From NCBI RefSeq assembly GCF_013315695.1, contig NZ_CP054353.1: a stretch of 64,000 bases of DNA, one strand, 5' to 3'. Below are positions 1 to 64,000 of the stretch, piece after piece. A program made the position numbers and the translations under genes. Within the stretch, counting starts at the first letter, position 1. Every line of letters starts with the position of its first letter. This stretch comes from Escherichia coli. Its GTDB lineage: Bacteria > Pseudomonadota > Gammaproteobacteria > Enterobacterales > Enterobacteriaceae. Under the pieces are notes generated by a model. That model was not told the origin of the DNA, did not search any database, and saw only the letters and a program-made list of their open reading frames with translations.

Positions 1-826
1 CCGCGGAGAAGCCGATGAAGGAGCCGAAGGTTGCCAGATACAGCAGGCTCATAATCCACAGATGACCCCGTTTGAGTACCGGCAACTGCTCCTTGATGGA
101 GGCTTTCGAGGTAGCAAGATCGTTCATGCCAAACCACGCTGCAATGGTGAAGATGGCAAGGAACGGCACCCATACCCAGGACGCATTCGCCAGATACAGC
201 TCAGTCCCATCCGGCTGTTTGACACCCTGGCTACCAAATACTGCGAAAATCGACAGTGATACCACCAGCGGAGCAACCAACTGCATGACGCTGACGCCCA
301 TGTTGCCCAGACCACCATTCAGACCCAACGCGCCACCCTGCTTCTGTTTCGGAAAGAAGAAGCTGATGTTTGCCATACTGGATGCGAAGTTCGCGCCAGC
401 AAAGCCGCACAGCAGAGAGATGATGATGAAGACGCTATAAGGCGTGGAGGTATCCTGCACGGCAAAACCCAGCCAGACGCAAGGAATAATCAGAATACCG
501 GTGCTGAACGCCGTCCAGCGACGACCACCGAAGATAGGAACCATAAAGGAGTATGGAACACGTAATAACGCGCCAGAAACCGAAGGCAGCGCAGTCAACA
601 TAAATAGCTGATCGGTCGTAAAATTAAAACCGACTTTCGGTAAGTTCACCGCAACAGCGCTGAACAACATCCATACGCAAAACGCCAGCAGCAGACAGGG
701 AACGGAAATCCACAGGTTGCGGCTGGCAATACGTTGACCGCGTTGTTGCCAGAACGCAGGATCTTCCGGTCGCCAATCTGTAATGACAGCTCCAGTAGCC
801 CTTTCGGGGGCGGATGAGTGACTCAT
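1..826 (-). CDS. narK: Nitrate/nitrite transporter NarK, N-terminal ~275 codons; 3' end lies beyond window start
   Basis: Reverse-strand translation from ATG at 824-826 gives MSHSSAPERATGAVITDWRPEDPAFWQQRGQ..., an MFS transporter matching NarK; divergent from narX. Confidence 0.9.
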   Translation of the reverse strand, partial: MSHSSAPERATGAVITDWRPEDPAFWQQRGQRIASRNLWISVPCLLLAFCVWMLFSAVAVNLPKVGFNFTTDQLFMLTALPSVSGALLRVPYSFMVPIFGGRRWTAFSTGILIIPCVWLGFAVQDTSTPYSVFIIISLLCGFAGANFASSMANISFFFPKQKQGGALGLNGGLGNMGVSVMQLVAPLVVSLSIFAVFGSQGVKQPDGTELYLANASWVWVPFLAIFTIAAWFGMNDLATSKASIKEQLPVLKRGHLWIMSLLYLATFGSFIGFSA

Positions 827-885
827 AGACACCTCTGATACTCGTTTCGATGTCTGCCACCTTAGTGTCTGTAGCTAAAGGCAAT

Positions 886-899
886 TTGATGTAAATCAA
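886..899. promoter_or_regulatory. FNR-type site TTGAT-GTAA-ATCAA, perfect inverted repeat, in narK promoter
   Basis: Exact match to FNR consensus TTGAT-N4-ATCAA; centre ~66 bp upstream of narK start codon. Confidence 0.6.
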
Positions 900-923
900 A
901 CGATAAGATAACTTTATCTATCA

Positions 924-937
924 TTGATATTTATCAT
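924..937. promoter_or_regulatory. Second FNR-like site TTGAT-ATTT-ATCAT
   Basis: Near-consensus half sites; centre 38 bp from the first site, matching the spacing expected for two FNR sites at the narK promoter. Confidence 0.45.
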
Positions 938-1164
938 TACCCATAGTGAGTACAGTGATTTCATAAAAATTATGAGATTTTTCACGGTGCTGTAAAATCC
1001 CTCCCCTTACCGATGTAAAGCGACTAACCACGCGGCAAATAAGGAGTAACTCTTTCCGGGTATGGGTATACTTCAGCCAATAGCCGAGAATACTGCCATT
1101 CCAGAATGTATCGTCACATTCATTAAGGTTATTGCTCATTTAAAGCCTGAAGGAAGAGGTTTAC

Positions 1165-2961
1165 ATGCTTACACGTTGTCTCTCTCCGCTCACCCTGGTT
1201 AATCAGGTTGCGCTTATTGTGTTGCTTTCTACTGCTATTGGACTGGCAGGGATGGCAGTTTCTGGCTGGCTAGTGCAAGGAGTTCAGGGCAGCGCCCATG
1301 CGATCAACAAAGCGGGATCGCTGCGCATGCAAAGTTACCGTCTGTTGGCGGCAGTGCCATTAAGCGAGAAAGACAAGCCCTTAATTAAAGAAATGGAACA
1401 AACGGCATTTAGCGCCGAGTTGACTCGAGCAGCGGAACGAGACGGACAACTGGCGCAATTACAGGGTTTACAAGATTACTGGCGTAATGAACTGATCCCT
1501 GCGCTGATGCGTGCACAAAACCGCGAAACGGTGTCAGCGGATGTCAGCCAGTTTGTTGCCGGGCTTGATCAGCTGGTATCTGGTTTTGACCGCACCACGG
1601 AAATGCGCATTGAGACAGTGGTACTGGTCCATCGGGTAATGGCGGTATTTATGGCACTTTTACTGGTGTTCACTATTATCTGGTTGCGGGCGCGACTGCT
1701 ACAACCGTGGCGGCAACTGCTGGCAATGGCGAGTGCCGTCAGCCATCGCGATTTTACCCAACGCGCAAACATCAGCGGGCGCAACGAAATGGCGATGCTT
1801 GGAACTGCATTGAACAATATGTCTGCAGAACTGGCCGAAAGTTATGCCGTACTTGAGCAGCGGGTTCAGGAGAAAACTGCCGGGCTGGAGCATAAAAATC
1901 AGATCCTCTCTTTTTTATGGCAGGCTAACCGCCGTTTGCATTCCCGCGCCCCGCTGTGTGAACGCCTGTCACCGGTACTCAACGGCTTACAGAATTTAAC
2001 CCTGCTACGTGATATCGAACTGCGGGTGTATGACACTGATGATGAAGAGAATCATCAGGAGTTTACCTGCCAGCCAGATATGACTTGTGATGATAAAGGC
2101 TGCCAGCTCTGCCCGCGCGGCATATTACCCGTTGGCGATCGCGGCACAACCCTGAAGTGGCGGCTGGCTGACTCTCATACGCAGTACGGTATTTTGCTGG
2201 CGACCCTGCCGCAGGGGCGTCATCTTAGCCATGATCAACAACAACTGGTGGATACCCTGGTTGAACAACTCACCGCCACGCTGGCGCTGGATCGGCATCA
2301 GGAACGTCAGCAACAGTTGATCGTGATGGAAGAGCGTGCCACCATTGCGCGCGAACTGCATGATTCTATTGCCCAATCTCTCTCTTGCATGAAGATGCAG
2401 GTGAGTTGTTTACAGATGCAGGGCGATGCGCTGCCAGAAAGCAGCCGCGAACTGTTAAGTCAGATCCGTAACGAACTGAATGCATCCTGGGCGCAGTTGC
2501 GTGAATTGCTCACTACATTCCGCTTGCAGCTCACCGAGCCTGGATTACGTCCGGCGCTGGAGGCGAGTTGCGAAGAGTACAGCGCCAAATTTGGCTTCCC
2601 GGTGAAGCTGGATTATCAATTGCCGCCTCGTCTGGTGCCTTCGCATCAGGCAATCCACTTGTTGCAAATTGCCCGTGAGGCATTAAGTAACGCCCTCAAA
2701 CATTCGCAAGCGAGTGAGGTCGTGGTGACGGTGGCGCAAAACGATAATCAGGTCAAACTGACCGTCCAGGATAACGGCTGCGGCGTGCCTGAAAATGCCA
2801 TCCGCAGCAATCACTACGGCATGATAATAATGCGCGACCGTGCGCAAAGTTTACGAGGCGATTGCCGCGTCCGCCGTCGTGAATCAGGTGGCACCGAAGT
2901 GGTTGTCACCTTTATTCCCGAAAAAACTTTCACAGACGTCCAAGGAGATACCCATGAGTAA
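1165..2961 (+). CDS. narX: Nitrate/nitrite sensor histidine kinase NarX
   Basis: 598-aa ORF with N-terminal transmembrane segments, HAMP region and histidine kinase domain; stop overlaps narL start. Confidence 0.95.
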
Positions 2962-3604
2962 TCAGGAACCGGCTACTATCCTGCTGATCGACGATCACCC
3001 GATGCTGCGAACTGGCGTAAAACAGCTTATCAGTATGGCACCAGATATCACCGTGGTTGGCGAAGCGAGTAATGGCGAACAGGGTATTGAACTGGCGGAA
3101 TCTCTTGATCCCGATCTGATCCTGTTAGATCTCAATATGCCCGGCATGAATGGTCTGGAAACGCTGGATAAACTCCGCGAAAAGTCCCTCTCAGGGCGCA
3201 TTGTGGTATTCAGCGTCTCTAACCATGAAGAAGATGTGGTCACCGCACTGAAACGCGGCGCGGATGGCTATCTGTTAAAAGATATGGAACCGGAAGATCT
3301 GCTGAAAGCGTTACATCAGGCAGCTGCTGGCGAAATGGTATTAAGCGAAGCATTAACGCCTGTTCTGGCCGCCAGCTTGCGCGCAAACCGTGCCACTACT
3401 GAGCGCGACGTTAACCAGTTAACCCCACGCGAGCGCGATATTCTCAAGCTGATTGCCCAGGGTTTGCCGAACAAGATGATTGCCCGCCGCCTGGATATCA
3501 CCGAAAGCACAGTAAAAGTGCACGTCAAGCACATGCTGAAGAAAATGAAGCTCAAGTCTCGCGTGGAAGCTGCGGTATGGGTGCATCAGGAGCGCATTTT
3601 CTGA
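2954..3604 (+). CDS. narL: Nitrate/nitrite response regulator NarL
   Basis: 216 aa from ATG 2954, [25 protein letters not shown], receiver plus LuxR-type HTH; the longer track ORF from 2840 is rejected. Confidence 0.95.
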
Positions 3605-4999
3605 TTACGGTTCCCAGCGCAGTTCGTCGTTTGACAATGCGTCGAACGGTTCGACAAGCGTTAGCGTGATCTCATTGGAGGAGACACGCTGCCCCTGGTT
3701 ATCTTCCACCACCACCGACAATCGCCAGTGATTGCTCGCCCCTTCCCTGTTCTGCCAGTCAGGCATGATCAGCGTCCAGCCCTCCACGCTGTTGGCTTGT
3801 GCGCCCGGCGTCAAACTTAATATCTGCGTATCGCCCTGCCAAATCAGTTGCCGAATACCGTAACGACTGCGGATTTGTAATTTCAGCGGCACTGTTTCGC
3901 CTGGTTTTAGATCCCACGGCGGTGTCGCCAGAAACACCGTTAAGGTTTTTCGCTGTCGGTACTCAAGAGTCGGAAGATTATTTCGCTGCGGATTGTCATA
4001 GCGACTACCACGTAACGACTGACTTTCGGCAACTTCGCCCGCAGAAAGTTGTTTTTTGAGCGGTACACCAAAGCGGTAGTTAAGATTCAGCCCGAGGTTA
4101 TTTTGATTCTCGCCACTTTCACCCTGTTTATGCTGAGCCGTCACAGTGACTAATGGCACTGGGGTATAATTTAATCCCAGACTCAACGCGACGGGATTGT
4201 GATAACCCGTACCAGAGTTAAATAAATCAACACGATCACCAAAATACTGTTCTACGCTGACACTGGTATTGAGGTGTTGATAGAACGGCATGCGCATTCG
4301 GGCTGTCAGGTCGTACCCGCGCGCCATCCGTTGTTCCTGCGTGGCTGTCTGTTCATGCCATGCAGCAAACGGCTGATAAAAGTTTGCCGATAGTCGCAAA
4401 TATTCGCCCCACGCTTCGGCACCGAAGCCCGCTCGCTGAAGATTTTCGTCCAGCAAGTTGTCATAAAAAGTGTTATAACCCACCAGCCAGCTGCCGCGCG
4501 CCCAGCGTTGCCCAACGCCCACATTGCTCACCAGCCCATCATCCTGCTGAGTAAGACCAAGCTGGCTCCAGGTGAGATAACGATCATTATCTTGTAACGG
4601 CACAAACCAGCTTCCACGACTGCCGGTGAAATGTCCTTCGTTACCCACTTTGACGTCAACACTGGCATTTCCCCACGGTGATAGCCAGGACTCTACGTGC
4701 TGATTAACCTGTTGACTAAGCGCGTCGCGGACTTTTCCCAATGCGAAAGCTTTTGCCTGCTCGCCAGTATCCAGCCCGTTATCATTCATACTGGTTTCGC
4801 CGAAATCTTTCACAATTTCAGCAAAGTGTTTTTCCCCATCATGATTTTCGGGTGCCATGCCTAAATCCGGCAGACCATCATTGTTATTATCAAAGGGATT
4901 CGCCGCTTTTTGCTCGAAGGTAGATTGTGCGTTAGCTGTACCGCCTGCCGCCAGCAAGAGTAAATAAAGCGGAATAATGCGAGGAACGAAACGGCTCAA
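3605..4999 (-). CDS. ychO: Invasin/intimin-like outer membrane protein YchO
   Basis: 464-aa ORF with signal peptide (LLLLAAGGTANA) and inverse-autotransporter-like beta-rich body; convergent with narL. Confidence 0.85.
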   Translation of the reverse strand: MSRFVPRIIPLYLLLLAAGGTANAQSTFEQKAANPFDNNNDGLPDLGMAPENHDGEKHFAEIVKDFGETSMNDNGLDTGEQAKAFALGKVRDALSQQVNQHVESWLSPWGNASVDVKVGNEGHFTGSRGSWFVPLQDNDRYLTWSQLGLTQQDDGLVSNVGVGQRWARGSWLVGYNTFYDNLLDENLQRAGFGAEAWGEYLRLSANFYQPFAAWHEQTATQEQRMARGYDLTARMRMPFYQHLNTSVSVEQYFGDRVDLFNSGTGYHNPVALSLGLNYTPVPLVTVTAQHKQGESGENQNNLGLNLNYRFGVPLKKQLSAGEVAESQSLRGSRYDNPQRNNLPTLEYRQRKTLTVFLATPPWDLKPGETVPLKLQIRSRYGIRQLIWQGDTQILSLTPGAQANSVEGWTLIMPDWQNREGASNHWRLSVVVEDNQGQRVSSNEITLTLVEPFDALSNDELRWEP

Positions 5000-5008
5000 A
5001 ACGTCGGT

Positions 5009-5061
<53 letters not shown>

Positions 5062-5062
5062 A

Positions 5063-5166
<104 letters not shown>

Positions 5167-5183
5167 GAATACAGGAGTAAATA

Positions 5184-5537
5184 ATGCAAAAAATCGTGAT
5201 CGTTGCCAATGGCGCACCTTACGGGAGCGAATCCTTGTTTAACAGCTTGCGGCTGGCCATTGCGTTACGAGAGCAGGAGAGCAATCTGGATCTGCGTCTG
5301 TTCCTGATGTCTGATGCGGTCACAGCCGGGTTGCGCGGGCAAAAACCAGGGGAAGGCTACAACATTCAGCAAATGCTGGAGATCCTTACCGCTCAGAATG
5401 TACCGGTGAAATTGTGCAAAACCTGTACTGACGGACGCGGGATTAGCACACTTCCTCTGATTGATGGGGTGGAAATCGGTACTCTTGTGGAACTGGCGCA
5501 ATGGACACTGTCAGCCGATAAAGTGCTCACATTTTAA
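5184..5537 (+). CDS. ychN: DsrE/DsrF-like family protein YchN
   Basis: 117-aa ORF MQKIVIVANGAPYGSE...; RBS caggag 8 nt upstream. Confidence 0.9.
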   Translation: MQKIVIVANGAPYGSESLFNSLRLAIALREQESNLDLRLFLMSDAVTAGLRGQKPGEGYNIQQMLEILTAQNVPVKLCKTCTDGRGISTLPLIDGVEIGTLVELAQWTLSADKVLTF

Positions 5538-5580
5538 TGTTTGAGGGGGCGTCTGACGCCCCACTATGCGAAAAGTTTAC

Positions 5581-6276
5581 TCAGGCGAATCCCGGCCGTA
5601 ACACAGCATCCGGATAATTCTCCGCCAGCAGTTTTTTTACCGATACCAGCAAATCATTCAGCCCATCGTCCTGCATTCCCAGTTTGATAAGCTCCTGTTC
5701 CAGTGAAAACAGGTATTGTGCATTGGTTCCCAGCGGACCGCTCGCCGCCGCAATCAACGGCGCGATGACCTGAGCACGAGTGTCAGATTCATATTCTGGA
5801 TGTCGCGGGTCCATAATAAACACAATGGCGTTTACTGTGCGTCCATCATCAAGATCAAGCTGACACCAGGTTGGCAGATAACAGCCGGTAATCATCTCAC
5901 GCTTCCACAGCAGGGTTAGTTCCTGCTCCAGCGTCTCTTCTGGCAGTCGATAGGCGACGCCTGTGGTGCGTCCGCCCTCTTTCAGTGCAAGCATTCGTCC
6001 CGGCTGGTGCGCAGTCCCGCGCCCGGCGGTCAGACGCAGGCAAAACGCGCGATGCCATCCAACCAGTGTACCGGTGCACGACTCGGTAAACTCCAGTGCC
6101 GGATTCCACATCAACGATCCATAACCGAAGATCCACACCGGTCCCTCATCAGGTCGACAAGCCAGCGTCGCCGCCAGCGAAGCCGCCCGTTGTTCTGCTG
6201 ACCATAAGAGTGATTCTTCAATGGCACCAAATGCCGTTTTACAATCGGCATTCATCAAGAAATCACGCGTTATCAC
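5581..6276 (-). CDS. chaC: Glutathione-specific gamma-glutamylcyclotransferase ChaC (GTG start inferred)
   Basis: ChaC-family sequence (WIFGYGSLMWNP); 231-aa product if started at GTG 6274-6276, the track ORF extends further upstream. Confidence 0.85.
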   Translation of the reverse strand: MITRDFLMNADCKTAFGAIEESLLWSAEQRAASLAATLACRPDEGPVWIFGYGSLMWNPALEFTESCTGTLVGWHRAFCLRLTAGRGTAHQPGRMLALKEGGRTTGVAYRLPEETLEQELTLLWKREMITGCYLPTWCQLDLDDGRTVNAIVFIMDPRHPEYESDTRAQVIAPLIAAASGPLGTNAQYLFSLEQELIKLGMQDDGLNDLLVSVKKLLAENYPDAVLRPGFA

Positions 6277-6433
6277 CTTACACCTCCGCCACTGCATACT
6301 TCCCTGCGACAACTTTTTGGTGTCTTCCGGACATTTTTACTGCTCATTTTGAAACCACTAACGGGACAATATGCAATCCACGGACCACTTGCAAGGCAAC
6401 ACCGCACGAATAGCTTTAACTAAGCTACCGGTT

Positions 6434-6664
6434 TTACGATTTTTTATGCCATTTATCATCATCCCCTTTGGCATATTCATGCTTCACAGCAGCCCAGGCC
6501 ACTTTATGCGCGGTTTCTTCGCGACTGGCGTCATCACGCCGATCTTCTTTATCTTTATATTGATCCCATGCGCTGTTGAACGCTTCTTTATAGATATCCT
6601 GGGCATGAGACGGAAGCACGTGCTTTACGCTTTCCGGCAGATCGCTTTTCGTTTTATACGGCAT
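6434..6664 (-). CDS. chaB: Cation transport regulator ChaB
   Basis: 76-aa ORF MPYKTKSDLPESVKHVLPSHAQDIYKEAFNSAW... Confidence 0.9.
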   Translation of the reverse strand: MPYKTKSDLPESVKHVLPSHAQDIYKEAFNSAWDQYKDKEDRRDDASREETAHKVAWAAVKHEYAKGDDDKWHKKS

Positions 6665-6933
6665 CGTTGACTCCTTTTACAAAGTTGAACATTAAGTGTG
6701 GTCAACAACATCTACTCTTGCCAAAACATAAGAATTTTCATGTCAGACTCTTCTTAAGAAGTGCTAAAACAAACATTGTCTAAACGCATTGCTTATTTTT
6801 ATGGCCCGATGAGTAAAAAATCGACAGCGGGGTAAAAATTCGTAAAATGTTACCGATATCCAGACACTTTCTGTTATTTTTCCTACCTATTTTTTACATT
6901 TTCGATAAATTCATCTGCAAAGGGATAACCATA

Positions 6934-8034
6934 ATGTCAAATGCTCAAGAGGCGGTAAAAACCCGCCACAAGGAGACTTCGCTTATTTTCCCGGTTCTGG
7001 CGCTGGTAGTGCTGTTCCTGTGGGGAAGCAGCCAGACACTACCAGTGGTCATTGCCATCAATCTTCTTGCTCTAATTGGTATTTTAAGTAGCGCCTTTAG
7101 TGTTGTCCGTCATGCGGACGTATTAGCCCATCGCCTGGGAGAACCTTACGGTTCGCTTATTCTTAGCCTTTCAGTGGTTATTCTTGAAGTCAGTTTGATT
7201 TCAGCTTTAATGGCAACCGGCGACGCCGCGCCAACGCTAATGCGTGATACGCTCTATTCAATCATTATGATTGTTACCGGTGGGCTGGTTGGCTTTTCAT
7301 TATTGTTGGGCGGACGCAAGTTTGCCACCCAATATATGAATCTGTTTGGTATCAAGCAGTATTTAATTGCGCTGTTCCCCCTGGCGATAATCGTACTGGT
7401 ATTTCCAATGGCTCTGCCTGCGGCGAATTTTTCAACCGGTCAGGCGTTACTGGTAGCATTAATTTCTGCGGCAATGTATGGCGTATTTTTGCTGATCCAG
7501 ACCAAAACGCATCAAAGTTTGTTTGTCTACGAGCACGAAGATGACAGTGATGATGACGACCCGCACCACGGTAAACCGTCTGCCCATAGCAGCCTGTGGC
7601 ATGCTATCTGGTTGATTATCCATCTGATTGCCGTTATTGCAGTCACCAAAATGAACGCCAGCCCGCTGGAGACATTGCTCGACAGCATGAATGCCCCTGT
7701 CGCCTTTACTGGCTTCCTGGTGGCTCTGTTGATTCTGTCGCCGGAAGGTTTAGGTGCGTTAAAAGCAGTGTTGAACAACCAGGTCCAGCGCGCGATGAAT
7801 CTGTTCTTTGGTTCAGTGTTAGCAACCATTTCGCTTACCGTACCTGTCGTCACGCTAATTGCCTTTATGACGGGTAACGAATTGCAGTTTGCACTTGGTG
7901 CGCCAGAAATGGTGGTGATGGTGGCCTCTTTAGTGCTGTGCCATATCTCCTTCTCCACCGGACGTACTAACGTGCTCAATGGCGCAGCGCATCTGGCACT
8001 GTTTGCCGCCTATTTGATGACGATATTTGCCTGA
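6934..8034 (+). CDS. chaA: Ca2+/H+ (Na+/H+) antiporter ChaA
   Basis: 366 aa from ATG 6934 (MSNAQEAVKTRH...), polytopic membrane protein with acidic loop EDDSDDDDPHH; upstream extension in track rejected. Confidence 0.9.
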   Translation: MSNAQEAVKTRHKETSLIFPVLALVVLFLWGSSQTLPVVIAINLLALIGILSSAFSVVRHADVLAHRLGEPYGSLILSLSVVILEVSLISALMATGDAAPTLMRDTLYSIIMIVTGGLVGFSLLLGGRKFATQYMNLFGIKQYLIALFPLAIIVLVFPMALPAANFSTGQALLVALISAAMYGVFLLIQTKTHQSLFVYEHEDDSDDDDPHHGKPSAHSSLWHAIWLIIHLIAVIAVTKMNASPLETLLDSMNAPVAFTGFLVALLILSPEGLGALKAVLNNQVQRAMNLFFGSVLATISLTVPVVTLIAFMTGNELQFALGAPEMVVMVASLVLCHISFSTGRTNVLNGAAHLALFAAYLMTIFA

Positions 8035-8324
8035 CAGTTATATCTCCTCCGATGACGAAAATCGGGGGAGATAATATAAATTCCTGCTTATTGTATTTCT
8101 TCATACTACCTGAACAGGTCGTTAATCAGAATTGCGAGCCTGTACCAGAACCTGCACGAAACCACTGCAACAGCTGTTGAAAAGCCGGAATGTACTCTTT
8201 ATTGCAAACATTTCAGGGATGAAGTGAAGATGAATTGAGACGTAGTATCCACACCAAGCCGGCGTTATCCGGTGAGGCGCAATGTTGCGGGGGCTTTATC
8301 CCTGGTGGCATTGGTTGCTGGAAA

Positions 8325-8390
8325 GAGAAAACCCCCGCACGTTGAGAGGTACAACCTGACAACAGAACGGGGGCTAATCTTGAACCACAA
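8325..8390 (-). ncRNA. rdl: Putative Rdl antisense RNA (type I antitoxin), copy 1
   Basis: Minus-strand sigma70-like promoter (TTGTAA-17-TATTCT) followed ~66 nt later by CCCCCG/CGGGGG hairpin plus U-run; lies antisense to the ldr 5' leader. Ends approximate. Confidence 0.5.
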
Positions 8391-8438
8391 CAATTCAAGA
8401 ATAGCCGCAAAATGTTGTCCTTACAACAAGGCGGCTAT

Positions 8439-8546
8439 ATGACGCTCGCGCAGTTTGCCATGATTTTCTGGCACGATCTGGCAGCACCGATCCTGGCGGG
8501 AATTATTACCGCAGTGATTGTCAGCTGGTGGCGTAACCGGAAGTAA
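8439..8546 (+). CDS. ldr: Ldr type I toxin peptide (35 aa), copy 1
   Basis: Translates to MTLAQFAMIFWHDLAAPILAGIITAVIVSWWRNRK, matching the Ldr toxin family; too short for the ORF track. Confidence 0.85.
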   Translation: MTLAQFAMIFWHDLAAPILAGIITAVIVSWWRNRK

Positions 8547-8593
8547 GGTGAAAACGGGCGTCAGGCTGCCGTGATGGCAATATGCGCCCGAAA

Positions 8594-8633
8594 CCGGCCG
8601 CAGGGGTAACAGCCTGCGGCCCTTTTTGTCTTT
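8594..8633 (+). terminator. Intrinsic terminator of ldr copy 1
   Basis: GC stem CCGGCCGCAGG/CCTGCGGCC followed by CTTTTTGTCTTT. Confidence 0.7.
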
Positions 8634-8859
8634 ATCTCTTCTGCAAGTAAATATTGGCAACCCGAGCTGGAAGCATCATCCAGAGCACTCATGAAACGAC
8701 TGTAACAGCTGTTGAAAAACCGGAATGCACTCTTCATTGCAAACATTTCAGGGATGAAGTGAAGATGAATTGAGACGTAGTATCCACACCAAGCCGGCGT
8801 TATCCGGTGAGGCGCAATGTTGCGGGGGCTTTATCCCTGGTGGCATTGGTTGCTGGAAA

Positions 8860-8925
8860 GAGAAAACCCCCGCACGTTGAGAGGTACAACCTGACAACAG
8901 AACGGGGGCTAATCTTGAACCACAA
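8860..8925 (-). ncRNA. rdl: Putative Rdl antisense RNA, copy 2
   Basis: Same promoter/terminator architecture as copy 1 at +535 bp. Confidence 0.5.
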
Positions 8926-8973
8926 CAATTCAAGAATAGCCGCAAAATGTTGTCCTTACAACAAGGCGGCTAT

Positions 8974-9081
8974 ATGACGCTCGCGCAGTTTGCCATGATT
9001 TTCTGGCACGATCTGGCAGCACCGATCCTGGCGGGAATTATTACCGCAGTGATTGTCAGCTGGTGGCGTAACCGGAAGTAA
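8974..9081 (+). CDS. ldr: Ldr type I toxin peptide (35 aa), copy 2
   Basis: Identical 35-aa ORF to copy 1. Confidence 0.85.
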   Translation: MTLAQFAMIFWHDLAAPILAGIITAVIVSWWRNRK

Positions 9082-9128
9082 GGTGAAAACGGGCGTCAGG
9101 CTGCCGTGATGGCAATATGCGCCCGAAA

Positions 9129-9163
9129 CCGGCCGCAGGGGTAATAGCCTGCGGCCTTTTTTG
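9129..9163 (+). terminator. Intrinsic terminator of ldr copy 2
   Basis: Same GC hairpin plus T-run as copy 1. Confidence 0.7.
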
Positions 9164-9228
9164 TATCCGGCCCCATGAAAAAAGTCTTAACGCAGAACGC
9201 TAAGACTTTATTTTTCAAGCAAAAAAGA

Positions 9229-10092
<864 letters not shown>

Positions 10093-10118
10093 TTAATCTT
10101 GAGTAAAATGTCGATTAA

Positions 10119-10928
10119 TTAATGCAGCACAATATGTTTATGCGCGATGTTATTTATTTGCGCACGGATCATTTCGCTGATCGGGTCTTCCGGACACTGT
10201 TCAACGAAATAACTTAAATCGTTCAACGCAACGTGTTCGCAATCCAGTTGCGCATAAATCAACCCGCGATCGCGAATTTCATAGGGATCTTCCGGGTTGA
10301 ATTGTAATAAAGCTTCGCTGGTGCGTAACGCCAGCTCCATCTGATTTTCTTCCATCAACGAAGCTTTGAGTGTATCCAGCAATTTGCGGATTACCTCAAT
10401 GTTATCAGCTTCATCAAGGTCTTCATAAAACAGTTCCGCCGACGGGCTGATATTTCCCTTTAACCACACATCCAGCATATGTTCGCTTAACGATTCACCG
10501 TTAAAAGGATTAATCAGCCAAATTTCGCCATCCGGACATTCAATGCGCAATATCAGCTGCGTAGGGAAAATCACCGGCAGCAGCGGCAAATCGAGACGAT
10601 TCGCGACCCATAATAAAACCGCACCTAATGATACCGCACTGCCCTGTCGATTCTTTAACACCTGGTCCAGCCATAATGCATCGGAAAGACGATAAACGCC
10701 GCGTGAGGCTTTAAATCCCCAGTCGCCGTAAAACAGCGCGATCAGTTTTTCCAGCTGCTCTTCTAAAGGCAGAAGCTGGCTGATTTCTTCCTTAGCCAGA
10801 CTAACGAGACGCTCCAGTTCGTCGTAAACATCTTGCGAGGGAAAATCGCGGCGGATTGCTTCGCAAGCCAGGATCATGCCTTCGCACAATGGCGCTTTAT
10901 TAAATTCGAAATCAGCTAACGATCTCAT
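10119..10928 (-). CDS. sirB1: SirB1/YchA family protein
   Basis: 269-aa ORF in conserved hemA-prfA-prmC-sirB2-sirB1-kdsA operon context. Confidence 0.85.
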   Translation of the reverse strand: MRSLADFEFNKAPLCEGMILACEAIRRDFPSQDVYDELERLVSLAKEEISQLLPLEEQLEKLIALFYGDWGFKASRGVYRLSDALWLDQVLKNRQGSAVSLGAVLLWVANRLDLPLLPVIFPTQLILRIECPDGEIWLINPFNGESLSEHMLDVWLKGNISPSAELFYEDLDEADNIEVIRKLLDTLKASLMEENQMELALRTSEALLQFNPEDPYEIRDRGLIYAQLDCEHVALNDLSYFVEQCPEDPISEMIRAQINNIAHKHIVLH

Positions 10929-10931
10929 GAC

Positions 10932-11324
10932 TTACCCCAGTAACGGTACTTTTGTGGTGGCGAGTTTAATGATGATGTACAGCACCACCAACGCCAGCGG
11001 GAAGGCAATAATGCGCGCCTGCTGACTGTGCATACGACGATAATCGAGTGCAATAAAACCCAAAACGATATAAATGATAACTCCAAACAGCTTTTCAGTC
11101 AGCCACTGTGCCTGCCCGGAAAATGGCAGGATGTGCGCTTTAGCCATCAACGCAATGCCGCTTAACAATAACACCGTATCGACAACCGGCGGCACAATGC
11201 GCGTCCAACGAGCAAATGCCTGTGGATGCTTCTGATAACGTAGCCAGAAACGTAAGGTTAATAGCCCTACAGAAAGCGCAATGCTAATGAGATGAACGCT
11301 AAGCAGTGTAGAAAAACTTGTCAT
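10932..11324 (-). CDS. sirB2: SirB2/YchQ inner membrane protein
   Basis: 130-aa hydrophobic ORF between prmC and sirB1. Confidence 0.85.
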   Translation of the reverse strand: MTSFSTLLSVHLISIALSVGLLTLRFWLRYQKHPQAFARWTRIVPPVVDTVLLLSGIALMAKAHILPFSGQAQWLTEKLFGVIIYIVLGFIALDYRRMHSQQARIIAFPLALVVLYIIIKLATTKVPLLG

Positions 11325-12154
11325 TGATAATAGCGGCCGAGCGTGACGCGCTCGTTATCACCATAGTCCCGACAGGTTTCGACGTCATGATATCCCGCGT
11401 GGATAAATGCCTGTCGCACCGCTTCGCCCTGCTGCCAGCCATGTTCCAGAAGCAGAAAGCCGCCGGATACCAGCGCGTTACGCGACTGTTCGATGATATG
11501 CACGATGTCGGCCATTCCACTGTCAGCCGCAACCAGTGCAGTGAGCGGCTCAAAGCGGACATCGCCTTGTTGAAGATGTGGGTCCTGCTCGTCAATATAC
11601 GGCGGATTGCTGACAATCATCGCAAACTGCTGCCCGGCTAGCGCGCTAAACCAGTCACTTTGCAGAATGTGGATATTTTTGATCGCCAGATTCTGGGCAT
11701 TACGTTGCGCCAGAGAGACAGCATCGGGCATACAATCTACAGCGGTAATTTCGCAGTCCGGACGCTCGCTGGCAAGCGCCAGCGCAATCGCCCCGGTACC
11801 CGTCCCGAGATCGAGAATACGGCAAGGCTGTTCAGGCAACCGCGCCAGTGCCTGCTCCACCAGACACTCCGTATCCGGGCGCGGAATTAAGGTCGCTGGC
11901 GAAACAAATAACGGCAACGACCAGAATTCTCGCACCCCGGTTAAATGAGCAATGGGTTCACCATCGCGACGACGCGTCAGTAGCGCATCAAGTTGCTGAC
12001 ATTGTTCGTCAGTCAGCTGCGTTTCACCAAAGGCGAGAATAAAAGTACGCCCTCTGCCGGTAACATGCTCCAGCAGGATTTCAGCATCACGCCGCGGGCT
12101 TTCGCTCGCCTGAAGTTGGCTTATTGCTTCACGTAACCAGTGTTGATATTCCAT
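11321..12154 (-). CDS. prmC: Release factor glutamine methyltransferase PrmC (HemK)
   Basis: 277 aa with NPPY motif (SNPPYIDEQDP) and SAM-binding LDLGTGTGAI; start overlaps prfA stop. Confidence 0.95.
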   Translation of the reverse strand: MEYQHWLREAISQLQASESPRRDAEILLEHVTGRGRTFILAFGETQLTDEQCQQLDALLTRRRDGEPIAHLTGVREFWSLPLFVSPATLIPRPDTECLVEQALARLPEQPCRILDLGTGTGAIALALASERPDCEITAVDCMPDAVSLAQRNAQNLAIKNIHILQSDWFSALAGQQFAMIVSNPPYIDEQDPHLQQGDVRFEPLTALVAADSGMADIVHIIEQSRNALVSGGFLLLEHGWQQGEAVRQAFIHAGYHDVETCRDYGDNERVTLGRYYQ

Positions 12155-13236
12155 TATTCCTGCTCGGACAACGCCGCCAGTTGGTCGGCCTGATGTTCCT
12201 GGATAATCGGTTCAATCAGCATATCCAGCTTACCTTCCATCACTTCATCCAGGCGGTAGAGCGTCAGGTTGATGCGGTGATCGGTAACGCGCCCCTGCGG
12301 GAAGTTGTAAGTACGGTTACGGTCGCTGCGATCGCCACTCCCCAGCAGGTTACGACGGGTAGACGCTTCGGCCTGTTGCCGTTTTGCCATTTCAGCAGCG
12401 TGGATGCGAGCACCGAGTACAGAAAGTGCTTTAGCTTTGTTTTTATGTTGTGAACGTTCGTCCTGACATTCAACAACAATTCCGGTCGGCAAGTGAGTAA
12501 TACGAATTGCCGAATCGGTGGTGTTAACGTGCTGCCCTCCCGCCCCTGACGAGCGGAAAGTATCAATGCGCAAATCTGCTGGGTTGATGTCCGGCAGTTC
12601 TGCATCAGGCAGTTCTGGCATTACCGCAACGGTACAAGCGGAAGTATGAATTCGACCCTGCGATTCCGTAGCAGGCACACGCTGCACGCGATGACCGCCA
12701 GATTCGAATTTCAAACGACCATATACACCATCACCGCTAATTTTGGCGATGATCTCTTTATAACCACCATGTTCACCCTCGCTGGCGCTCATGATTTCTA
12801 CACGCCAGCGGCGGGCTTCGGCGTAACGGCTGTACATACGGAACAGATCGCCTGCGAACAGCGCCGCTTCGTCGCCGCCGGTTCCGGCACGGACTTCGAG
12901 GAAGGCGTTACGTTCGTCATCAGGATCTTTTGGTAGTAACAGAACCTGTAATTGCTGTTCCAGTTGCTCGCTTTTTTCTTTAGCTTCGCGCAGTTCATCC
13001 TGCGCCATCTCACGCATTTCAGGCTCATCGAGCATCATCTGTGCGGTTTCGATATCTTCCTGAACCTGTTGCCAGTCGGTAAAACAGCGCGAAACATCAC
13101 TTAACTGCGCATATTCACGAGATAATGCGCGAAAACGTTCCTGGTCAGCGATGGTTTGCGCATCACCCAACAACGCCTGAACTTCTTCATGGCGTTCATG
13201 CAGGGCTTCCAGTTTGGCAACGATAGAAGGCTTCAT
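12154..13236 (-). CDS. prfA: Peptide chain release factor 1
   Basis: 360 aa with GGQ motif ([14 protein letters not shown]). Confidence 0.95.
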
Positions 13237-13277
13237 AGGCGTAAATGCACCCTGTAAAAAAAGAAAATGATGTACTG

Positions 13278-14534
13278 CTACTCCAGCCCGAGGCTGTCGC
13301 GCAGAATATTCAGGCGTTCGTTATCCCCGTCACGGGCAGCCTGTTGAAGTGATTTTGTTGGTGCATGGATCAGGCGGTTAGTCAGTTTCCATGCCAGATC
13401 CTGCATAATGGCTTGGGCGTCGCCGCCCTGCTCAAGGGCCGCTAACGCTTTGGCGGTTAACTCATCGCGAACGTGCTCTGCCTGGCTGCGATACTCGCGA
13501 ATGGTCTCGCTGGCGCTTTGTGCACGCAACCACGCCATAAATTCGCTGGTTTCCTGAGCGACTATAGTTTCCGCCTCAACTGCTGCGGCTTTACGCTGCG
13601 CCAGATTGTGCGAAATAATGCTTTGCAGATCGTCAACGCTATAAAGATAAGCATTCGCCAGTTTACCAACTTCCGGCTCAACATCGCGCGGAACGGCAAT
13701 ATCCACCAGCAGCATTGGTTGATTGCGACGGCTTTTTAATGCGCGCTCCACCATGCCTTTACCGATAATAGGCAACGGGCTGGCGGTGGAACTGATGATG
13801 ATATCGGCTTCGCGCAGACGCTCGTCGATATCGCTCAGGGCAATCACTTCCGCGCCGACTTCATCTGCCAGAATTTGGGCACGTTCGCGAGTGCGGTTGG
13901 CGATAATCATCTTCTGTACTTTGTGTTCACGCAGATGACGCGCCACCAGCTCGATGGTTTCGCCCGCACCCACCAGCAGTACCGTCACCGTAGAGAGCGA
14001 TTCAAAGATCTGCCGCGCCAGCGTACAAGCCGCAAAAGCGACAGACACAGCACTGGCACCGATATCTGTTTCAGTGCGAACGCGTTTCGCTACAGAGAAA
14101 GATTTCTGAAACATGCGTTCCAGTTCGCTGGCCTTCATATGACCTTTTTGCGAATCGGCAAACGCTTTTTTCACCTGACCGAGGATCTGCGGCTCGCCAA
14201 GGACGAGAGAATCAAGCCCACTGGCAACGCGCATTAAATGACTGACCGCATCGTTATCCTGATGCCAGTAGAGGCTATTACGCAGATCGTCTTCGTTGAG
14301 ATTATGGTAATCACACAACCAGCGAATGAGCGCCTCTTGCAGGTCATCCCGTTCTTCAACGCTGAGATAAAGTTCTGTGCGGTTACACGTCGACAGCACC
14401 ACACCGCCCTGCACCATCGGCTGCGCAAGCAGGCTGTCAAGCGCCTGATCGAGCTTATCCGGCGAAAACGATACACGTTCTCGCAGCGATACAGGTGCCG
14501 TTTTATGGTTGATACCGAGTGCTAAAAGGGTCAT
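13278..14534 (-). CDS. hemA: Glutamyl-tRNA reductase
   Basis: 418 aa from ATG at 14532-14534 ([21 protein letters not shown]...); the 484-aa track ORF is an upstream in-frame extension. Confidence 0.95.
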
Positions 14535-14678
14535 GTCTGCGGGAAATAATACCAACGTTGATAGGGTTAGTCTGCTTGCATCATACAGGATGCGTAAGAT
14601 CAATAAAAGAGAGCGCCCCCTTTTGGAGTAATTGCCGAAAGCCGTTAGATTCTGGCAATTAAGACAACGTGAACATAG

Positions 14679-15370
<692 letters not shown>

Positions 15371-15371
<1 letters not shown>

Positions 15372-16222
15372 TGCGGACACAGTGGCCCTCTCCGGCAAAA
15401 CTTAATCTGTTTTTATACATTACCGGTCAGCGTGCGGATGGTTACCACACGCTGCAAACGCTGTTTCAGTTTCTTGATTACGGCGACACCATCAACATTG
15501 AGCTTCGTGACGATGGGGATATTCGTCTGTTAACGCCCGTTGAAGGCGTGGAACATGAAGATAACCTGATCGTTCGCGCAGCGCGGTTATTGATGAAAAC
15601 TGCGGCAGACAGCGGGCGTCTTCCGACGGGAAGCGGTGCGAATATCAGCATTGACAAGCGTTTGCCGATGGGCGGCGGTCTCGGCGGTGGTTCATCCAAT
15701 GCCGCGACGGTCCTGGTGGCATTAAATCATCTCTGGCAATGCGGGCTAAGCATGGATGAGCTGGCGGAAATGGGACTGACGCTGGGCGCAGATGTTCCTG
15801 TCTTTGTTCGGGGGCATGCCGCGTTTGCCGAAGGCGTTGGTGAAATACTAACGCCGGTGGATCCGCCAGAGAAGTGGTATCTGGTGGCGCACCCTGGTGT
15901 AAGTATTCCGACACCGGTGATTTTTAAAGATCCTGAACTCCCGCGCAATACGCCAAAAAGGTCAATAGAAACGTTGCTAAAATGTGAATTCAGCAATGAT
16001 TGCGAGGTTATCGCAAGAAAACGTTTTCGCGAGGTTGATGCGGTGCTTTCCTGGCTGTTAGAATACGCCCCGTCGCGCCTGACTGGGACAGGGGCCTGTG
16101 TCTTTGCTGAATTTGATACAGAGTCTGAAGCCCGCCAGGTGCTAGAGCAAGCCCCGGAATGGCTCAATGGCTTTGTGGCGAAAGGCGTTAATCTTTCCCC
16201 ATTGCACAGAGCCATGCTTTAA
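15371..16222 (+). CDS. ispE: 4-diphosphocytidyl-2-C-methyl-D-erythritol kinase
   Basis: 283 aa GHMP kinase with glycine-rich loop [14 protein letters not shown]; start overlaps lolB stop. Confidence 0.95.
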
Positions 16223-16246
16223 GCCGGGCAAGCTGAGTTTCGGTGA

Positions 16247-17320
<1,074 letters not shown>

Positions 17321-17336
17321 TCGAACCCGGCTCAAA

Positions 17337-17360
17337 GACCCGCTGCGGCGGGTTTTTTTG
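17337..17360 (+). terminator. Intrinsic terminator after prs
   Basis: CCCGC-TGCG-GCGGG hairpin followed by TTTTTTT. Confidence 0.7.
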
Positions 17361-17444
17361 TCTGTAATATCCATTTGTATGACCTATGCCTCCTTCACCT
17401 GCCATTTAGTTGACAGATGATGCGCTCACGGATGAAACATTATT

Positions 17445-19124
17445 GTGAACAAAATATTTTCCTCACATGTGATGCCTTTCCGCGCTCTGATCGACGCTTG
17501 CTGGAAAGAAAAATATACTGCCGCACGGTTTACCCGTGACCTGATTGCCGGGATAACCGTCGGGATTATTGCTATCCCGCTGGCAATGGCGTTGGCTATT
17601 GGTAGTGGTGTGGCACCCCAGTACGGTTTATATACCGCAGCCGTTGCGGGGATTGTCATTGCTCTGACGGGTGGGTCACGCTTTAGCGTTTCCGGTCCGA
17701 CTGCGGCATTTGTGGTAATTCTCTATCCCGTTTCGCAACAGTTTGGACTGGCAGGACTGCTGGTTGCGACCTTGCTGTCGGGGATCTTTTTGATTCTGAT
17801 GGGGCTGGCACGCTTTGGGCGCCTGATTGAGTATATTCCGGTTTCCGTCACCTTAGGTTTCACCTCGGGTATCGGGATCACCATCGGTACCATGCAGATT
17901 AAAGATTTTCTCGGTCTGCAAATGGCCCATGTCCCGGAACATTATCTACAAAAAGTCGGCGCATTATTTATGGCGCTGCCGACCATTAATGTGGGTGATG
18001 CAGCCATTGGCATTGTGACGCTTGGCATTCTGGTTTTCTGGCCGCGTCTGGGCATTCGTTTGCCTGGTCACCTTCCGGCCTTGCTGGCTGGTTGCGCGGT
18101 GATGGGGATTGTTAACCTGCTCGGCGGACATGTTGCTACCATCGGTTCGCAATTCCACTACGTTCTGGCCGATGGTTCTCAGGGTAACGGTATTCCGCAA
18201 TTGCTGCCACAACTGGTGCTGCCGTGGGATCTACCTGATTCAGAATTCACGCTAACCTGGGATTCTATTCGCACACTGCTGCCTGCGGCATTCTCAATGG
18301 CAATGCTCGGCGCAATCGAATCTCTGCTCTGCGCCGTGGTGCTGGATGGTATGACCGGGACGAAACACAAGGCGAACAGCGAACTGGTTGGACAGGGATT
18401 GGGGAATATCATCGCCCCGTTCTTTGGTGGTATTACCGCTACAGCTGCCATCGCGCGCTCTGCCGCTAACGTCCGTGCCGGGGCAACTTCCCCTATCTCG
18501 GCGGTGATCCACTCTATTCTGGTTATTCTTGCCCTGCTGGTACTGGCACCGCTGCTCTCCTGGCTGCCGCTTTCCGCCATGGCTGCCCTGCTGTTGATGG
18601 TGGCGTGGAACATGAGTGAAGCGCACAAAGTGGTCGACTTGCTGCGTCATGCACCGAAAGATGACATCATTGTCATGCTGTTGTGCATGTCGCTGACCGT
18701 GCTGTTTGATATGGTTATTGCCATCAGCGTGGGGATCGTGCTGGCATCGCTGCTGTTTATGCGTCGTATCGCACGTATGACTCGCCTGGCACCGGTAGTC
18801 GTAGATGTTCCAGACGATGTCCTGGTACTGCGCGTTATTGGCCCGCTGTTTTTTGCTGCTGCTGAAGGCTTATTCACAGACCTGGAGTCACGTCTTGAAG
18901 GCAAACGGATTGTGATTCTGAAGTGGGATGCCGTTCCGGTACTTGATGCTGGTGGTCTTGATGCGTTCCAGCGTTTTGTGAAGCGTCTACCCGAAGGATG
19001 TGAACTGCGCGTGTGCAACGTGGAATTCCAGCCACTGCGCACGATGGCTCGCGCAGGCATTCAACCGATCCCGGGCCGCCTTGCTTTCTTCCCGAATCGT
19101 CGCGCGGCGATGGCGGATTTATAA
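17445..19124 (+). CDS. dauA: SulP-family C4-dicarboxylate transporter DauA (YchM) with STAS domain
   Basis: 559-aa polytopic membrane ORF with C-terminal STAS-like region. Confidence 0.9.
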
Positions 19125-19178
19125 GTACGAGATTGACCAGTCAGAGCAAACTGACTGGTCAGTAAACTGCAGTATTTG

Positions 19179-19457
19179 TTAGCTATGACGGCGATTATCG
19201 CTACGGCGGCAACGTTTGTCATAGTGGCGAACCCACCAGTAACGGTCGCACACCTGTTCATGCCCGCCAACACGGGCACCCGCCAGCCAGAGAATGGCAC
19301 CGACGAAAATACTTAGCACTGCACCATGTGAGAAATACTGGGGCATATTAAACTGTGGTAACTGGTTGAGGATTGAATACCCCACACCGACCACCATTAC
19401 CACCAGACCCAACCCCATGAGCACGTTACCGAGTAACGAAGCGTTTTTGCGTTTCAT
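19179..19457 (-). CDS. ychH: Small inner membrane stress-induced protein YchH
   Basis: 92-aa ORF MKRKNASLLGNVLMGLGLVVMVVGVGYSILNQ... Confidence 0.85.
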   Translation of the reverse strand: MKRKNASLLGNVLMGLGLVVMVVGVGYSILNQLPQFNMPQYFSHGAVLSIFVGAILWLAGARVGGHEQVCDRYWWVRHYDKRCRRSDNRRHS

Positions 19458-19734
19458 ATGTCACCTCCGGAACTTTCTGGGTTGTAACAGGGAATACCCC
19501 TCTTCCTTATGTGTAAAGTATAGACAACACCCTGTGGGTTATGTGCGGGCGTGATCACAATTACAACCCTTATTTCAACAAAACTTTACAAATAAACGCC
19601 TGAACACCTTGGCTTTCTAATAGTCCACTCAGGCAATTATTGCGTTATCTGCATTTGATACGCAGTTTTTTGTCAAGCGGGGCCGCAACCAGTAAACTAC
19701 GCGCCAGTTATGTACACACTCAGGACAAAAAAAC

Positions 19735-20319
19735 GTGACGATTAAATTGATTGTCGGCCTGGCGAACCCCGGCGCTGAATACGCCGCAACGCGACATAAT
19801 GCTGGTGCCTGGTTCGTTGACTTACTGGCAGAGCGATTGCGCGCTCCGCTGCGCGAAGAGGCTAAATTCTTTGGTTATACTTCGCGAGTCACCCTTGGAG
19901 GCGAAGATGTCCGCCTGTTAGTCCCGACTACATTTATGAATCTCAGCGGCAAAGCCGTTGCGGCGATGGCCAGTTTTTTCCGTATTAATCCGGACGAAAT
20001 TCTGGTGGCCCACGACGAACTGGATCTGCCTCCTGGCGTCGCCAAATTTAAGTTGGGCGGTGGCCATGGTGGTCACAATGGACTGAAAGACATCATCAGT
20101 AAATTGGGTAATAACCCTAACTTTCACCGTTTACGCATCGGAATTGGTCATCCAGGCGATAAAAATAAAGTTGTCGGTTTTGTGTTAGGCAAACCGCCTG
20201 TTAGTGAACAGAAGTTAATTGATGAAGCCATCGACGAAGCGGCACGTTGTACTGAAATGTGGTTTACAGATGGCTTGACCAAAGCAACGAACCGATTGCA
20301 CGCCTTTAAAGCGCAATAA
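19735..20319 (+). CDS. pth: Peptidyl-tRNA hydrolase
   Basis: 194 aa [29 protein letters not shown]... Confidence 0.95.
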
Positions 20320-20435
20320 GTCGTTGTCTGCGGCATTTTTGCCGAGTGCCGTGTATAATAGGCAAAGTTATTTCCATTTCTGCAATCTGTTAGCAATAAC
20401 AGGTTGATTATTAAGATATTAAGGTGATTTAAATC

Positions 20436-21527
20436 ATGGGATTCAAATGCGGTATCGTCGGTTTGCCCAACGTCGGGAAATCTACCCTGTTCAACGCGCT
20501 GACCAAAGCCGGTATTGAAGCGGCCAACTTTCCATTCTGTACCATTGAGCCGAACACAGGCGTCGTACCAATGCCTGACCCTCGCCTGGATCAACTGGCT
20601 GAAATCGTAAAACCGCAGCGTACGCTTCCCACGACCATGGAATTTGTCGATATCGCCGGTCTGGTAAAAGGCGCATCGAAAGGCGAAGGTCTGGGTAACC
20701 AGTTCCTGACCAACATCCGTGAAACCGAAGCGATCGGTCACGTTGTTCGCTGCTTTGAAAATGACAACATCATTCACGTTTCCGGCAAAGTTAACCCGGC
20801 GGATGATATTGAAGTTATCAACACCGAACTGGCGCTGGCGGATCTCGACACCTGTGAACGTGCGATTCATCGCGTACAGAAGAAAGCCAAAGGTGGCGAT
20901 AAAGACGCGAAAGCTGAGCTGGCGGTCCTGGAAAAATGCCTGCCCCAGCTGGAAAACGCAGGTATGCTGCGCGCGCTGGATTTAAGCGCTGAAGAGAAAG
21001 CGGCTATTCGTTACCTGAGCTTCCTGACGCTGAAACCAACAATGTACATCGCCAACGTCAACGAAGACGGTTTTGAAAACAACCCGTATCTTGACCAGGT
21101 GCGTGAAATCGCGGCGAAAGAAGGTTCTGTTGTGGTTCCGGTTTGTGCTGCTGTTGAAGCAGACATTGCCGAACTGGACGACGAAGAACGTGACGAGTTT
21201 ATGCAGGAGCTTGGGCTGGAAGAGCCGGGCCTGAACCGTGTGATCCGTGCCGGTTATAAGCTGCTGAACCTGCAAACTTACTTCACCGCTGGGGTGAAAG
21301 AAGTACGTGCATGGACCATTCCGGTTGGTGCAACCGCGCCGCAGGCCGCTGGCAAAATCCATACTGATTTTGAAAAAGGCTTTATCCGTGCACAAACCAT
21401 CTCGTTTGAAGATTTCATCACTTACAAAGGTGAACAAGGCGCGAAAGAAGCAGGCAAAATGCGTGCAGAAGGCAAAGATTACATCGTTAAAGATGGCGAT
21501 GTAATGAACTTCCTGTTCAACGTCTAA
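20436..21527 (+). CDS. ychF: Ribosome-binding ATPase YchF (Obg-like GTPase family)
   Basis: 363 aa with P-loop GLPNVGKST and C-terminal TGS domain. Confidence 0.95.
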
Positions 21528-21559
21528 TTCCGCTAATACTACTCTGGCGGTTAATAACG

Positions 21560-21594
21560 AGCCATTATGTGAGTTGCACGTAATGGCTTTTTTA
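21560..21594 (+). terminator. Intrinsic terminator after ychF
   Basis: GCCATTA...TAATGGC hairpin followed by TTTTTT. Confidence 0.6.
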
Positions 21595-21718
21595 CGCCTG
21601 CTACGCGTCTTCTTTCAATTCTGAGTTACCAAAACTCATAATCAGACTCCTGACAATATTAACAATGCAGCTTTTATGTGATAACAATCACAGTGCATTA
21701 ACCGTTCAAGAGTTTGTC

Positions 21719-21895
21719 ATGAAAAAAACATTTACCTTCAGCCTGTTAGCAATTGTCTTTGCAAGCCTGTTGAGTGCTTGTGTTCCCCACCATCATCACC
21801 GCCACAGCGATGGCCCTCGTGGTCCTGCGCCCTCCGGTAAGCCAATGCCACCTTCAAATGGTGGACCAAATCACGGCAGTCATGGTCGCTATTAA
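21719..21895 (+). CDS. Candidate small His/Pro/Gly-rich lipoprotein (58 aa)
   Basis: MKKTFTFSLLAIVFASLLSAC signal peptide with lipobox-like LSAC, then HHHHRH and Pro/Gly-rich tail; weak RBS. Occupies the position where I recall K-12 having ycgV. Confidence 0.4.
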   Translation: MKKTFTFSLLAIVFASLLSACVPHHHHRHSDGPRGPAPSGKPMPPSNGGPNHGSHGRY

Positions 21896-21931
21896 TTAGC
21901 AATTCATAGCGGGAAAGTACATACTCTCCCG

Positions 21932-23851
21932 CTATCCACGGCGCTTAAACTGCCCTGCATCAATGCCATGTTGCTTCATTTTCCGCCACAGCGTAGTGCG
22001 GCCGATTCCAAGTAAAGCCGACATTTCCTGAATGCGACCGCCTGTGACCTGGGCTGCGTTAATAATTGCCTCTTTTTCAACTTCCGCAAATGACAGACTG
22101 GTGGAAAGACGGGTGGCGCTGACATCATCTGTCGCCTGCTCGGTAAACAGATGTTCAGGTAAATCACTGACGCGAATGCGCCCGTTATCACTACTCAGAG
22201 CAAGATTCTCGATGACGCTGTAAAGTTCAAAATCGTTGCCTGGCCATGCACAAGAAACCAGGCGAGCGAGGGCATCGTCATCAATTTTCAGCCGCGTAGA
22301 GAAGCGTTTTTCAAGGCTGCGTAATTTGTTATTCACCAGCGCCGGAATGCTGCCACGCCGCATACGCAGTGGCGGGATGGTAATTTCAAATGCATGCAGC
22401 GCGTAATACAGCTGGCGACTAAAACGATTTTGTTCCACCAGCATTGCCAGGTCCGCGGTCGTTGTGGCAATCACTTTGACATCAATGGGTATTAAACGCC
22501 GCGCATCCAGTCGCGTGATAACCCCCTGCTTGATAACCTGAAGCAAAGCAGACTGTAACTCCACCGCCAGATATTCAATCTTTTCAAGAAACAGCGTGCC
22601 GCCGTGCGCCAGTTCCAGCCGACTCAGACGACCATTTTCATTGTCCGTGCGATCGCCGCCAATAAATTCTTCCGCCAGCGCCGCATCACCATATAACTCA
22701 CAATTGACGGCGATATAAGGCCCCGCTGCACGCTCACTTTCATTATGAATTGCCTGACTTAGCAGTGCCTTGCCCACGCCCTCTTCTCCACAAAGCAGGA
22801 CAGGAAGGCTACTGCGCGCCGCCTGGCGACCAAAATGAATCAAGCGGCGGGTTTGCGGATCGTCCTGTGGCATATGAGCGAAAGTATGGCTGACTTTTCC
22901 TAATTGACTGGTCATTAACTGCCGCATCTGTTCCACAGGATGGAGCAACAAAATAAAGCTGGTTCCCTGCGTTTCTATTATCGGTTTAAGGGTTATCACC
23001 GCATCAATAAACTGGTGCTGACTTTCAAAGGTTGCTTCTACGTGTTTGAGCGGATGTGCCTGTTTTATTGCTTGTTGCAATACGGCGGGTAACGTTAAGA
23101 GTTCAGTGATCGCCCTTCCCTGACTTGCCGTCGCGTCAAGGCGCAAGACCCGCGCCGCCTGGGCATTGATAAATTGCAAATTACCCTGCTCGTCCCAGCT
23201 AATCACACCATCATCCATACTTTCTAACAGGGCATTAAGTTGATTTAAATGACGGTTAGTTTCAGCGAGCAAACTGTCCGTCAGCAGTAAATTTCCGACC
23301 TCGCGTGCGATTGCCAACGTCAACGGCAAATCAGCTGCGGTAGTTTGCTCAACCGGACACGCCAGCGCTATTGTTCCCGTCAATCGGCCCTTGCTGTCAA
23401 ACAACGGCGTTGCACAAAAGGCCCAGTTCCAGAGTGCCTGTTTGAAATGTTGATCGGCCATCGTTTTCACGGCCTGACCAGAGATAGCCGCTAATGATAG
23501 CGCACAAGTACCAATAATTCCCTCGGCGCAATACGTGCCGTCATTGAATCCCAGTGCACTTAGCTGCTGCAAGGTTTGCGGATCGCCATTACGGCTGAGA
23601 ATGCAGGCGGTTTCATCGAGGATAAGCAACGCACACTCTCGCGGTGCCATATATTCCCAGGCATCTTCCAGCGCAGCCTGCCCGAGCGTCAGCATCGCTT
23701 TCTTACGCCGATAAATAGAAGCAAATGTCACGCCCTGGGCCTGGTGTGGTACGTTCCATGTCTCCCGTTTCATCAGCTTAATGCATCGCTCCCAGGAGGT
23801 TGCAATTAAGGGAGATATGTCCCGACCATCGTTGTTAAAAGCGCCACTCAT
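21932..23851 (-). CDS. dhaR: Dihydroxyacetone kinase operon transcriptional activator DhaR
   Basis: 639 aa from MSGAFNNDGRD; GAF/PAS sensory region, AAA+ sigma54-interaction-like core (LLCGEEGVGKA), C-terminal HTH. Confidence 0.9.
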   Translation of the reverse strand: MSGAFNNDGRDISPLIATSWERCIKLMKRETWNVPHQAQGVTFASIYRRKKAMLTLGQAALEDAWEYMAPRECALLILDETACILSRNGDPQTLQQLSALGFNDGTYCAEGIIGTCALSLAAISGQAVKTMADQHFKQALWNWAFCATPLFDSKGRLTGTIALACPVEQTTAADLPLTLAIAREVGNLLLTDSLLAETNRHLNQLNALLESMDDGVISWDEQGNLQFINAQAARVLRLDATASQGRAITELLTLPAVLQQAIKQAHPLKHVEATFESQHQFIDAVITLKPIIETQGTSFILLLHPVEQMRQLMTSQLGKVSHTFAHMPQDDPQTRRLIHFGRQAARSSLPVLLCGEEGVGKALLSQAIHNESERAAGPYIAVNCELYGDAALAEEFIGGDRTDNENGRLSRLELAHGGTLFLEKIEYLAVELQSALLQVIKQGVITRLDARRLIPIDVKVIATTTADLAMLVEQNRFSRQLYYALHAFEITIPPLRMRRGSIPALVNNKLRSLEKRFSTRLKIDDDALARLVSCAWPGNDFELYSVIENLALSSDNGRIRVSDLPEHLFTEQATDDVSATRLSTSLSFAEVEKEAIINAAQVTGGRIQEMSALLGIGRTTLWRKMKQHGIDAGQFKRRG

Positions 23852-24078
23852 ATCCCGCATCCCTTATGACAAAAGGTGTTCCGGCTCGCAATTTTAAGTA
23901 TTAATACACGTAAAAGTTTCAATATGGAACATTCATTAAAGAATATGTTTCACTATGAAACATAATTTGGGCTAATTTTCTTTTCCCTTGCCTGATGCAC
24001 AATGGATTCATCGGCAGTCAGTGGTCGCCGTGTCGTTGAACATCATCCATGCCCTACCGTAATTGCTGGAGCAAAATA

Positions 24079-25149
24079 ATGAAAAAATTGATCAATGATG
24101 TGCAAGACGTACTGGACGAACAACTGGCAGGACTAGCGAAAGCGCATCCATCGCTGACACTGCACCAGGATCCGGTGTATGTCACCCGAGCTGATGCCCC
24201 CGTTGCAGGTAAAGTCGCCCTGCTGTCGGGTGGCGGCAGCGGACACGAGCCGATGCACTGTGGCTATATCGGTCAGGGGATGCTTTCGGGAGCCTGTCCG
24301 GGCGAAATTTTCACCTCACCGACGCCCGATAAAATCTTTGAATGCGCCATGCAAATTGATGGCGGCGAAGGTGTACTGTTGATTATCAAAAATTACACCG
24401 GCGATATTCTTAACTTCGAAACAGCAACCGAGTTACTGCACGATAGCGGCGTAAAAGTGACCACTGTGGTCATTGATGACGACGTTGCAGTAAAAGACAG
24501 TCTTTATACCGCCGGGCGGCGCGGCGTTGCCAACACCGTATTAATTGAAAAACTCGTAGGTGCAGCGGCGGAGCGTGGCGACTCACTGGACGCCTGTGCG
24601 GAACTGGGGCGTAAGTTGAATAATCAAGGCCATTCAATAGGTATCGCTCTCGGTGCCTGTGCTGTTCCTGCCGCGGGCAAACCTTCTTTTACCCTGGCGG
24701 ATAATGAGATGGAATTTGGCGTCGGCATTCATGGTGAGCCAGGTATTGACCGCCGCCCCTTCTCTTCCCTTGATCAAACCGTCGATGAAATGTTCGACAC
24801 CCTGCTGGAAAATGGCTCATACCATCGCACTTTGCGTTTCTGGGATTATCAACAAGGCAGCTGGCAGGAAGAACCACAAACCAAACAACCGCTCCAGTCT
24901 GGCGATCGGGTGATTGCGCTGGTTAACAATCTTGGCGCAACTCCGCTTTCTGAGCTGTACGGCGTCTATAACCGCCTGACCACACGTTGCCAGCAAGCGG
25001 GATTGACTATCGAACGTAATTTAATTGGCGCGTACTGCACCTCACTGGATATGACCGGTTTCTCAATCACCTTACTGAAAGTTGATGACGAAACGCTGGC
25101 ACTCTGGGACGCCCCGGTCCACACCCCGGCCCTTAACTGGGGTAAATAA
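24079..25149 (+). CDS. dhaK: Dihydroxyacetone kinase subunit DhaK
   Basis: 356 aa from MKKLINDVQDVLDEQLAGL...; divergent from dhaR. Confidence 0.95.
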   Translation: MKKLINDVQDVLDEQLAGLAKAHPSLTLHQDPVYVTRADAPVAGKVALLSGGGSGHEPMHCGYIGQGMLSGACPGEIFTSPTPDKIFECAMQIDGGEGVLLIIKNYTGDILNFETATELLHDSGVKVTTVVIDDDVAVKDSLYTAGRRGVANTVLIEKLVGAAAERGDSLDACAELGRKLNNQGHSIGIALGACAVPAAGKPSFTLADNEMEFGVGIHGEPGIDRRPFSSLDQTVDEMFDTLLENGSYHRTLRFWDYQQGSWQEEPQTKQPLQSGDRVIALVNNLGATPLSELYGVYNRLTTRCQQAGLTIERNLIGAYCTSLDMTGFSITLLKVDDETLALWDAPVHTPALNWGK

Positions 25150-25159
25150 GGAGATAGCT

Positions 25160-64000: not shown

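What the first reader, a model, noticed from the sequence alone, without database searches (positions are those of the whole stretch)
827..1164. Divergent narK-narX control region with two FNR-type sites 38 bp apart
A perfect TTGAT-GTAA-ATCAA (886-899) and a near-consensus TTGAT-ATTT-ATCAT (924-937) lie upstream of narK, together with a TACCCAT heptamer (938-944) resembling a NarL site. This is consistent with anaerobic and nitrate co-regulation of narK and gives a testable operator layout.
Basis: partly seen in the sequence, partly recalled or inferred. Interest (0 to 1): 0.25.

Follow-up and report, generated by a model that had tools for sequence, protein, structure and literature searches.

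The report
Known E. coli narK promoter region
This is the long-studied stretch between the E. coli genes narK and narX, where the oxygen sensor FNR and the nitrate regulator NarL switch on a nitrate transporter.

Summary
All three motifs are at the stated coordinates, and the flanking genes are narK (- strand, ATG at 826) and narX (+ strand, ATG at 1165) of a non-K-12 E. coli.

- **Site 886-899.** This perfect site is the published narK FNR site at -41.5 (class II), bound in ChIP-seq. It is perfect in all 81 enterobacterial narK-narX spacers I collected.
- **Heptamer 938-944.** TACCCAT is one of ten database-listed NarL heptamers for narK, attributed to published in vitro NarL-DNA binding work. 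It pairs with TACTCAC (946-952).
- **Site 924-937.** This second site falls at -79.5 and is letter-for-letter the known hlyE FNR/CRP site, also in this window at 53105-53118. It is found only in E. coli and E. albertii. It overlaps a NarL heptamer and the -35 region of weakly supported narX transcription starts (954, 963). The FNR ChIP-seq study counts one FNR site here. Its role is unresolved.

Verdict: already known, with anaerobic (FNR) and nitrate (NarL) co-activation of narK. Low interest. The only open point is what the Escherichia-specific -79.5 site does.

The parts
1..826 (-). 5' part of narK (nitrate/nitrite transporter); ATG at 826-824. The window cuts off the rest.
   Evidence: Translation begins MSHSSAPERATGAVITDWRPEDPAFW. 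Annotated narK in the 100%-identical E. coli MS 21-1 record.
831..836 (-). narK ribosome-binding site (AGAGGT in narK sense), within the conserved ATCAGAGGTGTCT just before the ATG.
   Evidence: Conserved block in the alignment of 23 genera. Role inferred from sequence and position.
851..851 (-). Inferred narK transcription start (+1), 41.5 bp from the centre of FNR site 1; 25-nt leader.
   Evidence: Position computed from the published -41.5 assignment (PMC3688515 Table 1) and the motif coordinate 1277107, which maps to window 899. Not mapped here.
859..864 (-). -10-like hexamer TAAGGT of the narK promoter; no good -35, as expected for a class II activator-dependent promoter.
   Evidence: CTAAgGT is conserved at fixed distance from FNR site 1. 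Role inferred.
886..899 (.). FNR site 1, TTGATGTAAATCAA (perfect), centre 892.5 = -41.5 for narK.
   Evidence: Perfect in 81 of 81 enterobacterial spacers. PWM score 17.06, ChIP-bound, listed at -41.5 (PMC3688515).
915..921 (+). NarL heptamer TATCTAT (ATAGATA in narK sense), 1 mismatch to TACYYMT; -70 to -64.
   Evidence: Listed for narK (b1223) in the supplement of PMC2718512.
924..937 (.). FNR-type site 2, TTGATATTTATCAT (1 mismatch), centre 930.5. This is -79.5 for narK and -32.5 or -23.5 for the reported narX starts.
   Evidence: Present only in E. coli and E. albertii. Identical 14-mer to the hlyE FNR/CRP site. Function not established.
928..934 (+). NarL heptamer TATTTAT (ATAAATA in narK sense), lying inside FNR-type site 2; -83 to -77.
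   Evidence: Listed for narK in the supplement of PMC2718512.
938..944 (+).
   Evidence: Listed for narK in the supplement of PMC2718512. Only the GG core is conserved outside Escherichia.
946..952 (-). NarL heptamer TACTCAC, -101 to -95. It forms an inverted pair with 938-944 across a 1-bp spacer in Escherichia.
   Evidence: At most 1 mismatch at this position in 79 of 81 loci. Pair analysis. Listed for narK in PMC2718512.
954..963 (+). Two reported narX transcription starts (window 954 and 963). -10-like CATAGT 942-947 and TACAGT 951-956 sit 7 nt upstream of each.
   Evidence: Kim et al. 2012 Table S1: K-12 positions 1277052 (2 reads, 5' UTR 211) and 1277043 (3 reads, 5' UTR 202), with matching upstream sequence. 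Low read support.
965..985 (-). Conserved block GTGAAAAAtCtCA plus a T-run (-134 to -114), between the distal and proximal NarL heptamers. Candidate site for a DNA-bending protein (IHF or Fis).
   Evidence: Conserved. IHF ChIP-chip signal is noted at this spacer in PMC3688515. No convincing IHF consensus was found, so the role is inferred.
1008..1014 (+). NarL heptamer TACCGAT (ATCGGTA in narK sense), -163 to -157.
   Evidence: Listed in PMC2718512. Not conserved outside Escherichia.
1025..1031 (+). Database-listed NarL heptamer TAACCAC (GTGGTTA in narK sense).
   Evidence: Listed in PMC2718512 and read. Not conserved outside Escherichia.
1042..1048 (-). Distal NarL heptamer TACTCCT (perfect), -197 to -191.
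   Evidence: A TACYYMT-type heptamer in every aligned genus (perfect in all but Leclercia's TACCCAC), with changes confined to the degenerate positions apart from that one. Listed in PMC2718512.
1062..1068 (-). Distal NarL heptamer TACCCAT (perfect), -217 to -211, inside the invariant block GTATACCCATACC (1071-1059).
   Evidence: 13 invariant columns across 23 genera. Listed in PMC2718512.
1165..2961 (+). narX (nitrate sensor kinase), followed by narL at 2954-3604.
   Evidence: ORF list. Annotation of the identical E. coli record.

Best explanation
Window 827-1164 is the E. coli narK-narX divergent control region, and it works as the literature describes.

- **Anaerobic control.** [4Fe-4S]-FNR binds the perfect site at 886-899, centred 41.5 bp upstream of the narK start (window 851, - strand). 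From there it recruits RNA polymerase to a promoter with a weak -10 (TAAGGT) and no usable -35. This is class II activation.
- **Nitrate control.** NarX (or NarQ) phosphorylates NarL when nitrate is present. NarL-P binds TACYYMT heptamers in two clusters. The distal cluster is at -217 and -197. NarL-P raises FNR-dependent transcription further.
- **Geometry.** The conserved block at -134 to -114 between the clusters probably binds a DNA-bending protein that brings the distal NarL sites towards the promoter, as at narG.
- **Second FNR-type site.** The site at -79.5 is an Escherichia-specific addition embedded in the proximal NarL cluster. It is at most an accessory element.

**Shown:** the sequence, its position, its conservation, and published ChIP and database records. 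**Inferred:** the bending step, any role of site 2, and how NarL and FNR interact.
For: - **Motifs and genes.** They are as stated.
- **Published record.** There is an FNR ChIP-seq peak on narX/narK, a top site at -41.5, and narK in the directly activated category. The narK expression ratio in the paper's supplementary expression table is 0.068, though the table heading was not retrieved, so which strains or conditions are compared is not confirmed (PMC3688515).
- **NarL sites.** Ten NarL heptamers are listed for narK, attributed to published in vitro NarL-DNA binding work (PMC2718512). All ten are located in this window, one of them altered by a SNP.
- **Reviews and relatives.** A review states direct FNR and NarL control of narK (PMC8139620). 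Salmonella narK and NarS need FNR and NarL (PMC7038943).
- **Phylogenetic footprint.** The 81 loci were collected through a coding-sequence pattern in narX, so the spacer did not bias the sample. FNR site 1 is perfect in 81 of 81. TACTCAC has at most 1 mismatch in 79 of 81. The distal heptamers, the -10-like element and the ribosome-binding site all sit in conserved blocks.
- **Chance.** Chance is excluded for the ensemble.
Against: - No experiment can be run here. The narK start was not mapped in the data I could read (narK is silent in the aerobic TSS set of Kim 2012).
- The primary papers (Bonnefoy & DeMoss 1992; Kolesnikow et al. 1992; Li, Kustu & Stewart 1994) were not retrievable. Details of their mutational and binding results rest on secondary sources or on my memory.
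- No clear IHF consensus was found at -125.
- In E. coli the proximal inverted heptamer pair has a 1-bp spacer, not the canonical 2-bp spacer.
Confidence: 0.92

Rival explanations
1. Site 2 (924-937) is a working second FNR site for narK. An FNR dimer at -79.5 acts in tandem with the dimer at -41.5, adding to or tuning activation, possibly through contact with NarL bound next to it.
For: - It has one mismatch to the consensus.
- The identical 14-mer is described as the FNR/CRP site of the hlyE promoter (PMC2156107), which lies in this same window at 53105-53118 upstream of hlyE.
- The FNR ChIP-seq peak centre (K-12 1277080-82) maps to window 924-926, on top of site 2.
- The 61-bp stretch around it is at least 99% identical (in effect letter-identical at this length) in 4380 of 5417 E. 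coli records.
- From memory, unverified: curated databases list an FNR site at -79.5 for narK.
Against: - At the threshold of at most 1 mismatch, it occurs only in E. coli and E. albertii among 81 species. It has 2 mismatches in the Escherichia E69 lineage and no match at that position in Escherichia sp. MOD1. Nothing within 2 mismatches was found at that position in the Salmonella, Citrobacter, Klebsiella-group and other loci.
- Salmonella narK is still induced about 3,300-fold by anaerobic shock (PMC7038943). That study used a different Salmonella strain from my locus.
- Myers et al. count one FNR site at narK, and the 14-mer is absent from their high-scoring motif list.
- Peak-to-motif offsets of about 40 bp occur at other promoters for which the table lists one high-scoring motif (ycgF, fnrS; figures). 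The peak position therefore does not discriminate.
- From memory (Wing et al. 1995), -79.5 is not one of the helical-face positions from which FNR activates.
Confidence: 0.3
2. Site 2 has no FNR function. It is a chance near-match created in an A/T-rich stretch whose real job is to bind NarL (heptamers TATTTAT and TATCTAT) and nucleoid proteins.
For: - Given a functional first site, a second site with at most 1 mismatch is expected in about 2.7% of spacers of this composition. That is not rare across hundreds of FNR promoters.
- A database-listed NarL heptamer (928-934) lies inside it, and others flank it.
- It is not conserved, whereas every element with an established role is.
- The ChIP-seq study counts one site.
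Against: - The exact sequence is reported to bind FNR at hlyE.
- It is stable within E. coli.
Confidence: 0.35
3. Site 2 and the adjacent heptamers (938-952) serve mainly as an operator for the divergent narX promoter. FNR and/or NarL-P bound there overlap the narX -35 to -10 region and modulate narXL transcription (autoregulation).
For: - Genome-wide TSS profiling reports narX starts at K-12 1277043 and 1277052, which map to window 963 and 954. Each has a -10-like hexamer exactly 7 nt upstream (TACAGT 951-956, CATAGT 942-947).
- Relative to these starts, site 2 is centred at -32.5 or -23.5, and the heptamers lie between -35 and -10.
- The sigma-70 ChIP-chip peak at 1277023 (window about 983) lies on the narX side of the narK start.
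Against: - The starts rest on only 3 and 2 reads.
- The -35 matches are poor.
- No FNR effect on narX appears in the data I read (narX occurs only as a spacer label).
- ChIP-chip resolution is coarse.
- A 202-nt narX leader carrying the distal NarL sites would be unusual.
- Other genera have a much shorter narX-proximal segment, so the arrangement may not be general.
Confidence: 0.2

Closest known systems
E. coli K-12 narK promoter (narKp) as recorded in the literature and in RegulonDB/EcoCyc
   Same: It is the same locus. The FNR site TTGATTTACATCAA at -41.5 is identical. Nine of the ten listed NarL heptamers are identical.
   Different: There are strain-level SNPs only. A-to-C at window 1003 turns the K-12 heptamer TACCCTT into TCCCCTT. 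Two further flanking differences lie outside heptamers (one search compared).
narGHJI promoter of E. coli (FNR at -41.5, a distal NarL cluster near -200, IHF near -125)
   Same: - Both have a class II FNR site at -41.5.
- Both have distal perfect NarL heptamers about 200 bp upstream, here at -217 and -197.
- Both have a conserved block around -125 in between.
- Both are NarL-dependent.
   Different: - narK also has a proximal NarL cluster at -101 to -64 and the extra FNR-type site at -79.5.
- IHF binding at the narK block was not demonstrated here.
hlyE (clyA) promoter FNR/CRP site
   Same: It has the identical 14-mer TTGATATTTATCAT.
   Different: - At hlyE the site is centred at -61.5, a class I position, and is the only activator site.
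- At narK it would be a second, upstream site at -79.5.
- In Myers et al. the hlyE peak appears only in the hns/stpA mutant.
Promoters with a 7-2-7 NarL/NarP site next to FNR (nirB, nrfA, napF, fdnG)
   Same: An inverted pair of TACYYMT heptamers lies upstream of an FNR site. In many non-Escherichia genera the narK pair reads as 7-2-7 with 1-2 mismatches.
   Different: In E. coli the pair TACTCAC-T-ATGGGTA has a 1-bp spacer. The strict 7-2-7 reading has at least 3 mismatches.
Natural and synthetic tandem-FNR promoters (ndh, yfiD; the Barnard et al. 2003 constructs). Recalled from memory, not checked here.
   Same: There is a second FNR-type site upstream of a promoter-proximal one.
   Different: In those cases the upstream site has a demonstrated, often repressive, effect at specific spacings. 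For narK no effect of the -79.5 site could be verified.

Membership tests
Class II FNR-activated promoter | Inverted repeat matching TTGAT-N4-ATCAA | tested here: met
   886-899 matches 10 of 10 specified bases and is perfect in 81 of 81 orthologous spacers.
Class II FNR-activated promoter | Site centred near -41.5 relative to the transcription start, overlapping the -35 region | tested here: inconclusive
   - No TSS data for narK were available to me.
- The published table gives -41.5.
- The geometry fits: the conserved -10-like TAAGGT at 864-859 lies 28.5 to 33.5 bp from the site centre.
Class II FNR-activated promoter | FNR occupancy in vivo and FNR-dependent expression | not testable with these tools
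   Literature only. There is a ChIP-seq peak at the narX/narK spacer, narK is in the directly activated category, and its supplementary-table expression ratio is 0.068 (PMC3688515).
NarL-regulated promoter | TACYYMT heptamers in the control region, more than chance | tested here: met
   There are 3 perfect and 11 one-mismatch heptamers in 338 bp. The density of perfect matches is 8.9 per kb against 0.70 per kb in the window. Simulated P(at least 3 perfect) = 0.014.
NarL-regulated promoter | NarL-P protection of these heptamers in vitro | not testable with these tools
   Secondary source only. PMC2718512 lists ten narK heptamers attributed to Li, Kustu & Stewart 1994. The primary paper was not retrievable.
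NarL/NarP 7-2-7 site | Two inverted heptamers separated by exactly 2 bp | tested here: not met
   - In the window the best pair is TACTCAC-T-ATGGGTA, with a 1-bp spacer and 1 mismatch.
- The 7-2-7 reading is poor in Escherichia.
- Over 81 loci the 7-2-7 reading has 1-2 mismatches in 45, mostly other genera.
Tandem-FNR promoter (two functional FNR sites) | A second FNR-consensus site upstream | tested here: met
   924-937 has 1 mismatch and is centred at -79.5.
Tandem-FNR promoter (two functional FNR sites) | The second site is occupied or functional and evolutionarily maintained | tested here: inconclusive
   - It is not conserved beyond E. coli and E. albertii.
- The ChIP-seq study counts one site, and the peak position cannot resolve 38 bp.
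- The identical sequence is an FNR/CRP site at hlyE.

The most novel reading that the evidence does not exclude
The FNR-type site at -79.5 and the 1-bp-spaced heptamer pair are an Escherichia-specific rewiring of the shared spacer. They sit on the -35 to -10 region of a narX promoter (starts at window 954 and 963). FNR and NarL-P would then feed back on narXL transcription while activating narK from the same DNA. This coupling would be absent in Salmonella, Citrobacter and Klebsiella.
Probability: 0.15. Interest if true: 0.3.

Novelty: already known. Interest (0 to 1): 0.08.

Why it matters
It matters little as a discovery.

The re-analysis does give a clean phylogenetic footprint. It separates the universally conserved elements from E. 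coli-specific ones.

- **Conserved:** the FNR site at -41.5, the distal NarL heptamers at -217 and -197, the heptamer at -101, and the block at -134 to -114.
- **E. coli-specific:** the -79.5 FNR-type site, and the heptamers at -163 and -70.

It also shows that the -79.5 site overlaps reported narX transcription starts. That is a small, testable question about autoregulation of the nitrate sensor.

Tried and rejected
- **Primary papers.** Kolesnikow 1992, Bonnefoy & DeMoss 1992, Darwin & Stewart 1995 and Kang 2005 are not held. What they say about a -79.5 site could not be checked. Text searches for '79.5' and for the site-2 sequence found nothing on narK.\n- **ChIP-seq peak position.** I tried to use it to decide between sites 1 and 2. 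The peak maps onto site 2 (window 924-926). However, offsets of up to about 42 bp occur at promoters for which the same table lists one high-scoring motif, so I dropped it as evidence.\n- **IHF consensus scan (WATCAANNNNTTR).** The only 1-mismatch hit overlaps the ATCAA half of FNR site 1, and nothing convincing lies at the conserved block at -134 to -114.\n- **Known RNA families.** There are no Rfam matches in 1-3000 even at E-value up to 1.\n- **Sigma-70 consensus scan.** It gives one hit, TTTACA-16-CATAAT at 996..969 on the narK strand, no more than shuffles give. It is not conserved outside Escherichia, so I rejected it as the main narK promoter.\n- **ORFs in the spacer.** The ORFs at 921-1139 and 624-899 on the - strand are unannotated, and the region is full of indels between genera. 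I did not treat them as genes.\n- **Klebsiella TSS data.** A comparison for narX/narK was not possible because the stored supplement is cut.

Full report
**Observation**

The sequence at the stated coordinates is as described: TTGATGTAAATCAA at 886-899, TTGATATTTATCAT at 924-937 and TACCCAT at 938-944. The spacer 827-1164 (338 bp, 38.8% G+C) lies between a - strand ORF starting at 826 and a + strand ORF starting at 1165.

It is 100% identical to E. coli strain MS 21-1, where the neighbours are annotated narG, narK, narX, narL and ychO. It occurs in 5415 of 5426 complete E. coli genomes at 95-100% identity.

The motifs are more than chance.
- The whole 64-kb window has five matches to TTGAT-N4-ATCAA with at most one mismatch, against 2.87 in shuffles.
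- In 200,000 Markov simulations with the spacer's own composition, a perfect site appeared in 0.09% of cases. A perfect site plus a second near-perfect site appeared in 0.0015%.
- Taken alone, a second site with at most one mismatch is expected in about 2.7% of such spacers. Site 2 is therefore far less secure than site 1.

**What is already on record**

- Myers et al. 2013 (PMC3688515) list narK among operons directly activated by FNR. They give one FNR site, top-scoring at -41.5, and cite Bonnefoy & DeMoss 1992 for regulation.
- Their supplement gives the motif TTGATTTACATCAA starting at K-12 coordinate 1277107 with score 17.06. It is ChIP-bound, with an IHF ChIP-chip signal at the same spacer.
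- I used narX ATG = 1276841 = window 1165 as the tie point. Its centre at 892.5 puts the narK start at window 851.
- The supplement of PMC2718512 reproduces the RegulonDB/CoryneRegNet NarL sites for narK (b1223), attributed to the in vitro NarL-DNA binding study of Li, Kustu & Stewart 1994. The list is ATAGATA, ATAAATA, ATGGGTA, TACTCAC, CACTGTA (judged spurious by that paper), AAGGGTA, ATCGGTA, GTGGTTA, TACTCCT and TACCCAT.
- All ten can be placed in the window.
- A recent review states that narK transcription is under direct FNR and NarL control (PMC8139620).

**Phylogenetic footprint**

I scanned one genome per species for a degenerate DNA pattern encoding the NarX P-box. This is coding sequence, so the spacer did not bias the sample. 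The scan returned 120 loci. Of these, 103 have narK and narX divergent, and in 81 both protein alignments start at residue 1.

Conserved elements:
- FNR site 1 is perfect in 81 of 81, from Escherichia to Pectobacterium, Rahnella, Dickeya and Serratia.
- In a 23-genus alignment and an ungapped profile anchored on site 1, the other conserved elements in narK promoter coordinates are:
  - the ribosome-binding site;
  - a -10-like CTAAgGT;
  - the flanks of site 1;
  - TACTCAC at -101 to -95, with at most 1 mismatch in 79 of 81;
  - a block GTGAAAAACCACA plus a T-run at -134 to -114;
  - TACTCCT at -197 to -191, which varies only at the degenerate Y/M positions apart from a terminal T-to-C in Leclercia;
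  - an invariant GTATACCCATACC containing TACCCAT at -217 to -211;
  - a TATTCTC block further upstream.

This is the same overall architecture as narG: FNR at -41.5, a distal NarL cluster near -200, and something conserved near -125.

**The second FNR-type site**

With site 1 at -41.5, site 2 is centred exactly at -79.5.

Among the 81 loci, a site with at most 1 mismatch occurs there only in E. coli (three records) and E. albertii. It has 2 mismatches in the E69 lineage and is degenerate in Escherichia sp. MOD1. It is absent in Salmonella, Citrobacter, Pseudescherichia, Leclercia, Enterobacter, Raoultella, Kosakonia and the rest.

Evidence in favour of binding competence:
- The identical 14-mer occurs at 53105-53118 in this window, between umuD and hlyE.
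- There it is the described FNR/CRP site of the hlyE promoter, -69 TTTGATATTTATCATA -54 (PMC2156107).

Evidence against a required role:
- Myers et al. count a single site.
- The 14-mer is not in their high-scoring list.
- Salmonella, which lacks the site in the locus I recovered, still induces narK several thousand-fold in an FNR- and NarL-dependent way (PMC7038943).

The ChIP-seq peak centre (1277080-82, window 924-926) falls on site 2. However, offsets of 40 bp occur in the same table at promoters for which it lists one high-scoring motif, so this is not informative.

Site 2 contains the listed NarL heptamer TATTTAT (928-934) and abuts TACCCAT (938-944). FNR and NarL binding there would interact, or the FNR resemblance may be incidental.

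TACCCAT (938-944) and TACTCAC (946-952, - strand) form an inverted pair with a 1-bp spacer in Escherichia, with 1 mismatch in 14. In most other genera the orthologous pair reads best with the canonical 2-bp spacer, and 45 of 81 loci have 1-2 mismatches in the 7-2-7 reading.

**The narX side**

Kim et al. 2012 (PMC3415461, Table S1) report two narX starts in K-12, at 1277043 (3 reads, 202-nt leader) and 1277052 (2 reads, 211-nt leader). The printed upstream sequences match window 913-963 and 904-954.
- These starts map to window 963 and 954 on the + strand.
- Each has a -10-like hexamer ending 7 nt upstream (TACAGT 951-956, CATAGT 942-947).
- Relative to them, site 2 is centred at -32.5 or -23.5, and the 938-952 heptamers lie in the promoter spacer.
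- The support is thin because of the very low read counts and poor -35 matches.

It does make the region a true back-to-back divergent promoter pair about 100 bp apart. It also raises the testable possibility that the Escherichia-specific elements act on narX.

**Mechanism, with what is shown and what is inferred**

- Shown by sequence, conservation and cited ChIP/database records: FNR at -41.5, and NarL heptamers in proximal and distal clusters.
- Established knowledge of the family: FNR at -41.5 activates by direct contact with RNA polymerase (class II). NarL-P is produced by NarX/NarQ in response to nitrate.
- Inferred: the -134 to -114 block binds a bending protein, and site 2 is accessory or incidental.
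- Recalled from memory and not verified here:
  - IHF and Fis dependence of narK (Kolesnikow et al. 1992).
  - A database-listed FNR site at -79.5.
  - The helical-phase rules of Wing et al. 1995.
  - The tandem-FNR results of Barnard et al. 2003.

**Verdict**

The feature is already known. Interest is low. The residual question is the role, if any, of the lineage-specific -79.5 site.

Noticed in passing
window 53105-53118: The identical 14-mer TTGATATTTATCAT lies between umuD (52454-52873, - strand) and hlyE (MTEIVADKTVE...). It is the published FNR/CRP site of the hlyE promoter (-69 to -54).
   Followed up: yes
window 954 and 963 (+ strand): A published genome-wide TSS set places two weak narX starts here (2 and 3 reads). 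They give 211- and 202-nt leaders that would contain the distal NarL heptamers. FNR-type site 2 and the 938-952 heptamers then overlap the narX core promoter.
   Followed up: partly
window 996..969 (- strand): A sigma-70-like TTTACA-16-CATAAT lies on the narK strand about 110 bp upstream of the main narK start. It is Escherichia-specific and no more than shuffles give. A sigma-70 ChIP-chip peak in K-12 (1277023) maps to about window 983.
   Followed up: partly
window 1003: This strain has C where K-12 has A. That changes the database-listed NarL heptamer TACCCTT (AAGGGTA in narK sense) to TCCCCTT. This heptamer is not conserved in other genera either.
   Followed up: partly
window 1059-1071 and 1086-1092: A 13-bp block GTATACCCATACC is invariant in all 23 aligned genera, which is more than one 7-bp NarL heptamer needs. 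A conserved TATTCTC lies about 15 bp further towards narX. In most genera narX starts only about 35-45 bp beyond it, so it may belong to a narX promoter or to another factor's site.
   Followed up: no
window 1093-1164: The narX-proximal part of the spacer aligns only among Escherichia, Salmonella and Citrobacter. Other genera have a shorter, unrelated segment, so spacer length ranges from about 300 to 420 bp.
   Followed up: no
window 938-952 and orthologous positions in L002-L120: The inverted NarL heptamer pair has a 1-bp spacer in Escherichia but reads as a canonical 7-2-7 site in many other genera. This might bear on NarP responsiveness of narK outside E. coli.
   Followed up: partly
window 14893-14906: Another one-mismatch FNR-type match, TTAATCAGTATCAA, lies just inside the 5' part of lolB next to divergent hemA. 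The FNR ChIP-seq study lists a lolB/hemA peak in K-12.
   Followed up: no
E. coli genome collection: 13 of the 5421 matches to the narK-narX spacer are on records labelled as plasmids, and some genomes have up to 3 copies.
   Followed up: no

What the first reader, a model, noticed from the sequence alone, without database searches (positions are those of the whole stretch)
8161..9165. Two tandem ldr/rdl type I toxin-antitoxin repeat units between chaA and kdsA
Two ~535-bp-period direct repeats each encode the identical 35-aa toxin MTLAQFAMIFWHDLAAPILAGIITAVIVSWWRNRK with its own terminator. Each also carries an antisense promoter plus terminator module upstream of the toxin ORF, consistent with a ~66-nt Rdl antitoxin RNA. 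I recall K-12 having three tandem copies here, so the copy number differs and suggests unequal recombination. Toxin ORFs are under 60 aa and absent from the ORF track.
Basis: partly seen in the sequence, partly recalled or inferred. Interest (0 to 1): 0.55.

Follow-up and report, generated by a model that had tools for sequence, protein, structure and literature searches.

The report
Two-copy ldr/rdl toxin-antitoxin array
This is the well-known E. coli Ldr/Rdl small-toxin and antisense-RNA locus between chaA and kdsA, present here as the common two-copy version, so it is ordinary apart from a very recent copy-to-copy sequence homogenisation.

Summary
Two direct repeats with a 535-bp period (8161-9165) each carry three elements:
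- an identical 35-aa Ldr toxin ORF (8439-8546, 8974-9081; Pfam Ldr_toxin E 2.9e-24)
- a terminator
- an antisense 66-nt Rdl gene (8326-8391, 8861-8926, minus strand; Rfam rdlD 85.9 bits, gathering score 50)

This is the LDR-A/B/C locus of E. coli, a described type I toxin-antitoxin family. K-12 does have three copies here, but two copies is not unusual. About 25% of 5,426 complete E. coli genomes carry one unit, about 30% two and about 45% three.

The one specific event I found is a recent gene conversion. The window differs from its closest genome (MSB1_4I) at 11 sites in 50 kb. Six of these lie within 8352-8501, and each makes unit 1 identical to unit 2.

In 45 units from five genera, the toxin, Rdl, both promoters' -10 hexamers and a closed mRNA fold are conserved. 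In that fold the 3' UTR pairs with the ribosome-binding region. No leader ORF is conserved as a peptide.

Verdict: already known, low interest.

The parts
8161..8630 (.). LDR unit 1 (first copy of the ~535-bp long direct repeat)
   Evidence: period 535; 8 mismatches to unit 2 over 8161-8630; 409 bp perfectly identical (8201-8609)
8696..9165 (.). LDR unit 2 (second copy)
   Evidence: identical to unit 2 of MSB1_4I
8243..8248 (+). Predicted -10 hexamer TAGTAT of the ldr-1 promoter (unit 2 equivalent: 8778-8783). Inferred, not mapped.
   Evidence: cross-genus conservation begins sharply here (TAGnAT conserved). It places a start near 8255 and gives a ~372-nt mRNA. No conserved -35, and no hit in the consensus scans.
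8255..8628 (+). Predicted ldr-1 mRNA: 184-nt 5' UTR, CDS and 3' UTR (unit 2 equivalent: 8790-9163)
   Evidence: conserved block 8241-8628; fold z-score -5.5; consensus structure 98.1% paired across 45 units
8282..8359 (+). Upstream ORF in the 5' UTR (25 aa, MLRGLYPWWHWLLERENPRTLRGTT), a possible leader-ORF candidate. Its start codon lies inside the 5' hairpin (unit 2 equivalent: 8817-8894).
   Evidence: the start is ATG or GTG in 42 of 45 units, but the peptide shows W<->R and Y<->D changes and a variable stop
8326..8391 (-). rdl-1 antitoxin RNA gene (66 nt), fully complementary to the ldr-1 5' UTR. Its 5' end lies 47 nt upstream of the toxin ATG.
   Evidence: RF01813, 85.9 bits, gathering score 50; hairpin -26.7 kcal/mol, z -4.75; 65 of 66 identical to K-12 rdlC
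8398..8426 (-). Rdl-1 promoter: -35 TTGTAA (8426-8421), 17-nt spacer, -10 TATTCT (8403-8398) (unit 2 equivalent: 8933-8961)
   Evidence: both hexamers conserved across genera
8439..8546 (+). ldr-1 toxin CDS, 35 aa, with SD-like GGCGG at 8431-8435
   Evidence: Pfam PF13940 E 2.9e-24; 34 of 35 identical to K-12 LdrA/LdrC (A26V)
8557..8588 (+). Conserved 3' UTR segments predicted to pair with the start region (8441-8446), the SD (8431-8435), 8414-8422 and the 5' end (8276-8280) (unit 2 equivalent: 9092-9123)
   Evidence: helices 1, 7, 8, 9: 96-100% of cells paired; 3 pairs with compensatory changes
8596..8627 (+). ldr-1 intrinsic terminator (9-bp GC-rich stem plus T-run)
   Evidence: helix 13
8861..8926 (-). 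rdl-2 antitoxin RNA gene, identical in sequence to rdl-1
8974..9081 (+). ldr-2 toxin CDS, identical to ldr-1
9131..9162 (+). ldr-2 intrinsic terminator
8352..8501 (.). Minimal gene-conversion tract in unit 1 (maximal extent 8201-8609). It covers most of rdl-1 and the 5' half of ldr-1.
   Evidence: 6 of the 11 differences from MSB1_4I in 50 kb lie here, and all convert unit 1 to the unit 2 sequence. MSB1_4I, AF3 and MS 21-1 share the unconverted state.

Best explanation
The region holds two tandem, intact copies of the E. coli long-direct-repeat (LDR) type I toxin-antitoxin module at the chaA-kdsA locus. This is the two-copy allele of the array that is ldrA/B/C in K-12.

Each unit makes a structured mRNA of about 370 nt, predicted to span about 8255-8628 and about 8790-9163. 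The mRNA encodes a 35-aa inner-membrane toxin. By homology with LdrA and LdrD, overproducing the toxin collapses ATP and arrests growth.

From the opposite strand each unit makes a 66-nt Rdl RNA. Rdl is perfectly complementary to the 5' UTR; its 5' end lies 47 nt upstream of the start codon. Rdl keeps the toxin untranslated. Because the two Rdl RNAs here are identical, each can act on either mRNA.

My reading of how repression works is inferred, not shown. The full-length mRNA sits in a closed fold. A 5'-3' helix and 3' UTR segments pair with the ribosome-binding and start region. Rdl pairing in the 5' UTR, together with RNase III cleavage of the duplex, prevents the rearrangement or upstream translation needed to open that site.

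Copy number at this locus varies across the species through recombination between the repeats. In this genome, unit 1 was recently overwritten by unit 2 across 150-409 bp by gene conversion.
For: Shown here:
- Repeat anatomy and identical toxin ORFs.
- Pfam Ldr_toxin match over the full length, E 2.9e-24.
- Rfam rdlD at 85.9 bits (gathering score 50) antisense to each 5' UTR.
- Rdl hairpin fold with z -4.75, terminators and an Rdl promoter 7 nt before the RNA 5' end.
- Same locus and annotation in complete E. coli genomes with 1, 2 or 3 Ldr genes.
- At least two tandem units in 4,085 of 5,426 genomes.
- Conversion tract: 6 of 11 differences in 50 kb lie within 150 bp, all towards unit 2, P about 1e-10.
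- Toxin plus Rdl co-conserved in Citrobacter, Kluyvera, Pseudocitrobacter, Salmonella and other Escherichia: 21 rdlD hits beside the 21 ldr ORFs of the 18 loci scanned.
- The conserved block 8241-8628 has a 5' UTR more conserved than the CDS.
- Consensus mRNA fold is 98.1% paired against 39-50% for slid partners, with 13 compensatory pairs against 5.8 in shuffles, 0 of 500 shuffles reaching the observed value.

From the literature:
- LdrD and LdrA are toxic, and Rdl represses translation (PMC4147584, PMC8309996, PMC12643268).
- An rdlD-ldrD duplex cleaved by RNase III is seen in vivo (PMC7373196).
Against: No expression data exist for this genome, so transcript ends are predictions. The ldr promoter has only a conserved -10 and no recognisable -35. 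The A26V toxin variant has not been tested for toxicity. The structure was derived from the same alignment used to test it. Many of its pairs are invariant, so covariation support is modest. How Rdl blocks translation is unresolved in the literature (PMC8309996). The published hypothesis, coupling to a leader ORF called ldrX, is neither confirmed nor excluded here. The six-site homogenisation could be a read-mapping or polishing artefact in a repeat rather than a biological conversion.
Confidence: 0.93

Rival explanations
1. Assembly artefact. Either the true array has three or more units and was collapsed to two, or the perfect 409-bp identity was created by repeat mis-mapping during consensus polishing.
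For: The identical tract (409 bp) is longer than typical short reads. No complete genome in the collection has exactly this sequence; the best match is 99.6%. Repeats are where such errors occur.
Against: Three independent complete genomes of the same lineage (MSB1_4I, AF3, MS 21-1) have exactly two units with identical flanks and junction. About 30% of complete genomes have two units. The unit-specific flank differences at 8163-8200 and 8610-8630 are retained, which a simple collapse would tend to blur. Copy-number collapse is therefore very unlikely. A polishing artefact for the six sites cannot be excluded.
Confidence: 0.08
2. Rdl represses Ldr through a leader ORF, the ldrX model analogous to mok in hok/sok. 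In this model ldr translation depends on translation of an upstream ORF, and Rdl blocks that ORF. The model is about mechanism and does not dispute what the locus is.
For: A uORF with an SD-like GGTGAGG and an ATG at 8282 is present, and its 3' third lies in the Rdl target. The start is ATG or GTG in 42 of 45 cross-genus units. In the window, a frame open from 8239 ends in a TGA that overlaps the toxin ATG. The model was proposed in the literature (PMC4147584, PMC8167048).
Against: The TGA-overlap frame is open for only 3-13 codons and has no start codon in most units. A 1-nt indel changes its frame relative to the toxin in ldrD. The 8282 uORF shows radical substitutions (W<->R, Y<->D) and a stop position that varies from 14 to more than 50 codons. 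Three units have lost the start codon yet keep the base pair at that position. The uORF start is itself buried in a conserved hairpin. The nucleotide-level conservation fits RNA structure better than a peptide. Translation of the region, as opposed to the peptide's identity, could still matter.
Confidence: 0.3
3. One or both units are decaying relics that no longer make an active toxin or antitoxin.
For: Chromosomal type I loci are sometimes degenerate. One cross-genus homolog (L042, Pseudocitrobacter vendiensis) has a premature stop in the toxin. The A26V change is untested.
Against: Both units have an intact ORF, SD, terminators, a full-length Rdl match and the conserved promoter hexamers. 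Position 26 lies in the hydrophobic helix, and the cross-genus homologs carry A, L, M or V there.
Confidence: 0.04

Closest known systems
E. coli K-12 LDR-A/B/C (ldrA-rdlA, ldrB-rdlB, ldrC-rdlC) between chaA and kdsA
   Same: Same locus and flanking genes, same ~535-bp unit, and same order of elements. The toxin is 34 of 35 identical to LdrA/LdrC. Rdl is 65 of 66 identical to RdlC.
   Different: Two units instead of three. The toxin carries A26V. The two units are identical over 409 bp, whereas K-12 units differ from each other at 11-21 sites.
ldrD-rdlD (the experimentally characterised paralog between yhjV and bcsG)
   Same: Same architecture. The 5' UTR (about 8262-8345), the SD/start region and the 3' UTR blocks are almost identical, and Rdl is 56 of 66 identical.
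   Different: The toxin is only 20 of 35 identical. A 1-nt indel upstream of the ATG changes the frame relationship of the upstream ORFs. ldrD has an ATG inside the Rdl loop region that the window units lack.
hok/sok (with mok) of plasmid R1 and its chromosomal homologs
   Same: A small membrane toxin, a stable and highly structured mRNA with a long 5' UTR, and a short unstable antisense RNA that does not cover the toxin's ribosome-binding site. A 5'-3' fold-back helix is predicted. There is a sub-threshold Rfam 'sok' hit on the ldr 5' UTR (29.3 bits, gathering score 59).
   Different: The toxin family is different (Ldr/Fst, not Hok). No conserved overlapping leader ORF equivalent to mok was found. 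Activation by 3' processing has not been shown for ldr.
Fst/RNAI-RNAII (par of pAD1), the same toxin superfamily according to Fozo et al. 2010 (PMC2887945)
   Same: A short toxin with one transmembrane helix, a conserved tryptophan and a charged C-terminus.
   Different: In Fst loci the antisense RNA is encoded opposite the 3' end of the toxin gene. Here it lies opposite the 5' UTR (PMC2887945).

Membership tests
Ldr/Rdl (LDR) type I toxin-antitoxin | 35-aa toxin matching the Ldr toxin profile | tested here: met
   Pfam PF13940 Ldr_toxin, residues 1-35 on model positions 1-35, E 2.9e-24. NCBIfam has no matching model. RefSeq annotates the identical protein WP_000170956.1 as an Ldr family toxin.
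Ldr/Rdl (LDR) type I toxin-antitoxin | Hydrophobic helix followed by a conserved Trp and a basic C-terminal cluster | tested here: met
   Read directly from the sequence ...AAPILAGIITAVIVSWWRNRK. The same pattern holds in all cross-genus homologs. Signature as described in PMC2887945.
Ldr/Rdl (LDR) type I toxin-antitoxin | Cis-encoded ~66-nt antisense RNA opposite the toxin 5' UTR, not covering the RBS | tested here: met
   RF01813 at 85.9 bits (gathering score 50), full model, at 8326-8391 and 8861-8926 on the minus strand. The 5' end lies 47 nt upstream of each ATG. The hairpin fold has z -4.75.
Ldr/Rdl (LDR) type I toxin-antitoxin | Own promoter and intrinsic terminator for the antisense RNA and for the toxin mRNA | tested here: inconclusive
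   Terminators are clear. The Rdl promoter scores 8 of 12, is correctly placed and is conserved. The ldr promoter has only a conserved -10, TAGnAT, and no -35. None of these were mapped experimentally.
Ldr/Rdl (LDR) type I toxin-antitoxin | Long direct repeat of about 500-535 bp at the chaA-kdsA locus | tested here: met
   Period 535. Synteny with K-12 and 5,387 other genomes.
Ldr/Rdl (LDR) type I toxin-antitoxin | The toxin kills or arrests cells when overproduced, and the cognate Rdl relieves this | not testable with these tools
   Known for LdrD and LdrA (PMC4147584, PMC8309996, PMC12643268). The A26V variant here is untested.
hok/sok-type regulation (how it works, not family membership) | Overlapping leader ORF, like mok, whose translation is required for toxin translation and is the antisense target | tested here: not met
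   No leader ORF is conserved in frame, length or peptide across 45 units. A role for translation through the 8282 uORF is not excluded.
hok/sok-type regulation (how it works, not family membership) | Closed full-length mRNA with 5'-3' fold-back and a sequestered ribosome-binding site | tested here: inconclusive
   Predicted in the single sequence (z -5.5) and in the 45-unit consensus. It passes the shuffle and slide controls. Many pairs are invariant, and the structure was derived from the alignment used to test it.

The most novel reading that the evidence does not exclude
Across Enterobacteriaceae, ldr mRNAs share a closed architecture. A 5'-3' helix (8276-8280 with 8584-8588) closes the molecule. 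Conserved 3' UTR segments (8557-8581) pair with the Shine-Dalgarno sequence, the start region and the sequence just upstream of them. No leader peptide is conserved. If this is real, Rdl would act on an RNA-structure switch, with RNase III cleavage, and not through the long-cited ldrX coupling. That would give concrete, testable elements for a mechanism that reviews still call unknown. Separately, the six-site tract would be a directly observed, very recent gene-conversion event between tandem toxin-antitoxin units within one clonal lineage.
Probability: 0.4. Interest if true: 0.35.

Novelty: already known. Interest (0 to 1): 0.12.

Why it matters
The locus itself adds nothing new. It is a textbook chromosomal type I toxin-antitoxin array in a common copy-number state, and RefSeq already annotates the identical toxin protein. 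The side results have modest value. They show that copy number at this locus is a three-state polymorphism across E. coli, so K-12 should not be treated as the reference state. They catch a fresh gene-conversion event between units, which is how such arrays stay homogeneous. The cross-genus comparison also gives specific mutagenesis targets for the unresolved question of how Rdl blocks Ldr translation.

Tried and rejected
- NCBIfam search with the 35-aa and 44-aa forms found no family. Pfam gave the match instead.
- The strict promoter scan found nothing in 8000-9260. A relaxed scan found the Rdl promoter but no convincing ldr -35.
- The 44-aa N-terminally extended Ldr starting at ATG 8412 was rejected, because that ATG is not conserved across genera and is ACG in ldrD.
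- The long frame ending in a TGA that overlaps the toxin ATG was rejected as a conserved leader ORF. The overlap follows automatically from Met-Thr (ATGAC), and the frame is closed within 3-13 codons in most units.
- I could not obtain the papers with the original definitions: the Kawano 2012 review and the Fozo 2008 review are not held, and I did not try to retrieve Kawano 2002 or Gerdes & Wagner 2007. The published ldrX coordinates and mapped transcript ends are therefore not verified here.
- A literature search for LDR copy-number variation found only an incidental mention. The mobilome preprint attributes its ldr signal to RNA heteroduplexes, not to excised circles.
- Four of the 44 pattern hits (Rothia, Nonomuraea, Sulfopaludibacter and a proteobacterial MAG) are chance matches with no Ldr ORF.

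Full report
**Observation**

The region contains two direct repeats with a start-to-start spacing of 535 bp. Before about 8161 the two copies are only 43% identical, which is unrelated sequence. From 8161 to 8630 they differ at 8 positions, all at the edges, and 8201-8609 is perfectly identical to 8736-9144, a stretch of 409 bp.

Each copy has a 108-nt ORF (8439-8546, 8974-9081) that translates to MTLAQFAMIFWHDLAAPILAGIITAVIVSWWRNRK. A GC-rich hairpin with a T-run follows each ORF (8596-8621, 9131-9156).

**Identity**

- The peptide matches Pfam Ldr_toxin (PF13940) end to end, E 2.9e-24. NCBIfam has no model for it.
- Rfam's rdlD model (RF01813) matches the minus strand at 8326-8391 and 8861-8926. 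The score is 85.9 bits against a gathering score of 50, over the full model.
- The 66-nt RNA folds into the expected long hairpin with a U-tail (-26.7 kcal/mol, z -4.75).
- A TTGTAA-17-TATTCT promoter-like site on the minus strand (8426-8398) ends 7 nt before the RNA's 5' end. It scores 8 of 12, just below the threshold of the standard scan, which found nothing.
- Rdl is complementary to the toxin 5' UTR, and its 5' end lies 47 nt upstream of the start codon. It does not cover the ribosome-binding site, as described for the family (PMC4147584).

**Context and comparison with K-12**

The window is E. coli core chromosome (narK, narXL, ychO, chaCBA, the two ldr units, kdsA, sirB, prfA, hemA and onward). 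It is 99.978% identical to strain MSB1_4I over 50 kb.

RefSeq annotates the same locus in that strain as two Ldr family toxins with the identical protein WP_000170956.1.

The window toxin is 34 of 35 identical to LdrA/LdrC (A26V), 32 of 35 to LdrB and 20 of 35 to LdrD. Its Rdl is 65 of 66 identical to RdlC.

**Copy number**

Genomes with one unit (AH21E028), two units (MSB1_4I, AF3, MS 21-1, O157:H7) and three units (K-12, O111:H8) all exist at chaA-kdsA.

A query spanning the unit-to-unit junction is covered at 80% or more in 4,085 of 5,426 complete genomes. About 75% therefore have at least two tandem units. Two evenly spaced samples of the hit ranking give approximately:

| Units at chaA-kdsA | Share of complete genomes |
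|---|---|
| one | ~25% |
| two | ~30% |
| three | ~45% |

Two copies is therefore a common allele. Three complete genomes of the same lineage share it with identical junctions, which makes assembly collapse very unlikely.

Tandem arrays of two or three units also occur in other species:
- at chaA-kdsA in E. whittamii and a Pseudocitrobacter MAG
- at the ldrD locus (yhjV-bcsG) in another Escherichia species representative and in Escherichia sp. E1V33
- next to bcsG in Kluyvera sichuanensis

Repeated gain and loss by recombination between units is thus a property of the family.

**A recent gene conversion**

The window and MSB1_4I differ at only 11 sites in 50 kb. Six of these lie within 150 bp of unit 1: 8352, an indel at 8387/8388, 8420, 8477, 8483 and 8501. 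At each one the window's unit 1 carries the unit 2 base. The chance that 6 of 11 differences fall in a given 409-bp tract is about 1e-10.

MSB1_4I, AF3 and MS 21-1 share the other state. The extra T is also present in the single unit of AH21E028. The window's state is therefore the derived one.

This is the signature of non-reciprocal transfer from unit 2 to unit 1 over 150-409 bp. The tract covers most of rdl-1 and the 5' half of ldr-1. The three CDS changes are synonymous, because the relatives encode the same protein in both units. A polishing artefact in the repeat cannot be excluded without the reads.

**Mechanism: what is shown and what is inferred**

From the literature:
- LdrA and LdrD are single-helix inner-membrane peptides. 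Induction causes an ATP drop within minutes, nucleoid condensation and growth arrest (PMC8309996, PMC12643268).
- Rdl represses translation (PMC4147584).
- An rdlD-ldrD duplex trimmed by RNase III is detectable in vivo (PMC7373196).
- How Rdl blocks translation is stated to be unknown (PMC8309996).
- The standing hypothesis is coupling to a leader ORF, ldrX (PMC4147584, PMC8167048).

To examine this, I scanned the species-representative genomes for the FWHDLAAP core. I then extracted 45 distinct units from Escherichia, Citrobacter, Kluyvera, Pseudocitrobacter and Salmonella.
- Every ldr ORF in the 18 loci scanned has an rdlD match above the gathering score on the opposite strand, 21 in all.
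- Conservation begins sharply at a TAGnAT hexamer (8243-8248) and ends after the terminator (about 8628). This predicts an mRNA of about 372 nt.
- The 5' UTR (8269-8348) is 0.89-0.97 conserved, more than the CDS at 0.69-0.87.

The leader-ORF candidates do not behave like conserved coding sequence:
- The frame that ends in a TGA overlapping the toxin ATG is long in this window, but it is open for only 3-13 codons in most units. In ldrD a 1-nt indel puts the long upstream frame in frame with the toxin.
- The in-frame ATG at 8412 is not conserved.
- The ATG-initiated uORF at 8282 is widespread. However, it shows W<->R and Y<->D changes and a stop that ranges from 14 to more than 50 codons. Three units have lost the start while keeping the base pair at that position.

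The consensus fold has these features:
- a 5'-3' helix (8276-8280 with 8584-8588)
- a 5' hairpin (8281-8343) that contains the uORF start
- three helices that pair 8414-8422, the SD GGCGG (8431-8435) and 8441-8446 with 3' UTR segments at 8557-8581
- the terminator

Across the 45 units, 98.1% of cells are paired, against 39-50% with slid partners. Thirteen pairs show compensatory changes, against 5.8 ± 1.6 in shuffles, and 0 of 500 shuffles reach the observed value. The single-sequence fold agrees (z -5.5).

Two caveats apply. The structure was derived from the alignment used to test it, and many of its pairs never vary.

My reading is a closed, translationally inert mRNA, as in hok. Rdl pairing in the 5' UTR would prevent it from opening. 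This part is inference.

**Verdict**

The finding is real and correctly interpreted, but it is an already known system in a common configuration. The new items are a recent conversion tract, a rough copy-number distribution and comparative evidence that favours an RNA-structure mechanism over a conserved leader peptide. All are minor, and the last may already be covered in papers I could not access.

Noticed in passing
window 8289-8441 and 8824-8976 (+): Sub-threshold Rfam match of the 'sok antitoxin (CssrC)' model RF01794 to the sense strand of the ldr 5' UTR, ending at the toxin AUG (29.3 bits, gathering score 59, E 9e-4 in a 5.5-kb search). It may reflect a hok-like architecture in the ldr leader, or it may be chance.
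   Followed up: partly
window 52933-53011 (-): Full-length match to the C0299 sRNA family (RF00119, 107.7 bits, gathering score 40), the only other Rfam hit above threshold in the window.
   Followed up: no
window ~27537-29236 and 29552-30249: treA appears truncated: its ORF ends at 29111, and treA is annotated as frameshifted in the near-identical MSB1_4I, which has no sequence difference from the window in this stretch. An IS1A-like element lies immediately downstream (ORFs 29552-29827 and 29746-30249). Beyond it is an iron ABC transporter, TonB-dependent receptor and ModD cluster.
   Followed up: partly
chaA-kdsA locus in other E. coli genomes (H2, H4, H9): Some genomes carry an IS200C transposase inserted within the ldr array between chaA and kdsA.
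   Followed up: no
L012 7977-8835; L044 3708-4565; L048 6602-8004: The ldrD-type locus next to bcsG is itself tandemly duplicated in two Escherichia species representatives (spacing 484 and 483 bp) and triplicated in Kluyvera sichuanensis. Tandem amplification is therefore recurrent at both ldr loci and across genera.
   Followed up: partly
L042 1443-1550: The Pseudocitrobacter vendiensis Ldr homolog has a premature stop (…IVGW*RNRK). It is probably an inactivated toxin, although its flanking RNA elements remain alignable.
   Followed up: no
L052 (503-bp contig labelled Bacillus sp., coverage 0.66): It carries an E. coli-type ldrD-like ORF (MPFAELGMAFWHDLAAPVIAGILASMIVNWLNKRK). This is almost certainly enterobacterial contamination in a Bacillus assembly.
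   Followed up: no
E. coli plasmid records: Of the places matching the ldr region, 20-29 are on records classed as plasmids. I did not check whether these are real plasmid-borne ldr copies or misassigned replicons.
   Followed up: no

What the first reader, a model, noticed from the sequence alone, without database searches (positions are those of the whole stretch)
21528..21931. ychF-dhaR interval lacks an autotransporter gene and holds only a small His-rich lipoprotein candidate
From memory, K-12 has the large autotransporter gene ycgV between ychF and dhaR. Here the gap is about 400 bp and contains only a 58-codon ORF with a lipoprotein-type signal peptide (lipobox-like LSAC) followed by HHHHRH and a Pro/Gly-rich tail. 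A His-rich periplasmic lipopeptide could bind metal, or the ORF may be spurious.
Basis: partly seen in the sequence, partly recalled or inferred. Interest (0 to 1): 0.4.

Follow-up and report, generated by a model that had tools for sequence, protein, structure and literature searches.

The report
Conserved orphan lipoprotein gene beside ychF
In this E. coli strain the ychF-dhaR gap is the older, unoccupied form of a variable site; it holds a small, uncharacterised His-rich lipoprotein gene that K-12 and most other E. coli lost when the ycgV autotransporter segment replaced it.

Summary
The ychF-dhaR interval is 404 bp (21528-21931). It holds one 58-codon ORF (21719-21895, +) with a canonical lipobox (LSA|C) and an HHHHRH run. 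K-12 has a 3.7-kb segment with ycgV at this position.

The interpretation needs revising in two ways.

1. This is probably not a loss of ycgV. The two states are close to mutually exclusive alleles among 5,426 complete E. coli genomes. About 72% carry the ycgV segment and 24% carry the small-ORF segment; 13% have exactly this short interval. Escherichia marmotae has the same short interval with the ORF. E. albertii and another Escherichia species share the window-type ychF terminator and have no ycgV. The last 12 nt of ychF form an island attachment site, which is occupied in ST131 by a 26-kb integrase/retron/defence island. The ychF-proximal end of K-12's ycgV segment resembles that island's end.

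2. The ORF is not spurious. Against E. marmotae it shows 9 synonymous and 1 non-synonymous change (dN/dS 0.03, p about 1e-5) plus an in-frame 6-nt indel. The 49 nt upstream of the ATG are invariant and contain a perfect CRP-type palindrome.

The gene is Escherichia-restricted, has no detectable homologues, and is annotated only as "hypothetical protein". Metal binding is untested. Interest is modest.

The parts
20436..21527 (+). ychF (redox-regulated ATPase), left border of the interval
   Evidence: ORF list; annotated as ychF in a 100%-identical genome.
21516..21527 (+). TTCAACGTCTAA, the last 12 nt of ychF. This is the unoccupied attachment site (attB core) for integrase islands.
   Evidence: The same 12 nt flank a 26,059-bp island as a direct repeat in ST131 EC958. 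Other island types abut the same point.
21559..21595 (+). ychF intrinsic terminator: a 13-bp-stem hairpin followed by UUUUUU
   Evidence: Fold energy -18.3 kcal/mol, z = -4.1. The hairpin is conserved in E. marmotae, E. albertii and L080 but is replaced by a different hairpin in K-12.
21659..21688 (+). Promoter-like site TTAACA-18-AACAAT. This is a weak consensus match only.
   Evidence: 9 of 12 positions match, and such matches are no more frequent here than in shuffles. It lies largely in the invariant block.
21670..21718 (+). 49-nt block upstream of the ATG that is invariant between E. coli alleles and E. marmotae; presumed promoter/operator/5' UTR
   Evidence: Alignment. The whole ychF-ORF spacer is 10.6% divergent and its ychF-proximal part about 14%, so about 5 differences are expected in 49 nt and none is seen.
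21677..21692 (.). TGTGATAACAATCACA, a perfect CRP-core palindrome (TGTGA-N6-TCACA) overlapping the predicted -10
   Evidence: It is the only match in the 64-kb window; 0.10 are expected by chance. It is invariant in E. marmotae. Binding was not tested.
21708..21712 (+). Weak Shine-Dalgarno-like AAGAG, 6 nt before the ATG
   Evidence: Read from the sequence. The duplex with the anti-SD is only -2.4 kcal/mol.
21719..21895 (+). Small ORF of 58 codons plus stop, identical to RefSeq WP_001311636.1. Signal peptide 21719-21778; lipobox Cys21 codon 21779-21781; HHHHRH 21788-21805.
   Evidence: dN/dS is 0.03 against E. marmotae and 0.11 against the SCU-306 allele. The lipobox rule is met. The AlphaFold model shows only helix 3-21, and the rest has no secondary structure.
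21906..21935 (.). Hairpin shared by the 3' ends of the small ORF and dhaR. It has no U-run on either strand and overlaps the dhaR stop codon.
   Evidence: Fold energy -16.2 kcal/mol on the plus strand (z = -4.8) and -20.4 kcal/mol on the minus strand (z = -6.3). The 3' half is conserved in E. albertii.
21932..23860 (-). dhaR, right border of the interval. The annotated 639-aa form starts at 23851.

Best explanation
The window shows the unoccupied, probably ancestral form of a polymorphic site just downstream of ychF. It holds a genuine, Escherichia-restricted small gene.

Shown:
- The 58-codon ORF is under purifying selection in its own frame.
- It is syntenic in E. coli and E. marmotae.
- It is preceded by an invariant 49-nt block.

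Inferred from sequence rules:
- The product is a prolipoprotein.
- It is exported by Sec, diacylglycerylated on Cys21 by Lgt, cleaved by LspA after Ala20, and N-acylated by Lnt.
- With Val at +2 (no Asp retention signal), Lol sorts it to the inner leaflet of the outer membrane.
- The mature 38-residue chain (CVPHHHHRH...GSHGRY) is disordered, basic and Pro/Gly/His-rich, with a His cluster 3-8 residues from the lipid anchor.

Speculative:
- The His cluster binds divalent metal (Ni, Zn or Cu) or titrates with pH at the periplasmic face of the outer membrane.
- Expression is modulated by cAMP-CRP through the palindrome that overlaps the predicted -10.

In about 72% of E. coli, including K-12, the whole interval and the last dhaR codon were replaced by a 3.7-kb ycgV-bearing segment. 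That segment's ychF-proximal end resembles an integrase island end, so K-12 lacks this gene.
For: Real gene:
- Window versus E. marmotae gives 9 synonymous and 1 non-synonymous substitution. Nine of the 10 differences fall at codon position 3, dN/dS is 0.03, and Fisher p = 8e-6.
- The 6-nt indel is in frame.
- All other frames are either closed or show dN/dS above 2.
- Against the SCU-306 allele the counts are 8 synonymous and 3 non-synonymous.
- The ORF pS (0.23) lies between those of ychF (0.20) and dhaR (0.39), which fits vertical descent with its neighbours.
- ORF GC is 0.51, like the flanking genes, against 0.39 for the upstream spacer.
- RefSeq annotates the identical protein as WP_001311636.1 in many genomes.

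Lipoprotein:
- The lipobox rule is met.
- UniProt labels the E. marmotae orthologue 'Lipoprotein'.
- The structure model shows a signal-peptide helix and an otherwise unstructured chain.

Regulation:
- A 49-nt invariant block and a unique perfect CRP core lie upstream.

Locus history:
- 3,931 of 5,426 genomes carry the ycgV segment, 1,296 carry the small-ORF segment and 690 have the contiguous short interval.
- At most 6 records hold two places, so the two states almost never coexist.
- E. marmotae has the same short interval.
- E. albertii and L080 share the window-type ychF terminator and have no ycgV.
- A 12-bp direct repeat flanks the 26-kb island in EC958.
- The K-12 segment's first 128 nt (20 nt of ychF plus about 108 nt downstream) are 87.7% identical to that island's end.
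Against: - No transcript, ribosome-profiling or peptide evidence was available, and no paper mentions the protein.
- The Shine-Dalgarno match is weak, and the promoter match is no better than chance.
- The selection statistics rest on 10-11 substitutions in a 177-nt ORF.
- One lineage (P0003/P0007, next to a helicase island) shows 4 non-synonymous and 0 synonymous changes plus a frameshifted variant. Scattered frameshift variants also exist, so the gene is dispensable in some backgrounds.
- E. albertii and L080 lack the ORF with no clear remnant, so 'ancestral' holds for the short interval but not necessarily for the ORF.
- The CRP site lies 34.5 nt before the ATG, which fits no standard activating geometry for this ORF.
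- Metal binding is inferred from composition only.
- No integrase remnant is found in K-12, so the island origin of the ycgV segment rests on about 108 bp of similarity.
Confidence: 0.7

Rival explanations
1. The ORF is a chance open frame in an intergenic spacer. Its conservation reflects cis-acting DNA or RNA elements such as terminators, a CRP operator or an unannotated sRNA, not a protein.
For: The Shine-Dalgarno match is weak. PGAP does not call the ORF in the 100%-identical genome MS 21-1 or in AR_0013. There is no family hit in Pfam or NCBIfam. Strong hairpins and a conserved palindrome sit in the interval.
Against: Nine of 10 substitutions against E. marmotae fall on third codon positions of this frame and are synonymous. 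The indel is a multiple of 3. The only other frame with a similar ratio, antisense with third positions aligned, carries 6-7 stop codons. Rfam finds nothing. The 5' region does not fold better than shuffled sequence (z = -0.1).
Confidence: 0.1
2. The ORF is leftover DNA. It could be a remnant of a degraded ycgV-like autotransporter gene or of the right end of an old island at the ychF attachment site. In that case it either acquired a start codon by chance (birth from wreckage) or is decaying.
For: The ORF lies 190 bp from the attachment site. Strain HH45 carries a mosaic in which ycgV fragments abut a small-ORF-like sequence. A 57-bp stretch inside that copy is 90% identical to ycgV. A comparison of the window ORF centre with that ycgV stretch, restricted to that region, gives z = 3.6.
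Against: An unrestricted comparison of the window ORF with ycgV is at chance level. The rest of the ORF matches no ycgV allele in 5,426 genomes. HH45 is a single genome. Purifying selection and E. marmotae synteny show the ORF is maintained, whatever its origin. There is no phage hit.
Confidence: 0.1
3. The product is made but is not a lipoprotein. The N-terminal helix could stay uncleaved as a membrane anchor (a small inner-membrane protein) or be cleaved by signal peptidase I.
For: Many small E. coli proteins are single-helix membrane proteins (established knowledge). Lipidation was not tested. The model shows one long helix, residues 3-21.
Against: The LSA|C motif, with Cys at position 21 after an uncharged 15-residue core and MKK at the N-terminus, meets every element of the lipobox rule. 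The lipobox Cys21 codon is unchanged in all seven loci compared. The LSAC motif is retained in every protein variant retrieved, including the frameshifted ones.
Confidence: 0.12
4. It is a domesticated phage-type outer-membrane spanin subunit (Rz1-like): a very small, proline-rich outer-membrane lipoprotein.
For: Its size (58 aa precursor, 38 aa mature) and Pro content (8 of 38) resemble lambda Rz1 (established knowledge). It gives a marginal PHROG hit (phrog_542, E = 0.0024, function unknown). It is adjacent to an island attachment site.
Against: There is no partner inner-membrane spanin, holin or endolysin nearby. There is no periplasmic Cys for the disulfide that Rz1 needs. There is no tblastn match in 50,697 phage records. 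The PHROG hit spans mainly the signal peptide and is annotated with no function.
Confidence: 0.03

Closest known systems
RefSeq WP_001311636.1 'hypothetical protein' (E. coli) and UniProt A0A2B7MPJ6 'Lipoprotein' (E. marmotae)
   Same: WP_001311636.1 is the identical 58-aa sequence. The E. marmotae entry is the 60-aa orthologue at the same locus.
   Different: Nothing differs: this is the same gene. It has only automatic annotation, and no paper in the library mentions it.
LptM (YifL), a small disordered outer-membrane lipoprotein that assists LptD maturation
   Same: Both are short prolipoproteins with a Pro-rich, unstructured mature part. The signal peptide and lipobox align weakly (NF047847).
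   Different: The score is 13.9 bits against a cut-off of 27.7 and covers residues 1-21 only. The conserved LptM mature motif is absent, and LptM has no His cluster.
YcgV, the AIDA/Ag43-group autotransporter adhesin of K-12
   Same: It occupies the same chromosomal slot between ychF and dhaR, on the same strand. Published work links it to biofilm formation (PMC9289746).
   Different: It is a 955-aa passenger plus beta-barrel protein. It has no significant similarity to the small ORF. The two are alternative, near mutually exclusive contents of the site.
His-rich periplasmic or envelope metal binders (for example ZraP, SilE/PcoE, the His-rich loop of ZnuA, pneumococcal Pht lipoproteins)
   Same: The composition is similar: clustered His in an envelope-exposed, flexible segment. 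This comparison rests on established knowledge, not on a test here.
   Different: There is no sequence homology. The protein is far smaller, and its metal binding is untested.
Integrase islands inserted at the 3' end of a housekeeping gene (P4-like integrase type)
   Same: A 12-bp direct repeat of the ychF 3' end flanks a 26-kb island with a tyrosine integrase next to ychF in EC958.
   Different: The window contains only the single, unoccupied copy of the site.

Membership tests
Bacterial lipoprotein precursor (Lgt/LspA substrate; PROSITE PS00013/PS51257 rule) | Lys or Arg within the first 7 residues | tested here: met
   K2 and K3.
Bacterial lipoprotein precursor (Lgt/LspA substrate; PROSITE PS00013/PS51257 rule) | Uncharged hydrophobic core followed by the lipobox [LVI][ASTVI][GAS]C, with Cys at position 15-35 | tested here: met
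   The regex {DERK}(6)-[LIVMFWSTAG](2)-[LIVMFYSTAGCQ]-[AGS]-C matches AIVFASLLSAC at residues 11-21.
Bacterial lipoprotein precursor (Lgt/LspA substrate; PROSITE PS00013/PS51257 rule) | Actual diacylglyceryl modification and LspA cleavage | not testable with these tools
   Needs globomycin and palmitate-labelling experiments.
LptM (NCBIfam NF047847) | HMM score at or above the curated cut-off of 27.7 bits | tested here: not met
   13.9 bits, E = 0.045, residues 1-21 only.
Pfam families, including DUF6769, colicin lysis proteins and entericidins | Any Pfam-A hit at or above its gathering score | tested here: not met
   The only hit is DUF6769 at 14.6 bits against a gathering score of 27.
YcgV / AIDA-type autotransporter | Passenger and beta-barrel coding sequence present in the ychF-dhaR interval | tested here: not met
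   tblastn of K-12 YcgV finds nothing in 21528-21931. The only window hit is a weak one at 61672-62316.
Phage o-spanin (Rz1-like) | A small Pro-rich outer-membrane lipoprotein encoded with, or inside, an i-spanin gene in a lysis cassette | tested here: not met
   The lipobox and Pro-richness are present, but there is no neighbouring lysis gene and no phage match. phrog_542 has E = 0.0024 and unknown function.
CRP-binding site | TGTGA-N6-TCACA core | tested here: met
   Perfect core at 21677-21692. It is the only one in 64 kb, where 0.10 are expected.
CRP-binding site | cAMP-CRP binding and an effect on transcription | not testable with these tools
   Needs EMSA, ChIP or a reporter assay in a crp mutant.
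Unoccupied integrase attachment site (attB) | The same short sequence flanks the island as a direct repeat in occupied genomes and is single-copy here | tested here: met
   TTCAACGTCTAA flanks the 26,059-bp island in EC958. A single copy is present at 21516-21527 in the window.

The most novel reading that the evidence does not exclude
The gene encodes an Escherichia-restricted orphan outer-membrane lipopeptide. Its membrane-proximal His cluster binds Ni, Zn or Cu, or senses periplasmic pH. It is controlled by cAMP-CRP. Most E. coli lineages, including every common laboratory strain, lost it when the ycgV segment replaced it, which would explain why it has never been studied. A more speculative extension is that the ORF arose from the wreckage of an autotransporter gene, as the HH45 mosaic hints.
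Probability: 0.15. Interest if true: 0.5.

Novelty: new member of a known kind. Interest (0 to 1): 0.3.

Why it matters
The finding shows that a gene absent from K-12 is not automatically spurious. About a quarter of complete E. coli genomes carry the gene, including the pandemic ST131 lineage, and so does E. marmotae. It is a selected envelope lipopeptide gene with no family, no literature and inconsistent annotation. It is a cheap target for small-protein work: tagging, globomycin treatment and metal-binding assays.

The locus also illustrates how a housekeeping-gene 3' end (ychF) serves as a landing site for defence islands and probably for the ycgV adhesin segment. This reframes 'ycgV absent' in virulence-gene surveys as the unoccupied or ancestral state and not as a deletion.

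None of this overturns current understanding.

Tried and rejected
- **Family searches.** Pfam, NCBIfam and PHROGs gave only sub-threshold hits, driven mainly by the signal peptide.
- **Homologue searches.** The word-indexed search of 5.8 billion proteins and the exhaustive HMMER search of 1.84 billion representatives found only the gene's own near-identical family. One further hit was a spurious tandem-repeat translation, P0027.
- **Mobile elements.** tblastn against phages found nothing. Plasmid hits were only large non-mobilizable E. coli records.
- **Rfam.** No match in the interval.
- **Genome-contig scan.** Most of the 120 loci were irrelevant; only E. albertii (L021) and L080 were useful. 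E. fergusonii and other Escherichia species were therefore not sampled.
- **Small ORF derived from ycgV.** Direct similarity is at chance level. The idea rests only on the single HH45 mosaic, so I kept it as a low-probability rival.
- **ORF remnants in E. albertii and L080.** None were convincing.
- **Integrase remnants in K-12.** None were found.
- **Terminator scan.** The consensus scan missed both hairpins, and folding was needed to show them.
- **Literature.** Searches by accession and by peptide string found nothing.

Full report
**1. What is in the sequence**

ychF occupies 20436-21527 (+), and dhaR occupies 21932-23860 (-; the annotated 639-aa form starts at 23851). The interval between them is 404 bp, exactly the coordinates in the finding.

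The interval contains the following features, in order:
- a strong ychF terminator hairpin with a U-run at 21559-21595 (-18.3 kcal/mol, z = -4.1);
- an AT-rich spacer with GC 0.39;
- a 58-codon ORF at 21719-21895 (+);
- a hairpin at 21906-21935 shared by the two convergent 3' ends.

The ORF product is MKKTFTFSLLAIVFASLLSAC|VPHHHHRHSDGPRGPAPSGKPMPPSNGGPNHGSHGRY. It meets every element of the PROSITE-type lipobox rule: K2/K3, an uncharged core, LSAC, and Cys at position 21. The mature 38 residues contain 8 Pro, 7 His and 7 Gly.

An AlphaFold model shows only the signal-peptide helix (residues 3-21). The rest has no secondary structure, with pLDDT of about 58-66.

**2. Comparison with K-12 and other E. 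coli**

The window is E. coli and is 100% identical over the test stretch to strain MS 21-1. K-12 MG1655 has ycgV (2,868 bp, same strand as ychF) in a 3,735-bp ychF-dhaR interval.

Homology between K-12 and the window stops 2 nt after the ychF stop codon and resumes 7 nt inside dhaR. The K-12 segment therefore replaces the entire interval. The last DhaR residue also differs: Val in K-12, Gly here. K-12 has no trace of the small ORF.

Counts among 5,426 complete E. coli genomes:

| State | Genomes | Share |
|---|---|---|
| K-12-type ycgV segment | 3,931 | 72% |
| Small-ORF segment | 1,296 | 24% |
| Uninterrupted short interval, as in the window | 690 | 13% |

In a sensitive search, 5,379 genomes had one or the other state and at most six records had two places. 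The two states are therefore effectively mutually exclusive.

**3. The site is an island landing pad**

In the roughly 600 genomes that have the small ORF but not the short interval, extra DNA sits between the ychF stop codon and the ychF terminator.

In ST131 strain EC958 this DNA is a 26,059-bp island. It carries a tyrosine integrase next to ychF, a retron Ec67-family reverse transcriptase, ABC-three-component genes, IS remnants and other genes. It is flanked by a 12-bp direct repeat, TTCAACGTCTAA, which is the last 12 nt of ychF. A different cargo (an HTH protein plus a DEAD/ResIII helicase) abuts the same point in other assemblies. The window holds the single, unoccupied copy of the repeat at 21516-21527.

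The first 128 nt of the K-12 comparison segment comprise 20 nt of ychF and about 108 nt downstream of it. They are 87.7% identical to the ychF-proximal end of the EC958 island. This suggests that the ycgV segment is a decayed relative of such an island whose far end, with the small ORF, was deleted. No integrase remnant survives in K-12, so this step is an inference.

**4. Which state is older**

E. marmotae genomes have the same short ychF - small ORF - dhaR arrangement, with a 60-aa orthologue. E. albertii has a 166-bp interval. A further Escherichia species representative (L080) has an 88-bp interval. Its dhaR is as far from the window's dhaR as the E. marmotae dhaR is (pS 0.41).

Both lack ycgV and both share the window-type ychF terminator hairpin. 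E. albertii also shares part of the dhaR-proximal hairpin. K-12 has a different hairpin after ychF.

The short, ycgV-free interval is therefore the ancestral type. Neither E. albertii nor L080 has the ORF or a convincing remnant of it. The ORF is at least as old as the E. coli - E. marmotae split, unless it was exchanged between them. Its presence in the genus ancestor is open.

Synonymous divergence from E. marmotae is 0.23 for the ORF, between 0.20 for ychF and 0.39 for dhaR. This fits vertical descent.

**5. Is the ORF a gene?**

- Against E. marmotae there are 10 substitutions. Nine are at third codon positions and synonymous, and one is P37A. There is also a 6-nt in-frame insertion.
- Nei-Gojobori dN/dS is 0.03. 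The binomial p is 1.7e-5 and the Fisher p is 8e-6.
- Against the divergent E. coli allele in SCU-306 (93.8% nucleotide identity; an allele class at this identity was seen in 124 genomes) there are 8 synonymous and 3 non-synonymous changes, dN/dS 0.11.
- Among the other five frames, only the antisense frame whose third positions coincide gives a similar ratio, and it has 6-7 stop codons.
- The 49 nt before the ATG and the first 41 nt of the ORF are invariant between the window and E. marmotae, whereas the whole ychF-ORF spacer differs by 10.6% and its ychF-proximal part by about 14%.
- The upstream in-frame ATG at 21665 that the ORF listing uses is not conserved (ATA in E. marmotae), so 21719 is the start.

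Weak points:
- The Shine-Dalgarno match is poor (AAGAG, -2.4 kcal/mol).
- The promoter-like match (TTAACA-18-AACAAT) is no better than chance.
- PGAP annotates the ORF in most carriers as WP_001311636.1 but omits it in MS 21-1 and AR_0013.
- One lineage shows 4 non-synonymous and 0 synonymous changes plus a frameshifted variant. Rare frameshift variants also exist, which indicates dispensability in some backgrounds.

I rate 'real, selected protein-coding gene' at about 0.85 and 'lipoprotein' at about 0.75.

**6. Regulation**

The invariant block contains TGTGATAACAATCACA (21677-21692). This is a perfect CRP core and the only one in the 64-kb window, where 0.10 are expected by chance.

Its centre lies 34.5 nt before the ATG and overlaps the predicted -10. 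This fits repression or some other non-classical role better than class I or class II activation of this ORF. The 5' region has no significant RNA structure, and Rfam finds nothing. CRP control is an inference.

**7. Relatives**

There are no relatives outside the gene's own family:
- Pfam, NCBIfam and PHROGs give only sub-threshold, signal-peptide-driven hits: LptM 13.9 bits against a 27.7 cut-off, DUF6769 14.6 against 27, and phrog_542 at E = 0.0024 with unknown function.
- The word-indexed search and the exhaustive HMMER scan of 1.84 billion representatives return only E. coli and E. marmotae variants, plus one spurious repeat protein.
- There are no phage matches.
- No paper mentions the accession or the peptide.

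The gene is a taxonomically restricted orphan. By architecture it resembles small disordered outer-membrane lipoproteins such as LptM or the phage Rz1 spanin subunit. By composition it resembles His-rich envelope metal binders. It fails the membership tests for each of those I could test.

**8. Mechanism**

- *Shown:* selection on the frame, the lipobox, synteny, and the conserved upstream block.
- *Inferred from established lipoprotein biogenesis rules:* Sec export; Lgt, LspA and Lnt processing at Cys21; and Lol sorting to the outer membrane, because residue +2 is Val and not Asp.
- *Speculative:* the His cluster next to the lipid anchor binds Ni, Zn or Cu or responds to pH, and CRP modulates expression.

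**9. An unexplained item**

Strain HH45 is unique among the 5,426 genomes. It has K-12-type flanks, two ycgV fragments and a frameshifted small-ORF-like copy that is 83% identical to the window. The central 57 bp of that copy are instead 90% identical to an internal part of ycgV.

Direct similarity between the window ORF and ycgV is at chance level. A comparison restricted to that region gives z = 3.6. A recombination mosaic is the simpler reading. A shared origin of the ORF and ycgV is not excluded.

**10. Verdict**

The locus polymorphism and ycgV's variable presence are known in kind; ycgV is treated as an accessory biofilm-associated autotransporter in PMC9289746 and PMC10210957.

The small gene is already in databases as a hypothetical protein. 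What this work adds is:
- evidence that the gene is real and under selection;
- evidence that the short interval is the unoccupied, older state;
- the finding that the ychF 3' end is an island attachment site.

Interest is modest.

Noticed in passing
window 21516-21527; L008 (EC958); L002; L133/L134: The last 12 nt of ychF (TTCAACGTCTAA) act as an attachment site. A 26,059-bp integrase island carrying a retron Ec67-family RT and ABC-three-component defence genes is flanked by this repeat in ST131 EC958. A different HTH plus DEAD/ResIII helicase cargo sits at the same point in other assemblies.
   Followed up: partly
L004 (K-12) 8613-8740 versus the EC958 island end: The first 128 nt of the K-12 comparison segment (20 nt of ychF plus about 108 nt downstream) are 87.7% identical to the ychF-proximal end of the EC958 island. 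This hints that the ycgV segment is a decayed island. No integrase remnant was found in K-12.
   Followed up: partly
L005 (strain HH45) 5733-6271: A one-off mosaic. It has K-12-type flanks, ycgV fragments and a frameshifted small-ORF-like copy (83% identical to the window) with a 57-bp ycgV-like patch inside it. It is unique among 5,426 genomes and its origin is unresolved.
   Followed up: partly
window 21677-21692: This is the only perfect TGTGA-N6-TCACA (CRP core) in the 64-kb window. It is invariant in E. marmotae. Its position does not fit standard activation geometry for the small ORF.
   Followed up: partly
window about 29,500-36,000: An iron ABC transporter, TonB-dependent receptor, ModD and methyltransferase cluster lies between treA and ymgE. 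Its substrate-binding gene is annotated as a pseudogene (internal stop) in the matching genome MS 21-1.
   Followed up: no
window about 8,400-9,100: Two tandem Ldr-family type I toxin genes lie between kdsA and chaA, according to the annotation of the matching genome.
   Followed up: no
window about 52,800-54,800: ISEc53 (ISL3-like) and IS1A copies sit side by side between hlyE and a ClbS/DfsB-family gene next to umuDC.
   Followed up: no
window about 61,600-64,000: An autotransporter beta-barrel pseudogene fragment and an 'ECIAI39_1904 family autotransporter adhesin' gene that runs off the window end. K-12 YcgV gives a weak tblastn hit at 61672-62316 (27% identity).
   Followed up: no
window 21719-21895 versus NZ_CP146670.1 and NZ_CP032204.1: Annotation is inconsistent. 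PGAP calls the identical ORF as WP_001311636.1 in most carrier genomes but leaves it unannotated in the 100%-identical genomes MS 21-1 and AR_0013.
   Followed up: yes
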